A DNA stretch of 64,000 nucleotides from Candidatus Latescibacterota bacterium (GTDB lineage Bacteria > Latescibacterota > UBA2968 > UBA8231), in assembly GCA_965223905.1 (NCBI GenBank), contig CBDCXV010000010.1, forward strand, positions 256,001 to 320,000. Direction: 5' to 3'. Of this stretch, positions 1 to 64,000 are shown piece after piece. The position numbers and the translations under genes are program-made. The notes under the pieces were generated by a model. The model saw nothing but the letters and a program-made list of their open reading frames with translations. It was not told where the DNA came from and ran no database searches. Positions within the stretch are counted from its first letter, which is position 1; every line of letters starts with the position of its first letter.

Positions 1-2
1 TC

Positions 3-269
3 CGCCTCAACTGCGTCTCCCCCGGCGTCACCCGGACCGGGATGATCGAAAAGGTGATGGCCTCGGGCGCTTCCTCCATGGACCGCTACCGCAACCGCAC
101 CCCTCTAGGACGGATCGCCGAGGTCGAGGAGATCGCCAGCGCCGTCCTCTTCCTGGTATCGGACCGCGCCTCGTACATCACCGGGGAGAACCTGCGCGTC
201 GACGGCGGCTGGGTGCCCTGGGGCAACCTCGAAGCCGTCGGCTTTCCCGAAGATGACGGCAGGACTTGA
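3..269 (+). CDS. SDR family oxidoreductase, C-terminal part (5' end outside window)
   Basis: Frame reads RLNCVSPGVTRTGM...TPLGRIAEVEEIASAVLFLVSDRASYITGENLRVDGG, a typical SDR C-terminus. Confidence 0.9.
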   Translation, partial: RLNCVSPGVTRTGMIEKVMASGASSMDRYRNRTPLGRIAEVEEIASAVLFLVSDRASYITGENLRVDGGWVPWGNLEAVGFPEDDGRT

Positions 270-1027
270 CTTCGCCGGCAGGACCGTGGTCGTCACCGGC
301 GCCGGCGGCGGGCTCGGCTCGGACATGGCCCGCCGCTTCGGCGAGGCCGGGGCTTTCGCGGTGGTCGCCGACATCGACGCGGCAGCCGGCCATGCCGTCG
401 CAGAGGAGTTGCGCGGCGACGGCATCGAGGCCGTGTACCGCCGGCTCGACGTGCGCGATCCGGCGTTCCAGCGCCGGCCTCGTCGAGGCGGTGGCCGGCG
501 AGCGCGGCCGCGTCGACGTCTGGGTCAACAACGCCGGGGTGGCCCACAAGGGGCCGGCTGAAACCCTGCCGCAGGAGCAGTGGCGGGAGAGTATCGACGT
601 CATGCTCTCGGGCGCCTTCTACTGCGCCCAGGCGGCGGCCCGCCCCATGCTGGAACAGGGACGGGGCGTGATCGTCAACGTCGCTTCCATCATCGGCTGC
701 TTCCCGATCGAGCAGCGCGTCGCCTACGGCACCGCCAAGGCGGGACTGATCGCCCTCACCGAAGCCCTCGGGATCGAGTGGGCGGACCGCGGGGTGCGCG
801 TCGTCGGCGTCGCCCCGGCGGTGGTGATGACGGAGATGGTGCGCAAGGGGCTGGCCGAGGGCACGGCCACGGTCGCCGCGTACGAGCGCCGCACCCCGAT
901 GCGAAGGCTCGGCACGAAACGCGAGGTCTCCGATGCCGTCCTCTACCTCGCCAGCGACGAGGCCTCGTTCATTACCGCCGAGACCCTGAAGATAGACGGG
1001 GGCTGGGGCGCCTATTCCTTCTTCTGA
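253..1027 (+). CDS. SDR family oxidoreductase (frameshift near 468)
   Basis: TGAGGGLG NAD-binding motif in ORF 253..561; NNAG, YGTAK and IDGG motifs in ORF 266..1027. Confidence 0.9.
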
Positions 1028-1039
1028 GAAAGGGCATTT

Positions 1040-1517
1040 GTGAAAGTCGCCGGAGCGGCGCACACGTCGTACACGGTTTCGACCTGGCGCGGTCCAAGCA
1101 GTTCTACTGCGGCCTTCTCGGCTGCGAGGTGCTGTGGGAGCGGGAGATCGTCGAGACCTATTTCCGCGCCATCGTCGGTTTTCCCGATTGCGTGGTGAAG
1201 GCGGCGCAGCTGCGCATTCCCGGATCGGACCACGTGCTCGAGCTGTTCGAGTACGCGCATCCGCGCGCCGCCCCGCGGTGCCGCCGGTCAACCACCCGGG
1301 AAGCTCCCACATCGCCTTCCTCGTCGACGACATCCACGCCGCCTGCGAGGAGCTCGGGGCCCGGGGGGTGGCGATCCGCTCCGACCCGGTGGAGGTCGAC
1401 TACGGCGCCAACAAGGGGGCCTGGGGGGTGTACATCGAAGACCCGGACGGCATCCCCATGGAGCTGTTCCAGCCCCGCGTTGACCGGCGCCGGCACCGCG
1501 AATCACCGCCCTGTTGA
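1040..1517 (+). CDS. VOC/glyoxalase family protein (frameshifted)
   Basis: GTG at 1040; across frames: AHTSYTV-DLARSKQFY...LELFEY...SHIAFLVDDI...YIEDPDGIPMELFQ. Confidence 0.8.
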
Positions 1518-1626
1518 CACCGCCGCCACCCCAGCCCCGTTCCGTCCGCCTGATTTCGCGGCCTAGCGGGAATCCGCGCCGGACTCGCCCGGACTCGCGA
1601 CGACGCCATTTGCCGATCGGGAACCG

Positions 1627-2385
1627 ATGACCCTCCGCTTCGCCTGCAGCAGCCTGACCTGGCCCCACGAGGAGCTCGAGCGCAATCTCGCCCTGCTCGC
1701 CCCAAGCGGCTACGAAGGGTGGGAGACCCGCGAGCCCCTCGACATCCTCGGCCCGCCGCGGCGCCTGCTGCGCCTGTGCGCCTCCGCCGGCATCGAGATC
1801 GCCGCGGTGACCGGGCCGAACGTCACGCGCTCGACCGCGGACCCGGCGCAGCAGATCTGCAAGCGCCGCATCGAGTACGCCGCCGACCTCGGGGTCGGGC
1901 TGTTCATGACCAAGGGACCGGGGCACGGAGAGGTCTCGCCGGCCCCGGACGGAGAGCTCGACCGCATCGCCGCGGTGTACGAGGACCTCGCCGAGCACGG
2001 GGACCGGCTCGGGGTCGCGGTGACCTACCACCCGCACGAGAACCACTTCGTCGACAGCGCCGGCGAGTGGCGGCGGTTCATGCCGCGGCTGCGGGTCTGC
2101 CGCTTGTGCCTCGACGTGATGCACGCCGTGCTGTGGGGGTGGGATCCGGCCGCGGCGGCGCGGGAGTTCGCCGGCCGCATCGCCTACGTCCACCTGCACG
2201 GAAGGAAGGGGAAGGAGCCGGCCGACCTCGACGACGGTCCCTTGTGCGACTACGCCGGGTTCCTGTGTACGCTCGAGGAGGAGCTAGGGTTCTCGGGGTG
2301 GGTGGTGGTCCTGCCGGGGGGCCGGCGGCCCGCGGAGGAGAGCATCCGCCGCAACCGCGACTACCTGCGCGGCCTGGGATACTGA
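1627..2385 (+). CDS. sugar phosphate isomerase/epimerase (TIM barrel)
   Basis: GYEGWE, YHPHENH, LCLDVMH, YVHLH motifs. Confidence 0.8.
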   Translation: MTLRFACSSLTWPHEELERNLALLAPSGYEGWETREPLDILGPPRRLLRLCASAGIEIAAVTGPNVTRSTADPAQQICKRRIEYAADLGVGLFMTKGPGHGEVSPAPDGELDRIAAVYEDLAEHGDRLGVAVTYHPHENHFVDSAGEWRRFMPRLRVCRLCLDVMHAVLWGWDPAAAAREFAGRIAYVHLHGRKGKEPADLDDGPLCDYAGFLCTLEEELGFSGWVVVLPGGRRPAEESIRRNRDYLRGLGY

Positions 2386-2479
2386 GCGGGAACCCAAGGC
2401 CGCCCGAAGCAACGGAAAGGATCCGCCGATCTCGGCCACGGCCCGTAGTCGACTACCTGCGCGGCCTGGATACTGAGCG
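2358..2479 (+). repeat. ~30-bp direct repeat duplicating the 3' end of the epimerase gene
   Basis: CGACTACCTGCGCGGCCTGG(G)ATACTGAGCG at 2358-2388 and 2450-2479. Confidence 0.85.
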
Positions 2480-2728
2480 AATCGCCCCAAAACCCCGGGC
2501 CGCTCGAGTACGAACGGAAACCGGTGGGCTACGGTTTCCCTCTGCGCCGCCCTCATGCCTGCGGCCCCGGCTGCAACGGGGTTCCACAAAGCCGCGGATC
2601 ATCTCCGGACAAGGGCTGCCGCGAATCTCCCCCGGCGAAGAACCGCTTTATAGCGACCGGCCGCATCCGCCGCCCAATCGATCCCACGACCGTCCGGCTC
2701 CACTGTGTGTAAAGGGGCGAACCCCCCT

Positions 2729-3763
2729 TCAGCGCCGGATCCGGGCGAGCTTGGCCTGGAAATCCTCCCGGTCGAGCACCTCCCTGTTGACCAGGGCCGC
2801 GGGGATCTTCCCCGCCATGATCTCCTGCGCCTGGGCGAGCTTGCCGCTCCAGGCGGTGGTGTAGTACTCGTCGGTGTGGCAGAGCGAGTGCGGGGAGACG
2901 ACGACGTTCTCCATGCGCAGCAGCGGGTTGTCCGGGTCGACCGGCTCCTGCTCGAAGACGTCGAGGCCGGCCCCCCGGATCGTCCCCTGCCGCAGCGCCT
3001 CGATCAGGGCCGGCTCGTCGACGACGGAGCCCCGCGAGGTGTTTACGAGGTAGGCGGACGGCTTCATGCGCCGCAGCTCTTCGGCGCCGATCAGGTGCCG
3101 CGTCTCGCCGTTCAGGGGCACGCAGATGCAGACGAAGTCCGACTCGGCCAGCAGGCGGCCGCGGTCGACCAGCTCCACCCCGAGGCCGTCCAGGGCTTCC
3201 GGTCTCGCGTACGGATCGCAGGCCAGCAGCCTCATGGCGAACGGCTGCGCCAGGACGAGGACCTCGCGCCCGATGTTGCCCACCCCGATCACTCCCAGGG
3301 TCTTCCCGGTCAGCCCTTCCCCCTTGTAGTCGGCGCGATCCGCCCAGCGCCCTTCGCGGGTGACCCTGTCCTTGTTTATCAGCTTCGTAGCCAGGGCGAG
3401 GATGTGGGTCATGTTGGTCACCGCCATCGGCCGGCGCACGGCGTCGGGAGCGGTGCAGAGCATCACCCCGGCCCCGGTCAGGGCGGCGACGTCGATGTGA
3501 TCGTACCCGACCCCCATGAAGAGCACGGCGATCAGGCGCTCGCTGTCGGCGACGGAGCGGGTCGTCCACGGGACCCCGGCGGAGATGACCATGTCGCAGT
3601 GGGCGACCTGCCCGGGCGCGATCTCCGGCAGAAGCTCGGCGAGCACCTCGTGCTCGACCCCTGGCATGCGGTCGAAGAGACCCAGCCCCTCCCCAGGTAT
3701 TATGAGGTTCTCCCCGGCGTCGAACAGGTCTCGGGTGATGGCGATTCGCACAGTGTCGCTCAT
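2729..3763 (-). CDS. D-2-hydroxyacid dehydrogenase
   Basis: GVGYDHID, GVIGVGNIG, VNTSRGSVVDE, LDVFEQEP, SPH motifs. Confidence 0.92.
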   Translation of the reverse strand: MSDTVRIAITRDLFDAGENLIIPGEGLGLFDRMPGVEHEVLAELLPEIAPGQVAHCDMVISAGVPWTTRSVADSERLIAVLFMGVGYDHIDVAALTGAGVMLCTAPDAVRRPMAVTNMTHILALATKLINKDRVTREGRWADRADYKGEGLTGKTLGVIGVGNIGREVLVLAQPFAMRLLACDPYARPEALDGLGVELVDRGRLLAESDFVCICVPLNGETRHLIGAEELRRMKPSAYLVNTSRGSVVDEPALIEALRQGTIRGAGLDVFEQEPVDPDNPLLRMENVVVSPHSLCHTDEYYTTAWSGKLAQAQEIMAGKIPAALVNREVLDREDFQAKLARIRR

Positions 3764-3771
3764 GGTGTTTC

Positions 3772-4350
3772 TCAGTCCGTTTCAGTGGGAGTGTCCAGCA
3801 CCCCGAGCTCGTCGAGGCGGCGGAGCCAGCGCTGGTGCCGCTGGCCCGGAAGGGAGCGCCAGTGTTCCCCGTACATCCGGCGTTTCTTGCGGGTGAAGAT
3901 CTGGTGGTTTCCCCGCATCTGGCTGACCACCGCCTCGGTCGCCTGCGGGGATTCCGGGTCCTCGTAGTAGACGATTACCCCCTGGCGCCGCCCCGCGGCC
4001 CCGCCGAACGAGGCGTGCCAGAGGCCGACGTCGAAGGCGAGCACGTCGCCCGGCTGCGATTCGAAGACGTGGGCCGGCATCTGCACCGGGGGAATCCCGT
4101 ACGCCTCCCCGGGATCGCTCACGACCATGCCGTGCAGGGGTTGGCGGTGCGAGCCGGGGATGACGCGCAGGGCCCCGGTGGCGCCATCGAGCCGGTCGGG
4201 ATAGTCGAACTCCTCGTCCTCCAGCCAGGCCGCCATCCCGGAATCGAACTCCTCGCTGAAGCGCTCCATCTCCTCAGGGGAGAGCAACTGCCTGAAAACC
4301 AGGAACCCGAAGGTCTCGAAGTGATTGAGCTGTTGTGCGCCGAGTCGCAT
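3772..4350 (-). pseudogene. phytanoyl-CoA dioxygenase family protein with apparent internal deletion
   Basis: FETFGFLVFRQLLS start and GALRVIPGSH...PGDVLAFD..LWHA end, but the central HxD segment is absent. Confidence 0.65.
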
Positions 4351-4493
4351 GATTACCCTTTTGCGTTGGCGGCCGCCTTCCGGCCGCCGTCGATTTTCCG
4401 CAACACCGGACCTGATTGCAAGCCCGGCGCCGCGGCCTCCGCGGTCGCCCCTTCGAGCGGCTTGCAGACATCACAACGAACGAGGAGACGGTC

Positions 4494-5534
4494 ATGAGCG
4501 ACCTCAAGGTCGGCATAGTGGGACTGGGCTGGGTTGCCGGCGCCCACATCGAAACCTTCAAGTCGGTAGAGGGGGGCAGCGTCACCGCGGTCTGCTCCCG
4601 CAGGGAACACGACGAGGCCGACCTGGCAGCGCAGTTCGGCACCCCGCTGAAGGCGTACACCAGCTTCGACGAGATGCTGGCCGACGGCGACATCGACGTC
4701 GTCGACATCTGCACCCCCCACCCCTTCCACGCGGAGCAGGCGATCGCCGCGGCGCGCGCCGGCAAGCACCTGATCATCGAGAAGCCGGTCTGCCTCACGT
4801 ACGAGGACCTGGTGGCGATGGGGGAGGCGATAGGCGAGAGCGGCGTCGAGGTCTGCGTCTGCTTCGAGTGCCGCTACAGCGCCCACTTCACCCTGATCCG
4901 CTCGGTCATCGACCAGGGTCTGCTCGGCGACCTGCATTTCGCCGAGGTCGACTACTACCACGGCATCGGGCCCTGGTACGGGCAGTACGGCTGGAACGTC
5001 AAGAAGGAGATGGGAGGCAGCTCCCTGCTGACCGCGGGCTGCCACGCCCTGGACGCCTGCCTGTTCTTCATGGACGGCAGCGTCGAGGAGGTGTCGAGCT
5101 ACCAGGTGATGTCGAAGGGGGCGGACTTCGCGCCCTACGAGTACAACACCACCAGCGTCAGCACCCTGAAGTTCGCCGGCGGCGAAAAGCTCGCCAAGGT
5201 CACCTCCTGCATCGACTGCCTGCAGCCCTACTACTTCCACATCCACCTCGTCGGCAGCGAGGGCAGCCTGCTCGACAACCGGATCTACTCGAAGAAGCTG
5301 AAGGGTATGGTCAAGGACAGGTGGAGCATCCTCGAGACCTCGCTTATCGATTCGGGGGACGTCAGCGACCACCCCTACCAGCCGCAGTTCCAGGCATTCG
5401 TCGACGCCATCGGCAGGAACGAGGCCATGCCGCTGACCGACTGGGACACCGCCTCCGAGTCCTCGCGGGTAGTGTTCGCCGCGGACCTCGCCGCGGCCGA
5501 AGGCCGGCCGGTGGCGATGTCGGAGCTGGCCTGA
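4494..5534 (+). CDS. Gfo/Idh/MocA family oxidoreductase
   Basis: [30 protein letters not shown]; GAGGAG RBS before the ATG at 4494. Confidence 0.92.
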
Positions 5535-5765
5535 AGGTCTAGGCCCGGTTCCGGCCGCTGCGGATTCGGGGTGCCGGATCGGCTGATTGACCGATTCGCC
5601 GATCCCGGAACAGGCGGGAAAACCGGGAAATCGCCCACGGGGAGGGCGGCTTTGATTCGGCGGCTCGCAACGGGCCCGGGCTGACGCGAAATGGAGAGCA
5701 CAGGCCCCGGCAGCCTGCGCGCACAGTTCCGCGCGAACTCGGCAGACCGCCCATTGGACGCGCGA

Positions 5766-6950
5766 TCACTCCATGGAGACGAGGTAACCTGTCAGGCCGC
5801 CGGCGAGAATCAGCCAGGCCGGGCTCATGCCGGTGCAGGTGGTGATGAGGAAGGCCATGCCCGCCATCCACCAGGAGAACCCGCCGGTCAGAGAGGCTTC
5901 GGCCAGCTTCACGGTCACCGCCAGCATCAGCCCGGTGGCGCCGGCGTTCACGCCGTCGAGGAAGGCGCCGGCCAAGCGGGACTCGCGCAGCCGCGGGATC
6001 AGCGGGTTGACCGCGGCGACGTAGAAGAACGAGGGCAGGAAGATGGCGACCGTCGCCACCAGGGCTCCCCAGGGGCCGGCGATCACGTAGCCGATGAAGG
6101 TCGCCGTCGACAGCACCGGGCCGGGGGTGAACTGGCCCACGGCAACCGCCTCCATCAGCTGCTCGCCGGTGATCAGGCCGAGATCGTCGACCAGGCCGCC
6201 TTCGAGGAAGGCGATCAGCACGTAGCCGCTGCCGAAGAGGACGGCCCCGACTTTCAGGAAGAAGAGGCCGAGTGCCCACAGCGGCACCGATGCTGCGGCT
6301 CCGCCCGCGGCCATGGCGGCCGCGGAAATCGCCGCGGCCCGCGCCGGCACGGCTCCCAGGGCCGCGGTCAGACCGGCCCAGACCGCGGGCCCGGCCGGGT
6401 TCCGGATGCCGAGCCAGAGCATCCCGAGGAGGCCGGCGGCGAGCAGGGCCACCACCTCGAATCCCTGTCTGTAGGAGACCGCGGCAACCGCGATCCCGAT
6501 CAGCGCCAGGCGCCAGTCCCGGGCCGCGGTGCGCCCGAGCCGGAGGAGGGCCGCGGCGATGACGGCGACGACCACCGGCTTCACCCCGGCGAGGACCGGC
6601 TCCAGCTCCGGCAGGGTCCCCCAGCGCACGTACACGGCGGCGAGCACCCCCGTGACGAGGACCGCCGGGAGAATGAAGCAGATTCCCGCGGTCAGCAGTC
6701 CGGGCCAGCCGCCGCGGCGGTACCCCACGTGGATCGCCATCTCGGTCGAGTTCGGCCCCGGGATCAGGTGCGTCGCCCCGAGGAGATCGAGGAAGCTTTC
6801 GCGCGACAGCCACTTGCGGCGCCCGACGACCTCCTCCTCCATCATGGCGATGTGCGCCGCGGGGCCGCCGAAACCAATGGTCCCCAGCTTCAGGAAGAGG
6901 CGGGCAATCGCCCCGACTGCAACCGGACGTGGCTCCTTCGTCTCCGTCAT
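5766..6950 (-). CDS. chrA: chromate efflux transporter (CHR family)
   Basis: FLKLGTIGFGGPAAHI, PGPNSTEM, FGSGYV, GQFTPGP motifs in two repeated halves. Confidence 0.93.
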   Translation of the reverse strand: MTETKEPRPVAVGAIARLFLKLGTIGFGGPAAHIAMMEEEVVGRRKWLSRESFLDLLGATHLIPGPNSTEMAIHVGYRRGGWPGLLTAGICFILPAVLVTGVLAAVYVRWGTLPELEPVLAGVKPVVVAVIAAALLRLGRTAARDWRLALIGIAVAAVSYRQGFEVVALLAAGLLGMLWLGIRNPAGPAVWAGLTAALGAVPARAAAISAAAMAAGGAAASVPLWALGLFFLKVGAVLFGSGYVLIAFLEGGLVDDLGLITGEQLMEAVAVGQFTPGPVLSTATFIGYVIAGPWGALVATVAIFLPSFFYVAAVNPLIPRLRESRLAGAFLDGVNAGATGLMLAVTVKLAEASLTGGFSWWMAGMAFLITTCTGMSPAWLILAGGLTGYLVSME

Positions 6951-7228
6951 CGGCAGTGAAACCCCGTTGTCATCAAAGGTGCCTGGTGTCGCGCTCCTTC
7001 CGGCGTCGATTCGGCCGAACCAGCATCAGGGGAAATCGACCCGTTGTCCAACCACATCATCCGTGGATTCGACCTCATTGCTCTTTCTGGGGCTCCTGCG
7101 GTCCGGGCCCTTCGGCGTGGGACGGCTCGCCGGAAAATAACCCGGGCCTTCCCCGGCTCAAACTGCTCCTCACCCCTGTTTTCCATAGTCTTGTCGCCCA
7201 CTTCTTCCCCTGACCAGGAGCTGGTTCA

Positions 7229-8201
7229 ATGTCGATCAGGACAGGTGCCGCCCAAACCGACATAACCCCTGCCGGCCCGGTGTGGATGGCCGGGTACGGG
7301 GACCGCGACCGGCGCTCCGAGGGGATGTACCAGCCCCTGGGCGCCGGGGCGATCTATCTCGGGGGAGCGGCCGACGAGGTGGTGCTGATCGCCGCGGACC
7401 TCATCGGCTTCGACCTCGCGTACGCGGCGCAGGCGAAGCAGCGGATCGCCGCGGCCACCGGCATGCTGCCGCGGCAGGTGGTGCTGACGGCGACGCACAC
7501 CCATTGCGGCCCGCTCTTCTACCCGATGATGATGCCGGGCGAGCCGGAGCTGGAGTACGCCGGCGTTCTTCAGCACCGGATGCGCCGGGGACGTGCGGCC
7601 CTGGTACAACCCCGGGGGAGCCGACTTCCGGCGACCTGGGATCGCCGAAGTCGCCGCGGCGGGAAGCGGCCTCGCCGAGGAAGTGCTGGCCGGCAGGGCC
7701 TCCTCGCTGCCTGTCGATGCGGGCGGGCTGAAGATCGCCGGTGACTTCCACCTGCTCCCCTACGCGGATCTCCCCGACGCACCTCACCTCGGCCGCTTCG
7801 CCGCCCGGGAACAGGGGCAGCGCCGGAGGTGGGCGGAATACGTGAAGGGGCTGCTTGCGCAGGGACCGCTGCCGGAGGGCTGTCCGCACGAGATCCAGGT
7901 GCTTCAGCTCAACCCCGGATTCCGGGTCCTGTTCCTGGGAGGGGAGGTGCTGAGCGAGATCGGCCTGCACCTGAAGCGGGCGCTGTCCCCGGCGGTCACC
8001 GTCGCCGCGGCCTGCAGCAACGGCCTGATCGGGTACATCCCCTCGAAGAACGCCTGGCCGTTGGGCGGGTACGAAGTCGCCAGATCCCACTACTACTTCC
8101 GCCTGCCGGCCCCGTTCACCGAGGATGTCGAGGACCGGCTGGTGGAGGCCACCCTCGGCGTCGTGGAGTCGATGCGCCGGGCACCCCGCCTCCTTCCATG
8201 A
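7229..8201 (+). pseudogene. neutral/alkaline ceramidase-like protein, internally deleted and frameshifted
   Basis: DITP..MAGY..R, ATHTHCGP N-terminus joins GDVRPW...LGGEV...GYIP...GGYE C-terminus near 7580-7595 with the middle missing. Confidence 0.75.
7895..8174 (+). repeat. 280-bp direct repeat, copy 1 (3' end of ceramidase-like gene)
   Basis: Aligns to 11672-11951 with about 25 mismatches by manual count, mostly synonymous. Confidence 0.95.
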
Positions 8202-8227
8202 ACCACCCATCCAGCCGTCGCGCAGGA

Positions 8228-8264
8228 GTTTCAATCCGCTCCCCTCACTGAAGCGAAGGGAGAT
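8228..8264 (-). repeat. orphan CRISPR-repeat-like 37-mer
   Basis: GTTTCAATCCGCTCCCCTCACTGAAGCGAAGGGAGAT: internal hairpin; reverse complement ends ATTGAAAC as in many class 1 repeats; single copy, no array. Confidence 0.55.
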
Positions 8265-8698
8265 GGTAAATTTTGGGGGATTAATTACTTGAGTGCGCAA
8301 CCCAACGCCTTGGGAAGCAAAGGCTTAGGGCTTTTTTCCGGTATGGCGTGGGGGGAAGGGGCCAGCGGGAGCAGGAGAGGCGGTCCTATATTGGGGACTC
8401 TATACTGACTTGACCAACCCCGGAGTAAAGAGGCCTAAGCCGCTCCAACCAGACGGCTTCGGCCGGACCTCCGGTGGCACTTTCCGGGTTTTACGGGTCC
8501 CTCCAAGTGCCGGTCGAGGCGTTCGTTCAAGGGTGCGATGTCCTGACGAATCTCTCGCTTGAACTCGTTGATGTCGGCATGGATCAAGCTTCAGAGGGCC
8601 AAACCTACTCCCACTACCAGGGCCTGGGTGAGGTATTGCTCAATAATCCTGTCCGCTAAAAGTCCCTCTTTCCGTAGGTCCTTGCCTTCAATCGTTTC

Positions 8699-10855
8699 TC
8701 ATTTCAGATAGAGCAGCCTCCGCGTATCCGTGCCTTCACGATACGCAAGGCGTGCCAGATACACCCCGGATGACACTTCACTTCCTTCCTGGTCGCGGGC
8801 GTTCCAGACCACATCAAAGAAACCAGACCCCAGGGTTTCATTCACCAGAGTGCGCACACGCTGTCCCAACGTATTGTACACCTCGAGGCGCACTGGTCCG
8901 GGAGCAGCTATGCGATAGGAAATTTGGACGACAGAGTTGAAGGGGTTGGGTGCAATCGCCTCCAATGCACTGACAGCAGGCTCCGAGTATTCGGCCCGGG
9001 ACGCAACCGTAGGGACCGCAGCGAAAGAATCCAAGACATGGGCAGGAATGTCCCAGAGCAGAACCGTTTTGGAGCTGGCGCTGGCCAGAGTTCTGCCGTC
9101 CGGCGAAAACGCCAAGGCACTGACCCTACCCAGATCAGGCGGGCCGTTCATTGTAGCTCTATGGTGACCGGTTTGAAAATCCCACAAGCGAATGATCGTG
9201 GCTTCATCCCAAAATTCAGAGCCATGCCCGATGGCCAGGATTCGTTCGTCCGGGGAGATGGCCATGTGTCCCCTGTCAGGGATCGAAAACTCTATGCTAT
9301 CGCTATATATGGTGGTCGCATCGTACTTAACGTTTCCCACCGCCCGTCTCATGCCGTCCGATGCCCAAACAGAGTCGTCTACCCTGGTATCAGTGTCGAT
9401 AGCGCTAGGAGGAAGGTCCATCATTTTTGGCGAGGCTTTATTCTGAAGATCAACTCCGCTCAGTTTCACGCCCCAGCACAAGATTAGATCGTCACCCGAC
9501 AAAAAAACAAAATGGCCGCAATAACCCCGAACGTTTTCTCTGGTTGCCAGGAGTTCACCTGTTTTAGTGTCCCACAAGTAGATATCGTCATCGCCTGTTC
9601 CCGTAGCCAGCTTGCTTCCGTCCGGTGAAAACGCAGCGGAAGTGCCACTGTACGCGTTGAACCAGTACTCATCATGAACCAGCTTCAGGAGAACATCGGG
9701 CGGATCTGCTTCCATGTTCCACAGGAGGTATATTGCATCATCGGCTCCACTGGCCAACATGTTGCCGTCAGGCGAAAACGCCAAGTGAAGGATGGGATGG
9801 TCGTCATGACCTTTCAGGGTAGCCTGGAGCACCCCGGTGTCAGCGTCCCAAATGCGAATACCGCCATCCTCGCCTCCACCGGCCAAGACATCCCCGGGTG
9901 GGGAAAACAACAGGTTCGTAATCGAACTTGAAACGCTATCGAAGCGGGCCCGAAACTCCAAATCGGGCACCGAATCGTCCGAAATTTCATGGCACGGGGG
10001 ACACGGATCGGACGGCACAAAGTGCCAAGAATCTCTTGGAGGGTCAATCGGCGACAGAATGAAATCCGAAATCAGGGACGCATTTCCCCTTTGGGCTTGG
10101 TCGCTGCAAAAGAAATAAGAAGACGTGTCGTTCTCCCCGGCGTCGCGGTAGAACCATCCAAGGCCAATGATTTTGCCTTCTTCGAGCTCGCTCTGAACGG
10201 AAGCCTCTGGGTCGTTCCAGATTAAGTCGTCCCACAAGGTCCAGGACGACTCGGATACATAGAGGAGGTGCTCTCCTGCAGTTTCGAAGAATTGATGTGC
10301 AAGGTCCATGTACTCCGGCTGGCCGTGCCAAGTAGCCGCAGAGATCCAGTGCAAGGGGTTCGGGGCCCCAATAACGCCAGGCAAATCAGGCAAGCGAATC
10401 TGATACGATTGCGCCCAGCGGCCGTCGAGAAGAAGCAGCTCGTCATCCGTGTAATCTTTATCCCTGTCCAGGGAAAACGAGATGAGTTCGCCCCCGTGAT
10501 CGCCATCCAGTTGAAGGAAAAAGATGTCCCCCGGATGGTCTGGCGTTCCGGTAATAAAATCGTCGTCTTCCCGCCGTTCCAATATGTAGATTTTGTTCTC
10601 CGAATCGCTCCAACTGACGATGATCTCAGAGAAGATTCCATAGTCATACGGGGGGTCGCCACGTTGGTCGCTGCAAATTTGGTAAGCAAAAAGTTTGTAG
10701 TTGTCCTGAATGTCGAACCACTCGTCCCAGAACCCATCAATTACGGGCTCCTCCCCAACAGGCCATTGAAAAACCGGGTGGACCAGATGCTCCGGCGCAT
10801 GCCCAATCGCCGGATATGCAATCGCAAGAATGACCACGAGCACGGTGCTTTTCAT
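8699..10855 (-). CDS. secreted protein: CBM9/DOMON-like domain + WD40 repeats + FlgD-Ig-type C-terminal domain
   Basis: Signal peptide MKSTVLVVILAIAYPAIGHA; repeated AFSPDG..LASG..D..I.LWD; ends PNPFNS...VYNTLGQRVRTLV...WNARD..G...SGVYLARL. Confidence 0.85.
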   Translation of the reverse strand: MKSTVLVVILAIAYPAIGHAPEHLVHPVFQWPVGEEPVIDGFWDEWFDIQDNYKLFAYQICSDQRGDPPYDYGIFSEIIVSWSDSENKIYILERREDDDFITGTPDHPGDIFFLQLDGDHGGELISFSLDRDKDYTDDELLLLDGRWAQSYQIRLPDLPGVIGAPNPLHWISAATWHGQPEYMDLAHQFFETAGEHLLYVSESSWTLWDDLIWNDPEASVQSELEEGKIIGLGWFYRDAGENDTSSYFFCSDQAQRGNASLISDFILSPIDPPRDSWHFVPSDPCPPCHEISDDSVPDLEFRARFDSVSSSITNLLFSPPGDVLAGGGEDGGIRIWDADTGVLQATLKGHDDHPILHLAFSPDGNMLASGADDAIYLLWNMEADPPDVLLKLVHDEYWFNAYSGTSAAFSPDGSKLATGTGDDDIYLWDTKTGELLATRENVRGYCGHFVFLSGDDLILCWGVKLSGVDLQNKASPKMMDLPPSAIDTDTRVDDSVWASDGMRRAVGNVKYDATTIYSDSIEFSIPDRGHMAISPDERILAIGHGSEFWDEATIIRLWDFQTGHHRATMNGPPDLGRVSALAFSPDGRTLASASSKTVLLWDIPAHVLDSFAAVPTVASRAEYSEPAVSALEAIAPNPFNSVVQISYRIAAPGPVRLEVYNTLGQRVRTLVNETLGSGFFDVVWNARDQEGSEVSSGVYLARLAYREGTDTRRLLYLK

Positions 10856-11270
10856 GGCTCTGACTCCTCTGAGAACGGCAGGAATTCGGTCCAGTCGGCC
10901 GCCCACCTGTTCGGCTATTCCTTCCAAGCGGCCAATTCGAGATCGGTTCGTTTCCATCATGGTCGATTCATTCGGGCGGTTCCGTCGACAGGTGGAACAG
11001 GGCCTGCGACCTGGCGGCCCTTCGGTGCACGTCCTGGGGTAAGCGGTCCCATATGTCCCGACGCCGGGCGGCGGCTCCAGGGGCTGGTCGTCCCGTAGGG
11101 CTTCGGCGGCGTCCTCTGGCAATTGTTCAGGCACTGGCATTCCTCCGCAGATCCAGAACTTCTTCGTAAAGCGGATCGAGTGGAATCGCTGAACATTTTT
11201 CTCAACGCCAAATATGGTTCGGCAAGGCTCTCCGTAAAGGCCACGAGAATCAAAGACAACTCATCGGGAA

Positions 11271-11456
11271 TTACCAGCCAAAGCACCCCGCGAAAGTTGT
11301 TCTTGGGGTATCGAATGCCCAGGCAATTGCTTCGAGGCGCACCCTCCGAACGAGCGAGTCGAAGGCGCCGGTATCGACCAGGGATTTGCCGGTCCAGCTT
11401 CGCTGCGGGTCCGCGGGATTGCGGATCGTTACGTCAATCAACATAGATCGCGCCAA
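11271..11456 (-). pseudogene. clan AA aspartic protease remnant
   Basis: VTIRNPADPQRSW.G..LVDTGAFDSLV..LEAI (DTG catalytic motif), truncated. Confidence 0.6.
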
Positions 11457-11671
11457 TGGTGGTTCTTCTCTCGAGTTGGTTTCGGGTAGCTGCCATGGTT
11501 CGGTTTCAGTTCGCCCCCCTTACCAGAGAAAGGGTAGGCCATGTTTCCTGCCGGGGGTACTTCAGACTCCAGGCCGCGCTGAGCTGAATGGTTCAGCGAA
11601 ATGAATAAGGTGCCATTCCGTTCACTGCACAAAAGCGTTGTCGCTACTGCGGCTGGTCCCGAAGCGGGTGC

Positions 11672-11957
11672 CCAAGTGCTCCAGCTCAACCCCGGGTTCC
11701 GGGTCCTGTTTCTGGGAGGGGAGGTGCTGAGCGAGATCGGACTGCACCTGAAGCGGGCGCTGTCCCCGGCGGTCACCGTCGCCGCGGCCTATAGCAACGG
11801 CCTGATCGGGTACATCCCCTCGAAGAACGCCTGGCCGCTGGGCGGGTACGAAGTCAAGGGATCACACTACTACTTCCGTTTGCCTGCTCCCTTCACCGAC
11901 GACGTCGAGGACCGGCTGGTGGAAGCGGCCCTCCGCGTCGTCGAGTCGATGACCTGA
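11672..11957 (+). pseudogene. orphan 3' end of ceramidase-like gene (repeat copy 2)
   Basis: QVLQLNPGFRVLFLGGEVLSEIG...VVESMT-stop, about 91% nt identity to 7895-8174, no N-terminus. Confidence 0.9.
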
Positions 11958-12026
11958 CCGTCAAGGAGGATCAGCCCGGCGCTCGTGAAGCCGCGCGGTC
12001 TTTCCGAGGAACCCAGAAAAAAATCG

Positions 12027-12803
12027 CTAACGGCAGGAAGCGAGAATCTCCCCGCTCAGCACCGTCGGGCACCAGAACTTCTCGATGTACTCGACCACCA
12101 GCCGCGTCCCCTCGTCGTGGCTGACGTAGGGGGGCATCGCCGGATCGTACATCGCGTCGGTCAGGTCGCGGACCAGGACGATGTTCTTCCCCCAGCGCAC
12201 CATCTGCTTGATCGCGAAGCCGCGGTTGAGGACGCACATGTTGGTGTGCACCCCCATGATCAGCAGGTTGTCCACACCCCGGTGGTGCATGCAGCTGAAC
12301 ACCTGCCTGCCGTCGTCGCTGACCAGGTCGGCGCCGTCGTCGATGTCGATGCCGGGGTGCTGCCGCGTCCAGGCGGTGCCGTCCCGGTGTGGGTCGTGGT
12401 ACTGCCGGTCGATCGCCTCGGTGTCGGAGCCCCCGTCGCTGGAATCGACCGGTTGCGGCGGGTCCTCCCGCTCGAGGTCGGGCGGCGGGGCGACCGGCTC
12501 GGCGTCGAGAACGCGCTGCCGCGCCGGCGTGCCGGCGTAGAACTCCATGGTGCTCGAAGGGGCGTGCACGATCTGCACCCCGGAAGCGCGCGCCGCGGCG
12601 ACCACCTCGTTCATGCGCGGCACCATGGCGTCGACCCGTTCCGAGGCGCCGCGGCTCCAGTGCTTGTTCCAGACGTCGCACAGCAGCAGCGCGGTCGCGG
12701 CGAAGTCGTATTCCGCTTCGGTGGCGACCACCTCCCAGCGGGCGCGGCCCCCCTCGTCCTGCCCGAGCCGCTGTTGCCGCAGATTCAGATGAAGCTTGTT
12801 CAT
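12027..12803 (-). CDS. isochorismatase-like (cysteine hydrolase) family protein
   Basis: ALLLCDVWNKHW, IVHAPS, MGVHTNMCV, RDLTDAMY. Confidence 0.85.
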   Translation of the reverse strand: MNKLHLNLRQQRLGQDEGGRARWEVVATEAEYDFAATALLLCDVWNKHWSRGASERVDAMVPRMNEVVAAARASGVQIVHAPSSTMEFYAGTPARQRVLDAEPVAPPPDLEREDPPQPVDSSDGGSDTEAIDRQYHDPHRDGTAWTRQHPGIDIDDGADLVSDDGRQVFSCMHHRGVDNLLIMGVHTNMCVLNRGFAIKQMVRWGKNIVLVRDLTDAMYDPAMPPYVSHDEGTRLVVEYIEKFWCPTVLSGEILASCR

Positions 12804-12804
12804 T

Positions 12805-13695
12805 TCAGTCCCCTCCCGTCGCCGCAGGTTCAGAAACCGGAAGCGGTTCCCCCCCTTTGCAGACCTCGGGGAAATGGGGGCCCGCGGCGCTCATCGGCCC
12901 GCCGTCGGCCACCTCGACGAACTGCTTCATCAGGTGTTCCCCGCTCGCGTCGAAGACCGCGTCCCCGGTCATGTAGTGAATCGCTATGGCCCGCCGCGGC
13001 CGCTCCGACCTGTTGAACGGCGACCCGTGCCAGTTGAGGCTGTGGTGGAAGGAGACCTCCCCCCGTTTCACCGGCAGCGGCCTCGGCCTGACCTCGGAAA
13101 TCTCCGCTCCCTCCGGCGGCGAGAACCCGTCGATATCCCCGAATTCGTCGAGCTGCGTCAGTGCCCCCTGGGTGCGCAGGAACTCGATCTGGTTACCCCA
13201 GCGGAAGCTGCCGGGAACCATCCACATGCAGCCGTTCTCCTCGTCGGCGTCGTCGAGCGGCACCCAGGCCGACACCGGGGTCATCGGCTTGATGATCGGC
13301 CACAGCGGCGCATCCTGGTGCCATCGGGTGGAGCCGCCGCGCGCCGCGGGTTTGTACTGGATCTGGTCGTGCCAGACCATCAGGTCGGGATGGCCGGTCA
13401 GCTGACTCACCGCCCGCACGAGGAAGGGGTGGGACATCAGGCGCCGGAAAGCGTCCGAGGCTTCCCAGATATTGACGATCTGCCACACCGGATGCCCGCT
13501 GACCCCGCCGCCACGAGCCCCCATGTCGCGAAAGGAAACCGGCTGCGGGTCCCCCGGACCGAACCCGTCCGGACCGATGTCGAGAATGCGGTCGAGCTCC
13601 GCCCCGAGCTCGTCGACCTCCTCCAGCGACAGCGCCTTGCCCGCGTTGATGAAACCGTTGCGCTCGAACTCCTGCATCTGCTGCTCGCTCAGCAC
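12805..13695 (-). CDS. phytanoyl-CoA dioxygenase family protein
   Basis: GTG start after AGGAGG; WHQD, WVPLDDADEENGCM..VPGS, FHH...WHGS..N. Confidence 0.92.
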   Translation of the reverse strand: MLSEQQMQEFERNGFINAGKALSLEEVDELGAELDRILDIGPDGFGPGDPQPVSFRDMGARGGGVSGHPVWQIVNIWEASDAFRRLMSHPFLVRAVSQLTGHPDLMVWHDQIQYKPAARGGSTRWHQDAPLWPIIKPMTPVSAWVPLDDADEENGCMWMVPGSFRWGNQIEFLRTQGALTQLDEFGDIDGFSPPEGAEISEVRPRPLPVKRGEVSFHHSLNWHGSPFNRSERPRRAIAIHYMTGDAVFDASGEHLMKQFVEVADGGPMSAAGPHFPEVCKGGEPLPVSEPAATGGD

Positions 13696-14142
13696 GTTGT
13701 TCCTCCTGAATCGAGGTTCGTTTCCGGGATGGCGGTCTCTGCGGAATCTCCTTGCCCGTGCCTGCCGGACGGCCATTTGGCCTGCCCCGCGGATCCCGCG
13801 TCGATAATTGTCCGTCGCCCAGGGGGAAACCGCAATGCCTCCGGGGCCGGAAGCTCCGGGTTTCACGGTGGATCGGGCTTGGGGGATTCCCTGAAAAAAA
13901 GCTGTCGGGGAAAATGGAGCGACTCCGGGGCCCTGCCGGGCCGTTTGCCTTAGAAGCGTTGGCCCTCCGCCGGCGCTGGTCCCTCCTTCAACTGGGGGAC
14001 CCTTCGCGGGCATGTTTCACCTTCCCCCCGGGTGCTGCCCCAGACTTCTGGATGCTCCGCTGCACAGTTTCGGCCGACGGCTGCCGTGTCCGGCCGATTA
14101 TGGGAATACTTCCTTCCCTGGGTTTCCTCCGGGGGTAAATCG

Positions 14143-14171
14143 TTGACGGGGGCGCCAATGGCGCCTTTATT
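14143..14171 (+). promoter_or_regulatory. putative promoter with palindromic operator for the TA operon
   Basis: TTGACG (14143-14148), palindrome GGCGCCA-A-TGGCGCC (14151-14165), weak -10 TTTATT; ATG at 14180 without an SD. Confidence 0.5.
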
Positions 14172-14179
14172 GGGTTGGC

Positions 14180-14524
14180 ATGCCCACCTGCCTGCAAACT
14201 GTGGTCGAGACGCCCGCTTACCTCGCGGCGGCCAAGGGTGTTCTGTCAGAAACCGAACGGTCCGAGGTCGTCAACACGGTAGCCTTGGACCCAGAAGCAG
14301 GAGTGGGGCTCGGTGGCGGACTCCGAAAAGTGAGGATCTCCCGCCAGGGATCCGGAAAACGCGGTGGGGCGCGTGTAGTATTCCTGTTCTCCGGCAGAGA
14401 CATTCCCGTATTCCTGCTTACTGTCTTCGCCAAGAACGAGAAAGCGACCCTCACTACCCGAGAACGAAAAGCGCTGATCGCTGCCGCAAAGCAGATAGTC
14501 GACAACTACAGGAGGTCCGAATGA
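14180..14524 (+). CDS. RelE/ParE (HigB-like) toxin
   Basis: VVETPAY...GGGLRKVRI...GKRGGARV...FLLTVFAKNEK. Confidence 0.88.
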   Translation: MPTCLQTVVETPAYLAAAKGVLSETERSEVVNTVALDPEAGVGLGGGLRKVRISRQGSGKRGGARVVFLFSGRDIPVFLLTVFAKNEKATLTTRERKALIAAAKQIVDNYRRSE

Positions 14525-14823
14525 GCAAGGCATTCGACAAGGTCCTGGCCGGGCTTGGTGACGCCCGCGCCTTCCTGGACGGCGAGCGGGAGGGGTTCGC
14601 GCTGCATGAAGTTGCAGTTCCCGAACCGGATGTCGTGGCAATCCGGGGAAAGACGGGACTGTCTCAGCTCGCCTTTGCAAAGAGCATCGGTGTTGCGCTG
14701 GGCACTCTCAAGAATTGGGAGCAGGGCCGGCGGCGCCCCGAGGGACCGGCGCGAGTGCTTCTCGCGCTGATCGAAAAGCGGCCGTCGATCGTTCAGGAAG
14801 AGCTCGGCGCCAGATTTTCCTGA
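14521..14823 (+). CDS. XRE-type HTH antitoxin (HigA-like)
   Basis: ATGA overlap with toxin; DVVAIRGKTGLSQLAFA...TLKNWEQGRRRPEGPARVLL. Confidence 0.9.
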   Translation: MSKAFDKVLAGLGDARAFLDGEREGFALHEVAVPEPDVVAIRGKTGLSQLAFAKSIGVALGTLKNWEQGRRRPEGPARVLLALIEKRPSIVQEELGARFS

Positions 14824-14896
14824 TCTTGGGCACGATGGCATCGGTATTCCCAAGAAACAACCCGGATCCGGAAATTTCGATTCGCAGCCAGCCTAA

Positions 14897-15790
14897 ATGA
14901 CCCCGAACACTAAATATGATCCCCATTACATAAGCTGCTTCTACGACGACTACGGGGAACGCGAATGGGAAAGGTTCGAGCGGAGTGCGGCGGACCGGGT
15001 CAATTTCCGCGTCCACCTCCACCATCTTCAGCGGTTCGTCAAAGCCGGCGATGACGTGCTCGACGCGGGGGCCGGCCCCGGACGTTTCACTATCGAGCTT
15101 GCGCGCATCGGGACGACCGTCACCGTAGTCGACATATCGCCGGTGCAGTTGGAACTGAACCGGCAGAAATTGAGCGAAGCGGGGTTCGAGCCCAACGTCT
15201 CCGGGCGTTATCTCGCGGACATAGTCGACCTGCGCCAATTCCCCGACGCCGCCTTCGATGCAACGGTCTGCTACGGCGGCGGATTGAGCCACGTGATGGA
15301 CCAGGCCGGAAACGCACTCGCCGAGCTCGTTCGCGTTACGAAACCCGGCGGTTACGTTTTGGTCAGCGTAATGTCCCTGGTTGGCAGCGCCGGGGCGTTG
15401 CTCTCAAAGTTTCCCGACCTGATCGAAGGATTCGGACGCGAAAGCCTCGACAGAGAGCTTGAAACCGGAGATCTATGCGGGCCGACTTCGCGGGGCAACA
15501 GGTGTCACATGTACCGCTGGAGGGAGTTGGAAGCTTTGTTGAGCACGCAGGATTGCGAAATAGTCGAGAAGTCCGCGGCGAATTTCCTGGCCATCCGGAA
15601 CGAAGGTATCCTGACGGTTTTCGAACAGAACCCCGAACTGTACGACTGGTTCCTGCGCTGGGAGACCGAGTACTGCCAGGAGCCGGGAGCAATCGACGGC
15701 GGTACTCACATCATCGCAGTTGTCAGGCGAAGGGACGCCTGTTATCGACACGATTCGAGATCGAGCGGAAGCGTGGGTATAACCGAATAA
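14897..15790 (+). CDS. class I SAM-dependent methyltransferase
   Basis: VLDAGAGPG, VDIS, FDATVC, LVRVTKPGG. Confidence 0.9.
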   Translation: MTPNTKYDPHYISCFYDDYGEREWERFERSAADRVNFRVHLHHLQRFVKAGDDVLDAGAGPGRFTIELARIGTTVTVVDISPVQLELNRQKLSEAGFEPNVSGRYLADIVDLRQFPDAAFDATVCYGGGLSHVMDQAGNALAELVRVTKPGGYVLVSVMSLVGSAGALLSKFPDLIEGFGRESLDRELETGDLCGPTSRGNRCHMYRWRELEALLSTQDCEIVEKSAANFLAIRNEGILTVFEQNPELYDWFLRWETEYCQEPGAIDGGTHIIAVVRRRDACYRHDSRSSGSVGITE

Positions 15791-15924
15791 CGAGACGAAA
15801 AACGTACGGTCTGTTCTTTTGAGACCTTCTTGATCGCAATTCACGGGCAACAACACGGCGAGGATTCCAGCTCAGCGATGAATGGGGCGCCTCGACCCGC
15901 AACCAGCCAGGGAGGCACGCATAC

Positions 15925-16341
15925 ATGACCCTCAACACTTATCTGCATTTCAACGGCAACTGCCGGGAGGCGTTCGAGTTCTACCGCTCCGTATTCGGGG
16001 GTGAGTTCGCGTTCATCGACACCTTCGCGAACGGTCCTGAGGACTTCGAGGTCCCCGAAGAGGAGCTCGACAACATCATGCACGTCTCCCTTCCCATCGG
16101 CTCGAGCGTGCTGATGGGCAGCGACACCCCGTCGAGCTTCGGGCCTGCGAACATGGGCAACAACTTCTCCATCTCCTGTCTCACACAGAGCCGTGAGGAG
16201 ACCGACGAGCTGTTCGCCGGGATCTCGGAGGGCGGGACCGTGACGTGTCCGCTCGCCGACATGTTCTGGGGGGCGTACTTCGGCTCCTGCACCGACAGGT
16301 TCGGCATCAACTGGCAGTTCAACTGCGAGCACAAGGAATAG
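15925..16341 (+). CDS. VOC family protein (PhnB-like)
   Basis: YLHFNGNCREAFEFY, IMH, FWGAYFG..TDRFGINW. Confidence 0.9.
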   Translation: MTLNTYLHFNGNCREAFEFYRSVFGGEFAFIDTFANGPEDFEVPEEELDNIMHVSLPIGSSVLMGSDTPSSFGPANMGNNFSISCLTQSREETDELFAGISEGGTVTCPLADMFWGAYFGSCTDRFGINWQFNCEHKE

Positions 16342-16404
16342 GGATTCCCCCATCCCGCGCCTGCCGCCCGCGCCGCAAGCTCTCAGGCACAGGGTCCATC
16401 TGAC

Positions 16405-16922
16405 TTGGAAGACCTCGAGTTTCACCCGGTCGACGGCGACCGCTGGGACGACCTGGAGCGTCTGTTCGCGGCCAGGGGCAGCCCCCACTACTGCTGGTGC
16501 ATGGCGTGGCGCCCCCTGCCGAAGGGTGCCTCCCGCTCCTACCGCTCCGCCAAGAAGGAGGCCCTGCTGTTAAGGGTCCGGCGGGGCACTCCCATCGGCA
16601 TCCTGGGATATCTCGACGGCGAGCCCGCGGCCTGGTGCTCCATTGCCCCCCGCGACAGCTACCGGGATCTCGGCGGCCGCGCGGACGGGCCGGGGAGCGT
16701 CTGGTCCATCGCCTGCTTCTTCGTGCCGGCCGGCTCCGCGGCAAGGGAATGACGAGGCAGCTGATCGCCGCCGCGGTCGAGCACGCCAGGCGGATGGGGG
16801 CCGCGGTGGTCGAGGCCTATCCCGTCGACCCCGACTCGCCGAGGGTCGGCATGGGTTGTCGCCGCCCATCCCCTTCTCGTCTCCTGCCTCATCCTGAACC
16901 AGAAAGCCTGAACCATGTCTGA
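16405..16922 (+). pseudogene. GNAT family N-acetyltransferase (frameshifted, C-terminus truncated)
   Basis: CWCMAWR, WCSIAPR, WSIACFFV, RGKGMTRQLI, VEAYPVD split over two frames. Confidence 0.7.
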
Positions 16923-17718
16923 CGAACCCCGCACCATCGAGTTGGAGATCGAAGTTTCCGGCAGCCCCGAAGAGGTGTGGCGCGCCATCGCCACCGGTCC
17001 GGGCATCTCCTCGTGGTACGTCCCCCACACCGTCGAGGAGCGGCAGGGAGGGGCGGCTTCGGCTTCGTTCGGCCCCTCCCCGGAGATGCAGGTCGCGGGG
17101 CGGGTCGCTGCCTGGGAGCCGCCCCGCCGGGTGCTTTTCGACGGCGGCGAGGATGTCGAGGGGCTGGCGTTCGAGTGGTCGGTCGAAGCCGGCACCGGCG
17201 GTTGCTGCGTGGTGCGCCTCGTCAACACCGGTTTCGGCAGCGGCGGGGAGTGGGACGCCCAGTACGAGGGCATGGTAAAGGGCTGGCAGCTGTTCCTGCT
17301 CAACCTCAGGCTGCACCTGGAGCACTTCCGCGGGCAGACCGCCAGGGCGGCGTTACCCACGGCGATGTGGGCAGGACCGCGCGACAAGGCCTGGGCCGCC
17401 CTCGCCGGGGAGCTGGGAATCCCCGCGTCCCCCGCGGTCGGGGAGCGGATCGAGGTCATCGGATCGGGCGCCCCGGCCCTGGCCGGCACCGTCGCCGACG
17501 CTGCCCCGTGGCGGCTCGCCCTGCTGCTCGAGGAACCGGCGTCCGGCACCGCTTTCCTCGCCGTCGAGGGGAGCGGTGAACAGGTCAGTGTCTCTCTCTG
17601 GTCCTACCTCTATGGAGACGAGGGCATCGCCGCCGCTGAACGGGACGAACCGGTCTGGCGGCAGTGGCTTGCCGAACGCGGCCTGCATCCACCATCTCAG
17701 GGTCCTGATCCCGAGTGA
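16915..17718 (+). CDS. SRPBCC/AHSA1 domain protein
   Basis: EIEVSGSPEEVWRAIATGPGISSW, WEPPRR, GWQLFL. Confidence 0.85.
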   Translation: MSDEPRTIELEIEVSGSPEEVWRAIATGPGISSWYVPHTVEERQGGAASASFGPSPEMQVAGRVAAWEPPRRVLFDGGEDVEGLAFEWSVEAGTGGCCVVRLVNTGFGSGGEWDAQYEGMVKGWQLFLLNLRLHLEHFRGQTARAALPTAMWAGPRDKAWAALAGELGIPASPAVGERIEVIGSGAPALAGTVADAAPWRLALLLEEPASGTAFLAVEGSGEQVSVSLWSYLYGDEGIAAAERDEPVWRQWLAERGLHPPSQGPDPE

Positions 17719-17890
17719 AGACGATCTCCTTCTGATCGCCGAGCTCGCCGATGACGCGGCGGCAGCGGCGGTCTCCCTCAACATCGGGGCAGCGGGCGCC
17801 CTCGAGGTCGCCGTGACCGTCCTGATCGAGCCGGAGACCATCGACGAGGCGGTAAACAAGGGCGTCCCCTACCGGGTTCCGGGAGGCTGA
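17714..17890 (+). pseudogene. GYD domain protein, C-terminal remnant
   Basis: EDDLLLIAELADDAAAAAVSLNIGAAGA...LIEPETIDEA..YRVPG with no start codon. Confidence 0.5.
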
Positions 17891-17921
17891 TTTTTTCGCG
17901 CCGATGCCGGTTGGCTTTAGT

Positions 17922-18680
17922 ATGGATACCCTGAGGCCGCGAATCGCCAAGCTCGCCCTGTCGGGCCTGCTGATCGCATTTCCAGCGTGCGACAGCGGCG
18001 ACGATCCCCCGACCACCTCCGCCGCCTTGGAGTGGGGCTACAACGGGCCCGGCGGGCCGGCAAATTGGGCCTCTCTGTCCGAAGCGAACGCAACTTGCTC
18101 CAACGGTCAGCAGCAGTCGCCCATCGATATTACCGGATACGAGAAGGCCGACGCCGGGCCTGTGTGGTTCTCCTATGGTGGCGACGCCACAGCAGTGCGC
18201 AACGACGGCAGGCAGGTGCATGTCGACTATGCGCCGGGCAACACACTGAGCATCGGCCAAAGGACCTTCGAACTTAAGTCGGCGCACTTTCACGCACCCT
18301 CGGAACATCTGATTGACGGCAGGAGCTACGCGGCGGAACTACACTTGGTCCACGCCAACGCCGACGGCGATCTGGCAGTGGTTGGGGTGGTGTTCACGCT
18401 GGGAGAGCCCAGCCCCGCAGCGCAGGCAATTCTCGAGGCGGCCCCGGCTGCGGGCAGCACCGTAACTCCAGGGACTGCGCTCAACGCTGCCGGTTACGTG
18501 CCGGAAGACCTCGGTTATTACCACTATGGAGGCTCGAAGACGACCCCTCCCTGCGATGAGCCGGTGAGTTGGTTCGTGATGCGGGAGCCGAAGACCATAT
18601 CGGAGAAACAGGTACTCAACCTGCAGGCATTGAGCGGCGGGCCCAACAACCGCCCCGTCCAGCCCGCGGGCAGCCGTTGA
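17922..18680 (+). CDS. alpha-class carbonic anhydrase, lipoprotein
   Basis: LIAFPAC lipobox; WGY.G..GPANW, QQSPIDI, HFHAPSEH, ELHLVH, GSKTTPPCDEPVSW, NNRPVQP. Confidence 0.93.
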   Translation: MDTLRPRIAKLALSGLLIAFPACDSGDDPPTTSAALEWGYNGPGGPANWASLSEANATCSNGQQQSPIDITGYEKADAGPVWFSYGGDATAVRNDGRQVHVDYAPGNTLSIGQRTFELKSAHFHAPSEHLIDGRSYAAELHLVHANADGDLAVVGVVFTLGEPSPAAQAILEAAPAAGSTVTPGTALNAAGYVPEDLGYYHYGGSKTTPPCDEPVSWFVMREPKTISEKQVLNLQALSGGPNNRPVQPAGSR

Positions 18681-18843
18681 CCCAATGCGGTCATGGTTCC
18701 GCAAAAAGCTCAGCCGGGTATACCCGCCGATGGGCTTTTCTCTGGACGAGGAATGGAAGGGCCGGCAATGGCCCTGCCAGAGCCGCTGGCTTCGCCGCGA
18801 CGACCCCGGAACAGATTCGGCCGTCGTTCCCGGCCCGCAGCCG

Positions 18844-19272
18844 TCAGCCCAGCTGCAGCAACTCCAGCCAGTTGCCGTCGGGGTCCTGCAGGTAGCAGCC
18901 GATGCGGCCGGGCGCCAGCTCGGCCGGCGGGTTCATCACCCTGGCGCCGCCCTGCTCCAGGCGCCGGAAGGTCTCCTCGATATCCTCGACCTCGAAGGCG
19001 AGGTGGGCCGCTCCCAGCACGTTCCGCTCCTCCGAGGGCCTTGCGGCCGGGGCCGGGTTCAGGTACTGGATCAGCTCGAGGATGTGCCCGCCCCCGAGGT
19101 CGAGGACGGCCGACCGCAGCTCGGTGCCCTCGTACCCGACGACCTGGTCGACGCCGGGTCCCTTCCGCCCGTACTCGCTGATCACGCTCAGTCCGACCAC
19201 GTCGCGGTAGAAGGCGACCGCGGCGTCGCGGTCGCGGACGACGAATCCGGTGTGGTTCAACGCTTTTATCAT
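18844..19272 (-). CDS. VOC family protein
   Basis: NHTGFVV.D....AFY, LELIQY, HLAFEVED, YLQDPDGNWLEL. Confidence 0.9.
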   Translation of the reverse strand: MIKALNHTGFVVRDRDAAVAFYRDVVGLSVISEYGRKGPGVDQVVGYEGTELRSAVLDLGGGHILELIQYLNPAPAARPSEERNVLGAAHLAFEVEDIEETFRRLEQGGARVMNPPAELAPGRIGCYLQDPDGNWLELLQLG

Positions 19273-19518
19273 GTTTCCACTCCTGTCGGCAGTCGGCGCA
19301 GCAGCTTGGTTTCCGGGCGCCTGATTGCGCGTGAATCAGGTCCGCCGTCGTCTCGTTCTCGAACCTGCCGAGGCTCATCGCTATGCGCCCGGCAAGTGGT
19401 GGTGAATCACCGAAACCCGGAAAACCAGGAAGCCCGGCCCGGACCCGGGCGGCCGCCCAGAGGCTGTCCTGAAGCCTTTCGGGGTCCGCCCGGAGAACCG
19501 GCCGCCTCCGCGGCCCGA

Positions 19519-20460
19519 TCACTCCGGGAAGCGGTCGATGCTGGAAAGGGCGTGCGCGAGGCGCCGCCGCAGGGCCGCGACCCTCTCCTCGTCCCACTCG
19601 TAAAACCCCTTTCCCGACTTCACCCCGAAATCTCCGCGGGCAACCATCTCCTTCAGCACCGGGAAATTCTCCGGGCTGTTGTCGAGGTCCGGGAACAGCT
19701 CGTCGATGATGTGGGAGATGGTGTCCCAGCCGGCGAAGTCGAAGACCTCGAGGGGGCCGGCGACCGCGAGGCGGCGGCCGAAGCTGGTCCTGACGACGGC
19801 GTCGACGTCCTCGGGTGTGGCGATCCCCTGGTCGACGATGGCCAGGGCTTCGCGCAGCAGCGCGAACTGCATGCGGTTGCCGATGAATCCCAGCGACTCC
19901 TTCTGCAGCACGATCGGGCGCTTGCCCGCGGCCTCCAGAAAGCCGCAGAGGACGGCGATGGTCTCGTCGCTCGTCTCGGGGCCGCGCACCACCTCGACAA
20001 GGGGCACCAGGTAGGCCGGGTTCCACCAGTTGGCGACCACCACCCGGTCCGGCCTCCGGGTCGAGGGGGCGAGCTGGCTGGTCATATACGAGGAGGTGTT
20101 GCTAGCCAGCACCGCCTGCGGCGGGCAGCAGCGGTCGAGGTCGGCGAACACCTGCTGCTTGAGCGCGAGGTCCTCGTACACCGCCTCGACGACAAGGGCC
20201 GCCTCGGCGGTGGCCTCGGGCAGCGAGGTGGTCGTGCGGATGCGCCCGGGAGCCGCCGCGGCCGCGGTCTCGTCGACGATACCCTGGTGCCGCAGGGTAT
20301 CGAGCGCGGCCCGTATGTCGGCGAGGGCCTTTTCAAGCTGCTCCCCGGAGGTGTCGTGGAGCGCCACCTCGAAGCCGGCCACGGCGAACTGCAGGGCGAT
20401 GCCGTGGCCCATCAGCCCGGCGCCGATGACGCTGACGTTCCCTGCTTCTTCAACTTTCAT
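19519..20460 (-). CDS. 3-hydroxyacyl-CoA dehydrogenase family protein
   Basis: VIGAGLMGHGIA, VEAVYED, ASNTSS, GFIGNR, GVKSGKGFY. Confidence 0.93.
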   Translation of the reverse strand: MKVEEAGNVSVIGAGLMGHGIALQFAVAGFEVALHDTSGEQLEKALADIRAALDTLRHQGIVDETAAAAAPGRIRTTTSLPEATAEAALVVEAVYEDLALKQQVFADLDRCCPPQAVLASNTSSYMTSQLAPSTRRPDRVVVANWWNPAYLVPLVEVVRGPETSDETIAVLCGFLEAAGKRPIVLQKESLGFIGNRMQFALLREALAIVDQGIATPEDVDAVVRTSFGRRLAVAGPLEVFDFAGWDTISHIIDELFPDLDNSPENFPVLKEMVARGDFGVKSGKGFYEWDEERVAALRRRLAHALSSIDRFPE

Positions 20461-21248
20461 CGATTGACGTCCCTCACTGTGTCTGTGCCCCCGCTCGGCG
20501 ACCGCCTCGCCCGCGCAGTACGACGGAGACCTGATGCGCTGACCGCGTTGCCTTCTCCAACCGCCCCCTCTCTATCCCTTGCCCTGAAGATCGTCGGGGC
20601 TCGTCGTTCCCCCGCTTCCGCAACCCATCCCGGGAAATTCGGTCAGGCTGCGATTTCGCCAAAATGCCAACCTTTCAGGGCCCCGACGGCCACCCAGCGC
20701 ACGAAGCAGGGCTGAAAGAGGTCGTCGGTCACCTTGACCTGCCGATCGCGGTGGGTGTGCATGGTCCGCCGCGGGTCGTCGTGGGGACACGGTCGAGCTC
20801 GTGGCCGGTGATCCCGAGCAAGGTGTCCTGCGTCCACAGGGTTATGGTGATACGTCCCCGGATGCGGTATCGCGGGGACCGGCACAGGAGAGCGGCCCTG
20901 CCACGGCGCGGAGGACGAGAAGCCGCGCATGGCTGGCGGCGCTGCCAACGGAGGTTGTAATTAGCCGCTCTTTGGTTGACTGAACGGGGACATCTGTCCT
21001 GTCCGGCAAGTACCCGGCGCCGGGGGTTGCATCTTCCGCGCTTCCTCGCGGAACCGGCGAGTTCCAGGGCCAGAATCGGGGACAGGGAACCTGAAGAAAG
21101 CCTCGAAACGACGCGGTGTCGGACGAGGCCGAAGGGCTGAACTCCACTGCGACAAAGGGCGGTCTTCCCATTACCCGGCCCCGTGGAGCCGCGGCGTTGT
21201 CCCTACCCTGTTTCCGGGACCGGCACCTGAAGATAGCGAGGCGAGGTC

Positions 21249-21929
21249 ATGCCGGAGGTGAAGGAGCTGAGGTTCACGGCTCACGAGCAGAAGGGGGAGG
21301 TCTCCGCACTGTACCTCCGGCCCAGCGGTGCCGCGGCCCTGCTGGTGCTGGGGCACGGGGCCGGCACCAACATGCGCCACCGCTTCATGGAGGAGCTGGC
21401 GCAGGCCCTGGCGGCTGCCGGGGCGGCGACCTTCCGCTACAACTACCCGTACTCGGAAAAGGGGGGCGGCGGCATGGATGGCGAGAAGGTGCGCCTCGCC
21501 ACGGTGCGCGCCGCGGTGGCCGCGGCCGCCAGGCAGGCCCGCGGCCTTCCCCTGTTCGCCGGCGGACACTCCATGAGCGGGCGCATGACCTCGATGGCCG
21601 ACGCGCAGGAGCAGCTCGATGGCCTGCGCGGAATCCTCTTCTTCGCCTTCCCCCTGCACCCGGCGGGCAAGCCGGGAAGCGAGCGCGCCGCCCACCTCGA
21701 CAAGGTGACCGTGCCGATGCTTTTCCTCTCCGGCCCGCGCGACGCGCTGGCCGAGCTCACCCTGCTGGAGGCGGCCGTGAAGAAGCTCGGCGAGCGCGCG
21801 AGCCTCCACCTCGTCGACACCGCGGACCATGGCTTCAAGGTGAGGAAGCGCGGCCGCTCCTCGACCGAGCCGGTGATGGAGGAACTGGCGCGGGTGGCGG
21901 CCTCGTGGATGAAGCAGCAGAGCGCCTGA
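21249..21929 (+). CDS. alpha/beta hydrolase
   Basis: GHGAG, GGHSMSGR nucleophile elbow, FPLHP, G.RD, ADHGF. Confidence 0.88.
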   Translation: MPEVKELRFTAHEQKGEVSALYLRPSGAAALLVLGHGAGTNMRHRFMEELAQALAAAGAATFRYNYPYSEKGGGGMDGEKVRLATVRAAVAAAARQARGLPLFAGGHSMSGRMTSMADAQEQLDGLRGILFFAFPLHPAGKPGSERAAHLDKVTVPMLFLSGPRDALAELTLLEAAVKKLGERASLHLVDTADHGFKVRKRGRSSTEPVMEELARVAASWMKQQSA

Positions 21930-22035
21930 AGCGGCTGGCGGACCCGGACCTGCGTTCCGCCCTCGGATCGGCAGACCGGCAAATGGGTGTTCACCGCCGA
22001 TCGCCCACACTTACCGAAACCGAAAGGATAACGAT

Positions 22036-23187
22036 ATGAAGACCTATCGCGTCGGCATTCTGGGTTGCCGCGGCCGGGGTACCGCGGCCGCCCGGGCCTA
22101 CCACGCCCACCCCCGCACGGAAGTCGTGGCCCTGTGCGATCTCAAGCCGGAGCTGCTCGAAACCCTCGGTGAAGAGCTCGGGGTATCCCCCCGCTTCACC
22201 GATCTCGACGAGATGATCCGGCAGAGCCAACCCGACATCGTGGCGATTCCGACCGCCACCGAGTTCCATTTCGACCTCTGCATGCGGGTGCTGGAGCACG
22301 GGGTGCACATCGAGGTGGAGAAGCCGATCTGCGTCGACCTCGAGCAGGCGGACGCGGTGCTGGCGAAGGCCGGGGCGAAGGGGGTGCGCACCGCCGTCCA
22401 CCACCAGGGGCGGACCGGGCCCGCCATGCAGGCGATGGCCCGGGCCCTGCGCGAGGGTCGCATCGGCACCCTCCGCCACATCGTCGCCAGCGGCAAGGGG
22501 TACTACGGCGGCTACGGGCTGATGAACATCGGCACCCACCTGCTGAACGGAGTCCTCGAGCTGGCCGGGCCCTGCCGGCGGGTGACCGCAAGCGCCCTGA
22601 CGGACGGCCGCCCGATCTCCCCCGGGGACGTGGTGCCCTCCCCCAGCGGCATGGGGACGATCGCCGGAGAGCACATCACCGCGGTCCTGGAGTTCGAGGG
22701 GAACACGACGGTCTCGCTCCTGCAGCAGCGGTTTCCTGCCGTCGATTCGACGGCCTACGGGCTGGAGGTGTACGGCACCGAGGGACGGATGTTCTGGAAG
22801 AGCACGGGGGCCTGGTGGCTGCCGGTGCCCCACTTGGTGCCCGGGCAGGACAGTGGATGGGAGCCGCTGGAGCTGGAGCACCCCGACCACTTCGATCCGG
22901 AGAAGTCGTCGGCCGAGGATTACGCCTTCACCGGCGAGTACGTGCGCGCCCTCGACGAGGGGCGGGAGCACCTGTGCAGCGGGTCCGAGGGCCGGCACGT
23001 GCTGGAGATGCTGATGGGGATCTTCGAATCGGCGGCCTACGGAAGGCCGGTGGACCTGCCCCAGCAGGGGCGGGACCATCCGCTGCGGCGCTGGCGCGCC
23101 GAGGCCGGGTTGGAGCCGCCGGCGCCGATGCCGCGGCTCTACTGGGATTGGCTCGCCGCGGAAGACAGGCGCCTGGGCAGAGGCTGA
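22036..23187 (+). CDS. Gfo/Idh/MocA family oxidoreductase
   Basis: RVGILGC, EVEKP, GTHLL. Confidence 0.9.
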   Translation: MKTYRVGILGCRGRGTAAARAYHAHPRTEVVALCDLKPELLETLGEELGVSPRFTDLDEMIRQSQPDIVAIPTATEFHFDLCMRVLEHGVHIEVEKPICVDLEQADAVLAKAGAKGVRTAVHHQGRTGPAMQAMARALREGRIGTLRHIVASGKGYYGGYGLMNIGTHLLNGVLELAGPCRRVTASALTDGRPISPGDVVPSPSGMGTIAGEHITAVLEFEGNTTVSLLQQRFPAVDSTAYGLEVYGTEGRMFWKSTGAWWLPVPHLVPGQDSGWEPLELEHPDHFDPEKSSAEDYAFTGEYVRALDEGREHLCSGSEGRHVLEMLMGIFESAAYGRPVDLPQQGRDHPLRRWRAEAGLEPPAPMPRLYWDWLAAEDRRLGRG

Positions 23188-23380
23188 GGAGAGCCGGCCT
23201 ACCCAGCAGTGCCGGGGTAAAGGGCGCTCCGGGGCGGTGCTGCCTCTCAGTTTGCGACACGCCTCGGAAGCACCGTTCCCTTGCCGTTCGGCCAGGGGAC
23301 CGGGCCGGCACTATGGGGGCCGGTGGTGCGTGAGCCTGGCCCGCTTGGAAGTGCTTGTCCCCAGGTGAACAGCCGCCGGA

Positions 23381-24652
23381 TCAGCCTGAGGCGTCTGCGG
23401 GGACGTCCACTCCCGTCTCCCCTTCCGAGCGCGCGATGATGGCGGCGCCGCAGGAATCGCTGAAGACGTTGACCATGGTGCGGAACATGTCGAGCGGCCG
23501 GTCGATCGCCAGCATGAAGCCGACGATGAGATCGACGTTCGGTCCGCGGAGGCCCACCGACTCCAGCACGATGAAGATGATCACCAGGCCTGCCGACGGC
23601 ACCGCGGCGGCCCCGATGGAGGCGAGCAGCGCGGTCAGGACCACGATGGCCTGCTGGCCGAAGGCGAGGTCCGCCCCCAGGGCCTGGGCGATGAACAGCA
23701 CCCCGACGCACTCGAAGAGCGCGGTCCCGTCCATGTTGACCGTGGCCCCCATCGGCAGCACGAACGACGCCGTGCGGTTGGAGACGCCGACCTTGCTCTG
23801 AACCGTCCTCATGGTCACCGGCAGAGTGGCCCCCGACGAGCTCGTCGAGAAGGCCACGACCAGCGGGTCGATCATGTTGCGGAAGTGGATGCCCGGGCGG
23901 ATGCGCCCCAGCAGCAGGAGCAGCAGCGGCAGGGTGACCAGGATGTGGATGGTCAGGCCGGTGGCTATGGTGGCGCAGTATTTGGCCAGGGGCCCGAAGG
24001 CCCCGAGGCCGAACTTGGCCACCGCCGCGGTCATCAGCCCGAAAACCCCGAGCGGCAGGAAGCGGATGATGCCTCTCGTCAGCGCCATCATCACCTCGAA
24101 GGCCGCTCCGAAGAAGCCGGCCAGCAGCTCCTGGTGCGGGGACCGCAGGCTGGCGATCGCGATTCCCAGCAGGATCGAGAAGAAGATCACCGCCAGCATG
24201 TCCCCCTGGGCCGCGGCGGCGAGGAAGTTCTGCGGAACGATGTCGAGCAGCAGCTCGACCGGGGAGCCCGGGGTCTCCAGCTCCGGAAGCGCCGCCCCCT
24301 CGGCGGCCCCGAGATCCGCACCGGCTCCCGGGCGGATGAGGTTGACGAGGGCAAGGCCGGCGAAGATCGCCAGGGCGCTCGACAGCACGTAGTACCCCAG
24401 GGTCTTGCCGAACAGCCGCCCCAGGACGCGCCCCCCTCCTACCGAGGCGATGCCGCTGACGATGGAGGCGATCACGAGCGGGATGATGACCATGCGCAGC
24501 AGCCGCATGAACAGGGTGCCGAGCCAGCCCACCCAGGCCGCGGCGGTTTCGCCGCCCAGAAGGCCGGCGGCTACTCCCACGACCATCGCGACGAGCACCT
24601 GCCAGTGAAGTTGCCGGTACCACGAGAGGGTGATGTTCCTGTTTTCGGTCAT
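23381..24652 (-). CDS. dicarboxylate/amino acid:cation symporter (DAACS)
   Basis: AFSTSSSGATLP, GATVNMDGT, DRPLDMFRTMVNV motifs. Confidence 0.93.
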   Translation of the reverse strand: MTENRNITLSWYRQLHWQVLVAMVVGVAAGLLGGETAAAWVGWLGTLFMRLLRMVIIPLVIASIVSGIASVGGGRVLGRLFGKTLGYYVLSSALAIFAGLALVNLIRPGAGADLGAAEGAALPELETPGSPVELLLDIVPQNFLAAAAQGDMLAVIFFSILLGIAIASLRSPHQELLAGFFGAAFEVMMALTRGIIRFLPLGVFGLMTAAVAKFGLGAFGPLAKYCATIATGLTIHILVTLPLLLLLLGRIRPGIHFRNMIDPLVVAFSTSSSGATLPVTMRTVQSKVGVSNRTASFVLPMGATVNMDGTALFECVGVLFIAQALGADLAFGQQAIVVLTALLASIGAAAVPSAGLVIIFIVLESVGLRGPNVDLIVGFMLAIDRPLDMFRTMVNVFSDSCGAAIIARSEGETGVDVPADASG

Positions 24653-24789
24653 ATCGATTGTCCCCGGGGTATCAGTGCGGTTTTCGGCGCCGGTCCATAT
24701 TCCGGTCCATATTATAGTTGAGCATTGACCCTCCATTCAGCAGAAAGAGCCGGCCTTCCCTGCCGGCGCTCCGGAGGTGCCGAATCCTC

Positions 24790-24969
24790 ATGAACGAAGC
24801 CTCGGCGCGCATCAAGATCAACAAGCTGCTCGAAGCAGCCGGATGGCGTTTCTTCGCCGAGGGAGACAACCCCGCCAACATCCGCCTCGAACCGAGCGTC
24901 ACGATCGCACCATCCGACCTCGACGCGCTGGGCCGCGGCACGCTGACGCCGGACGACAAGGGCGGCTGA
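24790..24969 (+). pseudogene. hsdR: type I restriction enzyme R subunit, N-terminal remnant
   Basis: MNEASARIKINKLLEAAGWRFF...ANIRLE resembles HsdR N-termini; stops after 59 aa. Confidence 0.6.
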
Positions 24970-25009
24970 TGGTTACTCGCACCCCGCAGCAGGCCCGGCG
25001 GGGATACCG

Positions 25010-27319
25010 ATGCCGGTAGACGCCGAGACCCTGTTTTGCGCCGTGGTGCCGCCGCGGGTTCGGCGCGAATTGGCCGGGGCGGTTGCCCTCGACGAGGAGA
25101 TCCGCCTGGCGGTGGCCACTGATATCAAGCTCGACGGCCAGTACGGCGAGGCCTGGCTGTTGGCCACCGGCGACCAGCTGGTGGCCTTCAGCCCCGACGG
25201 CCGCGGATCTCCCACCATCGTCCGTCTTCCCCTGGGGGAAATAAACGGGGTGGAGGTGCGCGAGGATTGGGGCACCGCGGCCCTCAAGGTCCGCACCGGG
25301 GAGCAGGGCGCCACCATGGCCGTGTTCTCCAAGAGCCTGGTGCCGGCCTTGTCCGAATTGCCCGGTCGCCTGGAGAAGCTGGTCGAGGAAGCACGCCCTG
25401 CGGCCGCGGCGGGGCAGTTGCTCAAGGGCCGCCTGGCCGGGGCGCGCGGCGGGCGCAAGCGCTGCGACCGCTGCGGTCAGGTCATTCCGCGCCACTACGG
25501 CATCTGCCCGGCCTGCCTGGAAAAGGGCAAGCTGCTGTTCCGGCTGCTGGGCTATGCCAGGCCGCACTGGAAGGCGATCGCCGCGAGCCTGTTGCTCATG
25601 GTGGCCGGCACCACCATCGGTTTGAGTCAGCCGCTGCTCCAGGGCATCCTCATCGACGGAGTCCTCGACGGCGGCGCCGGGGTGTCGGACTTCGATATTC
25701 CCGGGTTCTCGCCCCTGTCCGGGGAAAACCCGCGGGCCGCCCTGGGCTGGCTGGTGGTCTTGCTCCTGCTCGTTTTTGTCTCCCGCAGCGGACTGTCGGC
25801 CCTGCGCGGCTATATCATGGCCCGCATCGGCCAACGGGTCACCTACGGCCTGCGCAACGAGGTCTATACCCATCTCCATGCGCTTTCGCTCAGTTATTAC
25901 AACAAAAACGAAACCGGGCGGATCATGGCCAGCGTCACCCAGGACGTGGGCCGCCTGCAGGACTTTATCAGCGACGGCTTGCAGGAAGCCATCCGCGACG
26001 TTCTCACCCTGGTCATCATTTGTATCATCCTCTTTGCGCTCAATCCCGGCCTGGCGGCCCTGGTGTTGCTTCCCACCCCCTTGCTGGTGCTGGCGACGCT
26101 GCGCTTCGGACGGCGGCTGCACGCCATGTACCGGCCCTTGTGGCGCCGGTGGGCGGGTGTAAGCGCCCTGCTCGCCGATACCATCCCGGGGGTGCGGGTG
26201 GTAAAGGCTTTTGCCCAGGAACAGCGGGAAGTGGGCAAATTCGAGACCCACAGCCTCGCCCTGCTCCGGGGCGAGCTCAAGGTGGCCTGGATGCGCAGTC
26301 TGTTCAGCCCGGTCATGACGTTCATAACCTCCATCGGCACGCTCGTTATCTGGTGGGTCGGAGGCCACAAGGTGTTGGACGGGGAGTTGCCTTTGTGGGC
26401 ATTTGTCGCCTTTACCGGGTACATGTGGCAATTCTACGGTCCGGTGGAAACCCTGTGCCGTCTCAACCATCGCTTCCAGCGCGCCGCCACCTCGGCCGAG
26501 CGCGTCTTTGAAGTGCTCGACACTCATCCGGAGGTGATCGACCAGCCCGGGGCTATGACCATGCCGCCCATCGAGGGCCGGGTCGAATTCCGTGGCGTGC
26601 ATTTCGGCTATGAAGAAGACAAGCCGGTCATTGAAGATTTGAATTTCGTGGTCGAACCGGGCGAAATGATCGGCCTGGCCGGCCACAGCGGCGCCGGCAA
26701 GAGCACCTTGATCAATCTCATCGGCCGCTTCTACGAGCCGCAGGAGGGGGCCGTCCTCATCGACGGCCGCGACACCCGCGCCGTGGCGCTCAAGTCGCTG
26801 CGCGAGCAGATCGGCGTGGTCCTGCAGGATCCCTTCCTGTTCAACGGCTCGGTGGCCGAGAACATTGCCTACGGCCATCCCGAAGCCTCACTCGAACAGA
26901 TCGTGGCCGCGGCCAAGGCGGCCAATGCGCACGACTTCACCATGGACATGGCCGACGGGTACGATACCCTGGTGGGCGAGCGCGGCACCCGCGTATCGGG
27001 GGGCGAGCGGCAGCGACTGTCCATTGCCCGGGCCATTCTGCGCGACCCGCGCATTCTCATCCTCGACGAAGCCACCTCCAACGTCGATACCCAGACCGAA
27101 GCGCAGATCCAGGAGGCTTTGGAGCGGCTCGTCAAGGGGCGCACCACCTTTGCCATCGCCCATCGCCTGTCGACCCTCAAGAACGCCCACCGCCTGCTCA
27201 TTCTCGAGCAGGGCAGGCTGGCCGAGATGGGAACCCACGACGAGCTGATTGCACGGGACGGCATCTACGCCAATCTGTGCCGCATGCAGACTGAAATGTC
27301 CAGACTGAGGGCCTGGTAA
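25010..27319 (+). CDS. ABC transporter, fused permease/ATPase with N-terminal extension and CxxC-CxxC motif
   Basis: GHSGAGKST, VSGGERQR, ILDEATS, AHRLST; TM helices; CDRC...CPAC. Confidence 0.95.
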   Translation: MPVDAETLFCAVVPPRVRRELAGAVALDEEIRLAVATDIKLDGQYGEAWLLATGDQLVAFSPDGRGSPTIVRLPLGEINGVEVREDWGTAALKVRTGEQGATMAVFSKSLVPALSELPGRLEKLVEEARPAAAAGQLLKGRLAGARGGRKRCDRCGQVIPRHYGICPACLEKGKLLFRLLGYARPHWKAIAASLLLMVAGTTIGLSQPLLQGILIDGVLDGGAGVSDFDIPGFSPLSGENPRAALGWLVVLLLLVFVSRSGLSALRGYIMARIGQRVTYGLRNEVYTHLHALSLSYYNKNETGRIMASVTQDVGRLQDFISDGLQEAIRDVLTLVIICIILFALNPGLAALVLLPTPLLVLATLRFGRRLHAMYRPLWRRWAGVSALLADTIPGVRVVKAFAQEQREVGKFETHSLALLRGELKVAWMRSLFSPVMTFITSIGTLVIWWVGGHKVLDGELPLWAFVAFTGYMWQFYGPVETLCRLNHRFQRAATSAERVFEVLDTHPEVIDQPGAMTMPPIEGRVEFRGVHFGYEEDKPVIEDLNFVVEPGEMIGLAGHSGAGKSTLINLIGRFYEPQEGAVLIDGRDTRAVALKSLREQIGVVLQDPFLFNGSVAENIAYGHPEASLEQIVAAAKAANAHDFTMDMADGYDTLVGERGTRVSGGERQRLSIARAILRDPRILILDEATSNVDTQTEAQIQEALERLVKGRTTFAIAHRLSTLKNAHRLLILEQGRLAEMGTHDELIARDGIYANLCRMQTEMSRLRAW

Positions 27320-27322
27320 CCC

Positions 27323-27839
27323 ATGCAACAGCGCTATGGTTTAACCGATGAAGTGACCTATCTCGACCCGGACAAGGCGCGGTTTTTCATCGACGCCTTC
27401 GAAGACCTGAACCTGGAGCTGGCCGGGGGTGGGACCTATGCCGGGGTCCGGGTCAAGCGGGCTTTTCCGCTGACCCGCGATGACTGCTTTATCGTCGTCC
27501 AGGACCGCGAGGGCGGGGAAATCGGCTCGTTGGCCCGGCTCGACGAGCTGGACCGGGCCAGCCGCCAGGTGGTGGAAGGAGAGTTGGAGCGCGCTTATTT
27601 CACCCCGCGCATCCAGCGCATCACCAAGGTGACAGTGGCCTACCGGGTGCCGCGCTGGGAGGTGGAGACCGACCGCGGGCCCCGCGCCTTTGAAATCTAT
27701 TCCAGCCGGCGCGATATCCGCCATCTGGGCGGCGGGCGGGTACTGGTGCAGGACGCAACCGACGGCAACCGCCTACGAGATTCCCGACTACCGGCGCCTG
27801 GAGCCGGCCAGTCGGGCCCTGGTCGAGGAAATGGTGTGA
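27323..27839 (+). CDS. DUF1854 domain protein (frameshift near 27757)
   Basis: RAFPLT...EIG...ELERAYFTPRI..I...WEVETDRG, D..GNR; typical partner of this ABC subfamily. Confidence 0.8.
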
Positions 27840-28036
27840 CAGGTGAGTTTCGACTACCTGCGAAATTTGACGCGTCCGCCGGCAGCAGGGCCGTTCCCTT
27901 CCCCAAAAGCAGGAATCCCACCCGGTCCTGGTCGCTGTCGTTGCTGCCGCTTCCACTGGATCGCCGCCCCGCCCTCTCGGGCCCGAGCGAACTGAGATCA
28001 TGAACGAGCAAACTGGCGGCGTGCAGGCTGCCCCCC

Positions 28037-28315
28037 ACCTTCTTCGCCGACTCCGGCCGAGTATCGCCTCCGAGGTAGGGGACCCGCGACGTTGAGGACT
28101 CGGCGACAACCTGCTGCGCTTCAATCAGGCACCCCTGGTGGGAAGGAGAGGCCATGCCGCCGCAGCCGGCGACCCGCCGGCACCTGCCGTGGACCATGAG
28201 CGAGACCTTCTTCTCCGACTCCGGCCTCCCGCCCGCCCTCGGCGACAACCCTGCGTTTCAATCCCTGGTGGGAAGGAGAGGCCATGCCGCCGCCGCCGGC
28301 GACTCGCCGGCACCC
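28037..28315 (+). repeat. imperfect tandem duplication of the ATPase 5' end
   Basis: ACCTTCTTC(G/T)CCGACTCCGGCC, CTCGGCGACAACC and CCCTGGTGGGAAGGAGAGGCCATGCCGCCG...CGCCGGCACC each occur twice. Confidence 0.8.
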
Positions 28316-29681
28316 AGATGCGAGGCGCCTCGATTCCGGGATCGCTGTCGTCGTCGTCCGGGGACCGCGCCAGATCGGCAAGACCACGGCGCAGTTCCAG
28401 ATGATCCAGGACCTGCTCGACGAGGGGGTGAACCCGAGGCGGATCCTTCGCGTCCAGTTCGACGACCTCGAGACCCTGGGCAGGTTGCCGGAACCGATCC
28501 TGCGCATTTCGGACTGGTTCGAACGCCGCGTTGCGCCGAAGCGCTTCAACAGCCTGGCCAGCGACGGCGAGCCCGCCTACCTGTTTTTCGACGAGATCCA
28601 GAACCTGAAACGCTGGGACGTGCAGTTGAAGTCGCTGGTCGACAACGCTTCGGTCAGGGTGGTGGTCACCGGAAGCTCGGCTCTGCGCATCGAGCTGGGG
28701 CGCGACTCTCTCGCCGGCCGCATCAATACGATCGAGGCTGGGGTTCTGTCTCTCACCGAGATCGGCGCCCTGCGCGGCCTGGGACCGCCGGCCCCCTTCC
28801 TCCGGGACAACGGCCTGGCGGACCTTCTGCAGAAGGGGTTCTGGGCCGGCCTGCGGGAATACGGGATCGACCATGGGGGATTCCGCGAGGAGGCTTTCCT
28901 TCATTTCTCCGAACGCGGCGGCTATCCCCTGGTCCATCGCGAGAAGGACATGGAATTCGCCCAGCTCTCGGATCAACTGAACGAGACGGTGATCAAGAGG
29001 GTCGTTCAGCACGATCTGCGCACCGGGGAGCGGGGCCGCAAGCGGGACGGGAATCTGCTGGAGGAACTGTTCCGGCTGGTCTGCCGCTACGCCGGTCAAA
29101 CACCGAGGACGGCCACCCTGGCCGAAGAAGCCCGGCTGTCGCTGGGTGCGAACATCGGCCCCCATCGCGTCACCCAGTACCTGAAATTCCTCGGCGATAC
29201 GCTCCTGCTGCGCCTCGTGCCCCCTTTGGAGATTCGGCTGAAGCGCCGGCGGGGCAGTCCGAAGCTCTGCCTGGTCGACCACGGGCTCAGGGCGAGCTGG
29301 CTTCAGGAGCGGATCCCCCTGGTGCCGGGGCTGCTTGCGCAGCGCCCCGAGCTCACCACCATGGCCGGCCACCTGGCGGAGTCTGTTTTCGGCTCGGTGG
29401 CAGCGACGATCCACGGCCTCGACATCGCCCATTTTCCCCCGCGAGGCACCGACCAGGAGGTCGACTTCGTTCTGACTGTCGGCAGCACCCGTATCCCGGT
29501 GGAGATCAAGTACCAGAGACGGATCGATTCCTTCCGGGACACCCTGGGCCTGCGCTCCTTCCTGGAAAAATCGGTGAACAACGCCCCGTTCGGGATTCTC
29601 GTTACCCAGGACAACTCCGGAACGGTCGACGATCCGCGCATCGTCAGCCTGCCGTTGTCGACCTTCATGATGCTCCGCTGA
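28196..29681 (+). CDS. AAA_14 ATPase with DUF4143-type C-terminal PD-(D/E)XK domain (5' frameshift)
   Basis: NPWW, GPRQIGKTT, FFDEIQ, TGSS, GGYP, EVDFV...PVEIKY. Confidence 0.88.
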
Positions 29682-29791
29682 ACCGCGGCCCCCGCGGCGA
29701 GGCGCCTGCTCGCTACCGGCAGCGCCGCCCGGCCGCGGGCCCGCCAAGGGTTCGCCCGGGACATCACGGCACTTCATTTGAGAGGAAGGGC

Positions 29792-30442
29792 ATGCCCTAT
29801 ACCGTCTATTTCGCCGGCGACCTGTTCGACCACAAGCACCTCATCGGCAACGCCCTCCTCGCCGAGGCGATCGCGCGCCATTCCGACCGCCGCTACACCT
29901 GCGTCACCCCGCAGGACCTCGAGCAGTCCACGGGGCGGGCAGCGGACATCCGCAACCAGGACCTCAAGCAGGTGATGGCCTGCGACCTCGGGCTGTTCAA
30001 CTTCGACGGCACCGACCTCGACTCCGGCACGGTGGTCGAGTTCATGATGGCGAAGTTCCTCGACATTCCCGCGGTGGTTCTGCGCTCGGACTTCCGCTCC
30101 TCCGGGGACCAGGACAAGGACGGCGACGACTGGAACCTGATGTGCTCCTTCTACCCGCGCGTGCGCCAGGTCCGGTTCAACGCCATGGCCTGGTACCAGG
30201 AGGCGCGCGCCGGCGCCGCGGACACCGGCGACTGCCCGGGCCGCCTGTACGCGCGGGTCGCCGCCGCGGTCATCGAGCAGCTGGACGCCGTCCGCGCCGA
30301 GCCGCCCGTGATCGATAGCGGCCGGCAGCAGGAGCTGTACCGCTGGGCGACGCGCTTTCCCGGAGGGGGCTTCGAGGCAGCCTGCGGCCCCGGTTTCGCC
30401 GAAGAGGTGATCGAGTCCAAGCGCCGCAAGGGGCTGCTCTGA
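29792..30442 (+). CDS. nucleoside 2-deoxyribosyltransferase-like protein
   Basis: VYFAGDLF, PQD, DGTDLDSGTVVE, RSDFR, WNLM. Confidence 0.85.
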   Translation: MPYTVYFAGDLFDHKHLIGNALLAEAIARHSDRRYTCVTPQDLEQSTGRAADIRNQDLKQVMACDLGLFNFDGTDLDSGTVVEFMMAKFLDIPAVVLRSDFRSSGDQDKDGDDWNLMCSFYPRVRQVRFNAMAWYQEARAGAADTGDCPGRLYARVAAAVIEQLDAVRAEPPVIDSGRQQELYRWATRFPGGGFEAACGPGFAEEVIESKRRKGLL

Positions 30443-30519
30443 GGGCTGTCTCCCCCCGCCCGGAGATGCCGTTGAAATCGGCCGGGTCCCCAGGTCCCCG
30501 GCCGGAGTTTCTCCGGGCC

Positions 30520-30613
30520 ATTCTTGCATATAAATCAAACAAATCAATTTTTTCCATTGATAATTTCATATTTCTTAATATAATTAACGGTACCTATTTG
30601 AATTTTCAGGAGG
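30520..30613 (+). promoter_or_regulatory. AT-rich sigma70-type promoter and RBS
   Basis: TTGATA (30557-30562)-N16-TATAAT (30579-30584); ATCAAT/ATTGAT inverted repeat overlapping the -35; AGGAGG at 30608-30613. Confidence 0.7.
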
Positions 30614-30619
30614 TTTGAT

Positions 30620-31012
30620 ATCAAGGACTGGAAAGAGCTGACCGACCTGACCAAGGGGGCGCCAATCCTCGTGGAGCGGGTCCTGCTGCCGGACAGCGGC
30701 ATCGCGATCGAAGGGCAATTCGAGCCACCCGCGCTTGCCCGTCTTTCCGCGGAGGACCAGGTATTCGTTACCGCCTTCGTCCAGGTCCACGGCTCGATCA
30801 AGGAGATGGAGCGGATATTCGGCATCAGCTACCCGACGGTGAAAAACCGGCTCAACCGCCTTGGGGAGCAGCTGCAGCTCGTCGAGACCGTTCACCGGGC
30901 CGGGGGACCTGCCGGGCAACCACGCCCGAATCCGGAATCGGTGGAGGTGCTCGACAGCCTCGAAAGCGGCGAGATCGACGTCGAAGAGGCGGTGAGGAGG
31001 CTCTCCGGGTGA
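30620..31012 (+). CDS. DUF2089 family HTH protein with SHOCT-like C-terminus
   Basis: IEGQFE...L..EDQVFV.AFV..HGSIKEMERIFGISYPTVKNRL; VLDSLESGEIDVEEA; in-frame ATC at 30620 after the RBS. Confidence 0.85.
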   Translation: MKDWKELTDLTKGAPILVERVLLPDSGIAIEGQFEPPALARLSAEDQVFVTAFVQVHGSIKEMERIFGISYPTVKNRLNRLGEQLQLVETVHRAGGPAGQPRPNPESVEVLDSLESGEIDVEEAVRRLSG

Positions 31013-31287
31013 TCCTGCCGCCTGCCTTCCTCAGGCTGCACCTGCGCACTGACGAGCGCCGTGTCCGGCTCTGGCTCCCGCTGGTGCTGCTGTGGCCGGT
31101 GGGTGCCGCGATACTGCTGCTGGCGACACCTCTCGCGGTTCTCGCCGCGGCGCTTTCATGGCATCGCGGTTGGGGCCGCCCCATCCTGCGGCTCATCCCC
31201 CTGCTTCTGTACCTGATTGCCTCGCTGCGCGGCCTGCGCCTCGACCTGGCCTCAGGCGGGGACCGGCTGTTCCTCTCCATCGATTAG
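31009..31287 (+). CDS. small membrane protein
   Basis: GTGA overlap; LWLPLVLLWP hydrophobic segments; operon position. Confidence 0.7.
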   Translation: MILPPAFLRLHLRTDERRVRLWLPLVLLWPVGAAILLLATPLAVLAAALSWHRGWGRPILRLIPLLLYLIASLRGLRLDLASGGDRLFLSID

Positions 31288-31293
31288 GAAGGC

Positions 31294-32245
31294 GTGATGA
31301 CTGAAGAACAGCGAAGAGTCCTCGAGATGCTCGCGGAAGGGAGGATTTCCGTGGACGAGGCGGAGCGTCTTCTGAAGGCGCTGCAAGACTCCAGCCGCCG
31401 CGATACGGGCGGGCAGAACGAACTCGGGGGCGAAGAATGCGATGACCGGGAAGGCGAGCCGTCCATGCACAGCGACACCTTCGAGGTGGGCGCCAACCCG
31501 CGCCTGGAAGTGCGCGGTTTCAACGGCCGCGTCCGGGTCACTGCCGGCAGCCCCGGTTCGATTCGCGTGCGGGCGAAGCTGAAGAACCCTCACCTGGTCG
31601 AGTACAGCGCTGTTCAGGAAGGCGACCTCGTCACTGTCGAGGCCAGGCCGGCACGCCGGTCCGGGGGGCTCCTGTCCGGCCTCTTCGGGGAAAACACCGG
31701 AGCGAACATCGAGGTGGTGGCGCCGGTCGCCTCCCGCGTCGAACTGGAGACCAGCAACGGGCCCGTAGAGCTGATGGGAACCGAGGGGGGCGGAAGGTTG
31801 CAGACGGCAAACGGACGCATCAAGGTCGAGAGCTCAAAGGGGGATCTCGACGCGAAGAGCAGCAACGGCGCGATAACGATCAGGACCTTCCAGGGGGGCC
31901 GCGGAGCTGGCCACCTCGAACAGCCGCGTGGCCATCGAGGACGCGCACGGCCGCTTCGATGCCCGGACCACCAACGGGTCGATAAAGTTTCAGGGGAGCA
32001 TCGAACCGGGAAGCCCCAGCCGGCTGGCCACCTCCAACGGCAGCGTCAAGGTGACCCTGGATTCAGAGCCGAGCCTGAAGCTGGCGGCGTCGACGGTAAA
32101 CGGCCGGGTCCGCTGCGGGCTGCCCGGCTTCGCCGCCTCGGTCGATACCGGCCGCAAGCTCGAGGGGACGGCGGGAAAGGCGGAGGCCGAGCTGACCCTC
32201 GAGACCAGCAACGGCTCCATTGCGATCCAGCCCTACAAGGATTGA
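31294..32245 (+). CDS. SHOCT-like + DUF4097 (Toastrack) beta-repeat protein (frameshift near 31897)
   Basis: EEQRRVLEMLAEGRISVDEAERLL; repeated L.TSNG.V/I motifs. Confidence 0.85.
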
Positions 32246-32256
32246 AAGGAGTACTC

Positions 32257-32676
32257 ATGAACGAGAACAGCAGACGCGTGCTCGAGATGCTGGCGGAGGG
32301 CAAGGTTACCGTCGACGAAGCGGAGCGCCTGATCTCCCTGGTCGACGAAGAACCCGTGGCCGCAGCATCGACGCAGCAGATAGCGCACCTGGCCCCGGGA
32401 GCGGCGAGATTTCTGAGAGTCACCATCGACTCGGAGGGAGGGGACCACGTCGACGTCCGGGTGCCCCTGGCCCTGATCAAGGCCGGAGTCAAGCTGCACA
32501 CCCTGCTGCCGGAGCAGGCGGCGAAAGGAATCAGTCAGACGATGAAGAAAAAGGGTATCGACGTCGACCTTCACGACCTGCGAACCGACGGCCTCGAGCA
32601 GTTGATAGATGCACTGAGCGAAATCGAGGTCAACGTCCAGGACGGGGAGGACAAGGTCCGGGTCTATTGCGAGTGA
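32257..32676 (+). CDS. SHOCT-like domain protein (YvlB-like)
   Basis: MNENSRRVLEMLAEGKVTVDEAERLI...FLRVTI...VDVRVPLALIK...DKVRVYCE; AAGGAG RBS. Confidence 0.82.
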   Translation: MNENSRRVLEMLAEGKVTVDEAERLISLVDEEPVAAASTQQIAHLAPGAARFLRVTIDSEGGDHVDVRVPLALIKAGVKLHTLLPEQAAKGISQTMKKKGIDVDLHDLRTDGLEQLIDALSEIEVNVQDGEDKVRVYCE

Positions 32677-32802
32677 TCCTCCCACCTCCGCGATGGACCT
32701 GCAGACCCCCCTGACAGGTCAAGCCGGCTTCAAACAGCCGTTCCCAACCTTGCCGGCGGCACCGGTATTTCTGTTCATACGCCCCACGCATTGACAATGA
32801 CC

Positions 32803-32841
32803 GACACCCCCTGTCCGGAACGGTTCCGGACAGGGGGTGTC
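32803..32841. repeat. perfect 18-bp inverted repeat
   Basis: GACACCCCCTGTCCGGAA-CGG-TTCCGGACAGGGGGTGTC. Confidence 0.9.
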
Positions 32842-32864
32842 CCTGAAACCGTCCGGACGATACC

Positions 32865-33644
32865 GTGGAAATAGGATACCTGGTCAGCAGTTTCGAGCAG
32901 CTGGATTCAGCCCTGGAGTGGGGCTACGACTACGCCGAGTGGAACCCCCCCGGGATCGGCTTCGAGGCGGAGGATGCCGCCGAGACCGCCCGCCGCCTCG
33001 GCGCTTCCCGCCTGCCGGTGGAGACCATCTGCGGCTTCATCGCCGATCCGGAAGAACGCGGTCTCATGGTGGTCGGGCCGTACCGCGACCTGCAGCGCCT
33101 GCGGGAGTACGTCACCGGGCTGTTCGACCGCATGCAGGCCGTCGGGGTGGAGGCGATCGGGTACGGCAGCGGCGGTTCGCGCTGGGTCCCTGCCCGCTTC
33201 GACCGCGGCCGCGCGCGCGGGCAGGTGCGCGAGTTTCTCGAGCTCTGCGGCGAGATCGGGGCGGGCCGCGGCGTCGTCACCGCCCTGGAGCCGTACAACC
33301 GCGACGACGCCAACCTCCTCAACACGGTCCCTGAGGCCTGCGACCTGGTCCGTGAGATCGGCCACCCCAACGTCCGCCTGATGGCCGACTTCTTCCACAT
33401 GAAGCTCAACGGGGAGTCGTTCGAGGAACTCGACGAGGCCGGCCCCTTCCTCGCCCACGCCCACATCGCGGAGCCCGGCCGCGGGCGCCCGCAGACCTAC
33501 CCGTCCGATCACTCGGAGTACCTGCGTGCCCTGCGCCTGGCCGGGTACGACGGCAGGGTGACGGTGACGGGAGAGCTTCCGGCCTACGAGTCGCCCGCCG
33601 AAATCGCGCTGGCCTTGAAAACCGCGGCCTCGGCTCCCCTGTAG
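32865..33644 (+). CDS. sugar phosphate isomerase/epimerase (TIM barrel)
   Basis: GYDYAE, GSGGSR, ALEPYN, ADFFHM, HAHIAE. Confidence 0.88.
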   Translation: MEIGYLVSSFEQLDSALEWGYDYAEWNPPGIGFEAEDAAETARRLGASRLPVETICGFIADPEERGLMVVGPYRDLQRLREYVTGLFDRMQAVGVEAIGYGSGGSRWVPARFDRGRARGQVREFLELCGEIGAGRGVVTALEPYNRDDANLLNTVPEACDLVREIGHPNVRLMADFFHMKLNGESFEELDEAGPFLAHAHIAEPGRGRPQTYPSDHSEYLRALRLAGYDGRVTVTGELPAYESPAEIALALKTAASAPL

Positions 33645-33799
33645 GGCCCTCGGTAAGCGGTTTTGATTCCCGGCAGTTTTCTCAATCCCGCCGGTCGCGG
33701 AGCACGCCCCGGGGCACAGGCAAACGCGATCGTTCCAGGATCTTGCGGTTTCGCCGATGTGATGGGTGAAGGGCTGAAGGCCCCCGGGTTCAGGCAACG

Positions 33800-34485
33800 G
33801 TGAACGCGCCATCCTTCAACTACAGCCGCGTCGTCGACCTGTCGCGGCCCCTCGACACCGGGCCGGACCAGCACCCTGGTTCCGCTACGAAACCGGGATC
33901 GACAGCATCCTCTCCGACCCGGAGTCCGCGCCGCCCGAGGGTCGCTGGTACGTGGTGACCACCCTGCGCATGAGCGGCCACGCCGGCACCCACGTCGAGG
34001 CGCCCCTGCACGCGGTCGAGAACGGGGCCTCGGTCGGCGAAGTGCCGGTGGAGCGTTTCTTCGGGGAGGCGGTGGTGCTCGATCTGACCGCGGTTCCCTG
34101 GGGGAGGCCGCTGGAGCCGGAGGTGGTGCGGGAAGCCGCGGCCAGGGCGGGTGGGATCCGCCGCGGCGACATCCTCTTCCTGCACTTCGACTGGGACCGG
34201 CGGCAGGGGGCGGAACAGGGGCACCCGTTCCCCTCGAACGAGGCCCTCGAGTGGCTGGTGGCGGCGGACGTCAAGCTGGTCGGCATCGATTCCCCCGGCC
34301 TCGAGGTGGCCGGGCGCCGCGACCTGCCGAACCACCGCACCCTGTTCGACAGGGGAATCCCCCTGATCGAGAGCCTCGTCAACCTCGGCGAGCTGCGCTC
34401 GAGCCGGGTCTACGTGATGGCGATGCAGCTGCCGGCCCTGAAGACGGACGCGATTCCCCTGCGGGTGCTCGCCTTCGAGGCCTGA
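33800..34485 (+). CDS. cyclase family (kynurenine formamidase-like) protein (5' frameshift)
   Basis: RVVDLSRPL, HAGTHVEAPLH, VGIDSP, LIESLVNL, PLRVLA. Confidence 0.85.
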
Positions 34486-34703
34486 AGTTCCCCTTCCCCC
34501 TTGGCGGCGGCGCCGCTCCTTCCCCTTCTCAGTGAGGGGAGGAGGTTCCCCGCCCGTTCAGCTACACCGCCTCGGCCCGGCGCAGCTTCTGTCTCCTTGT
34601 CGGACGACACCTTCCCCAAGCTCGGCCAGGCCCGCATCGGTTCGGCGCAGTCCCTGCGTCTTCTCCTTGCAGCCGGCGACACCCTCGCCATCGGCCCGGC
34701 CCG

Positions 34704-37196
34704 CTACTGGCGGCGGCGCTCCACCTCCTCCTGCGCCTCCCTGAACAGGGCGATCAGCCGCTCCCTGACCGCCTCCTCCCGGAAGACGCCGATGCGCTGC
34801 GCCCAGGTGATCCCGCCTTCCATGTGCGTCATCAGGTACTGGCCGTCCGCCGGCTCGAAGGCCCCCCGGCCGCCGACGCTGACGTAGACGGGCGACGAGT
34901 GCGCCATCACCGGGCCGGCGTCGGTCAGGTGCGGGCCCCAGCAGCGGGCCGCTACCCAGCAGGGCTTCTCCGTCGTCAGCTTGTGGCGCAGGGTGATCTT
35001 CGTCGTCGGCCCGTGCGCGGTCTCGCGCACGTCGGGAACGCCGTTGACGATCAACTCGACCGCGGTCAGCGGCCAGACCGACTCCGCGATGGCCTCGACC
35101 TCGACGGTGCCGCCGTTGCCGGGCAGGTGGATCTCCTCTCCCATCCCCCGCCCCTCGACCTCGAGGTCGATCATCGCCCCGGTGCTGGCGAAGGTGGTGC
35201 CGCGGCGCACCGCCCGGCACCAGTTGTCGAAGGTGAACTCCTCCCCGCCGGCGAGCCGCGCGTAGGTGCGCGAGCCGCCGAGAACGCGGTCGTTGGACAT
35301 CTTGTCGGTGCCGCCGACTATGGGAAGCTTCTGGCCGACGTTGAGCCAGCGGTAGTACCCGCGCTCCCCCTGGCCGATCCGCTCCCCCTGCCATATCCAG
35401 CACATCTCCGCGGCGTCGGCGTGTCCCATGACGATGTTGGCGGCGTTCTCGAAGTCCGGCACCGGCATGTGGGGCATGATCACCAGCCCCCCCTGGCTCC
35501 TGCAGGCCTCGGCCCAGTCCGCCATCAGGACCTCGATGGCGCCGCCGATCCAGTCCTCCTGGGGGCCGCCGCTGCACAGCGGGGCGACCATCTCCTTGAG
35601 CCCCAGCAGGCTGATGTGGCCGAGCACGTGCTGCCTGTTCTCCTGGCTGACGTAGATCAGGTTCTCGTCGCTGCTGGTCGGCGCCAGTCCCCCGGTGAAC
35701 TCCTCCCAGCTGGTGAACAGCCGCCCCCACTGGCTGGCGAGCAGGTGGGTGACGTTGAGGTCTTCGGCCGCGGCCTCGAGGTGGGCGGATTGCGACGACA
35801 GGAAGTGCACGTGGGTGTCGCCCGAGTAGTAGCCGCGCTCCTTCATGTCGAAGGCCCGCTTCAGGGTCAGCGTCAGGTGCCGCTGCCCCGGCTTGATCTC
35901 CAGCTTGCGGCGCAGGGGCAGGTACTCGAACCCCCGCACCGCCTCGACGTAGACCTCCCCGACCGGCAGGTCGATCTGGCAGGTGCCGTCGATGTAGGCG
36001 TACGGGGTGCCGCGCACCTTGCAGTCCCCGCCGAGGTCCTCGAACCAGGCGGTGTTGATGTCGGCCTGGTGGCCGTGGGGAGCGATGTACGCCCCGTGCG
36101 GCGAGCGGAAGTGCACCCGCGTCCCCACCGGCTTCCCGCTCTCCTCGTCGACGACCCGGACGTGCACCCACTGGTTTCCGCGCGGGCTCACCAGCTCCAC
36201 GCGTACCCCGCCCTGCTCCACCGCGCCCGTCTCGAGCACCTCCCCCCAGCGGATCTCCTCCTCCCCCTCGTCTTCGGTGCGGACGCCCAGCCGGCCTTCG
36301 GCGGAGCCGTGGATCTCGGCGTAGCCGCCGGGCCGGACCTCCTGCTCCCCGAGCCCCCAACCGCGTTCCTCCGAGTCGACGTAGCGTTCGCCGGGGACGA
36401 ACAGCGCGTCCTGGCGGGCGATCACGCCCCGCTCCATCGACAGCTCCGGGGCCTCCGCCCCGCTGCCGGCGGAGATGGCGATCTCCTTCCGCGGCGGCCA
36501 GGCCAGGGGATCGCTAACCTCGTCGCACAGGGTGACGGCGCCGAGCGCCACCGCGGCCGGGCCTGAGGCGGTCAGCACGATCTCCTCTATCCTCCTGTCC
36601 GGGTGGGGGTTCTCCCAGTCGAACAGCCACCAGCCCTCGAGGTCGCTGCCGTTCTCCGTGACCGTGCCGACCTGGTTGCGGCCCCAGGGACCGGTCTTGT
36701 CGTGGAGCGGAACCGACAGGAACTCGCGGCAGTTGCGGCAGGCGAACGGGTGGTGCCCCCAGGGCACGTTGACGTCGTGGATCTCGAAGCGGCGGCGCAG
36801 CTCCTGCTCGACCGCGGACCCGTCCTCGAACAGGATGCGGTAAGCCCCGACCTGCTCGCCGGCCCCCTCGATGGTCGCCCACTCCCCGTTGCAGGGGGAG
36901 CAGACATGCGCGAACAGGAGCCGCCTGGCCCTGGCGCCCACGGCCAGGGTCATTGAGTCCGCGATCTCCCTGCCGCCTCCCCCGGCCACCATGGCGAAAC
37001 GCCTGCTGCTGTCTGCCGTCGCCAAGTGGAAGGGAACCCCCCAGAAGCGGTGCTCCCCGGCCGGCATGTCGGCAAGCCCGGTGCGGTCCGGGTCCCCGGG
37101 AGGACAGGGCCACAACCAGTTGCCGTCGATCTCGACGTTGCCGGCTCCTGCGTTGAGGACGCCCTCGATATTCAGTGGAGTGAAAGCAGCGGACAT
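34704..37196 (-). CDS. CehA/McbA family metallohydrolase
   Basis: VRGFEY, YSGDTHVH, ENR..LGH, GGTDKM, AHSSPVYV. Confidence 0.85.
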   Translation of the reverse strand: MSAAFTPLNIEGVLNAGAGNVEIDGNWLWPCPPGDPDRTGLADMPAGEHRFWGVPFHLATADSSRRFAMVAGGGGREIADSMTLAVGARARRLLFAHVCSPCNGEWATIEGAGEQVGAYRILFEDGSAVEQELRRRFEIHDVNVPWGHHPFACRNCREFLSVPLHDKTGPWGRNQVGTVTENGSDLEGWWLFDWENPHPDRRIEEIVLTASGPAAVALGAVTLCDEVSDPLAWPPRKEIAISAGSGAEAPELSMERGVIARQDALFVPGERYVDSEERGWGLGEQEVRPGGYAEIHGSAEGRLGVRTEDEGEEEIRWGEVLETGAVEQGGVRVELVSPRGNQWVHVRVVDEESGKPVGTRVHFRSPHGAYIAPHGHQADINTAWFEDLGGDCKVRGTPYAYIDGTCQIDLPVGEVYVEAVRGFEYLPLRRKLEIKPGQRHLTLTLKRAFDMKERGYYSGDTHVHFLSSQSAHLEAAAEDLNVTHLLASQWGRLFTSWEEFTGGLAPTSSDENLIYVSQENRQHVLGHISLLGLKEMVAPLCSGGPQEDWIGGAIEVLMADWAEACRSQGGLVIMPHMPVPDFENAANIVMGHADAAEMCWIWQGERIGQGERGYYRWLNVGQKLPIVGGTDKMSNDRVLGGSRTYARLAGGEEFTFDNWCRAVRRGTTFASTGAMIDLEVEGRGMGEEIHLPGNGGTVEVEAIAESVWPLTAVELIVNGVPDVRETAHGPTTKITLRHKLTTEKPCWVAARCWGPHLTDAGPVMAHSSPVYVSVGGRGAFEPADGQYLMTHMEGGITWAQRIGVFREEAVRERLIALFREAQEEVERRRQ

Positions 37197-37522
37197 GGCG
37201 ATTCTCCGGGAACAGGAAGCTTGGTGAAGGGCTTCTCAGGGGGGTTAAGCTGGGGACGACGATTTTGCCGGAAACAAGCAGGGCGAATCAGGGTGATTGG
37301 GCGGGCCGGCGCAACGCCGGCCCCGACGGGGCCGGACGCGGCCGTTGAAGGCATCGGACTGATGGCTTCCCCTCTGCGCAACAGTCGCCCGGCCGCGGCG
37401 GTAGCCCCCGGGCGCCGAATCGCACTCAGCGATCGGCCGCGCCGGCGCGCACGCCCCCGTGTCTGCGCAGCAGACCCGCGACCCCCTCGTTCCCCTGCTC
37501 GATCGCGATATCGAGCGCTGCC

Positions 37523-38626
37523 TCACACCCGCTCCTTGAAGTACTTCGCCCCTTTCCTGGCGATCTCGAAGGCGGTCCTGCCGCTCTTGTTGAGGACCGT
37601 GGGGTCGGCTCCCATTTCGAGGAGGGCCTCTGCGGCCGCGGCTCTGCCCTCGTAGGTGGCGCGATGGAGGGGAGTACGTCCCTTCCTGTCCTGGGTGTCG
37701 AGGTCGGCCCCGTGACTGGAGAGCAGTCGTATCATCTCTGCCTGATCGGCCTCGGCTGCCAGTTGGAGCGGCGTGCGCCGCGCCTTGTTCAGGGCGTTCA
37801 CCCCGGCCCCCCGGGCCAGCAACATCTCCGCGCAGGCCATCGATCCTGCCCGTGCCGCCCAGTGCAGCGGGGTCATGCCGTAGTCCTCGGCGGCGCCGAC
37901 GGCCTCGGCGTCCTCGTCGATGAGCTCCTGCAGACGGGACGTATCGTTGAGGGCGCAGGCGGTGTAGACGTCGTAGCAGGCCCCGTCTTCGATCAGGAGG
38001 CGCGCAACCGCAAGCCTGCCCTCCAGTCGCGAAGGGTCCCTCCCCCAGTGGCTCGGCGCGGCCGCTTCATGGAGGGATGTCGTCCCCCGCTCACCGTTCC
38101 CCTTGATCGGCAGCTCGTGATGAACGCCGGCGCCGTACCGGATCAGGAGCCTGGCGCACTCGACATAACCGCCGCACGCCGCCCAGTACATGAGCGAGAG
38201 GTTGTCGGGCCAGCCGACGTGCGGCTTCAGGACCGAAACGCAGGTCGCGTCCGCGGCCCCCGACTCGAAAACCGCCCGGAGGGTATCCTCCATGCCTCCC
38301 CACGCCGCCTCGTGGAGCACGTTGTACGCCGATTCGTCGATCTCCAGGGGCACGTCGTGGGCAAGCAGCAACGTCACCGCAGGGCCGCACCCTCTCATGC
38401 CGGCCACGACCTGAAGCAGATGCTCACCGATGCGGTCGAGCACCTGCGGATTTGCGGTCAGTATCTCCTCCATCCGCTCGACATCGGGAGTGCCGTGCCA
38501 TCGCTTCGGGTCCGGCCCCATCGCCGCGGCGACAAGCTGCCGCTCCGCGAAGTTCACGGTCCGCGCCTCCTCCGTTGGTTCTCGTCTCCTCAAGACCCCG
38601 GAGCGACGCATATAGTCCGGCGGCAA
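37523..38626 (-). CDS. ankyrin repeat protein
   Basis: GMTPLHWAA, RTPLQLAA, GRTPLHRA, TSLHEAA repeats. Confidence 0.9.
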   Translation of the reverse strand: MPPDYMRRSGVLRRREPTEEARTVNFAERQLVAAAMGPDPKRWHGTPDVERMEEILTANPQVLDRIGEHLLQVVAGMRGCGPAVTLLLAHDVPLEIDESAYNVLHEAAWGGMEDTLRAVFESGAADATCVSVLKPHVGWPDNLSLMYWAACGGYVECARLLIRYGAGVHHELPIKGNGERGTTSLHEAAAPSHWGRDPSRLEGRLAVARLLIEDGACYDVYTACALNDTSRLQELIDEDAEAVGAAEDYGMTPLHWAARAGSMACAEMLLARGAGVNALNKARRTPLQLAAEADQAEMIRLLSSHGADLDTQDRKGRTPLHRATYEGRAAAAEALLEMGADPTVLNKSGRTAFEIARKGAKYFKERV

Positions 38627-38645
38627 CTGCTGGGAAGCGCTCAGG

Positions 38646-39164
38646 CTAATCGAAGATTTCGTCTTCCCGGAACCGGGTCCAGGATTTGAAAACCGGAAAG
38701 GGGGAGGGCAGGTTGTTTCCAGGATCTTTCAGCTTGAAGGAGATCCTCTCCGGGTCGGATACATTCCGGATCGAGATCGAGAACCGCGAGGTTGGAATGC
38801 AGTCCACGCACTCTTTAGGGAACTGCCTTCTCGAGCCCGGTTCGTCGGGATGAATGGTGATCACCGATGTTCCTTCCTGCTCGATGCGGTAACCTTCCGC
38901 AGACACCTCCCACTCGGAAACCGCTCGGTCATCTTCGGAATACTGAGCCCAGAGGGTGATCCCATCGAAGAAATCGAGGACGACTGCTTTTCTTCGATCC
39001 GCGTCCCTGGAAGGCTCGAACTGCCGGAAGGAGCGATCCTCCAGCTCGGTCTTTATCTGCTCTTCTTCCGTTCCGCTGACAGGTTGAGCCGGATCCTCTT
39101 TCCCGCACGAAGAGTCGAGAAGGAGAACGGAGGCGAAGGCAAGGGACTTCCACCATCGCCGCAT
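38646..39164 (-). CDS. hypothetical lipoprotein
   Basis: MRRWWKSLAFASVLLLDSSC signal-like N-terminus; open frame to 38646. Confidence 0.6.
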   Translation of the reverse strand: MRRWWKSLAFASVLLLDSSCGKEDPAQPVSGTEEEQIKTELEDRSFRQFEPSRDADRRKAVVLDFFDGITLWAQYSEDDRAVSEWEVSAEGYRIEQEGTSVITIHPDEPGSRRQFPKECVDCIPTSRFSISIRNVSDPERISFKLKDPGNNLPSPFPVFKSWTRFREDEIFD

Positions 39165-39492
39165 CCTCGCACTTCGCAACAGGAGGGGTTCATTATTGAA
39201 CTGTTGGATCCCGGTGGATTTCACTCGGAACCTCCTTTTCGGACGCCTTGATCTGTGTGGACCCGGCGGGGAATTGCATTCCCGAACGTCGCCATTTTCG
39301 CGTGGTCCCGAACCGAGAATCGGCTGGGCGAAACCGTGGTAGGTGCGCCGCGTCGGCTGTTTCCGGCGATCGCGCATCCCATCCAGACTGCTACCGATTC
39401 CTGTTCGACTCGACGGACCCGCCCCTGTTCCGGGGACTTCCAAGGCACCTGACAAAACATGCCGGCCCTCTCGCAGCGGCGGCGCTCGTTTT

Positions 39493-40854
39493 TCAGATGT
39501 AGCCGAAAAGCGGCGGGAAGAGAACGGCGACGACTCCCGCCCAGACGGCATAAACCGGCAGGTAGGCGGTCTGCCAGCGCTCCAGGACGGAGAAGGGGCC
39601 GCTGCCGCGCAGGAAGCGCACGTACAGCCAAGCCGACCACCCCAGGTTGACGAGCAGGATGAGATTCTCCCCGAGGGCCGCCACCTTGTTGGCGCTGAAG
39701 CCGAACTCGGAGATGCGCGCCGCGATCGCGGCCAGGGCCGCGGCGTCGGCGGCGAGGGCGGCGATCAGGAGCAGGAGCTGAAGCAGGTCGAAGAGGCCGG
39801 GAGGCGCCCCGGGGTCGCGCGCGGAGACCGCGTACAGCAGCATGCCGAGTACGAGCACCAGCAGCAGGTCGAAGCCGATCAGCACTTCCCGCTCCACCTC
39901 GATTCCGCTGCCGGTCCAGGCCATGGCCCCCAGGAAGGCGAGCAGGACCGCGGCTAACAGCGGCGTGAACAGGCGCGTCAGCATGGGGGCGATGTTCCCG
40001 GCGACCGTCTGCCTGACTTCCGCCAGCCAGGCGGCGACGAGGACCGCCCCCATGGCCCCGCAGGGCAGCAGCAAGGGTCCAAGCGACTCGATGTCGAGAC
40101 CGATGCCGGCGAACATCATCCCCGTAACCCCCGTCAGCACGCCGCCTCCGAGGGCGATGAGCACGTAGTAGATGAACATCTCCCCGGAGAAACGCACGAA
40201 CTCCATGCGCCGGCCCGAGGAGCCCCAGCGGCCCCCGGTGTGGGCGACGCCGACCGCCAGCCAGAGCGCTATCGGCAGGTGCAGCGCCGTGAGCACCTCG
40301 GTGGCGCCCTCCGGCGAGAAGGGGTAGATGTTGGCGAAGAGGGCGGCCGCGGCGAACGGCAGGGCCAGCCGCAGGCAGTGGGCCCTGCCGAGCCGGCGCT
40401 TCCAGGCGAAGTACCCGGTCAGGAGGATCAACGCCAGAAGGCCGAGGTTGCGGGCGTAGAAGCTTTCGCAGCCCTCGAACATCGAGCAGCCGAACAGCTC
40501 GGGTACCTTCATTGCCACGGCGCCCGCGACGGCCAGCCCGAGGACGACCGCGGTCTCCCCGGGAACGGTCCGGGTCGCAGCCGCGACGGGGCCGGCGACG
40601 AGTTGCTTCCACAGGCCGGCGGCATCCGCCGGGGCGAACCTGCCCGACTGCGGGTCGACGCTGCCGGTCCGCTTGACCGCCACCAGGAATGCTTCGTCTG
40701 GGTCCAGTCCGGCCTGCTCGAGTGCCGCGGCTTCCTCGCGCAGGAGGCGCTCTCGCTCCTCCAGCTCGGACTCGGGGATTCCCCGGCGCCCCACGCAGGC
40801 GCGCCACTCGGAAATCCGCGCTTCGATACCGTTGCTGGCTTTCCCTGTCGTCAT
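39493..40854 (-). CDS. permease-prefix-domain membrane protein
   Basis: ELEE..LREE...L...GL..DEAFLVAVKR.G N-terminal domain followed by many TM helices. Confidence 0.8.
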   Translation of the reverse strand: MTTGKASNGIEARISEWRACVGRRGIPESELEERERLLREEAAALEQAGLDPDEAFLVAVKRTGSVDPQSGRFAPADAAGLWKQLVAGPVAAATRTVPGETAVVLGLAVAGAVAMKVPELFGCSMFEGCESFYARNLGLLALILLTGYFAWKRRLGRAHCLRLALPFAAAALFANIYPFSPEGATEVLTALHLPIALWLAVGVAHTGGRWGSSGRRMEFVRFSGEMFIYYVLIALGGGVLTGVTGMMFAGIGLDIESLGPLLLPCGAMGAVLVAAWLAEVRQTVAGNIAPMLTRLFTPLLAAVLLAFLGAMAWTGSGIEVEREVLIGFDLLLVLVLGMLLYAVSARDPGAPPGLFDLLQLLLLIAALAADAAALAAIAARISEFGFSANKVAALGENLILLVNLGWSAWLYVRFLRGSGPFSVLERWQTAYLPVYAVWAGVVAVLFPPLFGYI

Positions 40855-40885
40855 GAATCTGTCTGGCCTGGAGCGCCCTTGATTT

Positions 40886-41314
40886 TCACAGGGGCCAGTC
40901 CCGCAGGATGCGCTCCGTCTCCTCGGAGTGGGTGCTCTCGTCCCGGACGATATCCTCCAGCTGCACGCAGAGCCCCTTGTCGCCGAACTCCTCCGCCTCC
41001 CGGGCGCGCCGGGTGTAGCAGGCGACCGCCTCGTTCTCGGCGGCGAGCACCGCCTCCAACATCTCCCTGTTCGTCCCTCCGGTCGGCACCTCGGCCGGGC
41101 GCGTCGCCGGCTCTCCCCCGAGAGCGACGACCTTGTTGGCCAGGAACTGCGCGTGGGCCTGCTCGTCGGCGACCTCGGCGAGAAAGAACTGCGACAGCTG
41201 GGGACGGTACGGTCCGGTGACCCTGGCAGCGTAGGTGATGTACTGGATGATTGCGCTCAGCTCGCCGGCAAGGTCCTCGTTCAATCGCCGAATCAGCGTC
41301 TCCTTGCTGCGCAT
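40886..41314 (-). CDS. ferritin-like (bacterioferritin-type) protein
   Basis: LNEDLAGELSAIIQY, DEQAHA, ENEAVACY, DESTH di-iron motifs. Confidence 0.88.
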   Translation of the reverse strand: MRSKETLIRRLNEDLAGELSAIIQYITYAARVTGPYRPQLSQFFLAEVADEQAHAQFLANKVVALGGEPATRPAEVPTGGTNREMLEAVLAAENEAVACYTRRAREAEEFGDKGLCVQLEDIVRDESTHSEETERILRDWPL

Positions 41315-41608
41315 CTTCCTCGGGACAGGACAGGAATATCGCTTATGCCCGGAACTCCGGGCAGCAACCCTCAGCGTGGGCTAGGCTCTTGGCTCCCGAC
41401 TACCGCCCAATTTCCGTGCTTTAGTTGAAGAACCAATCGAAGAGTACTCCTAAGAGGCCAACAACAAATGCGCTTAGTGCGATTACGCGAACGAAATACC
41501 AGACAGTATTCATGAAATCCCACAGCCTATCTTTCCAATGCTTCTTCAAAGGTGATCTCCCTCCTCCCGACCTAACTAAGATATCGTGACCCTATGCCGG
41601 GATTACCC

Positions 41609-42723
41609 ATGACTGCTGAAAACCGGATAGAACGGATGGAAGCGCGGATCCGGGAGGCAGGCGAGCTGGCTTCCGACTTCGCCCGCGATCCGCACCGGCC
41701 GGCCTGGCACTTCACGCCGCCGGCCGCCTGGATGAACGACATCAACGGCGCCCTCTACTGGAAGGGGCGCTACCACATCTTCTACCAGCTCAACCCGGAC
41801 GGGGCCTACTGGAACCGCATCCAGTGGGGGCACGCCTCGAGCGCCGACCTCGTGCACTGGGTCCACCATCCTGTGGCGCTGACGCCGGAAGCGGACGGAC
41901 CGGACCGCATCGGCTGCTTCAGCGGCGGCGCCCTGGTCGACAAGGAAGGAGTTCCGACGCTCATCTACTACGGCAACCCCGACGGCCTCTGCCTCGCCCG
42001 CAGCAGCGACGACCTGCTGCTCGAGTGGACGAAAGACCCGGGCAATCCCGTGATCCCCCAGCCGGAAGAAGGGAGCGCGGACTTCGGCCGCTACACCATC
42101 CACGACCCCTGCGGCTGGTTGGAGGGCGGCCTCTACTACGCCGCGGTCAACAGGCGTGACCCTCAAGGCCAGGGGGACGGGGCCTACCTGTTCAGATCGC
42201 GGGAACTGCGGAACTGGGAGTTCGCCGGCCTGTTCTACCAGTCCCGCCGGGAGTGGACGGAGGGAGGCGAGGACTGCGCCGTGCCCGACTTCTTCCCGCT
42301 CGGCAACCGGCACCTGCTGCTCTTCTGCAGCCACCTGCAGGGAACCCAGTACTACATCGGCGAGGTCCGGGAGGAACGGTTTTACCCGGACATCCACGGG
42401 CGCATGAGCTGGGAAGGGGGCCATCTCGGCGGGCCGCGGACCCTGCTCGACGCCCAAGGCCGGCGCGTCTTCTTCGACTGGATCCGCGAGCTGCGCGGCG
42501 TCGAGCGGGAGCGCGCTTCCGGATGGTCCGGCGTCATGACCGCCCCGCGGCTGTTGTCGCTGGATTCGGACGGTCACCTGCAGATCGAACCTGCACCGGA
42601 GCTCGAGGTATTGCGGCTGGATCAGGGCGGGCACGGGCCCGTTGACCTGGCCGCCGATTCCGAGGTGCCAGTGGAAGGGGTCGGCGGCGACTGCCTGGAG
42701 CTGGCAGTCGAGATCGATCCGCT
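41609..42723 (+). pseudogene. glycoside hydrolase family 32, N-terminal part (interrupted by IS)
   Basis: RPAWHF...WMNDING, HIFYQ, WGHASSADL.HW, FSGG, HDP, EDCAVPDFF; breaks at LAVEIDP. Confidence 0.92.
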
Positions 42724-42761
42724 GGTAGTCCCTCAGTTTGAAATATTCTATATTGAGAAGA

Positions 42762-42801
42762 GTGAGGTCCCCCCTGCAATACCATCCGGGGGGGACCTCA
42801 C
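42762..42801. repeat. 13-bp perfect inverted repeat in the IS left end
   Basis: GTGAGGTCCCCCC (42762-42774) / GGGGGGACCTCAC (42789-42801). Confidence 0.85.
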
Positions 42802-42804
42802 AGT

Positions 42805-42873
42805 GGGGCAGGCTTAGTGCGCCACCGGGCTTCCGATCCTGGCTAGGCGAGGGTTCGATTCCCTCCTGCTCCA
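42805..42873 (+). ncRNA. tRNA/tmRNA-like element lacking a D-arm
   Basis: Acceptor-like stem GGGGCAG/CTGCTCC+A; T-arm GAGGG-TTCGATT-CCCTC; central nested stems GCTTAG/CTAGGC and CCGGG/CCTGG. Confidence 0.6.
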
Positions 42874-42898
42874 CTTTCTCTTTTCCAAGAACGCCGTC

Positions 42899-43747
42899 AT
42901 GAACCGCCTGCTTCTAAAAAAGCGCGAGCTCATCCTGAAGTGCCTTGTGGACGGAATGTCCTTGCTGGCCACTTCGCGCATTGCCTGTGTCGCTGAAAAC
43001 ACCGTAGCGCGATTGCAGCTTCTCGCCGGCGAAGTCGCTTGCGACTTTCAGGACGAACATTTACGCAACCTCAAACTGGACAGCATCGAGCTCGACGAAA
43101 TCTGGTCGTTCGTGTACGTCAAACAGAAACGTCTCGAGCAGGCGAAGCGACCACCGGAAAACGCCGGCGACTCGTGGGTCTGGATAGCCATCGACCGAAA
43201 GACCAAGCTGGTCCCCTGCTGGTTAGTGGGCGGACGCTCACAGGAAGATGCCAATCTCTTCATCGAGGACCTCGCGCAACGGTTGTCAGGAGCTCCACAG
43301 CTGACCTCAGACGCCTACGCTCTCTACATCGAAGCTATCTATCGAGCCTTCGGTTCTCAAGTCGATTACGCCATGCTGAAGAAAGAGCACAAGCCCGACT
43401 CGCCTTCCCGCAAGACGCGCATCTCCGGCGATCCGGACGACGATCTCATTTCCACCTCGATTGCGGAACGGCAGAATCTTACCATGCGCATGTCGATGCG
43501 GCGCTTCACCCGGCGTACCAACGCTTTCTCGAAACGATTTCGCAATCACGCCTTTGCCGTCGCGCTCTACTACCTGAACTACAACTTCTGCCGTGTCCAT
43601 CAGACCATCGAAACCACTCCGGCCATCAAAGCCGGGGTGACGAATCGTCGTCTGTCTCTTCTGGAAGTGGCTCAGATGACGTTAGAAGCCGAGCCAAAAC
43701 CGAATCGTCCGAAACGGTATCGGAAACAGAATCGCGATTATCGATAG
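42899..43747 (+). CDS. IS1-family DDE transposase
   Basis: N-terminal HTH (LVDGMSLLATSRI), IELDEIWSFV, WVWIAID..TKLV, TSDAY..Y, STSIAERQNLTMR...RFTRRTNAFSK. Confidence 0.92.
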   Translation: MNRLLLKKRELILKCLVDGMSLLATSRIACVAENTVARLQLLAGEVACDFQDEHLRNLKLDSIELDEIWSFVYVKQKRLEQAKRPPENAGDSWVWIAIDRKTKLVPCWLVGGRSQEDANLFIEDLAQRLSGAPQLTSDAYALYIEAIYRAFGSQVDYAMLKKEHKPDSPSRKTRISGDPDDDLISTSIAERQNLTMRMSMRRFTRRTNAFSKRFRNHAFAVALYYLNYNFCRVHQTIETTPAIKAGVTNRRLSLLEVAQMTLEAEPKPNRPKRYRKQNRDYR

Positions 43748-43831
43748 CATCTCCGACAGCTTTGGCAAACTGGATCGGGTAATCTTGGCGACCGATGTTA
43801 TGCCGTTTTCCCAGCGAAATTCTTGCTTTCG

Positions 43832-44086
43832 TCATACTTCCTCCATTTGTTCGCGCAACTCCCTGCGAAGCTGAGGAATGGTGATGACCTTGGCGGCCAA
43901 ACTGGCGTTTTGTCCCTGCAAATCATCCAGCTGGGCATGCATCACCTGAAAACCTTCCCGCATTTCCTTTTCCAGCCGATCGAAGCGCTGGTCCATCTGC
44001 TCAAAACGCTTGAGCACCTTCTGATTGAACGCTTCCTGAGCATCGAAGCGCTTGAGCATCTCTTTCTGGAACTCTTCCTGGCTCAT
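43832..44086 (-). CDS. small coiled-coil protein (IS cargo, paralog 2)
   Basis: GAGGAATGCCGGA-ATG; MSQEEFQKEML...RFEQMDQRFD...LRRELRE. Confidence 0.8.
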   Translation of the reverse strand: MSQEEFQKEMLKRFDAQEAFNQKVLKRFEQMDQRFDRLEKEMREGFQVMHAQLDDLQGQNASLAAKVITIPQLRRELREQMEEV

Positions 44087-44114
44087 TCCGGCATTCCTCA
44101 CTTGATTCGAGGTT

Positions 44115-44381
44115 TCATGCTTCCTGGAGCTCCCGTTCGCGAAGTTCCCGGCGTAACGCCGGAACAGTCACTATAGTAGCAGCCAACCCGGCTAGCTGGG
44201 ACTGCATGTCATCCAGTTTTTCCTCGACGTGGTCGAAGCGCTTGTCCATTTGCTCGAAGCGCCGAAGAACTTCCTGATTGAACTCTTTCTGATCCTTCTG
44301 GAACTCCAACATCTGATTCTGGAACTCCAACATCTGATTCTGGAACTCCAACATCTGATTCTGGAACTTTTCCTGGTTCAT
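44115..44381 (-). CDS. small coiled-coil protein with heptad repeat (IS cargo, paralog 1)
   Basis: GAGGAATACCGGA-ATG overlapping the upstream stop (ATGA); MNQEK(FQNQMLE)x3...RFEQMDKRFD...LRRELRE. Confidence 0.8.
   Translation of the reverse strand: MNQEKFQNQMLEFQNQMLEFQNQMLEFQKDQKEFNQEVLRRFEQMDKRFDHVEEKLDDMQSQLAGLAATIVTVPALRRELRERELQEA
44296..44368. repeat. 21-bp tandem repeat, about 3.5 copies
   Basis: TTCTGGAACTCCAACATCTGA at 44296, 44317 and 44338, partial at 44359. Confidence 0.95.
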
Positions 44382-45634
44382 TCCGGTATTCCTCCACGTA
44401 AAGGATAGCGGCCAACACCGCAGCGCCAGCGAGGTTCGCCGGCCGTCACCTTGGCCGACCGAGGCGGAACCTGATAGGGTTCGGCTCGAGACACGTCCAC
44501 CTCGTATCCCAGATCCGCTAGCGCCTGAATCGTAATCAGGCTGAGAGGACGAATTTCGTCCGAGACGGCTCCGGACGTCATGATCTCGTTCCCCAGAACG
44601 TCTTCTCGCCAATGGGAGAAATAGTTTCCGTTCTCGACCGGCACTCCTTTTCTAGCCGCACGCGCCCTTTCGCGATACCATCCGCCTCCGGCTGACTCAA
44701 ACGCCGCTCTGCTCAAAATTCCCTTGAAGTAGGTGTCGGCATTCAGAGAACGATTGACCAAGCGCTCGTCCCACTCTTCTCCTCCCTGTAGCAGGATGTG
44801 ACCCAATTCATGGATCATCGTACGAAACACGTGAGAATCGGATTCAGAGCGAATAAACTCGGAATCCAGAACCACGAGGCCGTTGATGGCAACTCCGGAA
44901 GAAGATCGAAACCACAAAGTCTGAGCACTGCCGTTTACGCCGTACCCCAAATCAGCGGTAGTTGCATGAACGCGCACGTCGTCGATAAGATCATTTTCTA
45001 CAATCCTTCCAAACCACTGCTCGTGAGCACTGCCGGCCCACCAGGACATGTCGTCGGTATCCAATGTATGCCAGGCGAAATAATACCTGTCCTGGACATC
45101 GTTCGTAACGATCCGCTCCCACGTGACCGCGGCGCGCTCGAACAGCTCCCGATGGCGGTCGGTGAACTCGTTGCCTTCGGCGAACACGAGCTCGATGTCG
45201 AACAGTGAAGGTCTCAGGGGCAAACCGATCCCGTAGGGGTTGGACACACCGGAATCGGCCATCTCCGCCCAGACGTAGGCGCCCAGCAGTCCCAAGTCGA
45301 TCCATCCGGTGACTCCGTCCCGGTCGATGTCGAGCAAGTCCAGATCCAGAGGAACATGGTACCAAGGACTGGAGAGATGAATCCAGAGTCCCTCCACGTC
45401 GAAAATGTTCACCCACCCGTCCACGACCCCGTCTCCCAGAAGGCGTCCATCCACCGTCGCCTTGGGGCTGCCCCGCTCGCTAGACGGCCGCTGGATGGGC
45501 AACTCGATCCCCCGTTCAGCAAACCAGGTTCTCATTTCAGTGTACGCTTGCTCCCTGTCGGGCTCGTGTACCCGTGAGGGCGACTCACAGCCGGCCAGCA
45601 AGACCGACAACAGCAGGAGGATGGTGGCAATCAT
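44378..45634 (-). CDS. lipoprotein zinc metalloprotease, leishmanolysin/M8-like, with dockerin/EF-hand-like segment (IS cargo)
   Basis: LLAGC lipobox; DIDRDGVTGWIDL; HELGH...SHW.E....NEIMT...LSLITI.AL.DLGY. Confidence 0.82.
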   Translation of the reverse strand: MIATILLLLSVLLAGCESPSRVHEPDREQAYTEMRTWFAERGIELPIQRPSSERGSPKATVDGRLLGDGVVDGWVNIFDVEGLWIHLSSPWYHVPLDLDLLDIDRDGVTGWIDLGLLGAYVWAEMADSGVSNPYGIGLPLRPSLFDIELVFAEGNEFTDRHRELFERAAVTWERIVTNDVQDRYYFAWHTLDTDDMSWWAGSAHEQWFGRIVENDLIDDVRVHATTADLGYGVNGSAQTLWFRSSSGVAINGLVVLDSEFIRSESDSHVFRTMIHELGHILLQGGEEWDERLVNRSLNADTYFKGILSRAAFESAGGGWYRERARAARKGVPVENGNYFSHWREDVLGNEIMTSGAVSDEIRPLSLITIQALADLGYEVDVSRAEPYQVPPRSAKVTAGEPRWRCGVGRYPLRGGIPE

Positions 45635-45881
45635 CCTTGTCCCCTTCCCGTGTGTGCCCGAGAAGCCGGGCTGTGCCACCGTCCACAGCAGTCCGGGACG
45701 ATCCCGCTTATTTGCGAGACGCCAGGGTAATTACTCCCGGCGCCGGGATTTGATTCGCTGTTGTATTCAGCAGGAAACCCGGCGACACGCAGGGTCCGCT
45801 GTGAAACGGTGGCATCTGAGAACATACGCAAAATACCCACTTGACAATAGTTAGTGTCCTTTCTGTCTTTCTGCGCCTCTT

Positions 45882-46039
45882 GGACCGGTGACCCCCCCAC
45901 CACTGACAGGGCTACTCACCCTGGGCATTTCGAGAATCGACACCCCGTAGCACGAGGTGAGCAACGCAGAGGATGTCGATTTCTCTCCCTTGTGGGCCTT
46001 GTCAATCCCAGGTGTGCGGTGGTCACCGGCCCTCCTTTG
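45882..46039. ncRNA. candidate structured RNA, tandem unit 1
   Basis: Closing stem CCGGTGACC/GGTCACCGG with nested stems; homologous to unit 2 with compensatory changes; TTGACA at 45841 upstream on +. Confidence 0.5.
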
Positions 46040-46049
46040 ATGAACATTT

Positions 46050-46203
46050 GGGCCGGTGACCCAACCTGCCACCTGCCAAAGCTACTCGTCCGGGAAGAAT
46101 AGAATCGATACTCCGCAGCACGAGACGAGCAACGCAGAGCGTATCGACTTCCCTTCCTGTGAGCCTTGTCAATCCCAGGCAGGCGGTCACCGGCCCTCCT
46201 TTG
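46050..46203. ncRNA. candidate structured RNA, tandem unit 2
   Basis: Closing stem GGGCCGGTGACC/GGTCACCGGCCC; shares GAGCAACGCAGAG, GCCTTGTCAATCCCAGG and CCTCCTTTG blocks with unit 1. Confidence 0.5.
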
Positions 46204-46268
46204 CCGAAACCAGTGAGGAGATCGGTTTCGGCAAAAGACAGATCCAAATTTCAAACTGAGGCATTACC

Positions 46269-46688
46269 GATCCGCTGGAAGCGAAGGAGGTGGGACTGAA
46301 GGTGCTGCGCTCTCCTGGAGGCGAGGAGGAAACCGCAGTCTCCTGGGACGCCGAGGCAGCGGTGCTGCGGGTCGACCTCAGCCGGTCGTCCCTCGACCGG
46401 GAGATCCGCTACACCCGCTACCGAAGGCTTCAGCCGCACCTGACGGAGAGCGAGCAATACGTCACCGCCCAGGAGGGGCCGTTCGAGCTGCAACCAGGGG
46501 AGCTGCTGACCCTGCGAATCTTCCTCGACCGCTCGATCCTCGAGGTCTTCGCCAACCGCCGGCAATGCGTGACCCAGCGCATCTACCCGACGCGGCCCGA
46601 CAGCACCGGCGTCAGCCTGTTCGCGCGCGGGGGCGATGCCAGGGTGCGGTCGCTGCAGGCATGGACCCTGGCGCCGGCGCGGATGTGA
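46269..46688 (+). pseudogene. glycoside hydrolase family 32, C-terminal part
   Basis: [16 protein letters not shown]...[15 protein letters not shown]...TQRIYP, the GH32 C-terminal beta-sandwich. Confidence 0.92.
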
Positions 46689-46862
46689 TACCCTTTGGCG
46701 TGAGGCCATTTGTCTCGGGCGAAACACCCCTTCGCCAGCGCAGACCTGACTTTCCTTGCCGTAGGCAGGGCCACCTGGTTCGGCGGAGGCCCCGGCTCCA
46801 AGGGTCCAAGGGGCTCTCGGCCTGATCCCGCAGGACAACCAGATTACTTCAGGACAAACGGA

Positions 46863-49244
46863 TTACTTGAGGTAGAGCAGCCGCTGCGTCCGCACTCCGC
46901 CGGGGTACTGCAGCCGCGACAGGTAGACCCCAGCCGCCACCGGGGCCCCTCGCCGGTCGCGGGCGTCCCAGAAAACCCGGTGCCTGCCGGGAGCCTGGAC
47001 CTCGTCCACCAGCGTGCGCACCGGCTGCCCCAGGGTATTGTAGATCTCCAGCCGCACCGGACCGGGGGAAAGCAGGAACCAGGAGAGGACGGTCCGGCTG
47101 TTGAAGGGGTTGGGCGCGTTGGGGGTAAAGCGGCTGAGATCCGCGGGCTCCGCAGACGCCGTTTCTTTGGCTGCGTCCAGCAGCTCGACAGCCACAACCC
47201 GCGCGCTTTCCCCCGGGACCAGCTCCAGGATCTGGCGCCGGTTGCGGTTTAGGGGAATGCTACGCCAATGGCCCACTATCTCTCCATCCCAGCCGCCGGC
47301 ACGGACCTGGTAGAATCCGCTGACCCCGGCCCGGTCTCCGCTTGAAATAATCCGTTCGAATCGTCTGCTGTCGGTGGAAGGAGTCCAGTTTGTGACAGTA
47401 CTCCAGATGTACCGGGGGCGACGGCCGGAGATCATGCGGGAAAACTCCACAGCCTGTACTCGGTCGGAGATGGTGCCCTCGACTACCGTGCTGCTGATGT
47501 GCCTGTCCCGAACAATCACCGGCCTTCCAGACGCGCTTAACTGCTCGATCCGTTCCGAGGCGGGCGGGGGAAATTCAGAGGCTCCGTAACGGGTAATCGG
47601 AATGTCCCAATGGGTGACTCCAAACCGAAGGATCGTGCCTCCTTCCAGGCCGACGACGGGTATGATATCCGAATCATCGTAGCGTCTCTTTTCGCCTCCG
47701 CTACACTCGAAATTCAGGATGCCAATATTTGGACGATGGTTGACCTGACCCAGGTCCGGATTGAAAACGATAACCGGATCAACCGTCTTCGCGTCACTGA
47801 AAAAGAAGGTTGTGAGTCGCGTCAGGTAGGAACGTTCGGTTATCGCTTGTTTTGCCCTGGCATTCGGCTCCCGGATGTAGGTTACCCAGTCGTCGACAAA
47901 TCCCGAAAAATTGAACCATCCGTTTTCGTAATGATCCTCGAAATCATTTGGAAAGCTATAAAATTGGGACTCCGCATACGAGTAAAACCTTTCCTCGCGG
48001 CCGGTATAATTGCGTTTTATCTCTTCGAGCACGGATTCGGGAATGGGTATATGTTCCCTGAGCAATTGAAGAAATTGCAGATCCATCTTCGAACGGAGAT
48101 TGTCCCAGGAATGCCGGGGTATTATTCCACTATTCCAGAGGTCAAACATGAAAGAATCAAGGTTTTCCGGGTCGCGCAGCGACTCGATATCCACCTCCGG
48201 ATTCCCTAGTTCGGTTGAGGCTACTCCTTCCACCGCGTACTCGGTGCCGAATGCAGGTTGGCCCGCCTCTGCGATCGCGTCGGAAAAAACCTGGTAGTAG
48301 TTCCTGGGACGCTCAGGACGGAATATGCCATATGTGTCCATCCAATTCAGCCGCGCCTTGTTCAGGTGAACATGCAGGTAGTTGTCCGGTATCGCCCTGG
48401 TTTCCGCAGCGATCCAGGCGGTCAGTTTCAGTGTGGTAACTTGTGCACTCCCCGCCGACTTCAGGGGTATGGTGATCCTGTCCCCCGCAAAAGTGAAGGC
48501 CAACGGTTGAATCTGGTTCACCCCTTTCAGGTGACTCAGATATGCCGGTGGCGCCACTTCCACCGCCAGGATGGCATGGCCTTCATCGAGATAGGATTGC
48601 ACTACCTCCGCATCCATCGCTCCCGGCAGGTAACCTCGCTCCAGGGCCCAGTCGGCAATCTCCGCGTGCATCGATGAGGGTGATAGCTTGCGTCTCCCAT
48701 TCTACAGTGGACCCCAGGTCTATGGTCTCGCAGGTACGAATGCCACACGGCCACCTGTCAGCAATCGGGAAAAAAACCCATCAGCGGCGGAGAGACATGT
48801 TTGATTGCGCTCGTTTTCAAAGGTCGGCTCGGGAAAGTCCGGGACATATCCGAACCATTCCCCTCCGAACATTCTCTCCAAAAACCCGGGAGTAATCTCC
48901 TCTTCAGGATACCAGAATTCAGGAAACAAGTAGAAGCTGGGCAGTGTCCTTTCATTCATCCGCTGGAAAATGTCGTTATGACTGAGTTCAAGCTTCGAGC
49001 TGGATGGCACAGGTACTAGCCAGACAAAATCCCGCAATGGCCCGTCGAAATACCCTTTCAGATGAACCGTCGTGCTGTCCTCACCGACGATGAACAAGGC
49101 CTGGATCTCGCTCAGATCCACCGAAGGACCGCCAGCCCCCTTGAGCAAAACAGCAATGGAATGAGCCGGTGAAGCCGGCCAGATAGCAGAAGCGGCCAGG
49201 AGAACCGGCATGACAAGCGCGTTGAGTATCCGGGGCTGTTTCAT
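46863..49244 (-). CDS. secreted DUF2330-domain protein with FlgD-Ig-type C-terminal domain (frameshifted near 48670-48800)
   Basis: Signal peptide; YFDG..RDFVWLVPVPS, DWALERGY, IQPLAFTF...TIPLK, YLTRL; C-terminal NAPNPFNS...RLLYLK. Confidence 0.78.
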
Positions 49245-49317
49245 CAGGGGATTTCCTTTCCCTTATAGGGAAATCCCTTCCCGAGTGGAGTGAAATGCTG
49301 TAGCGGTAGGTCTTCTG

Positions 49318-52300
49318 TCATTTGAGAAAAAGCAGCCGCTGCGTCCGCACCCCGCCGGGGTACTGCAGCCGCGACAGGTAAACTCCCGCCGCCACCGGGG
49401 CGCCTCGCTGGCCGAGGGCGTCCCAGTAGACCCGGTGCCTGCCGGGAGCCTGGACCTCGTCCACCAGCGTGCGCACCCGCTGCCCCAGGGTATTATAGAT
49501 CTCCAGCCGCACCGGACCGGGGGAAAGCAGGAACCAGGAGATAACAGTCTGGCCGTTGAACGGATTGGGCGCGTTCCGCAGCTGAGGGCCGTCGGGCAGC
49601 CCGATCATCTCCCGGGCCAGCGCCAGCAGCTTTCCCCGCGCCGGCTGGCCGAAGTGGTCGGCCAGGAGGAAGAAGTCGCCGAAGTCGACACTGCCGCTGC
49701 CGTCAAGGTCGAAGCGGGAATCGCTGCCGCCGAAGGCATCGGCAAACAGGAAGAAGTCCCCGAAACCGACTGCACCGTCCCCGTCGAAATCCGCTTCCGA
49801 TGGATCCAAATCGACAGGTTGGCAGACCGGCAGGTCTTCGGCCCACTTGCTCAAGGCTCCGGGTACGCAAGTAAACTTGTTGTCACCGAGGAATAAGTGC
49901 CTCAGTTGAGTCAGTTGTCCCAGCTCGGGCGGAATGGGACCCGTCAATTCGTTGTAGGTGAGTTTCAGCGAAGTGAGTTCTGTCAGGTTGCCCAGCTCAG
50001 GAGGAATGGGACCCGTCAATTCGTTGAAGGCGAGGTCCAGCACGGTGAGATTTTTCAACTTGCCCAGCTCCGGGGGTATCGGACCGGTTAATTGGTTGCC
50101 GTAAAGGCCGGAGAGAAAAAGCCCTGTGAGCTCTGTCAGGTTGCCCAGTTCGGGCGGAATGGGACCGGTCAATTCGTTATTGCGGAGATCCAGCACTGTG
50201 AGATTTGCCAGGTTGCCCAGCTCCGGAGGTATCGGACCGGTCAATTGGTTTCCCCAGAGAACCAGCTCAATGAGATTTGTCAGGTTCCCTACTTCGGGCG
50301 GAATGGGACCGGTTAATCGGTTTTCGCCGAGATCCAGGTCTGTGAGATTTTTCAGATTGCCCAACTCCGGGGGAATAGAACCCGTCAACCAGTTGACGAA
50401 GAGCTCCAACACCCTGAGGTGTGTCAGGTTGCCCAACTCGGGCGGAATCGAGCCATTGAATCTTTGGTGGACGAGATTCAGGCGCTCCAGTTCTGTCAAT
50501 CGGCTCAACGACGGCGAGATCGGTCCCCCGACTTCAGGCAGTTCAAAACTAATGTCCACCTCTTTGACGCGGGAATCCTGAATAACGACACTTCCCCAGT
50601 AGGTGAGGGGCCTGAATGCATTCCAGTTCAAGTCTCCGAAGTCCAGGTTGTCGCGGAATTCAAGAAGGGCTTGGCAGTCTTCCACCAGGCCTCGGTTGAT
50701 CAGCGGATCCGGCACGGCGATGCCGTTGGAACACGGGTCGGGGTTGGGCACGCCCAGCCGTTGGCTGGCCACCATCCGCACCCCGCCTTCCAGAACCAAC
50801 TCCAGGACATGCCGCAACCCGCGGTCGAGGGAAATTCCCTCCCAACGGCCCACCACCTCTCCGGTTGCGGTCAGTGCGCGGGCATGATAGAGGCCGCTGG
50901 CGTCGTCTTCATCCGGGTTGGGGATTGTCAGGGCCAGCCGGCCGGTGTCGTTGGTGACGGCGCTCCAGGCGAAATGGGGCGCCTGGCCGGAGATGGATCG
51001 GGCAAATTCGACGGTCAACCCCTCGGCCGCGTCCCCCAGTACGGTTGCCACTACCTCCGTGCGGGTTCGTTCCGTATCGGGTGGGGTATCCGGAAGCGGG
51101 ACGTCCAAGGCGATCCCCACCGGGCGAACCAGTCCGGTGACCACCTCTTCCACGTTTCCGCCGTCCAGGTCGGCCCGGTGAATGCTGCCGCCCTGCTTGT
51201 CCGTCCAATACAGCTTGCCTTCGACTACGTCCAGGGCGATCTCCTCAGGCCGCTCCAGACCGGTGATGAGGACCTCGGTGTTTGAGCCGTCGAGGTCGAA
51301 CCGCAGTATTCTACCACGCCACCACTCCGGAGAAAATCTGGCCTCAATCCAGTACATTTGGCCCGCGGCCAGGTCCAGGGCGATGTCCTCCGGATCACCC
51401 AATCCCGCCACGAGGGTTTCGACATCTGAACCGTCGAGGTTCGACCGCTTAATAACCCCGCCGTCAGAGAAACGGGAATCCCCCCGGGCAGTCCAGTACA
51501 TCCTTCCCCCGGTGACATCCAGGGCGATACCCATCGGACCTTCTGCTTCCACGAGGGTTTCGCCGTTGGAACCATCGAGGTCGGCACGCCGGATCGCCCC
51601 TGTGCCCTGCTCCGCCCAGTACATCTTTCCCGCAACCAGGTCCAAGGCGATGTCCTCCGGAGTCACTACTTCCGTTACCAAGTCTTCAACCTGGGCTCCG
51701 TCCAGGCCGGATCGGCGAATGGTGTTGGTTCACTTGTCCGCCCAGTACATCCTGTCCCCGGCGAGGTCCAAGGCAATGCTCGTCGGACCCTGTATTCCCA
51801 TGGAGATCGGTTCCGATTGATTTGTTGCCCGTGGCCTCCAGTAATCGTCGGTCCGGTAAATCCTGTTGGTGTCTGTCCAGAATAGTCCTCCGTCGATCTC
51901 AAGGTCTCCTGGCCCATTTATTGTCTCGGAAATGGTATAGGATTCGGCGGTGTAGGATCCGGATTCGTCCCGGATGAAGCGAGATCCGCGAATGGCTCCA
52001 ATCTCCGAATCACCATTCCACTCAATCCATAGCAAATCGCCAGGGAAATCGCCATGGGGGGCGATGGTGATGACATTCTCCGCCCCCGTGACGATGGTTT
52101 CGACATTGGAACCGCCCAGGTCGGCCCACTGAATGGTTCCCGTGTCCCTGTCCGCCCAGAACATGGTGTATCCGTAGGAGACGAAGAGGCCTGCCGGGCT
52201 ACCAATGCCCGTGACAAGGGTTTCGACATTGGTGCCATCCAGGTCGGCCTGCTGAATGGTACCTGCCCGCCGGTCCGTCCAGTACATCCTGGTCGGTGCG

Positions 52301-52833
52301 CATGGACAGGAATCGATGAAATCCAGGTACATGGCCAGAGCGATATCCGCTGGAGCTTCAAGTCCGGTGATCAGGGTTTCGACGTTGTCGCCATCCAGAC
52401 CCGCACGCTGAATGGTTCCCCCCTGCAAGTCTGTCCAGTACAGTTTGTGCTCAAAAAGGTCCAGGGCGAGGTCGAATGGATCCTGCAGTCCCGTGATCAG
52501 GGTTTCGACACCAGATCCATCCAGGTTCGCTCGCCGGATGGCCCCCCCTCCCCGACCGGCTTCGACGCCCACCTCCGTCCAGTAGATTTGGCCCAGGACC
52601 GGGTCCAATGCGATTCGATTCGGCTTCACCTCAAGTTCCGTCGTGAGAAGGCTTTCGATGTTCGAACCGCCAAGGTCGGACCGCTGTATCCACCCGAGAT
52701 CCCTCCCTTCCGTCCAGTATATCCAGCCCCCGTTGGCCTGCTGACCGTGACTGACTCCCGGACCGCTATGGACCAACAATACTGCTGCAAAAATTGCTAC
52801 TGCGATTTTTTGGTGTGCGATCCGGTCTTTCAT
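49318..52833 (-). CDS. large secreted protein: YWTD/LDLR-B propellers + LRR + EF-hand/dockerin-like + FlgD-Ig-type CTD (frameshift near 51730)
   Basis: Signal peptide; many ALD....YWTD....I.RA.LDG repeats; 24-aa LTGPIPPELGNL repeats; DFDGDG.V.FGDF twice; NAPNPFN...RLLFLK. Confidence 0.88.
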
Positions 52834-52948
52834 CAGGCTGCTTCCGTAGTTGGTAGATCCGATTCCGTGCCCGGTTCTCCAGAAAGAGCTACAGGTTAGC
52901 GTACCCGTTCAAGGTTGGAGGATCAATTGATTCAGCACCGGCGAGGTA

Positions 52949-52978
52949 TTTGAGCAACACCAGCCGCTGAGTCCGCAC
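52949..52978 (-). pseudogene. remnant of a FlgD-type CTD tail
   Basis: Translates VRTQRLVLLK, matching VRTQRLLYLK/VRTQRLLFLK in the neighbouring genes. Confidence 0.5.
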
Positions 52979-52994
52979 CTGGGGATGCCCGCCG

Positions 52995-53357
52995 CTATTT
53001 TAAGTTCGATATCTGAAAGCGATGGCCTTCGGGGTCCCAACCATCGCACACCACCAGGTCGTCGAAGGTCTCGACCTCTTGCATCGGGGCCCCGCGGCGT
53101 ACGAGCTCTTCCCGCATCGCCGCTACGTCTTCGGCGTAGAACACGAGCTTGTGTGGATTCCCCGGACCACCGGTCGGGGTGTCGATCGGACCCTCGGGTC
53201 CGTACGCCTTGTGGAACCCCAGGCCGCAGCCGCCCGCGTCGAGCTCGAGCCATACGCCGGGGGAATACTCGCTCTGGATCGGCTCGAGATCGAAGAGGTC
53301 TCGAAAAAACCCGGCGCACTTCTCGACATCGCCGACGAAAATGATGACTCGCTTCAT
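52995..53357 (-). CDS. VOC family protein
   Basis: VIIFVGDV....FFRD.F, WLELDAG, KLVF, DPEGHRFQIS. Confidence 0.85.
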   Translation of the reverse strand: MKRVIIFVGDVEKCAGFFRDLFDLEPIQSEYSPGVWLELDAGGCGLGFHKAYGPEGPIDTPTGGPGNPHKLVFYAEDVAAMREELVRRGAPMQEVETFDDLVVCDGWDPEGHRFQISNLK

Positions 53358-53443
53358 CGGGGCGAGCATGATCGATGTCTCCTCATCTGACAGGTGTTTG
53401 GTCAGAACGGCCGCAAATCCGATGTGCATCTCTCATGGGGAAG

Positions 53444-54241
53444 CTACGCCACCTGGAAGACGGCCTGGATTTCAGGGCGACCGTAGATCGCTCCGCCGGT
53501 ACGAACCGACAGGTTCGGCAGGACCCGGCAGGTTCCCGATCCATGAGTATGACCGCACAGAACCGTCAGCTTGCGGTTGGGGTTATCGCGCATCGAGGAC
53601 TTCAGCACCTCGCCAACCACACCACAGCAGAAGAAGGGCAGCCACTCCTCCCCGGAGAGCCTGCCTTCGTGCCATGTGGCCTCGCGGAAGGGGGGGACGT
53701 GGGTAAGCAGGATCACCTCCTCGTGCGCGCAAAGAGCTTCCGGCAGTGTTCGACGAAGATGCTCCGCTGCCTCATCTGCCAGGCCCTGAATCTTCTTTAG
53801 TCGGTCCGACTTTGTGCAGCCCGTAAGCTCTTCGATCAAGCGGAAGTCGTTGAGCTCGACGGAGCTCCCATAAAAGTCCCCGAGCCGTCCATCGGCCCAC
53901 GAATCGTGACCGATGAGGGCAGTTCGGGGAGTCAACGAAACAGGGTGCTCCCTGTTCAGCCAGAACAGGTACGGAGAATCACGGGTCAACGACTCGACCT
54001 CGCATCGGACGGAAGCGATCGAGCCGCCGTAGAAATCGTGATTGCCGAGCACGAAGTAAACGGGTCGCGCGAGCAGGCGCTCCATCTGTCTGAGGAAGGT
54101 GATCACCGAATCCGCCTCTCCGATATCCCCTCCGAGCAGGACGATGTCGGGGGAGGCATCGAGGACCCTGCTCAGGAACCGGGTGCTCAGGTGCCGGTCG
54201 AGGAAGTTGAGATGGATGTCAGTGAGCCAGGCTGCTCGCAT
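53444..54241 (-). CDS. metallophosphoesterase
   Basis: TDIH, GGDI, GNHD, THVPP, CGHTH. Confidence 0.92.
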   Translation of the reverse strand: MRAAWLTDIHLNFLDRHLSTRFLSRVLDASPDIVLLGGDIGEADSVITFLRQMERLLARPVYFVLGNHDFYGGSIASVRCEVESLTRDSPYLFWLNREHPVSLTPRTALIGHDSWADGRLGDFYGSSVELNDFRLIEELTGCTKSDRLKKIQGLADEAAEHLRRTLPEALCAHEEVILLTHVPPFREATWHEGRLSGEEWLPFFCCGVVGEVLKSSMRDNPNRKLTVLCGHTHGSGTCRVLPNLSVRTGGAIYGRPEIQAVFQVA

Positions 54242-54478
54242 CTCGCTGCGCCAGTGCGGGGTCGCAATCGAACCAGCAGGTCTCCGCTATCGTACGGGAA
54301 TCGATCAGCAAAAGATTCCTTTCATGGGTGTATCCTCTGACCCTTTTGAGTTATTTGGAGGTATGGTCACTCCCGAGGTAACGCTCTCTTTATTCCTCTT
54401 GGCGGCCGTGACGACGCCGCGAACTTTTGCCTTAACTTACGGCTATCCGGCAATGGAAATGCGACAGGAGATTTTCCG

Positions 54479-54671
54479 ATGAGACTGGCAGTGGCATTCT
54501 GGAACGGGATCGACCCGGCGCAAGTGGACCGCACTCTCGAGCGCCTTGAGGGGATCGGGGTCGGGGGGATCGGCCATACGGGTCGACTGGGACGCCCGCG
54601 ATCAGCGCGGCGCGACCGTGGCCGCAGGGATATATCTGGCGCGCCTGCGCTATCCGGGGGGCGTGCAGACG
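54479..54671 (+). pseudogene. chimeric remnant: unrelated N-terminus joined to a FlgD-type CTD fragment
   Basis: MRLAVAFWNG... then IRVDWDARDQRGATVAAGIYLARLRYPGGVQT (54576-54671). Confidence 0.6.
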
Positions 54672-54794
54672 CCGCCCGGGGACCGGCCTCCCGGTTTCGT
54701 TGACGGAAGCAGGGGTGGCTCCGAGATTCCAGAAGCACGCGACGAAGAAAAAAACCGGCTACCCGGAATAGGCCACAGCGGCCTGGAGACCGTG

Positions 54795-55520
54795 ATGACC
54801 GTCATCCATACAACCGATGACCTGATTCGCCTGCTGGAAGAAAACGACGAGTTCCGCCAGGCCGTCCGCCGCCATGTACTGTCGGACGAGCTGGTTCAGC
54901 TCCCCGAACGGCTTGCCAGGTTCGCCACGCGCATGGAGACCTTTGTCGACGAGCAGAAGCAGTTCAACAAGGAGCAGCGGCAGTTCAACAAGGAGATACG
55001 GGAGTTCAAAGAGGATCAGCTGCAGTTCAATCAGGAGCAGCGCCAGTTCAACGAGGAGCAGCGGCAGTCAAATCAGCGAATGGAGACCGCCATAGGCGAG
55101 CTTCGCGGCAACGTTGCCCGGCAGGTGGTCGGCGCGCATTCCAAGGAAATCGCCGAGGGTATGGGCTTTCAGGTGAAGCGGCTCCTGGCGAGACCGGATC
55201 TCTTCCGACTGCTCGTCCGGAACGATCCCGGCGACCTGACGCGCGGCGAACGGCAAAGCTTCTTTCGCGCGGACCTGGTCCTGGAAGTCACGGATCCTGA
55301 CGGGTCTCTTCATTACATCGCCATCGAGGCATCCTACACCGCGGACAAACGCGATACCGACCGCGCCCTGCGCAACGCCGAGCTGATGGAAACGTTCACC
55401 GGGCACCGGGCCCACGCCCTCATCGCCAGCGTGCGGAACGTCCGCGAAATTCAGGGACTGATCGACGCCGGCACGGTGTCCTGGTACGCCCTCGAGACCG
55501 ACGACTTCACGCCGGATTAG
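54795..55520 (+). CDS. coiled-coil protein with PD-(D/E)XK-like C-terminal domain
   Basis: EQ.QFN heptads; ADLVLE...YIAIEASYT...D..RA.RNA. Confidence 0.75.
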   Translation: MTVIHTTDDLIRLLEENDEFRQAVRRHVLSDELVQLPERLARFATRMETFVDEQKQFNKEQRQFNKEIREFKEDQLQFNQEQRQFNEEQRQSNQRMETAIGELRGNVARQVVGAHSKEIAEGMGFQVKRLLARPDLFRLLVRNDPGDLTRGERQSFFRADLVLEVTDPDGSLHYIAIEASYTADKRDTDRALRNAELMETFTGHRAHALIASVRNVREIQGLIDAGTVSWYALETDDFTPD

Positions 55521-55786
55521 CGCCGTTACCGAAGCTCGGGCATGGCGGGGTAGAACCGATCCGATCTTCCGGGTCCATCGAGGCGCGGCGGCTCCTGCCC
55601 TGACGGACAGGCCGCCCACGCATTGCAGCTACCCCACTACCCGGTCCGCGTGATCGCCCGCCGGTCTTGAGGCCGCGCGATTGCGCGGGCAGTTCCCCGG
55701 CGCGGACCCGGTGTCCCTGCCGGCTCTTCAGCGACCGACCAGGGCACGCGCCTGGCGTCGGGAACCCCTCCTGCCACGGGCCGCTC

Positions 55787-56921
55787 TCACTGCCAGAGCG
55801 GCTCGCCGTCGTCGAACTGGCTCTGCAGGAAGTCCTCGTTGAGCTCCACCCCGAGCCCCGGCTTCTCCGACAGCACCACGTGCCCCTGCTGTATCGCCGG
55901 CTCGTCCGAGAGGATGACGTCGTTCCAGGTCGGGTCGTCGTAGCGGTGGAACTCCAGCGCCAGGAAGTTCGGCACGCTGGCGCAGACGTGGGCGTCGGCG
56001 ACGGTGCTCAGGGCGCTCGAGTTGTTGTGCGGCGCGAAGGGGATGTAGTAGATCTCCGCCATGTTGGCGATCTTGCGGCACTCGGACAAGCCCCCGCACT
56101 TGGAGATGTCCGGCATGATGACGTCGACCGCCTGGCGCTCGAGCATCTCGCGGAAGCCGTAGCGCAGGTAGGCGTTCTCGCCGGCGCAGATCGGCGTGCT
56201 CGTCGACTCGGTGACGCGCTTGAGGGCGTCGATATTCTCCGGCGGCACCGGCTCCTCCAGCCACATCAGGTTCAGGTCTTCCATCTCCTGCGCCACCTTC
56301 GTGCCCGCGGTGGCGTCGTAGCGGCCGTGCAGGTCGATGGCGAGATCGATCTCCGGGCCGACGGCCTCGCGGATCTCGTGGGCCTGGTCGACCATGATGC
56401 CGAGCTCTCCCGGGGTCACCGACCAGTTCCAGGGGTCGAGCTTGTGGGGGTTGGCGGCGTCGTCGAGGTCGAACTTGATCGCCGTGAAGCCGTCGCCGCG
56501 CACCGCCGCCGCCCGCTCCTCGTAGTCGAAGTGGGCGCTGTCGACGTAGAGCCGCACCCGGTCTCGGAACCTGCCGCCGAGCAGGCGGTAGACCGGCACT
56601 TCCTTGGGCCTTGCCGGCCAGGTCCCACAGCGCGATCTCCAGCCCGGTCAGGGCGGAGATCCCCAGGCCGGAGAATCCCCCCCGGAAGATGTAGCTGCGC
56701 CGTATCCCCTCGAAGCAGGCGTCGACGTCGCGCGGGTCCTGGCCCATCAGCTGCTGCGCCATGGTCCGGGTCGAGCCGCGCCAGCCGCCGTCGACGTGGC
56801 TGGCCTCCCCGGTGCCGTAGATCCCGGCGTCGGAGTGAACGCGCACGTAGTGGTAGGTGTAGCGCGGGGCGCCGCCGACCTTGACGGTCACCTCCGCAGT
56901 CCTGATCTCGGTGATTTTCAT
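55787..56921 (-). CDS. mandelate racemase/muconate lactonizing enzyme family protein (frameshift near 56602)
   Basis: G.GE, ALTGLEIALWDLAGKA, PVYRLLGG, IKFD, IDLHG, WLEEP, AGEN, PD..KCGG, APH. Confidence 0.92.
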
Positions 56922-56958
56922 CTTGACCCTCTCCTTTCGAGCATGGGAATCCCATATA

Positions 56959-58423
56959 ATGACGCCCATGGTAACGACTGCATTCAACCGCTCCCGGCCT
57001 GACTGCATCGACATCGGCACCCAAAAGCAGCTCTTCTGCGACGAGCTGATCATCGAGGAGATGCGCGGCCTCGAGCGCACCCTGAACCAGCCGGTCCGCT
57101 ACGCCGGCAACCCGCTGATGTTCCCCATCCATCCCTGGGAGGGCCGCCTCGAGCTCTACGGCACGGTGCTGCGCGACGCGGACGGCTCCTTCCGCATGTG
57201 GTACACCGGGCTCGGCGGCATGGGGGTCGCCGGCATGGGAGCGACCCCGGGCAAGTGGGCGCATCTCGGTTTCGACCCGGCGAACCTCCTCTACAGCTAC
57301 TGCTACGCCGTCTCGAAGGACGGCATCTTCTGGGAGCGCCCCAACCTCGGACTGGTGGAGTACGGCGGCTCGAAGGAGAACAACCTCCTCATGCTCGACG
57401 CGGCCGGGGGCAACGTCTGCCGCGACGACCGCCTTCCCCGACCCGGAGCGCCGCTACAAGGCCCTCTTCTACGAGGCGCGCGATCCGGGCGGCACGCCGA
57501 ACGAAGGGGACGGGGTCTCCGTCGCCTTCTCCCCCGACGGCCTGAGCTGGACGAAATACCAGGGCAACCCGGTGATCCGCAGGGCGAGCGACTCCCACAG
57601 GCTGCTGGGGTGGGACGACCGCCACCGGGCCTGGGTCGCCTACTGCCGCCCCACGGTGCACGAGGGCAACCCGGTGCGCCGCATCGGACGCTGCACCAGC
57701 GACGACTTCATCCACTGGAACGACCCCGAGGAGGTGCTGGTCCCCGACGAACGGGACCCCCCCGGGACGCAGTTCTACTGCATGGCGGTGTTCCGCTGCG
57801 CCGGTCTCTACATCGGCCAGCTGCACGTCTACCACACCAACCCGGAGGAGCCCCACATCCGCTTCTACGGGACCATCGACATCCAGCTCGCGGTCAGCCG
57901 CGACGGCATCCGCTGGGAGCGGGTGTGCGATCGGGCCGGGTTCATGGAGAACGGGCCTGCCGGCAGCGACGACGCCGGTGAAATCTACATGGCGAACGCC
58001 CCTGTCGAGGTGGGGGACGAGCTCTGGTTCTACTACTCCCCCTGCGGCGTCGAGCACGGGCCAACCGGCCGCAGCGGGCCGATCAACCTCGCCAAGCTGC
58101 GGCTCGACGGCTTCGTATCGGTCGACGCCGGAGCGGAAACGGGCACCCTGGTCACCAGGCCGTTCCGCTGCGAAGGGGGCTCCCTGAGGATCAACGCCGC
58201 GGCGCGAGGGGGCGAGGTGTCGGTCGCGGTCCTAGACGGGGACGGGGTGCAGCAGGACCGGTTCGGCAAGTCGGACAGCGCCCTGTTCGACGGCGACTCG
58301 GTGGGCCACGAGACGACCTGGAGGCGCGCCTGCTTCGACGACCTCAGGGGCCGGGTGATCCGCCTCAAGTTCTACCTGCGCAACGCCCGCCTCTACTCCT
58401 TCCAACAGGGACCCGGCCAATGA
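56959..58423 (+). CDS. beta-propeller glycoside-hydrolase-like protein (frameshift near 57432)
   Basis: QLFCD, FRMWY, Asp-box-like S.DG..W repeats, ELWFYY, LRLDGFVS, LKFYLRNARLYSF. Confidence 0.75.
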
Positions 58424-59226
58424 ACGCGACCGAGTTTCAGGTGCAGTCCGGCGGCACCGAGCTGAAATGCACTCTCGCCGTTCCCGAGGACGGGCTCGCC
58501 GGGGAGCACTCGGCGCTGCTGCTCAACATCAGCGCCACCGCCGACCTCGCCCTCCGCGACGAAACCCAGAACCACCCGGTGCAGCCGTTTCTCGACGCCG
58601 GGCACTTCGTCGCCAGCTTCGACCTGCCCTGCCACGGAGAGCGCGTCAGCGCCGAGCACGGCGAGAACCTCCACGGCATGGGCCGGGCCTTCGTGGCCGG
58701 TGAGGATCCGTTCGCGCAGTTCGTCCGCGACGGCCAGGCGGTGGTGGACGCCTGCCTCGAGCGGGGCGCCGGCAACGCCAGGGTCGTCGGCTACGGGGTC
58801 TCGCGCGCCGGGTACTGCCTGCTGCGTCTGGCCGCGGCCGATCCCCGCCTGCGGGCGGTTGCCGCCCTCTCCCCGGTGACCGACTGGGGCATCCCCGAGG
58901 AGTTCACCGAAACCTGCCCCCGCACCCGCACCTGGCCGCTGCGCATCCACCACTGGGCGGGCGACCTCGCCACAACCGCCGTCTACCTCAGCGTCGGCAG
59001 TCAGGACGACGTCGTCGGCGCCCGGGCCTGCGTCGACTTCGCCATGGAGCTGTTCGAGATCCAGCGCCGCGAGCTGCCGCAGGACACCCTCCTCGGCCAG
59101 CTCCACGTCGTCGACTCCCCGGACCACTCGCCGTCGCGGGAGTCGCGGCTCGACGCCACCCGCTTTCTGCTGGAGTTCTGCGAGAAGGGGCATCCGGCGC
59201 CCCCGAGGCGGGAGACCTCGCCGTGA
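58420..59226 (+). CDS. alpha/beta hydrolase fold protein
   Basis: [28 protein letters not shown]. Confidence 0.8.
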
Positions 59227-60227
59227 TCCCGCTGTCGATCCTCGACCTCGCCCCGATCCGCCTGGGGAGCGACGCCGCCGCGGCCTTCCGCACCATGCGC
59301 GCCCAGGCGCGGCACGCCGAGAAGCTCGGGTTCCACCGCTACTGGATCGCCGAGCACCACAACATGGCTGGCATCGGCAGCGCCGCCACCTCGGTCCTGA
59401 TCGCCCACGTCGCCGAGGCGACCGAGCGGATGCGGGTCGGCTCCGGCGGCATCATGCTGCCCAACCACGCCCCCCTGGTGATCGCCGAGCAGTTCGGCAC
59501 CCTCGAGTCCCTCTACCCCGGGCGCATCGACCTCGGCCTCGGCAGGGCCCCGGGCACCGACCTGCTGACCGTGCGCGCCCTGCGGCGGGAACGGATCGGC
59601 AGCGACCAGCAGTTCCCGCGCGACGTCCTCGAGCTGCAGGCCTACTTCCGCGACCCGGAGCCGGACCAGGCGGTGCGCGCGGTGCCGGGCGCCGGGCTGC
59701 GGGTGCCGATCTGGCTGCTCGGGTCGAGCCTGTTCAGCGCCCAGCTCGCCGCCCACCTCGGGCTGCCCTACGCCTTCGCCTCCCACTTCGCCCCCGCCCT
59801 GCTGGCCGACGCCCTGCACGTGTACCGGACTACCTTCCGGCCCTCCGGGCAGTTGGCGCAGCCGTACGCGATGGTCGGAGTCAACGTCGCCGCCGCCGAC
59901 AGCGACGAGGAGGCGCGGCGGCTGTTCACCTCGCAGCAGGTGCAGTCGATCGGCATGATGCGTGGCCGGCGCGACCAGCTCGGCCCTCCGGTCGACGACA
60001 TCGAGACCTGCTGGACCGGCCTGGAGAAGCCCGCGGTCGAGGAGAAGCTGAGCTGCTCCGCCGTCGGTTCTCCGGATGCGGTGGAGGCAGGGATCAACGA
60101 ACTTGTCCAACGGACGGGCGCCGACGAGCTGATCACCACCTGCCGCATCTTCGATCCGGCGGCCTGCCACCGCTCGCTCGAGATCCTGGCCGCGGTGCGA
60201 CCGCGGTCCCTTCCATCAGATGATTGA
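59223..60227 (+). CDS. LLM class flavin-dependent oxidoreductase
   Basis: [44 protein letters not shown]. Confidence 0.95.
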
Positions 60228-60237
60228 GGAGAAAGTC

Positions 60238-61187
60238 ATGGACGCTTTGAGAATCAGGGAAATGCTGCACGCCGCTCTTTGCCTCCTCCTGCTGGCAGTG
60301 TCGGCCGGCGCCCACGCCGGCGGCCGGGTGTATCCGATCGCCTATCTCACCGACGGGATGCTGGCCGAAATCCAGCTTGACGACGGATCGGTGGACGAGT
60401 GGTACGCGTTGCTGGGGGAGCCGACGATGACGCTGCTCGACTTCGAGGATGAGAGGGGGTCGGAACCTGATCCGTCCGACCTCGACTTCGGCATCTGGCT
60501 GGCCTGGCACGACCAGCCTGCCCGCCTGTACGTGGCCTTTGCGGCCACCGATGATCTGTACAAGAACACCTATGACCCCGGTTCCGGAGAACTTGAAGGT
60601 TCCATGCTTTTCCAGGACAACATCTTCCTGGGAATCGACGCAGACCACAGCGGGGGGGAGGGAGTAGACCACAGCGCGGAAACTTCGGAGTGGCTGGAAG
60701 TTTATGGGCAGACCCAGGCTTATTTCGCCATTGCCTACGCAAGCAGCGGACCGACCCTGGAACACAACGGACTCACAACCCAGACGGGGACCTTCGCCTG
60801 GACGGTTTTCCCCCCTTACGCGGAGGCAGGCGGCGCGGTAGGCGGAGAAAACCCGATCATCAGCGTGATCGAGTTTTACGTCACCCCGTTCGACCGTTTG
60901 GGGGCCTGGGACAACCCCGAGGGAAGCCTGGCCAGCGACCTGGAGGCGGGAAAGTCATCGGCTTTGCCATTGTCGTGAATGACTTGGATTCTCCGGATCG
61001 CGGGGAGAACTGGGCACCCGAAGCCATGTCCGGGGATTTTCCTCCGCTCTTCCAAGTGTTGAACCACCGGGCGGACGGATTCCTCGACGGCATCCTCCTG
61101 TCTTCCGACCCGGCCGGGCTGGAAAACGGCTCTGCCGTGGAATCGGTTTCCTGGGGCCGGATCAAGGCTTCCCTGGAGATGGAGTAG
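60238..61187 (+). CDS. secreted CBM9/DOMON-like protein with C-terminal AVE..SWGRIK motif (frameshift near 60950)
   Basis: Signal peptide; DGSVDEW, WLAWH...RLY, IDADHSGG, IEFYVTPFD, GKVIGF; ends SAVESVSWGRIKASLEME. Confidence 0.8.
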
Positions 61188-61301
61188 CCGACTATCCTGC
61201 CATCCTTGTAGCCTGCTTTTCCGGGCGCCACCGACTGCGATTCGCGGATCCCGGAGGCGGCCGTTCGGAGGACCCCATTGCCTGCGGCTGCCATCCTTCC
61301 T

Positions 61302-61329
61302 ATTCTTGCACAATTGAGTTTGCAAGAAT
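61302..61329. promoter_or_regulatory. palindromic operator upstream of the XRE gene
   Basis: ATTCTTGCA-N10-TGCAAGAAT, AT-rich, about 20 bp before the ATG at 61351. Confidence 0.55.
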
Positions 61330-61350
61330 TTCAAGCATCCGGAGATTCGA

Positions 61351-62455
61351 ATGGCGGAACAGCTCATAGGCGCGCGGATCAAGGCGCTGCGGGAAAAGCG
61401 CGGGCTTTCCCAGGACAGCCTGGCGCAACTTTTCGGCTTCAAGGATCGCCAGACCGTTTCGGCCATCGAGACCGGCCTCCGGCGCGTTACCGCGGAGGAA
61501 CTGGTGCTTGCGGTCGAGAAGCTCGGCGCTCCCCTTGAATACTTCACCGATCCGTTTCTTCTGGTCGGCGAAGGCCGCTTTTCCTGGCGCCAGACCGGCG
61601 TCGATGCAGGGAGGCTCGGAGTACGAACGCCACGCCGGACGCTGGATCGCCTCGTTCCGGTTCCTGGCGCCTCGGGTCGGGCGCCGGACCCCGCTCATGC
61701 GCCGGGCCCTCGCTCTCACCCGTCATTCCCGTTTCGAGGATGCCATGCAGGCAGGAGATCGGTTCGCCGCCGAGTTCGGTCTCGGGGACGAGCCGGCGAC
61801 GCGCCTCGTCGAGGTAATGGAGCAGGATCTCGGCATCATGGTGCTCATGGTCGACGCATGCGACGGCATCTCGGGAGCGGCCTGCCGCCTGCCCGAGCTG
61901 GACGCGGTGCTGATCGCGCGCCGCGAAGTTCCCGGCCGCAGGCATTTCGATCTCGCCCACGAGCTGTTCCACATCCTCACCTGGGATGCGATGCCGCCCG
62001 AGCATTGCGAAGAAGCCCGAGAGACCGGCGGCAATCGGGTCGAGCAGCTGGCCAACAACTTCGCCGGGGCAGTTCTGATGCCGCGCGGCGTCCTGGAGCG
62101 GTTCGCGGATTGGCCGGGGCTGTCCGAAGCGGAACTGATCGCCCGGTTGAACGCGGCTGGCGAACGCGTTGGGCGTGACCGCCACAGCCCTGAAGTGGCG
62201 TTTGGTCGCCCTTGGGGAGCTCAAGCCGGCGACCGCGCGTTCCTTGCCCGAGGAGGCGCTGCGCAACAACGAAAAGAATATCGTCGCCACTGTTCCGCCT
62301 CCCCTTTTCTCGAAGCCCTTCGCCGAGGTGATTGGCCTCGCCATCGACGCGGGTCATGTCTCGGTTCGGCGCATGGCCGACTTGTTGCAACTGGCGGTCG
62401 AAGACCTTGCCGAGCTGTTCATGGCCACGGCGTCGATTGTCCGGTAGACCTGTGA
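61351..62455 (+). CDS. XRE HTH + ImmA/IrrE metallopeptidase fusion (frameshifted)
   Basis: IGARIKALR..GLSQ..LA HTH; ISGAAC, RRHFDLAHELFH, EQLANNFAGAVLMP. Confidence 0.88.
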
Positions 62456-62865
62456 GGGGCACCGCGCCACCGCGGCCCTGTACTGGTCGATACGAACGTC
62501 ATTCTCGAGTCGCACCGGGATGGGGGCTTGGCGGGCGCTCGCCGGAGGCCTCCTGAGACCTCCGAGGATTGCTTGACGGAAACACAGACGGGATTTCAGA
62601 CGGCGTCGCCCGGAGCAGCGGATCGATTCCGAGGAGCGCGCGAATCGCTTGCCGCGGTCCACTCCGTTGCAGCCCGGGACCGCGCCGAGTTGGCGATTCG
62701 CGTGCCCGATATCGCGCTGGAATCGGGGAGGCGTCCCTCTGGGCACACGCCCTGAGCCGCAAAGACGCCTCGGTGCTGTGCGGCCCTGACAAGGCCAGTC
62801 TTCGGGGATGGCACAGGAAAACGCTCGGAGAGATCGTTCTCGCAGAAAAAGGCACGAGTTGGTAG
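62452..62865 (+). pseudogene. PIN-like domain protein, degraded
   Basis: Across frames: LVDTNVILE, EDCLTETQTG, GEASLWAHA, LCGPDKASLR. Confidence 0.65.
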
Positions 62866-63059
62866 AGGGTTGCCGTATGCCTTCATTTCTCATCTCCAAC
62901 TCCCCCAGCACCCCCAGCAAGGAAACCTGGAAATTGAAGAGCATAACGAGAGCATGCGTTTGACAGCCCTGATTTCACCACGGGAAGCTATTGCTCGCGG
63001 CAATCTTCCGGCCGCTTCGCGCCGTGTGCTGCAACGGATACGAGTGCGGTAGAAGCCCG

Positions 63060-63809
63060 ATGAGCACCCTCGACTTCCGCCCCCGGGTTCCCGTGTTCGA
63101 CGCCAACATCGGCGTCGGCCACCGGCACGACCGGCCCTCCCCCTGCCCGGACGCCGACAGCCTGCTGGAGGAAATGGACCGCCACGGCGTCGGCCGCGGC
63201 CTCGTCTACCACCTGCAGGGGGAGCGGATCAGCGCGATCGCGGGGAACGAGGCCCTGGCGGAATGGGAGCACGAGGCGCTTTTCCCCCAGTGGATGGCCG
63301 GCCCGAGCGGCGATTCCCTGCGCCAGCTGCAGTCGCTGCACGGCGACGGCAGGCTGCGCAGCGTCCGCCTGCACAACACGGAGGAGTGCCGCATCCCGTT
63401 CGCCGACTGGGTCTACGGCGAGCTGCTGGCCTGGCTCGACGCCGAGCGCATCCCGCTCTGGGTGTCGCTGGCCGACACCCCGCCGGTCGAGATCATGGAG
63501 ACCCTGCGCCGCTACCCCGGCCTGCGCGCGGTGCTTCTTGGCGCCCACTACACCCACAGCGCGGTGCTGGTCCCGATGCTGAAACGGTTGCCGAACGCCT
63601 CCCTGGAGCTGAGCCGCTTCGAGAATCTCGGCGGCATCGAGGCGCTGGTGGCCGGGTTCGGGGCCGGGCGCTTCCTCTACGGATCCTTCTTTCCCCGCTA
63701 CGCCATGGGCCCGATGCTCTTCTACCTGCACCACACCGCCCTCGACGACGCCGCCCTGGCGGCGATCTGCTCTGGAAACCTCGAGCGCCTTCTGGGGGAA
63801 ACCCCGTGA
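63060..63809 (+). CDS. amidohydrolase family protein
   Basis: FDANIGVG, LLEEMDRHGV, GNE, FGAGRFLYGSFFP, GNLERLL. Confidence 0.85.
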   Translation: MSTLDFRPRVPVFDANIGVGHRHDRPSPCPDADSLLEEMDRHGVGRGLVYHLQGERISAIAGNEALAEWEHEALFPQWMAGPSGDSLRQLQSLHGDGRLRSVRLHNTEECRIPFADWVYGELLAWLDAERIPLWVSLADTPPVEIMETLRRYPGLRAVLLGAHYTHSAVLVPMLKRLPNASLELSRFENLGGIEALVAGFGAGRFLYGSFFPRYAMGPMLFYLHHTALDDAALAAICSGNLERLLGETP

Positions 63810-64000
63810 TCGACGGCCACCTCGTCATCGACTTCCACGGGCACGTGGGACGCTGGGATGCGCTCGATGCGGTCGACGACCCGGAGAAGATGCTGCGCGC
63901 CATGGACGCCGCCGGGATCGACCGGAGCTGCCTCTTCAACATCTTCCACCCCGACGGCCGCCCCGGAAACGACGCCACCGCCGCCTTCGCCGCCCGCCAC
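63806..64000 (+). CDS. amidohydrolase family protein (3' end outside window)
   Basis: GTGA overlap; VIDFHGHVG...MLRAMDAAGID...GND. Confidence 0.8.
   Translation, partial: MIDGHLVIDFHGHVGRWDALDAVDDPEKMLRAMDAAGIDRSCLFNIFHPDGRPGNDATAAFAARH

Follow-up and report, generated by a model that had tools for sequence, protein, structure and literature searches.

An intact and probably mobile IS1-family transposon carrying passenger genes and a tRNA-like gene in a Candidatus Latescibacterota genome

The window analyzed here, a stretch of 64,000 nucleotides from a Candidatus Latescibacterota bacterium, contains a complete transposon of 3545 bp inserted in a GH32 gene. Taken as a whole, the observations are best explained, and we hold this with good confidence, by a complete and probably still mobile passenger-carrying insertion sequence (tIS) of a widespread clade of IS1-family elements whose transposase is a single ORF. 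We observed both ends of the element, its target site duplication (TSD), the matching empty site in a relative, an intact transposase gene and an architecture found throughout the clade. Additionally, the element carries a predicted protease operon, two tandem structured units and a tRNA-like gene, the last of which has counterparts ahead of the transposase gene in other members of the clade. The features are listed in Table 1.

Table 1. Features of the transposon and of the interrupted gene, in window coordinates
Feature	Position	Strand	Remarks
GH32 gene, N-terminal part, interrupted	41594..42723	+	Glyco_hydro_32N 193.4 bits
Left TSD copy, GATCCGCT, 8 bp	42716..42723	.	Once only in G001 empty site
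Left TIR, GGTAGTCCCTCAGTTTGAAAT, 21 nt	42724..42744	+	
G+C-rich hairpin	42762..42801	+	13-bp perfect stem 42762-42774 / 42789-42801; 3 nt before tRNA-like gene
tRNA-like gene, 69 nt	42805..42873	+	Directly upstream of transposase gene
IS1-type DDE transposase, single uninterrupted ORF, 282 aa	42899..43747	+	25 nt after tRNA-like gene
Small ORF, 69 aa, last gene of putative operon	43626..43835	-	Antisense overlap with transposase 3' end
Predicted coiled-coil protein 1, 84 aa from ATG 44086	43832..44101	-	Paralogue of coiled-coil protein 2
Predicted coiled-coil protein 2, 88 aa	44115..44381	-	Three 21-nt tandem repeats
Leishmanolysin-like (M8) zinc metalloprotease (predicted), 418 aa from ATG 45634	44378..45634	-	
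Structured unit A, rod-like fold	45878..46036	-	Closing stem GGGCCGGTGACC/GGTCACCGGTCC
Structured unit B	46046..46200	-	87% identical to A, pair-preserving changes
Sub-terminal hairpin, 15-nt arms	46197..46238	.	Arms 93% complementary
Right TIR, 21 nt	46248..46268	-	Reads GGTAATGCCTCAGTTTGAAAT on - strand
Right TSD copy, GATCCGCT	46269..46276	.	
GH32 gene, C-terminal part	46277..46688	+	Frame resumes from 42723; Glyco_hydro_32C 97.1 bits, taken on right GH32 frame 46278-46685

Borders of the element and its insertion site

The two terminal inverted repeats (TIRs) are complementary at 19/21 positions (90%), and the degenerate TIR 21-mer occurs twice in the window against 0.00 occurrences expected from 100 shuffles. 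An earlier note on this DNA had described an intact, recently inserted IS1-family transposon at 42716-46276 on the basis of these repeats, a perfect TSD and an uninterrupted transposase. That description was borne out, and the span stands with the qualification that it takes in both TSD copies, the element proper being 42724-46268. The note's proposal that excision restores the GH32 gene was confirmed in a genome of the same genus (G001), in which both flanks are adjacent and overlap by exactly 8 bp, leaving one copy of GATCCGCT and an open GH32 frame (...VEIDPLEAREVGLK...). The insertion into the GH32 gene is later than the divergence of the host's genus.

That the junctions are an assembly artefact, an objection the earlier note had allowed for, or that the insertion is absent from the real organism, is scarcely credible. 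The element is single copy and its G+C differs from that of the flanks, but short-read Logan contigs of run X1 bridge both junctions, matching 42500-43510 and 44339-46297 with 0 differences; X1 is possibly the source sample, in which case the contigs do not give evidence separate from the assembly. In addition, the two TSD copies are identical and the relative has an exact empty site. The G+C content is 0.51-0.64 within the element and 0.66-0.72 outside it; overall, the 55% of the element against the 68-70% of the host suggests a foreign source. Besides the full copy, the genome holds one deleted remnant and one 47% paralogue.

Transposase and clade architecture

The transposase matches Pfam DDE_Tnp_IS1 (PF03400) at 30.8 bits (cut-off 24.1) over residues 186-223 only, and scores 54.2 bits with the NCBIfam IS1 equivalog model, below the cut-off of 100; on these two grounds, its kinship with classical IS1 is remote. 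A tblastn search of plasmids at E<=1e-5 returned 10 records, none enterobacterial and none a classical IS1 copy. The idea that a large IS1 lineage would be unusual had to be given up, as all of the scored candidates (8000/8000) were homologues of the transposase at E<=0.001, many of them already named IS1 family transposase in their source annotation, and relatives bounded by a TSD, which measure 1323-4254 bp and nearly all contain passenger DNA, are common.

A TIR pair with identical 8-bp flanks was found at 40/80 viral-contig loci and for 8/10 relatives from genomes. The element belongs to a widespread cargo-bearing clade and not to a rare lineage. The earlier note had also offered the layout of this copy, with hairpin and tRNA-like RNA before the transposase gene and cargo and tandem RNAs behind it, as that of the lineage, which does not agree with most relatives: their cargo lies upstream and their transposase gene ends ~20 nt from one end. 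Relatives are bordered by the same end motif. The closest relative, which is the remnant in the same genome, lacks both the hairpin and the tRNA-like gene. In the mechanism that we propose, the DDE transposase would recognize the conserved ends GGTA(G/A)T..CTCAGTTTGAAA, and insert through an 8-bp staggered cut. The element carries three kinds of passenger, namely the tRNA-like gene, which is of the tRNA-Ala / tmRNA-acceptor-like kind, a four-gene operon on the opposite strand and a duplicated 165-nt rod-like hairpin element.

Protease operon and tandem structured units

The presence of passenger genes was upheld. As predicted from their sequences, they form an operon of four genes: one for a lipoprotein of the M8 metalloprotease type, a pair for coiled-coil proteins, and a small ORF. 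The protease has a lipoprotein-type signal sequence (LLAGC), an HELGH motif, a Pfam score of 20.8 bits, just under the cut-off of 21, and 63 homologues (best identity 48%), many with PF01457. The start of coiled-coil protein 2 overlaps the protease stop and the start of the small ORF overlaps that of its preceding gene (ATGA in both cases). Coiled-coil protein 1 has one homologue, within the element at locus L044, and the small ORF, with no Pfam match, shares 50% identity across 28 aa with its positional counterpart in the remnant. The label of host-interaction genes given to this cargo earlier was not retained, its sole basis being the M8-type protease domain, which is common in the phylum (58/168 genomes).

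Between the protease operon and the right end lie tandem copies of ~165 nt, each folding as a long rod, which we regard as a structured duplication and a putative RNA. The consensus fold reaches -54.6 kcal/mol on the - strand versus -37.7 on the +, and for single units the - strand is ahead by 10-15 kcal/mol. The 47 consensus pairs include 3 with two-sided and 7 with one-sided changes, and none is broken. The earlier note's tandem noncoding RNAs are therefore present as structured repeats near the right end, but not as a feature of the lineage, since searches of the own genome, of 119 further loci and of 168 genomes from the phylum turned up no other copy. Tentatively, the units may belong to a leader RNA that the protease operon would have on the - strand. 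There is also a substantial possibility, somewhat short of even, that they are DNA-level palindromic repeats (MITE/ERIC-like) from the donor genome, tandemly duplicated, and not noncoding RNA genes. Consistent with this, folding of either strand is much more stable than that of shuffles (z -2.4 to -5.3), perfect inverted repeats of 12 bp terminate each unit, and searches gave no Rfam match at E<=1 except one weak, chance-level one, no promoter-like site, and no relative beside protease homologues. The absence of further copies from the genomes and loci above, which need not include the donor, speaks against such repeats, as do the extension of the duplication ~15 nt past the hairpin, which fits one tandem duplication over two insertions, and the G-U pairs, which favor the - strand.

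A tRNA-like gene ahead of the transposase gene

Both the hairpin and the tRNA-like gene reported upstream of the transposase gene are present. The latter has a 7-bp acceptor stem with G3:U70 and A73, the identity marks of alanine, a canonical T arm, no D stem, and a 5-bp stem with an 8-nt anticodon-like loop (CUUCCGAU); the acceptor and T arm are perfectly paired. ARAGORN called no tRNA or tmRNA at 42805-42873, and the Rfam matches (mascRNA 28.8, tRNA-Sec 25.7 bits) are both under the gathering score. A covariance model (R1) built only from other elements, those at L121 and L139, finds the window copy at 31.5 bits (E ~1e-5 in 849 kb) as its best match in the own genome, the host tmRNA being second-best, and also matches L069 (36.1 bits), L298 (31.6) and L051 (27.5). 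The tRNA-like gene is real. Positions 42849-42875 are 96% identical to L121, G3:U70 occurs in 7/8 aligned sequences, and hairpins comparable to that of the window precede the tRNA in L051, L088 and L121. On the 8 aligned sequences, 96.9% of cells pair and 11/17 pairs are changed on both sides, a support reached by 0/500 shuffles while slid controls pair at most 64%, in an alignment that is fitted to the model and contains the ordinary-looking tRNAs L051 and L306.

Genes of tRNA shape recur ahead of the transposase gene. Irregular tRNA or tRNA-like genes lie directly upstream of it in ~10% of elements, which do not cluster in one part of the transposase tree but are scattered. ARAGORN found tRNAs 68-287 nt upstream, on the strand of the transposase, in L048 and L051 (Rfam tRNA scores 64.8 and 70.9 bits) and at 6/80 viral loci. 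A purpose-built scanner found tRNA-shaped genes at 9/101 non-redundant loci, one of which (L069) is probably the mirror image of an opposite-strand gene; its 12 matches compare with 0.37 when the remainder of those loci sets the expectation, although the loci are related and Poisson significance is overstated. A second sample of the phylum gave 3/28 loci, and in L088, L121, L051 and L301 the tRNA lies within a TSD-bounded element. Since ~90% of elements and the nearest relative have no tRNA-shaped gene, it is dispensable for transposition.

Possible roles of the tRNA-like gene

We propose, tentatively, that one transcript covers the hairpin, the tRNA-like fold and the transposase gene, and that RNase P and 3' processing enzymes would excise the tRNA-like RNA. 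Excision would detach the transposase mRNA from read-through transcripts of the interrupted GH32 gene, which has the same orientation, and would also free a small, stable RNA as a possible substrate of alanyl-tRNA synthetase. Co-transcription is suggested by the spacing of only 25 nt, with no promoter-like site, between the tRNA-like gene and the transposase gene; in the whole element, 0 sigma-70-like promoters were found and 1.4 were expected by chance. The two genes are separated by a promoter-like -35/-10 pair in L088, L051 and L121, making co-transcription of the tRNA unnecessary there and insulation weaker as a general rule.

It is less likely than not, yet deserves attention, that the irregular tRNAs are independent passengers acting on host translation or on tRNA-targeting toxins or defences, and not on the transposase, for instance through missense or nonsense suppression, as decoys or by tmRNA mimicry. 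They have a diverse set of anticodons, several of them non-canonical (UAU, UUA, AUA, AGU, AGG, UCA), on a body of either the Ala or the long-variable-arm type. The synthetases for these two types are not known to read the anticodon. Two- or three-gene arrays of irregular tRNAs are found in L121 and L139, and IS1 transposases are not the only setting of RNAs that share this acceptor and T arm: of 18 irregular tRNA-like RNAs in viral contigs, 1 adjoins an IS1 transposase gene. The same reading is favored by what Mukai et al. (2017, NAR 45:2776, PMC5389517) report, namely alanine insertion by G3:U70 allo-tRNAs in E. coli, together with allo-tRNA(UAU) species and irregular-tRNA polycistrons near toxin-antitoxin systems or transposon-related genes. 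Nonetheless, the lack of a D stem and the 8-nt loop would make ribosomal decoding by the window copy doubtful, and independent passengers leave the constant transposase-proximal edge of the cargo unexplained.

We regard it as unlikely that the sequence is a functionless, decaying tRNA-Ala gene that was captured, despite its resemblance to the host tRNA-Ala(CGC), with which it has the acceptor stem GGGGCAG/CTGCTCC and T loop in common and from which it differs by a D-arm deletion and an altered anticodon loop, and despite the ARAGORN and Rfam outcomes and the nearest relative that lacks it. The D-stem-less L121, L139, L298, L291 and L069 keep the three helices through two-sided changes, implying selection on the fold, three independent samples show the same site immediately ahead of the transposase gene, and two arms of the window copy pair without a mismatch.

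Decoding of special transposase codons (rare AUA, in-frame stops, quadruplet), by analogy with the programmed frameshift of IS1 as a control of translation, is very improbable and was rejected by a codon test: the tRNA gene is directly upstream, anticodons UAU, UUA and UCA occur and the window loop has 8 nt, but 9/9 tested transposase ORFs are intact without an in-frame stop, the window transposase has 1 ATA in one uninterrupted ORF, the L051 (UAU) element has 0 ATA in 14 Ile codons, and that of L088 (UUA) lacks TAA, its stop codon being TGA. As to TGA inside a match, L069 is a frameshifted pseudogene, and in L019 the TGA falls at a conserved Trp codon while the adjoining tRNA-like gene has no UCA anticodon.

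Comparison with known systems

Passenger-carrying insertion sequences such as those in IS1595 share with this element an IS-type transposase and TIRs and a TSD around genes unrelated to transposition. Within IS1, ISMhu11 is a passenger-carrying ISfinder subgroup of 0.9-4.6 kb. A full-text literature search for ISMhu11 returned no paper with that name, and in the literature searched no paper was found on an IS1-family tIS carrying a tRNA or tRNA-like gene.

Classical IS1 begins GGTGATG and duplicates 8-9 bp of target, to which the GGTA(A/G)T ends and 8-bp TSD of this element are similar, as is its DDE transposase in matching the same Pfam family. The element differs in its length (3.5 kb versus ~0.77 kb), in having one 282-aa ORF instead of insA and insB' joined by a -1 frameshift, and in that the N-terminal 60 residues of its transposase contain no CxxC zinc-finger pairs.

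The tRNA-like domain of tmRNA and mascRNA resembles the window RNA in its alanine-type acceptor (G3:U70, A73), canonical T arm and reduced D region, and the Rfam tmRNA model matches the L069 copy at 32.9 bits, under the gathering threshold; unlike tmRNA, the window RNA is one piece of 69 nt that lacks a tag reading frame as well as pseudoknots. The irregular tRNAs of Mukai et al. (2017, PMC5389517) have no IS family attached to them in the part of the paper considered here, and the allo-tRNAs described there have 8/4 or 9/3 acceptor/T stems, whereas the window RNA has 7/5, no D stem and an 8-nt loop. They nevertheless resemble the RNAs of this clade in the mismatch between anticodon and identity (UAU being the commonest), in G3:U70 variants and in the occurrence of irregular-tRNA polycistrons.

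Boundaries and insertion site of the transposon

The element proper measures 3545 bp, the coordinates first proposed for it having taken in both copies of the target-site duplication (TSD). Its terminal inverted repeats (TIRs) start GGTAGTC and GGTAATG, and a degenerate motif for the ends occurred at two sites in the 64-kb window, both of them element ends, against 0.00 expected from 100 shuffles. G+C content was 0.51-0.64 within the element and 0.66-0.72 outside. The features of the element are listed in the table.

Features of the transposon and their positions in the window
Feature	Position	Strand	Size	Description
TSD, GATCCGCT	42716-42723 and 46269-46276		8 bp	
TIRs	42724-42744 and 46248-46268		21 nt	19/21 match; from sequence and repeat search
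tRNA-like gene	42805-42873	+	69 nt	7-bp acceptor stem with G3:U70; discriminator A73; canonical T arm (5-bp T stem); 5-bp stem with 8-nt loop; D stem absent
Transposase gene	42899-43747	+	282 aa	
Small ORF		-	69 aa	Antisense overlap with transposase 3' end; conserved in remnant copy
Two coiled-coil proteins		-		Paralogues, 48-52% identical mutually
M8-type protein		-	418 aa	Lipoprotein-type signal (LLAGC), HELGH motif
Unit A	45878-46036		~165 nt	87% identical to unit B
Unit B	46046-46200		~165 nt	87% identical to unit A

The element splits a GH32 gene, the left piece of which scored 193.4 bits on Glyco_hydro_32N and the right piece, its frame continuing across the TSD, 97.1 bits on Glyco_hydro_32C. 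The gene is uninterrupted in the same-genus genome G001, where the window flanks are adjacent, overlap by exactly 8 bp, and hold a single GATCCGCT within an open frame. The insertion site was also uninterrupted in the GH32 orthologue of a second same-genus genome (L031, G002:C1:2162395-2166513). This orthologue ceases to resemble the window ~70 nt past the insertion site and has an open frame of no more than 474 aa, pointing to a deletion or rearrangement there.

Both element junctions were spanned, with no differences, by Logan contigs of sequencing run X1, which may be the source sample. A joint skipping the element (42714 to 46268) was present in contigs of 4/4 runs (X1, X3, X5 and X7); since the skipping contigs differ from the window flanks, they represent uninterrupted alleles in related populations and not excision. 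Among the junctions that the earlier note had proposed to look for, the empty GH32 site was thus recovered, in G001 and in all four runs, and no circle junction or back-joining joint was present among the Logan-contig joints listed. Altogether, the TIRs, the TSD, the intact transposase ORF and the empty site in G001 bear out the proposal of an intact IS1-family transposon splitting GH32. The insertion as such is ordinary, an IS having inactivated one of many GH32 genes. The genome carries one full copy of the element, one internally deleted remnant and one 47% paralogue.

A widespread clade of cargo-bearing IS1 elements

The single transposase ORF scored 30.8 bits on Pfam DDE_Tnp_IS1 (PF03400; cut-off 24.1), with the best stretch confined to residues 186-223, and PF03400 is precomputed for nearly all of the homologues listed. 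The NCBIfam equivalog NF033558 (transpos_IS1) was not reached (54.2 bits, cut-off 100), and no CxxC pairs occur among the first 60 residues. At least 8000 homologues were found at E<=0.001 (8000/8000 scored candidates), many named 'IS1 family transposase' by their sources, and the best non-self homologue was 54% identical. Only 10 plasmid records held a transposase relative, a search of metagenomes with this one protein yielded a single locus, a duplicate of L011, and a scan of genome contigs yielded three.

Elements of the IS1 family have TIRs of ~20-25 bp starting GGT and a TSD of 8-9 bp. The TIRs described here are of 21 nt (19/21) with this start, and the ends are conserved in relatives, which share the motif GGTAGTG.CTCAGTTTGAAA. 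A search of relatives for the ends, as the earlier note had suggested, found a TIR pair with identical 8-bp flanks, the duplication length of the element itself, in 8 of 10 genome relatives (1552-3372 bp) and in 40 of the 80 viral-contig loci (1323-4254 bp). Elements so bounded and of these sizes make cargo carriage the norm in the clade. The element adds a new member to a widespread clade of cargo-bearing IS1 elements, and the earlier interpretation was right in kind in seeing a cargo transposon of the IS1 family that bears a tRNA-like gene. The rarity of the lineage had been overstated, given the at least 8000 homologues and the prevalence of cargo, and so had the generality of its layout: in most relatives the 3' end of the transposase gene lies ~20 nt from one element end, with the cargo upstream. 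The window element and the remnant relative differ, the transposase gene standing beside the left end with a small ORF converging on it. This large and poorly described clade, annotated just as 'IS1 family transposase', thus comprises mostly 1.3-4.3-kb cargo carriers with very conserved ends, an architecture that matters for the annotation of mobile DNA in uncultured bacteria.

Beside the opposite element end, upstream of the cargo, at least 15 of 69 loci hold a small conserved ORF by a strict pattern. It encodes ~75-95 aa directly inside one end (e.g., L121:4016-4261, L143:3803-4036, L075:2991-3254 and L088:4574 onward) with the motif ...KRPRDPNQLAK.IVD.ATGE...GGLKGGKARA..L...R.EIA.KAA..RW, and Pfam gave no match to these ORFs at E<=0.1. 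The product may be an accessory or regulatory transposon protein.

Several other observations were made on the relatives. The remnant of the closest relative, in the same genome as the element (C10:1287164-1287560, L008; pieces 65-84% identical), has its transposase ATG 20 nt after the left end, without hairpin or tRNA-like gene; it carries an internal deletion in the transposase gene and retains the converging small ORF. The 47% transposase paralogue of this genome (C11:743592-744455, L007/L042) is followed on its 3' side by ~1 kb of small ORFs, two long G+C-rich hairpins and a recognisable right end, and no matching inverted repeat for a left end was found within 6 kb. In L291, L298 and L301 a conserved palindrome, GACACACTG.TGTCAC and then repeated CTCAAGCAT, stands ~60 nt 5' of the transposase start, and in L088 the palindrome CTTGAGCGCTCAAG adjoins the left end; these palindromes look operator-like. 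As judged from ORF translations only, one of two further elements (L010:4738-5961 and the L045 element) carries a DNA methyltransferase-like ORF (DPPF motif), and the other a small toxin-like ORF and then an HTH-like ORF, resembling a toxin-antitoxin pair.

Cargo operon and tandem repeats

The cargo is a minus-strand operon of four ORFs, with stop/start overlaps (ATGA) at two junctions. Its 418-aa protein scored 20.8 bits on Peptidase_M8 (leishmanolysin-like metalloproteases), slightly below the cut-off of 21; its 63 homologues are up to 48% identical, and PF01457 is found in many of them. For the coiled-coil proteins there is a single homologue, encoded within the L044 element, in a genome of the same genus. 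Within the second coiled-coil gene, a 21-nt sequence is repeated in tandem three to four times, exactly or nearly so (44289-44369; MLEFQNQ heptads), a sign of recent expansion. A passenger operon is thus present as the earlier note had it, but the specific role in host interaction given to it is unsupported, the M8 domain being common in the phylum (58 of 168 genomes).

Near the right end, each of the two tandem units adopts a long rod-like fold with a closing stem of 12 bp. Their consensus folds at -54.6 kcal/mol on the minus strand versus -37.7 kcal/mol on the plus strand, with 47 pairs, of which 3 changed on both sides, 7 on one side and none were broken; single units also fold better on the minus strand, by 10-15 kcal/mol (z-scores -3.3 and -5.3). 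BLAST against 168 genomes of the phylum gave only chance matches of 23-30 nt, and an exact 17-mer of the unit occurred 0 times in viral contigs. A covariance model of the units (R2) found no relative in 99 other loci or elsewhere in the genome, nor, with filters off, beside protease homologues and at further loci (20 loci). Rfam at E<=1 over 42000-47000 left the units without a match except for a weak, chance-level CcsR1 (18.9 bits). With no relative found and no Rfam family, the units represent a private tandem duplication of a structured segment; what had been called tandem ncRNAs stands as structured tandem repeats but not as a feature of the lineage. They may be a palindromic repeat element from a donor genome or, slightly less probably, a minus-strand leader or small RNA of the protease operon. 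A protein-coding function was rejected: although the units share a start context, their frames diverge after ~13 codons because of an indel between the copies.

The tRNA-like gene

ARAGORN called 0 tRNA genes and no tmRNA in the 64-kb window, and Rfam gave only sub-threshold matches at 42804-42873 (mascRNA, 28.8 bits; tRNA-Sec, 25.7 bits, the best of the tRNA clan). The gene falls outside canonical tRNAs, being rejected by ARAGORN, without a D stem and with an 8-nt rather than a 7-nt loop. Loci L121 and L139 hold similar D-stem-less RNAs, and positions 42849-42875 of the window are 96% identical to L121. A covariance model built solely from these two loci (R1) scored the window copy at 31.5 bits (E ~1e-5 in 849 kb) and L069, L298, L051 and L291 at 36.1, 31.6, 27.5 and 21.6 bits, respectively. 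Within the genome, the element copy ranked top with R1; the host tmRNA came next, and then two tRNA-Ala genes. In an alignment of eight sequences that was itself fitted to R1, pairing extended to 96.9% of cells, with changes on both sides at 11 of 17 pairs; none of 500 shuffles reached the observed pairing, and slid controls were at most 64% paired. MAFFT alignments had the 5' end out of register and were left out. The alanine identity mark G3:U70 is retained in seven of the eight sequences. The R1 match, G3:U70 and A73 together place the RNA among the D-stem-less alanine-type tRNA-like RNAs of IS1-clade elements. Because relatives carry such genes in the same position, we regard the gene as real, and the tRNA-like RNA claimed 5' of the transposase gene is upheld by model score, covariation and recurrence.

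A recurrent slot beside the transposase gene

Directly upstream of the transposase gene and on the same strand, two loci of the same phylum (L048 and L051) have ARAGORN tRNAs with anticodon TAT, to which the Rfam tRNA model gives 64.8 and 70.9 bits. An upstream tRNA is present in six of the 80 viral-contig loci as well (anticodons AGT, TTA, GTA, GCT, CGG and ATA+TCC). A custom scanner, which required the 5-bp T stem and the 7-bp acceptor stem to be perfect and the loop to read TTYRANN, was positive on the same strand within 400 nt upstream in 9 of 101 non-redundant loci, giving 12 hits where the remainder of these loci predicted 0.37; since the loci are related, the nominal probability of 9e-15 overstates the case. 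One of the nine, in L069, probably just mirrors a gene of the opposite strand. A second sample, from another phylum, had a tRNA-shaped gene 89-126 nt upstream in 3 of 28 loci. In one of these three, L301, the gene is enclosed in an element of 2464 bp whose duplication is perfect. When the 10 tRNA-bearing rows are mapped on a 102-row transposase tree, 9 state changes are needed, 7 of them forced by well-supported branches, which is no better than shuffled labels (mean 9.6); scattered in this way, the module was gained or lost many times.

A literature search found no description of a slot for irregular tRNA or tRNA-like genes beside an IS1-clade transposase gene. We consider this recurrent slot the part worth following up, as recurrence in a fixed position supplies a genomic setting for irregular tRNAs previously found in metagenomes and suspected of a link to transposable elements.

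Viral contigs also hold RNAs of 75-85 nt (L174:2373-2451, L237:2705-2783, L188:2306-2381, L206:2690-2765, L226:7265-7343(-) and others) whose 5' end is like that of tmRNA (GGGGC.G....GG..T.GAC-type D-loop analogue). They have a capped short stem and the T arm and acceptor of tRNA-Ala/tmRNA, and lack a tag reading frame. These look like 'tRNA-like-domain-only' mini-tmRNAs; ARAGORN called nothing at five such loci (L174, L187, L226, L237 and L276). One of 18 irregular RNAs in viral contigs lies beside an IS1-type transposase.

Possible roles of the tRNA-like RNA

The RNA may serve the processing or insulation of the transposase transcript, slightly the most probable of three readings though short of even odds. 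Only 25 nt separate it from the transposase ATG, a promoter scan of 42600-46400 returned 0 sigma-70-like sites, the split GH32 gene lies on the same strand and runs into the element, and immediately 5' of the RNA, here and in L051, L088 and L121, stands a strong hairpin. As a general rule, however, such a role is at odds with the promoter-like -35/-10 pair between tRNA and transposase gene in these same three loci.

Slightly less probably, the RNA is an independent passenger, a reading suggested by anticodons that are diverse and partly non-canonical on alanine-type or long-variable-arm bodies, and by the same acceptor and T arm on irregular RNAs without a transposase in viral contigs (17 of 18). 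Mukai et al. (PMC5389517) showed alanine insertion by G3:U70 allo-tRNAs, and the wording of that paper is 'transposon-related' and 'transposable' rather than transposase. Somewhat less likely still, the gene is a relic: the window copy looks like the host's tRNA-Ala(CGC) after loss of part of the D arm, and the module is absent from the nearest relative, but compensatory changes have kept the fold in relatives. Decoding of transposase codons was rejected, as all transposase ORFs are intact in the nine elements examined, with no ATA codon used in the L051 element (UAU) and no TAA in that of L088 (UUA).

In locus L019, a sequence resembling tRNA-Sec (1249-1334, minus strand; 35.8 bits, short of the gathering score) lies upstream of, and divergent from, a transposase gene (~1495 onward) in which one in-frame TGA occupies the position of a conserved Trp codon (GDV*TW). 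By our own parse the anticodon of the tRNA-Sec-like sequence is not UCA, and a nonsense mutation is the simpler reading of the TGA.

With low confidence, we propose a broader scheme in which irregular tRNAs and D-stem-less alanine-type tRNA-like RNAs would preferentially occupy one slot in the clade, where the cargo borders on the transposase gene, and the transposons of the clade would be the vehicles of the metagenomic 'orphan' irregular tRNAs. The RNAs would either set transposase expression through tRNA-type transcript processing or act on host translation or ribosome rescue as mobile suppressors, decoys or tmRNA mimics, the window element being one working example. Two testable ideas follow, namely tRNA-type processing that insulates transposase expression and mobile alanine-accepting tRNA mimics.

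Comparison with known systems

Classical IS1 elements measure 0.7-1.2 kb and have two ORFs joined by a programmed -1 frameshift and an N-terminal zinc finger, whereas the 3545-bp element has one 282-aa ORF and no N-terminal CxxC zinc finger. Larger forms are known, with the IS1 subgroup ISMhu11 in ISfinder reaching 4.6 kb. One TIR pair and one TSD here enclose genes not needed for transposition, as in a passenger-carrying IS (tIS), and PMC7986276 includes such members among IS families.

The tRNA-like gene differs from tmRNA, which has a tag reading frame and pseudoknots, in being 69 nt only, and the host's real tmRNA lies elsewhere in the genome. It differs likewise from the allo-tRNAs of Mukai et al. 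(2017), in which the 12-bp acceptor branch is of the 8/4 or 9/3 type, in having a 7-bp acceptor stem and a 5-bp T stem.

What the first reader, a model, noticed from the sequence alone, without database searches (positions are those of the whole stretch)
42805..42873. D-armless tRNA/tmRNA-like RNA with alanine identity elements, directly upstream of an IS1 transposase
Seen: the 69 nt fold into a 7-bp acceptor-like stem (GGGGCAG/CUGCUCC, discriminator A) stacked on a canonical T-arm (GAGGG-UUCGAUU-CCCUC). There is no D-arm; instead one long nested stem (GCUUAG/CUAGGC enclosing CCGGG/CCUGG, loop CUUCCGAU). CCA is not encoded. The transposase ATG lies 25 nt downstream with no SD. Established: G3:U70 plus A73 is the AlaRS identity set shared by tRNA-Ala and the tRNA-like domain of tmRNA, and the acceptor/T coaxial helix is what RNase P and the CCA-adding enzyme recognise. 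Inference: the element may be a tRNA mimic that processes or regulates transposase mRNA, or a tmRNA/SmpB decoy. I know of no described tRNA mimic in IS1 ends.
Basis: partly seen in the sequence, partly recalled or inferred. Interest (0 to 1): 0.85.

Follow-up and report, generated by a model that had tools for sequence, protein, structure and literature searches.

The report
Eroded alanine tRNA inside a transposon
A 69-base remnant of an alanine tRNA gene, with its top half intact and its lower half rebuilt, rides inside a jumping gene just ahead of the transposase, and relatives of this jumping gene often carry odd tRNA genes at the same spot.

Summary
It is not a new RNA class. It is a tRNA-Ala gene of the host's own bacterial family: the acceptor stem is 7/7 identical to the host tRNA-Ala(CGC), and the 3' 27 nt are 89-93% identical. 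Its D arm and anticodon arm have been rebuilt by about ten indels and substitutions.

ARAGORN and Rfam (gathering scores) do not call it. The "long nested stem" folds no better than shuffled sequence. Similarity to tmRNA is only the generic T arm.

The element lies inside a 3,545-bp cargo-carrying IS1-family transposon (42724-46268, 8-bp target duplication) that split a GH32 gene. Two same-genus genomes have the empty site.

No second copy or close relative was found, and no RNA data exist. However, 12 of 95 related transposon loci carry a same-strand tRNA or tRNA-like gene within 600 nt upstream of the transposase (about 20-fold enrichment). One is a second D-arm-reduced Ala-type element. Several have Ala- or Ser-type bodies with UAU or UAG anticodons.

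Best reading: a captured, non-decoding tRNA relic in the transposase leader that is still a plausible RNase P substrate. Whether it is selected is open. Interest is moderate.

The parts
41594..42723 (+). N-terminal part of a GH32 glycoside hydrolase gene, cut by the insertion. The open frame runs on into the IS and stops at the TAG at 42815-42817, inside the tRNA-like element.
   Evidence: Pfam Glyco_hydro_32N 193.4 bits; ORF 41594..42817; the gene is uninterrupted in G001 and G002.
42716..42723 (.). Left copy of the 8-bp target-site duplication GATCCGCT.
   Evidence: Direct repeat D20. A single copy is present at the empty sites of G001 and G002; the two flanks overlap there by 8 nt.
42724..42744 (+). 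Left inverted repeat (IRL), GGTAGTCCCTCAGTTTGAAAT.
   Evidence: Pair I1, 21 nt, 90% complementary to 46248-46268. It matches the family-wide IR consensus GGTAGTGNNTCAGTTTGAA at 16 of 17 specified positions.
42745..42761 (+). A+T-rich spacer. It is a possible but unproven promoter region.
   Evidence: Sequence. No sigma-70-type site was found by the simple scan of 42400-44000.
42762..42801 (+). Perfect 13-bp G+C-rich hairpin directly before the tRNA-like element. It has no T tail on the + strand.
   Evidence: Pair I8, 100% complementary; z -5.72, 0 of 200 shuffles as good; the paired arms occur once in the genome.
42805..42873 (+). tRNA-Ala-derived tRNA-like element. Acceptor 5' strand 42805-42811; remodelled D/anticodon core 42812-42848 with 8-nt loop 42830-42837; T arm 42849-42865; acceptor 3' strand 42866-42872; discriminator A at 42873. 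U at -1 (42804). No encoded CCA.
42874..42898 (+). 25-nt pyrimidine-rich leader without a Shine-Dalgarno sequence and without the family's usual promoter.
   Evidence: 73 of 95 family loci have a TTGAC-like box between -50 and -21, and the window copy has none.
42899..43747 (+). IS1-family transposase, a single 282-aa ORF.
   Evidence: Pfam DDE_Tnp_IS1 30.8 bits, cut-off 24.1; NCBIfam transpos_IS1 54.2 bits, below its cut-off of 100; plasmid homologues annotated 'IS1 family transposase'; full-length alignment with 10 relatives.
43832..45679 (-). Cargo genes on the opposite strand: two coiled-coil-like small ORFs (43832-44101; 44115-44612, whose probable true start is further in) and a 433-aa ORF with a lipoprotein-like N-terminus and weak metalloprotease similarity.
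   Evidence: ORF list; Peptidase_M8 20.8 bits, just under its cut-off of 21.
45880..46210 (.). Two direct copies of a unit of about 168 bp with internal inverted repeats, next to the right end.
   Evidence: Families D3, D7, D8, D15 and pairs I2, I11, I14, I15.
46248..46268 (-). Right inverted repeat (IRR).
   Evidence: Pair I1.
46269..46276 (.). Right copy of the 8-bp target-site duplication GATCCGCT.
46277..46688 (+). C-terminal part of the split GH32 gene.
   Evidence: Pfam Glyco_hydro_32C 92.9 bits for 46290-46688.

Best explanation
The 69 nt are a captured and internally remodelled tRNA-Ala gene, of the CGC-isoacceptor type found in the host's own bacterial family. It travels as cargo inside a 3,545-bp IS1-family transposon.

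The acceptor stem, T arm and discriminator are still those of tRNA-Ala. The D arm is reduced to a 2-3-bp stub. The anticodon arm is lengthened and carries an 8-nt loop. The element therefore no longer looks able to decode.

It sits where relatives of this transposon have their own promoter for a near-leaderless transposase mRNA. That promoter is missing here, so the transposase is most likely transcribed through the element. The transcript could start in the IRL-proximal A+T-rich stretch or come by read-through from the same-strand GH32 gene. This step is inferred.

Most likely way of working, if it works at all: the transcript is treated as a tRNA precursor. RNase P cuts between U42804 and G42805. 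A 3' nuclease cuts after A42873. This frees a small tRNA-like RNA, which could receive CCA and alanine, and uncouples a transposase mRNA with a 25-nt SD-less leader from whatever lies upstream.

Shown: origin, anatomy, that it is part of the mobile unit, and that the host has the processing enzymes. Inferred: transcription, cleavage, and any effect on transposase level. Whether the minihelix is kept by selection or is simply a young relic is not settled.
For: Origin:
- The acceptor stem GGGGCAG/CTGCTCC is identical to the host tRNA-Ala(CGC) and (UGC).
- tRNA-Ala(CGC) is the best of 58 host tRNA/tmRNA genes in local alignment.
- The 27-nt T arm plus 3' acceptor is 93% identical to tRNA-Ala(CGC) of G007 and G021 and 89% identical to the host's own copy.
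- The global alignment shows the D-loop deletion and the anticodon-arm indels.

Part of the mobile unit:
- It lies between the IRs at 42724 and 46268.
- The empty site with a single GATCCGCT is present in both same-genus genomes.

Uneven change:
- Against the host tRNA-Ala(CGC), 3 of 32 alignment columns differ in the acceptor/T minihelix and 20 of 48 in the core (Fisher p 0.002). Against G007's tRNA-Ala the figures are 2 of 32 and 18 of 45 (p 0.001).
- All 12 minihelix pairs are intact.

RNase P-type determinants read from the sequence (the rules are recalled, not tested): U at -1, G1:C72, a 7+5-bp stack, and T loop TTCGATT.

Host machinery:
- Type-A RNase P RNA, 294.6 bits.
- A PolyA_pol/CCA-adding family enzyme, 125.7 bits.
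- 13 of 57 host tRNA calls lack an encoded CCA.

Missing promoter: 73 of 95 family loci have a TTGAC-like box at -50 to -21, usually with a TAnnnT box ending 4-7 nt before the ATG. The window copy has none.

Family context:
- ARAGORN finds a same-strand tRNA within 600 nt upstream of tnp in 10 of 95 loci, none on the opposite strand, and 10 in the remaining 580 kb. That is 20.6-fold enrichment (Poisson P 1e-10).
- Adding the window element and L074 (found by my scan, Rfam tRNA 53.2 bits) gives 12 of 95 loci. L113 holds a second, ARAGORN-negative element beside its tRNA.
- The tRNAs lie inside the IS boundaries in L012, L028, L070, L074, L088, L091, L102, L103 and L108.
Against: - No second copy was found. 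The own genome has none. 168 genomes of the phylum gave only short hits (at most 43 nt), mostly the T arm of ordinary tRNAs. The metagenome scan gave one locus, a 47% identical transposase.
- Conservation and covariation of this particular element therefore cannot be tested.
- The closest transposase relatives (L006 and L007, and L002 in the same genome) have no such element, so the IS does not need it.
- If the changes are counted as events rather than alignment columns, the contrast between minihelix and core is not significant: 3 events in 32 positions against 10 in 41, p 0.13 (the events were hand-counted).
- The remodelled core is no more stable than shuffled sequence.
- No promoter was found by the consensus scan, so transcription is an assumption.
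- RNase Z was found only as weak partial matches below cut-off.
Confidence: 0.55

Rival explanations
1. It is an inert pseudogene. A cargo tRNA-Ala gene decayed by a few slippage indels. It is either not transcribed or misfolds, and it has no effect on the transposase. The intact minihelix is luck and youth.
For: - The element is a singleton and is absent from the nearest IS relatives.
- The event-based test is not significant (p 0.13).
- The core is not more stable than chance.
- The family shows a spread from good tRNAs (52-71 bits on Rfam tRNA) to sub-threshold ones (L113a 15.5 bits; L091 called by ARAGORN but not by Rfam at gathering score). This looks like ongoing decay of cargo tRNAs.
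Against: - All 12 acceptor and T-stem pairs and the T loop are intact, while the core took about ten changes.
- The family promoter is missing, so tnp expression has to pass through the element. An intact minihelix in a transcript is expected to be an RNase P substrate whether selected or not (recalled knowledge).
Confidence: 0.3
2. One reading: a dedicated tRNA or tmRNA mimic that titrates or recruits AlaRS, SmpB or EF-Tu to regulate the transposase.
For: - G3:U70 and A73 are present.
- A second D-arm-reduced element with G3:U70 and A73 (L113a, 68 nt) lies upstream of a related transposase in another phylum.
- The cargo tRNA of L028 also has its host's tRNA-Ala acceptor stem.
Against: - Similarity to tmRNA is only the generic T arm (12.8 bits).
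- The host tmRNA has a different acceptor stem and T stem.
- There is no tag-coding region or pseudoknots, and no conservation data.
- Nothing in the sequence points to SmpB.
Confidence: 0.05
3. A working but aberrant decoding tRNA: an Ala-charged, D-arm-less adaptor with an 8-membered anticodon loop (a frameshift or missense suppressor), one of the anticodon-switched cargo tRNAs of this IS family.
For: - Relatives carry canonical tRNAs with Ala- or Ser-type bodies and UAU or UAG anticodons.
- Eight-membered anticodon loops are known from frameshift suppressors (recalled).
Against: - There is no D arm, and hence no G18/G19 elbow contacts.
- RF00005 does not report it even at E up to 10.
- No D-arm-less elongator tRNA is known to me in bacteria (recalled).
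- The transposase is one intact ORF that needs no frameshift.
Confidence: 0.05
4. An att-like fragment: the duplicated 3' end of a tRNA gene left by a tRNA-targeting integrative element, or a remnant of the insertion target.
For: Near-exact match of 27 nt to the tRNA-Ala 3' end.
Against: - The 5' acceptor strand and remnants of the D arm and anticodon arm are present in the correct order.
- The element lies inside the IRs, and the insertion target was a GH32 gene, not a tRNA.
- No integrase is among the ORFs of the unit.
Confidence: 0.03

Closest known systems
Bacterial tRNA-Ala, specifically the host's tRNA-Ala(CGC) at G000:C9:607482-607557
   Same: Identical 7-bp acceptor stem with G3:U70, discriminator A73, the same T loop TTCGATT, a T stem kept through compensating changes, and recognisable remnants of the D stem and anticodon stem in the right order.
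   Different: Linker positions 8-9 and about 7 nt of the D loop and D stem are deleted. The anticodon arm is lengthened by insertions and has an 8-nt loop. CCA is not encoded. Neither ARAGORN nor Rfam calls it. It lies inside a transposon.
mascRNA / MEN-beta tRNA-like small RNAs (Rfam RF01684), cut out of long transcripts by RNase P and RNase Z
   Same: The same reduced cloverleaf layout: 7-bp acceptor, 2-bp D stub, short anticodon-like stem, canonical T arm. It is the best relaxed Rfam hit at 28.8 bits. The proposed mode of action is the same, namely a processing signal embedded in a longer transcript (recalled for mascRNA).
   Different: The score is below the gathering score of 42.5. mascRNA is a vertebrate nuclear RNA at the 3' end of a lncRNA, with no evolutionary link. 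Here the element is in a bacterial 5' leader and is demonstrably derived from a local tRNA-Ala.
tRNA-like domain of tmRNA
   Same: G3:U70 acceptor, T arm, alanine identity.
   Different: Only the 18-nt T arm matches the tmRNA model, at 12.8 bits. The host tmRNA has different acceptor and T stems. The two acceptor strands are 54 nt apart, leaving no room for a tag ORF or pseudoknots.
tRNA genes carried as cargo by mobile elements (phages, islands) and tRNA-mRNA co-transcripts such as the E. coli tRNA-tufB operon (both recalled)
   Same: A tRNA-type gene on a mobile element, on the same strand and directly upstream of a protein gene. Related IS copies carry full tRNAs in this position.
   Different: The carrier is a DDE-type IS1-family insertion sequence, for which I found no report. 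The window's copy is not a canonical tRNA.
Anticodon-switched, mistranslating tRNAs. Examples: tRNA-Ala anticodon variants (PMC10543346) and the bacterial tRNA-ProA family (PMC10404621). For both I saw only the search listing and the start of the abstract.
   Same: Cargo tRNAs of related IS copies combine identity features that do not depend on the anticodon with foreign anticodons: an Ala-type acceptor, or a Ser-type long arm with G73, joined to UAU or UAG.
   Different: None of this was tested for charging. The window's own element lacks a usable anticodon arm. Its link to these tRNAs is position and Ala-type origin only.

Membership tests
tRNA (Rfam RF00005 / ARAGORN) | Recognised by the covariance model or ARAGORN | tested here: not met
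   ARAGORN finds 0 genes in the window. Rfam gives nothing at gathering score. No RF00005 match is listed even at E up to 10.
tRNA (Rfam RF00005 / ARAGORN) | 7-bp acceptor stem, 5-bp T stem and 7-nt T loop of T-psi-C type | tested here: met
   Read directly. All 12 pairs are standard or G:U. The T loop is TTCGATT.
tRNA (Rfam RF00005 / ARAGORN) | D arm (3-4 bp stem, loop with GG) and 7-nt anticodon loop with U33 | tested here: not met
   Only a 2-bp stub is present, with no GG-containing D loop. The loop is 8 nt, CTTCCGAT.
Alanine identity (AlaRS substrates) | G3:U70 pair and A73 (rule recalled) | tested here: met
   G42807 pairs with T42870. A is at 42873.
Alanine identity (AlaRS substrates) | Actual aminoacylation with alanine | not testable with these tools
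   Needs an in-vitro charging assay.
tmRNA | Match to the tmRNA models; tag reading frame and pseudoknots between the acceptor strands | tested here: not met
   ARAGORN finds no tmRNA in the window. RF00023 matches only 42848-42865 at 12.8 bits against a gathering score of 47. The genuine host tmRNA is at C11:1830621-1830975.
mascRNA-menRNA (RF01684) | Score at or above the gathering score | tested here: not met
   28.8 bits against 42.5.
IS1 family insertion sequence | Transposase with the IS1-type DDE domain | tested here: met
   PF03400 at 30.8 bits, cut-off 24.1. Homologues on plasmids are annotated 'IS1 family transposase'. NCBIfam transpos_IS1 scores 54.2, below its equivalog cut-off of 100, so this is a distant branch.
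IS1 family insertion sequence | Terminal inverted repeats starting GGT and a short target duplication (8-9 bp; recalled for IS1) | tested here: met
   IRs at 42724-42744 and 46248-46268. The 8-bp duplication is proven by empty sites in two congeners.
IS1 family insertion sequence | Classical IS1 layout: about 770 bp, with insA and insB joined by a -1 frameshift (recalled) | tested here: not met
   The transposase is a single 282-aa ORF and the unit is 3,545 bp with cargo genes. This resembles the cargo-carrying single-ORF subgroup that ISfinder names after ISMhu11. That name is recalled, and 0 papers in the library hold it.

The most novel reading that the evidence does not exclude
tRNA or tRNA-like genes placed just upstream of the transposase are a selected, recurrent module of this cargo-carrying branch of the IS1 family. 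They are derived from host-lineage tRNAs whose synthetases ignore the anticodon (Ala, Ser), and from an Arg-like body, and they have been given foreign anticodons (UAU, UAG, GCU, often with C33). They would serve to decode or recode rare codons, or act as decoys against tRNA-targeting toxins. The window's element would be the minimal, non-decoding form of this module: an alanine-accepting minihelix that is cut out by RNase P and sets the level of transposase mRNA.
Probability: 0.15. Interest if true: 0.8.

Novelty: new variant of a known kind. Interest (0 to 1): 0.45.

Why it matters
The element itself is an example of how a transposon can pick up a host tRNA gene and keep only the half that the tRNA-processing and charging enzymes recognise. 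If it is processed, it would be a bacterial transposon counterpart of the mascRNA type of tRNA-like processing signal, and a simple way to insulate transposase expression from read-through.

The wider observation may matter more. One branch of the IS1 family carries tRNA genes next to its transposase in about one locus in eight. Several of these have identity/anticodon combinations that would misread the code if charged as their bodies suggest. My searches found no report of tRNA cargo in insertion sequences. This makes a testable question of whether small transposons spread recoding or decoy tRNAs.

Tried and rejected
1. Detectors. ARAGORN and Rfam at gathering scores find nothing. Relaxed Rfam gives only sub-threshold hits.

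2. tmRNA origin. Rejected, because only the generic T arm matches.

3. A search for other copies or close relatives led nowhere.
- Own genome: none.
- Phylum: 168 genomes, only short hits (at most 43 nt), mostly the T arm of ordinary tRNAs.
- Metagenome scan with the transposase: 1 locus at 47% identity.
- Genome contigs relatives are 43-51% identical.

4. Expression. No RNA holder is listed. The two holders of the stretch are DNA-type contig sets from one study.

5. Promoter. The consensus scan found 0 sites in 42400-44000. This scan does not cover non-sigma-70 promoters.

6. Folding energy as evidence. It is uninformative, because a genuine tRNA-Ala scores z -0.61.

7. Loop-target idea. The complement of the 8-nt loop occurs nowhere else in the transposon: 2 matches in the window, one being the loop itself, against 2.9 expected by chance.

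8. Upstream hairpin as a repeated element. Its paired arms occur once in the genome.

9. Codon-supply idea for the cargo tRNAs. The result is mixed. CTA is high in the transposases of L074 and L088 (98th and 94th percentile). ATA is absent from L028's transposase. AGT is absent from L108's and L093's transposases, and AGC is unremarkable in both. The counts are tiny.

10. Pfam on 10 ORFs next to cargo tRNAs. There are only sub-cut-off hits: C2H2 zinc-finger families for L103 and DUF5343 for L028.

11. The 54-codon ORF 42738-42902. Its TGA overlaps the transposase ATG, so I considered it as a translational-coupling device. I did not pursue it, because it would have to be translated through the hairpin and the tRNA-like fold and it has no relatives to compare.

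13. Literature. Searches found nothing on tRNA or tRNA-like genes in IS1-family elements. I read only listings and the starts of abstracts. Supplements were not consulted. Subscription-journal literature and ISfinder itself are not covered.

14. Tree. The careful search did not finish, so the quick tree was used.
Full report
OBSERVATION. The stretch 42805-42873 reads GGGGCAG / GCTTAGTGCGCCACCGGGCTTCCGATCCTGGCTAGGC / GAGGG-TTCGATT-CCCTC / CTGCTCC / A. The acceptor stem has seven pairs with G3:U70. The T arm is canonical. The discriminator is A and is followed by CTT, not CCA. The base before G1 is T. The transposase ATG is at 42899, 25 nt downstream, behind a pyrimidine-rich leader with no Shine-Dalgarno sequence.

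ARAGORN calls nothing in the whole window, and Rfam calls nothing at gathering scores. With relaxed thresholds the best hit is the vertebrate tRNA-like mascRNA-menRNA model at 28.8 bits (gathering score 42.5). The tmRNA model matches only the 18-nt T arm at 12.8 bits.

The MFE fold is a mini-cloverleaf: a 2-bp D stub, then GCC/GGC plus CCGGG/CCTGG around an 8-nt loop. Its energy is -32.2 kcal/mol, z -1.70, and 10 of 200 shuffles fold as well. The central 37 nt alone fold no better than shuffles (z +0.17; 108 of 200). A genuine tRNA-Ala gives only z -0.61, so energy is a poor test here. What lifts it above chance is homology, not thermodynamics.

WHAT IT IS DERIVED FROM. ARAGORN finds 57 tRNA genes and one tmRNA in the 7.9-Mb genome. 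The best local alignment of the element is to tRNA-Ala(CGC) at C9:607482-607557 (score 41). The tmRNA scores 32.

The acceptor stem GGGGCAG/CTGCTCC is identical to that of the host tRNA-Ala(CGC) and tRNA-Ala(UGC). I searched the 154-nt leader against 168 genomes of the phylum. Apart from the window's own copy there were only short matches (at most 43 nt), most of them the T arm plus 3' acceptor (query 104-130) of ordinary tRNAs. The best were 93% identical, in G007 and G021. The G007 and G021 hits sit in tRNA genes that, read by eye, carry the Ala(CGC) anticodon.

The global alignment with the host gene shows what changed:
- the 8-9 linker and about 7 nt of the D loop and D stem are deleted
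- there is one substitution in the D stem
- there are several small insertions and deletions in the anticodon arm
- there is one deletion in the variable loop

By alignment columns the changes are concentrated in the core. Against the host gene, 3 of 32 columns differ in the minihelix and 20 of 48 in the core (Fisher p 0.002). Against G007's tRNA-Ala the figures are 2 of 32 and 18 of 45 (p 0.001). Counted as events (3 against 10, my hand count), the contrast is not significant (p 0.13).

The host tmRNA has a different acceptor stem (GGGGGCG.../...CGCCTCC) and T stem. The element is therefore a tRNA-Ala gene of the host's own lineage, with the acceptor/T half preserved and the D/anticodon half rebuilt.

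WHERE IT SITS. A 21-nt inverted repeat pair lies at 42724-42744 and 46248-46268 (GGTAGTCCCTCAGTTTGAAAT, 90% complementary). It is flanked by the direct repeat GATCCGCT.

The flanking ORFs are the N- and C-terminal domains of one GH32 glycosidase (193.4 and 92.9 bits). In both other genomes of the genus (G001, G002) the GH32 gene is uninterrupted. The two flanks overlap there by exactly 8 nt. Thus 42724-46268 (3,545 bp) inserted as one unit with an 8-bp target duplication.

The unit holds, in order:
- IRL
- a 17-nt A+T-rich spacer
- a perfect 13-bp hairpin (z -5.72), unique in the genome
- the tRNA-like element
- the 25-nt leader
- a 282-aa single-ORF transposase (Pfam DDE_Tnp_IS1 30.8 bits, cut-off 24.1; NCBIfam transpos_IS1 54.2, below its cut-off of 100; plasmid homologues annotated "IS1 family transposase")
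- three opposite-strand cargo ORFs
- two repeats of about 168 bp
- IRR

The GH32 frame runs on into the IS and stops at the TAG at 42815-42817, inside the element. GH32 and the transposase are on the same strand.

RELATIVES. The transposase has matches in 20 of 101 related genomes, the own genome included. In genome contigs, 565 of 575 candidate stretches encode a relative, and 80 loci were kept, at 43-51% identity. The closest are 53% (L006) and 51% (L007). No closer relative was found. The terminal repeat GGTAGTGNNTCAGTTTGAA is conserved across the family.

In most members the IRL lies 1.1-2.5 kb upstream of the transposase, with cargo upstream, and the IRR lies 12-50 nt or about 1 kb after the stop codon. 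The window's copy has the opposite layout: IRL 175 nt before the ATG and cargo downstream.

The truncated copy in the same genome is L002, at C10:1287164-1287560. It is 65% identical over residues 1-72 and 84% over residues 187-249. Its IRL starts 39 nt before the ATG, with no tRNA-like insert.

Most family members have a TTGAC-like box at -50 to -21 (73 of 95), usually with a TAnnnT box ending 4-7 nt before the ATG (strict pattern 39 of 95). This implies a near-leaderless transposase mRNA. The window's copy lacks this promoter. The tRNA-like 3' half and 25 nt stand in its place. Transcription of the transposase through the element is therefore the simplest assumption, but it is an inference. 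The consensus scan found no promoter, and no RNA run is listed.

A FAMILY HABIT. I took 95 loci with a full-length transposase match. The window's own copy is included, and one place is counted twice (L006/L032). ARAGORN finds:
- a same-strand tRNA within 600 nt upstream of the transposase in 10 loci
- none on the opposite strand
- 10 in the remaining 580 kb on both strands

This is 20.6-fold enrichment (Poisson P 1e-10).

My acceptor-plus-T-arm scan adds three elements: the window's element, a 107-nt type-II tRNA in L074 (Rfam tRNA 53.2 bits), and a 68-nt element in L113 (L113a). That makes 12 of 95 loci.

Using the IR consensus, these tRNAs lie inside the transposon in L012, L028, L070, L074, L088, L091, L102, L103 and L108. 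Two tRNA-His genes (L049, L083) lie 60-63 nt outside the IRR and are flanking host genes.

Rfam scores the cargo tRNAs at 52-71 bits. L091 (ARAGORN only), L113a (15.5 bits) and the window's element are sub-threshold.

On a quick ML tree of 94 transposases the 12 tRNA-bearing loci are not clustered. They need 12 changes, against a shuffled mean of 11.5, and well-supported branches force at least 5. The tRNA cargo is therefore gained, lost or exchanged repeatedly.

L113a is the closest parallel to the window's element. It has G3:U70, A73, an intact T arm and a 4-bp stub instead of a D arm. Its loop TTTGCAC is the tRNA-Ala(UGC) anticodon loop as I recall it. It lies upstream of a second tRNA and the transposase, in a Zixibacteria MAG.

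ODD CARGO tRNAs (side finding; the identity rules are recalled).
- L028 carries a tRNA with anticodon UAU. Its acceptor stem GGGGATA/TATCTCC-A-CCA equals that of its host's tRNA-Ala(UGC).
- L012 (same genus as the window) carries a type-II tRNA with G73 and anticodon UAU. Its 3' 29 nt are 93% identical to the host tRNA-Ser genes.
- L074 and L088 carry type-II, G73 tRNAs with anticodon UAG.
- L091, L093, L103 and L108 share an Arg-like body with loop CYGCTAA (anticodon GCU). By my reading of alignment A2, three of the four have C33.
- With L113b and L102a added, 14 of 20 cloverleaf pairs show compensating changes.

Whether these tRNAs are charged as their bodies suggest is untested. A codon-usage link to the transposase genes is inconsistent.

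HOW IT MOST LIKELY WORKS. The element cannot be filed as a tRNA. It has no D arm, an 8-nt loop and no model match. What is left is the part that RNase P, the CCA-adding enzyme, AlaRS and EF-Tu read (recalled knowledge): U at -1, G1:C72, a 12-bp coaxial stack, a T-psi-C-type loop, G3:U70 and A73.

The host has a type-A RNase P RNA (294.6 bits) and a CCA-adding-family enzyme (125.7 bits). 13 of 57 of its tRNA calls lack an encoded CCA. RNase Z is seen only as weak partial matches.

If the leader is transcribed, I expect cleavage before G42805 and trimming after A42873. That would release a small tRNA-like RNA and separate the transposase mRNA from upstream RNA, including read-through from GH32.

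I put 0.55 on this combined reading (a captured tRNA-Ala relic, non-decoding, processed as a tRNA precursor). I put 0.3 on an inert pseudogene with no processing or effect. Small weights go to a dedicated AlaRS/SmpB mimic, an aberrant decoding tRNA, and an att fragment.

NOVELTY AND VERDICT. The tmRNA-decoy idea has no support. The claim of a designed mimic is weakened by three points: the clear origin from a local tRNA-Ala, the lack of any second copy, and the absence of the element from the nearest IS relatives.

The element is a new variant of known kinds: tRNA-derived elements, cargo tRNAs on mobile elements, and tRNA-like processing signals. The more surprising result is at family level. 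A cargo-carrying branch of the IS1 family repeatedly holds tRNA genes next to its transposase, some with mismatched body and anticodon. My searches found no report of this (listings and abstract starts only; no supplements). Interest 0.45.

Noticed in passing
L012:2458-2549(-); L028:2432-2507(-); L074:3773-3878(+) and 3094-3171(-); L088:3625-3718(+): Cargo tRNAs inside related IS1-family elements combine Ala-type or Ser-type bodies (host-matched acceptor stems; long variable arm with G73) with anticodons UAU or UAG. If they are charged according to body, they would misread AUA or CUA/CUG codons. The identity rules are recalled and charging is untested.
   Followed up: partly
L091:3745-3822, L093:3783-3859, L103:3749-3822, L108:3798-3873 (all +): Four IS copies from different hosts share a class-I tRNA with an Arg-like D arm and a conserved loop CYGCTAA (anticodon GCU; by my reading of alignment A2, three of the four have C33). 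The same four loci also carry the family's commonest cargo ORF, a small basic protein of about 80-110 aa. Their transposases do not cluster on the tree.
   Followed up: partly
L113:468-535(+): A second ARAGORN-negative, 68-nt tRNA-like element with G3:U70, A73, an intact T arm and a 4-bp stub instead of a D arm. It lies directly before another tRNA and a related transposase in a Zixibacteria MAG.
   Followed up: partly
L049:4948-5024 and L083:4948-5023: In two unrelated hosts the right end of the IS lies 60-63 nt upstream of a tRNA-His gene. This could be coincidence or a target preference.
   Followed up: no
about 60 nt upstream of tnp in most of L035-L114: The family transposase genes have a TTGAC-type box and a TAnnnT box ending 4-7 nt before the ATG (near-leaderless mRNA). 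These are often preceded by AAACTGA, which resembles the inner part of the terminal repeat in inverted orientation and may be a transposase-binding site for autoregulation.
   Followed up: partly
cargo regions of L035-L114: Recurrent cargo upstream of tnp. A small basic protein of about 80-140 aa as called (34 of 95 loci). A protein of about 380-410 aa with an HExxH motif and an HTH-like N-terminus, as I read its sequence (two clusters, 16 and 10 loci). Partner ORFs of 150-220 aa. None of these clusters was searched against Pfam.
   Followed up: no
window 42738-42902 (+): A 54-codon ORF starts at a TTG in the IRL, runs through the hairpin and the tRNA-like element, and ends with a TGA that overlaps the transposase ATG (ATGA).
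   Followed up: no
window 44289-44369 and 45880-46210: Four 21-nt tandem repeats lie inside a coiled-coil-like cargo ORF. Two direct repeats of about 168 bp with internal palindromes lie next to the right inverted repeat.
   Followed up: no
G000:C10:1287164-1287560(-) and G000:C11:743592-744455(-): Two further members of the transposase family are in the same genome. One is truncated, with its IRL starting 39 nt before the ATG. The other is full-length (47% identity), with a hairpin but no tRNA-like element in its leader and with cargo downstream.
   Followed up: partly
L123 (G138:C1:7132104-7135135): A dense tandem array of at least 25 tRNA-like genes within about 2.7 kb in a genome of the same class, including one 69-nt atypical member. 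It was found only because the T arm matched.
   Followed up: no
L014, about 230-140 nt upstream of tnp, opposite strand: A roughly 90-nt sequence has 12-nt terminal complementarity and an imperfect T-arm-like motif (GGTTCGATTCC) on the strand opposite to the transposase. Neither ARAGORN nor Rfam (gathering scores) calls it.
   Followed up: no

Follow-up and report, generated by a model that had tools for sequence, protein, structure and literature searches.

Two diverged copies of a non-coding element stand in tandem inside a cargo-carrying IS1-family insertion sequence, within the window analysed here (the whole stretch of 64,000 nucleotides, to which all positions refer). Both copies, called unit 1 and unit 2 (Table 1), are the products of one ancient tandem duplication with a period of 168 nt. 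The conservation of their base pairing leans to the minus strand, on which the units would be structurally constrained as RNA. Our leading reading, still a tentative one, is that they are structured cis-acting leader elements of the cargo mRNA. The duplication, the absence of coding capacity, the conservation of structure specific to the minus strand and the position inside the insertion sequence are observed directly; the transcription of the units, a transcript shared with the cargo genes and the regulatory mechanism are predicted.

Table 1. Positions of the insertion sequence, its cargo genes, the two units and their pairing elements in the window
Feature	Position	Strand	Remarks
Target-site duplication	42716-42723; second copy 46269-46276		GATCCGCT, 8 bp
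IRL	42724-42744	+	GGTAGTCCCTCAGTTTGAAAT, 21 nt
IS1-family DDE transposase	42899-43747	+	single ORF, 282 aa
Cargo gene 3, small coiled-coil ORF	43832-44101	-	likely start ATG at 44086
Cargo gene 2, small coiled-coil ORF	44115-44381	-	21-nt repeats (EFQNQML); paralogue of cargo gene 3
Cargo gene 1, predicted lipoprotein	44378-45634	-	418 aa, MIATILLLLSVLLAGC..., HELGH zinc motif (HEXXH)
Stretch from unit 1 to lipoprotein ATG	45635-45879	-	245 nt; contains TTGTCA (TTGACA on plus, 45841-45846)
Unit 1	45880-46042	-	second unit on minus strand
P1, unit 1	45882-45893 with 46021-46032	-	one pair G-U (minus) or A-C (plus)
Helix B, unit 1	45955-45965 with 45911-45921	-	
P4, unit 1	45973-45981 with 45935-45943	-	
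SD-like AAAGGAGG of unit 1	46038->46031	-	
Unit 2	46048-46206	-	5'-proximal unit on minus strand
P1 closing helix, unit 2	46050-46061 with 46185-46196	-	
Helix B, unit 2	46123-46133 with 46081-46091	-	
P4, unit 2	46141-46149 with 46103-46111	-	
SD-like AAAGGAGG of unit 2	46202->46195	-	
Hairpin H0	46197-46238	-	15-16 bp arms, loop with CUCCUC
IRR	46248-46268	-	GGTAATGCCTCAGTTTGAAAT, 19/21 identical to IRL

Two diverged copies of a non-coding element

A preliminary description of this DNA had proposed two tandem, diverged units. These were found again with the extents given in Table 1, and the sequence statements made about them hold. The two units share about 77-78% identity. When unit 1 was compared by blastn with the rest of the window, a match of 76.8% identity over 164 columns was obtained (E 1e-26), the next best match having an E value of 1.3; the homology of both copies exceeds chance. 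Alignment by MAFFT gave 157 aligned columns with 34 substitutions, in addition to 8 gap columns. The indels that separate the units measure 1, 2, 2 and 3 nt and break every reading frame, from which it was concluded that the units are non-coding.

Each unit is closed by GG(A/G)CCGGTGACC and GGTCACCGGCCC (the two strands of P1 in Table 1) and is followed by CCTCCTTTG. The homology of the units continues beyond these inverted repeats into a CCTCCTTTG..GAA.C tail, which fits a tandem duplication of the segment and not two separate insertions. The 168-nt period was missed by Tandem Repeats Finder, the divergence of the copies being too great. Furthermore, invariant unpaired blocks of 13-17 nt are present in the units; the motif CAAAGGAGG is kept at 9 of 9 positions, which is not significant (about 0.1) at a background identity of 78%. 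Of three sequencing runs listed, two contain the stretch; all come from one study, probably on the source sample, and no RNA run is listed as containing it.

The carrier element and its cargo genes

The carrier is an IS1-family element of 3,545 bp (42724-46268) with an 8-bp target duplication, the insertion of which split a GH32 gene; the GH32 frame (..EIDPL up to the junction) is continuous across the empty site. The inverted-repeat search returned 2 matches where 0 were expected. The transposase was recognized by Pfam PF03400 with 30.8 bits (cut-off 24.1), and by the NCBIfam model transpos_IS1 with only 54 bits (cut-off 100). Among 8,000 scored candidates, 7,995 were homologs of the transposase at E<=1e-20. 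PF03400 is present in nearly all of the 120 transposase matches listed, several of which bear the name IS1 family transposase in their source; after a search of 5.8 billion proteins, the nearest one among the matches listed was 54% identical. The element thus combines a DDE_Tnp_IS1 transposase, inverted repeats and a target duplication within the 8-9 bp expected of the IS1 family. The units are located just inside its right inverted repeat, so that their assignment to the right end of the insertion sequence was borne out.

IS1-family elements that carry cargo are termed 'transporter IS'. The present element resembles them by its IS1-type DDE transposase, its 21-nt repeats starting with GGTA, its 8-bp duplication and its passenger genes, which occupy the interval from the transposase gene to IRR, but its passenger operon and tandem leader have no counterpart at 28 related loci. 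The predicted lipoprotein is leishmanolysin/M8-like, with a Pfam score of 20.8 bits, just below the cut-off of 21. Comparison of the cargo proteins with Pfam, NCBIfam and PADLOC gave nothing informative, the best PADLOC match (gop, E 0.0077) being not significant.

Conserved base pairing favours the minus strand

The structure evidence is based on two sequences, both from one locus. With RNAalifold, the consensus of the two units reached -54.6 kcal/mol on the minus strand versus -37.7 on the plus strand. When this consensus fold was compared with 300 column shuffles, a z value of -5.09 was obtained for the minus strand (0/300 shuffles as good) and of -2.51 for the plus strand (2/300).

In addition, shared stems were counted against a null model in which unit 1 was kept and the 34 observed substitutions were placed at random. 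For stems of at least 8 bp pairing in both units, the minus strand gave 41 pairs and 3 double compensations, where the null mean was 12 pairs (P 0.001 for pairs and 0.015 for doubles; 0.0006 and 0.009 in a parallel run). On the plus strand, a single stem of 9 pairs was found (P 0.31), and long shared stems gave P 0.31-0.50. This signal vanishes when the stem minimum is lowered, the P value for shared pairs being 0.08 at >=7 bp, 0.43 at >=6 bp and 0.53 at >=5 bp. In 5.8% of the random placements, a single kept stem of at least 6 bp acquired two double changes. Among the four long minus stems, UGGGAUUGA/UCGAUUCUA is in part artefactual, owing to dropped gap columns.

The compensatory changes reported in the preliminary description are real. 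CTCACC (45915-20)/GGTGAG (45956-61) in unit 1 becomes CTCGTC (46085-90)/GACGAG (46124-29) in unit 2, and TCGACA/TGTCGA becomes TCGATA/TATCGA. In the curated structure, 94 of 96 cells pair, with four pairs changed on both sides and five changed on one side through G-U; in slid controls, 29-51% of the cells pair and 0-1 doubles are seen. The observed values were nevertheless reached by 32 of 500 shuffles, and taken alone the compensatory changes are weaker evidence (P 0.06) than had been assumed. The direction of the one-sided changes is informative about the strand: three of them, in P1 and P4, give G-U on the minus strand and would give A-C on the plus strand, and the CTCACC/GGTGAG pairing (helix B) extends over 11 bp with G-U on the minus strand versus only 6 bp on the plus strand. 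The single-sequence MFE tests gave mixed outcomes and no separation of the two strands: for broken pairs, the P value was 0.13-0.22 on the minus strand and 0.02-0.14 on the plus strand.

The strand, which had previously been left open, is now favoured to be the minus one by the consensus z values and by the long shared stems. This disfavours the reading of the units as a plus-strand anti-SD sRNA and favours that of a leader of the cargo operon. According to the former, the units would be plus-strand RNAs started from the TTGACA at 45841, each with a single-stranded CCUCCUUU end that imitates the 3' end of 16S rRNA or sequesters SD sequences; relative to the cargo leader, such transcripts would be antisense. 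The TTGACA noticed earlier does lie at 45841-45846 (36 nt upstream of unit 1), similarity exists between the tail CCCUCCUUUG and the 16S 3' end of the host (CACCUCCUUUC), and the plus-strand single-sequence folds also beat shuffles (z -2.9 and -4.1). However, the promoter scan gave no acceptable -10 for this TTGACA, A-C mismatches would fall in P1 of unit 1, in P4 and in helix B, the long shared stems do not exceed the null, and the consensus z value falls short of that of the minus strand. We regard this reading as highly improbable. With respect to the two readings of the tail given in the preliminary description, the anti-SD sRNA on plus is thus disfavoured, while the SD-N4-GUG on minus is present in both units.

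A selfish or neutral DNA repeat would account for the pairing in another way. The units would then be a MITE-like palindromic repeat with 12-bp terminal inverted repeats, or a decaying old tandem duplication; their compensation would come from hairpin-templated repair or chance, and they would have no RNA function. ERIC, Correia elements and REPINs are examples of palindromic repeats and MITEs. Like MITEs, the units are about 160 bp long, a size typical of such elements, non-coding, capable of extended hairpins and contained within mobile DNA, and they have terminal inverted repeats (12-nt perfect arms in unit 2, 24-nt arms at 79% in unit 1). The two double changes of helix B are adjacent, as expected of a single templated event, and adjacent compensatory changes could indeed come from templated (quasipalindrome) mutation without selection at the RNA level. 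The marginal outcome of several structure tests (single-sequence MFE, doubles in one stem, stems of at least 5-6 bp) also fits this account, as does the fact that homologs, promoter and terminator were not found in the searches and scans run. On the other hand, a single locus is seen here, dispersed copies being found neither elsewhere in the own genome nor in any of 60 relatives and 150 genomes of the phylum. Neither unit is flanked by a target duplication (flanks CCTCTT/TCCTTT for unit 1 and ACATTT/TCCTTT for unit 2), and the homologous tail beyond the repeats points to the tandem duplication of a segment. Furthermore, the conservation of pairing is strand-asymmetric through G-U, which neither a DNA cruciform nor strand-symmetric mutation predicts, and the 41 pairs in long stems exceed by far the mean of 12 given by random substitution at 22% divergence. 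A DNA repeat is therefore considered an unlikely explanation.

Proposed fold and organization of the putative leader

In the model of a cargo-operon leader, each unit would form a rod of about 150 nt closed by the 12-bp, G+C-rich P1, which would bury a GUG placed 4 nt past an 8-nt SD. The tip of the rod would be the 9-bp P4, whose loop is able to form an 11-bp pairing, helix B, with the rod's 3' strand, leading to a pseudoknot or to a second, nearly isoenergetic conformer. When helix B was enforced, the energy was -75.2 versus -76.6 for the MFE in unit 1, and -70.3 versus -79.0 in unit 2. That the two covarying helices amount in topology to a pseudoknot or a switch, as proposed earlier, is supported by these energies and by the curated structure. 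By geometric estimate, it is doubtful whether full P3+P4 could sterically coexist with helix B.

The host 16S rRNA ends with ...GGAUCACCUCCUUUCU (also given as CCUCCUUUCU), which makes AAAGGAGG a perfect 8-nt SD. In both units GUG follows AAAGGAGG by 4 nt and lies within P1, the SD itself being free in unit 1. On the minus strand, the order is IRR, H0, AAAGGAGG and unit 2, an 11-nt linker, AAAGGAGG and unit 1, 245 nt and the ATG of the lipoprotein gene. The units are upstream of, and co-oriented with, the only genes that they could serve, those of the cargo operon. The 12-bp hairpin previously noted 3' of unit 2 exists and is larger than described, with 15-nt arms (46197-46211 and 46224-46238) that are 93% complementary. 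This hairpin, H0, is found 10 nt inward of IRR and adjoins P1 of unit 2, its 3' arm containing the AAAGGA of the SD-like 8-mer that precedes this unit; no U-tract follows it on either strand. The 245-nt stretch is strongly structured on the minus strand (z -4.7 for a 160-nt window from 45660), and the whole leader of 659 nt gave a z value of -8.9 on this strand, with only 20 shuffles.

The promoter scan of 45500-46400 gave 0 sites on both strands. The minus-strand terminator scan found none, and by eye the 245-nt stretch contains neither an intrinsic terminator nor an expression platform. A genome-wide scan for AAGGAGG combined with a long-range stem of at least 10 bp returned 28 matches including both units, the other matches being unlike them. 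As leader elements, the units would set the stability or the translation of the cargo mRNA through their stable 5' structures and SD-like 30S binding sites, and a P4/B conformational switch may provide further control.

The same strand and structure evidence would also suit one or two trans-acting minus-strand sRNAs, either separately transcribed or released from the leader through cleavage by RNase E/G or by RNase III, in the manner of tandem sRNA paralogues or of 6S-like rods processed from a transcript with a downstream ORF. The compact rod shape, in which the 5' and 3' ends form the closing helix, the invariant unpaired blocks and the presence of RNase E/G in the host are in line with this alternative. 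Nevertheless, neither a promoter-like site nor a terminator was found to flank the units in the scans, no 6S or other Rfam family matched them at E up to 10 and no target was identified, which makes separate sRNAs quite unlikely.

The buried GUG raises a further alternative, in which the GUG after AAAGGAGG would start the translation of small proteins or type I toxin-like peptides, the start codon being sequestered by the fold-back helix. Fold-back toxin mRNAs have a 5'-3' closing helix, which that of the units resembles: long-range pairing hides the start through P1. The SD-N4-GUG is kept in both units, and the unit-2 frame is open for 55 codons, with a UGA overlapping the unit-1 GUG (GUGA). 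However, a 1-nt indel after about 12 codons places the two GUG frames (36 and 55 codons) in different registers, so that the shared peptide is only MT(T)A(H/C)LGLTR; the peptides are basic and neither has a hydrophobic helix. Besides, phmmer returned 0 matches for the 112-aa minus-strand ORF among 1.84 billion representatives, and a protein search with the 82-aa plus-strand ORF for gene-called homologous units gave no candidate. The type I TA-like fold-back mRNA listed among the first suggestions is not supported, and peptide-coding units are barely credible.

Comparison with known RNA classes

With Rfam 15, the check that the preliminary description had recommended, 0 families (6S and riboswitches included) were detected at the gathering cut-off in the whole window. 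At E<=10, two matches were obtained in 45600-46500 (CcsR1, 18.9 bits; sR10, 13 bits), none of them on the unit bodies, and the outcome was the same over 42700-46300. None of the known ribozyme families (hammerhead, twister, HDV, pistol, hatchet) matched at E up to 10. The CcsR1 match (RF02791, E 0.065) covers only H0, at 46171-46239. The CcsR1-4 ('cuckoo') tandem sRNAs are similar in that they are tandem homologous units, and a hairpin with a CUCCUC loop is the neighbour of the units here. Yet CcsR1 membership implies at least 65.3 bits (the gathering cut-off) and two stem-loops with CCUCCUCCC loops, whereas the match here is H0 and not the units; these are twice as long, and by eye no DUF1127-type gene is present among the ORFs of the element.

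Tandem riboswitches and structured 5' leaders share with the units the arrangement of two homologous domains in series upstream of a co-oriented operon, the covarying helices, the conserved unpaired blocks and the possible pseudoknot or alternative helix. Unlike in tandem riboswitches, no ligand or expression platform was identified here, 0 homologs were found beyond the locus, and the leader would be about 610 nt in length. An aptamer present across many genomes upstream of related genes, as defines riboswitches, was not observed, since no homolog was found in any of the searches, including at 29 peptidase loci.

The STAB-SD of cry3A in Bacillus thuringiensis is an SD-like sequence of the 5' UTR that stabilises the mRNA by binding 30S (PMC4113751), and it acts by blocking RNase J1 (PMC4113751). 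Here too, a perfect SD-like site complementary to the 16S 3' end stands far upstream of the start, beside a stable structure; unlike in STAB-SD, a helix-buried GUG comes after it. In the host, the best match to RNase J (TIGR00649) scored 43 bits against a cut-off of 400, so that a mechanism of the published STAB-SD type would not be expected to operate; RNase E/G was detected (472 bits).

Other candidates were rejected. In type III TA systems, the gene for an endoribonuclease toxin is preceded by ToxI-like antitoxin repeats that are short, in tandem and nearly identical; the units measure about 165 nt with 78% identity, the downstream gene encodes a HEXXH lipoprotein and there was no significant PADLOC match. 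A TR/VR pair of a diversity-generating retroelement was dismissed by eye, on the basis of the missing reverse transcriptase and of differences that are not adenine-specific. For a retron, an integron attC, an IS110-type bridge RNA and a TnpB omega-RNA, the partner proteins are absent and Rfam gave nothing. A 6S-like RNA was dropped on the Rfam result only.

Homolog searches

In the own genome, BLAST and the covariance model R1 found the two units and no further copy. By BLAST, 0 of 60 relatives contained the units, and R1, run under stricter filters, did not find them in any of 150 further genomes of the phylum; blastn in its 'distant' mode on plasmids and phages gave no homolog. No units were detected by R1 on the flanks of 29 homologous peptidase loci and of two insertion-sequence loci of the own genome, at 28 related transposase loci or in three larger regions. 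The units are therefore not a conserved leader of the peptidase gene family, and the suggested association with IS1 ends in general was not upheld at the related transposase loci.

The pattern scans required identity at all of the 17-22 specified bases of a block, so that diverged homologs would escape them. Genome contigs gave 3 matches, none of which fits R1. Metagenome contigs also gave 3, two with 7.7-8.4 bits over the pattern alone and the third with no model match. The scans of viral contigs gave 0, 7 and 2 matches, the sole model match (E 0.022) being an ordinary gene start. The literature search returned nothing on structured RNAs in IS1-family elements.

Since no search found a second locus, no class is supported, and the 'unrecognised ncRNA class' of the preliminary description reduces to one duplicated element. 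A bolder possibility, which we consider very unlikely, is that a new structured RNA fold (a rod with a 12-bp closing helix and a loop-to-internal-strand pseudoknot) has been sampled only in these units, where it would act as a two-state sensor responsive to a ligand, a protein or the ribosome, or as a self-processing RNA, carried in two copies by a cargo IS1-family element for autonomous expression of the passenger in new hosts.

Significance

As no relatives were found in anything searched, nothing general can be built yet on what is a single-locus case. It is of value as a starting point for transcriptomic work on the source organism and for a full search of metagenome assemblies with a covariance model. 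If the proposed leader function is true, a cargo-carrying insertion sequence would bring its own duplicated RNA control region for its passenger genes. This would be a small example of mobile elements moving regulatory RNA alongside protein cargo, and the units would be a candidate new RNA fold.

The carrier element and its cargo

A GH32 glycosidase gene is split in two by a 3,545-bp element of the IS1 family, for whose inverted repeats a pattern scan gave 2 matches against 0 expected. The GH32 reading frame is unbroken over the empty site. A perfect 8-bp target duplication, an otherwise continuous frame and a clean interruption between the gene parts at 41594-42723 and 46269-46688 (plus strand) suggest that the element entered this gene recently. 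Its G+C content is 0.50-0.63, versus 0.67-0.73 for the flanking DNA. The nearest transposase among the matches listed from a search of 5.8 billion proteins was 54% identical and the nearest peptidase to the cargo lipoprotein 48% identical; the element itself appears to be a singleton.

Related IS1-like elements have their right repeat no more than about 20 nt from the transposase stop, so the 2.5 kb holding the units is cargo. As the preliminary description had proposed, the units are located at the right end of the element, between the ATG of the cargo operon (45634) and the right inverted repeat (IRR). The two coiled-coil ORFs of the operon have in common a 95-nt direct repeat (74%) as well as 21-nt periodic repeats encoding EFQNQML, and no family was matched by them in profile searches.

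Features of the element, of its surroundings and of related loci
Feature	Position	Strand	Remarks
GH32 N-terminal domain	41594-42817	+	Pfam E 1e-56
Inverted repeats, 21 nt	42724-42744 and 46248-46268		19/21 positions identical
Target duplication, 8 bp			GATCCGCT, on both sides of the element
IS1-family transposase	42899-43747	+	PF03400 above cut-off; NCBIfam equivalog under its cut-off
Two paralogous small coiled-coil ORFs	43832-44381	-	downstream of the lipoprotein gene
Predicted lipoprotein, 418 aa	start ATG 45634	-	HELGH motif; M8-like, Pfam score slightly below cut-off
Unit 1	45880-46042		
Unit 2	46048-46206		
GH32 C-terminal domain	46290-46688	+	Pfam E 3e-26
Inverted-repeat-like site, same genome	C9:758233-758253	-	2 mismatches
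Inverted-repeat-like site, same genome	C10:1287578-1287598	-	2 mismatches
Inverted-repeat-like site, same genome	C10:1429319-1429339	+	2 mismatches
Inverted-repeat-like site, same genome	C11:742597-742617	+	2 mismatches
Second cargo-carrying element, 3,374 bp	L075 11615-14988		IS1-like; genome of the same family
tRNA-Ile(TAT)	L052 2458-2549	-	genome of the same genus
tRNA-Ile(TAT)	L068 2432-2507	-	genome of another family

One of the four further inverted-repeat-like sites adjoins a broken transposase copy, with fragments 84% and 65% identical. Another lies about 1 kb past the stop codon of a transposase with 47% identity; given this distance, that copy may also carry cargo. The second cargo-carrying element has 32-nt inverted repeats (88%), a transposase at one end, two more ORFs (143 and 255 aa) and an internal inverted-repeat-like copy; no units were found in it with a covariance model built from our two units.

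Near the left inverted repeat, an 11-bp G+C-rich hairpin (42766-42800, 22 nt inside) is the counterpart of hairpin H0, found 10 nt inside IRR. No U-tract follows either of them; together they may insulate the element against outside transcription, or they may be binding sites. The left end also contains a tRNA-like element (42805-42876, plus strand), 23 nt ahead of the transposase ATG. Its acceptor stem has 7 bp, among them a G3-U pair; its T-arm is canonical (GGTTCGATTCC), and A-CUU comes next. In Rfam E-value mode this element was matched by the tmRNA tRNA-like domain (24 bits, E 4e-8) and by mascRNA (28.8 bits), both below gathering, and no tRNA was called there by ARAGORN. The position of this degenerate element is matched by the tRNA-Ile(TAT) genes of two other loci, found 65-82 nt upstream of a related IS1-like transposase gene on the same strand. 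These transposases contain few ATA codons (0-3), so a role in codon supply is not evident.

Two diverged non-coding units

Between 45880 and 46206, a segment of about 165 nt is present twice, head-to-tail, with a start-to-start distance of 164-168 nt. MAFFT alignment of the two units gave 157 aligned columns with 34 substitutions (23 transitions and 11 transversions), 8 gap columns and 78% identity. When unit 1 was compared with the rest of the window by blastn, unit 2 was matched (76.8% over 164 columns, E 1e-26) and nothing else under E 1.3. The array was not reported by Tandem Repeats Finder, because two copies so diverged score too low.

Indels of 3, 1, 2 and 2 nt between the units break all reading frames, and the peptides from their GUG-initiated frames are unrelated beyond about 12 codons, so both units are non-coding. 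Searches with the spurious ORFs overlying them gave no match, and that the units encode small proteins or a toxin of type I is hardly credible. All sequence details of the preliminary description were found where it had placed them; the hairpin reported after unit 2 (H0) is present and bigger than claimed, with 15-nt arms at 46197-46211 and 46224-46238.

A conserved fold on the minus strand

Folded singly, the units were more stable than dinucleotide shuffles on both strands (plus, z -2.9 and -4.1; minus, z -4.0 and -4.2), so that these predictions leave the strand undecided. The RNAalifold consensus favours the minus strand, with -54.6 kcal/mol versus -37.7 for the plus strand. Against 300 column shuffles, z was -5.09 for minus (0/300 as good) and -2.51 for plus (2/300).

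The retention of unit 1 stems in unit 2 was compared with a null in which the same 34 substitutions were placed at random. For the MFE structures the outcome was mixed, with P 0.13-0.22 (minus) and 0.02-0.14 (plus) for broken pairs, and P 0.003-0.03 on both strands for retained folding energy. Short stems (5-6 bp) common to both units were not in excess over random placement. The double compensatory changes pointed out earlier do exist, but alone they are not rare, two doubles within one fully kept stem of at least 6 bp occurring in 5.8% of random placements. On the minus strand, four stems of at least 8 bp pair in both units, with 41 pairs and 3 double changes (null mean 12 pairs, sd 9; P 0.001 for pairs and 0.015 for doubles, 0.0006 and 0.009 in a second run), versus a single stem of 9 pairs on the plus strand (P 0.31). 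One of the four is partly an artefact of gap-column removal; the solid ones are P1 (12 bp), which closes each unit, P4 (9 bp, one double change and two G-U transitions) and helix B. The latter is the CTCACC/GGTGAG pairing of the preliminary description, extended on the minus strand to 11 bp (GUUGCUC(AC/GU)CU with GG(GU/AC)GAGUAGC) because it is bridged by two invariant G-U pairs, positions which are A-C mismatches on the plus strand.

In the curated structure (helices P1, P1b, P2, P3, P3b/P4 and B), 94/96 cells pair, versus 29-51% in slid controls; 4 pairs are altered on both sides and 5 show one-sided G-U changes. These values were reached by 32/500 shuffles, as expected from two sequences. 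A neutral or selfish palindromic repeat, in which compensation was templated or arose by chance, is an unlikely explanation when set beside the long minus-strand stems. Taken as moderate evidence from two related sequences, the data indicate that a conserved fold likely exists and belongs to a minus-strand RNA. An anti-SD RNA of the plus strand, one of the options suggested at first, is thus strongly disfavoured by the consensus fold and the long stems.

The 5' arm of B falls within P4 and its 3' arm outside, and therefore the two helices form a pseudoknot or alternative conformers, in line with the topology proposed previously. Compared with the nested MFE, a fold forced to include B is less favourable by 1.4 kcal/mol in unit 1 and by 8.7 in unit 2. 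A geometric estimate leaves room for B alongside P4, but scarcely alongside the complete P3+P4 stack, which makes a two-state switch as plausible as a static pseudoknot.

Search for relatives

As anticipated, no known family was recognized: Rfam 15 gave 0 matches at gathering over the whole window. With E up to 10, only one spurious snoRNA match and a CcsR1-like match were obtained, the latter's likeness being confined to H0 (18.9 bits, cut-off 65.3). BLAST and the covariance model found no further copies in the same genome, and a dispersed repeat was ruled out by this count of two. The units were absent from 60 relatives (BLAST) and from 150 other genomes of the phylum (covariance model), and no homolog was found in plasmids or phages. 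Genome, metagenome and viral contigs were scanned for exact patterns, a search that diverged relatives in public data would escape, with few hits and no homolog; these hits were unmatched by the covariance model, or matched solely over the pattern or at an ordinary gene start. The units were absent from the flanks of 29 homologous peptidase loci and from 28 related transposase loci; they are consequently neither a leader conserved throughout the peptidase family nor common to related IS1 elements in general. The structured non-coding element of the preliminary description stands, but its assignment to a new ncRNA class is unsupported, since no second locus was found in the data searched.

A possible leader of the cargo operon

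Read inward from IRR on the minus strand, the order is H0, unit 2, an 11-nt linker, AAAGGAGG with unit 1, 245 nt and the lipoprotein start. H0 has a CUCCUC loop and AAAGGA in its 3' arm, and is directly abutted by unit 2. The SD-like 8-mer AAAGGAGG is a perfect complement to the host 16S 3' end (..CACCUCCUUUCU), and in each unit a GUG inside P1 lies 4 nt downstream of it. The 245 nt are structured as well (z -4.7 for a 160-nt window from 45660), and the entire stretch of 659 nt has z -8.9 (20 shuffles only). Several short G+C hairpins occur just upstream of the lipoprotein start (45620-45820, minus strand), two of which score terminator-like on the plus strand.

Since the structure is strand-specific, the only nearby genes run in the same direction and SD-like sites are present, we tentatively propose that the units act in cis as a minus-strand leader of the cargo operon. 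For this leader we infer transcription of the units, the transcript 5' end and a regulatory effect. By analogy, its likeliest roles would be shielding the mRNA 5' region and controlling ribosome access, and the covarying P4/B pair would leave room for a switch. Its closest parallels are 5' stem-loop stabilisers and the STAB-SD element of cry3A (PMC4113751); the present host, however, has RNase E/G and no RNase J above cut-off. A promoter scan gave no promoter-like site for the units, and that they are processed or independent sRNAs is rather improbable.

The units are thus a candidate for an unclassified structured RNA at a single locus, within a cargo-carrying IS1-family element. Until relatives or expression data appear, their significance is moderate to low, and they are a reasonable subject for a transcriptomic study and a complete search with the covariance model.
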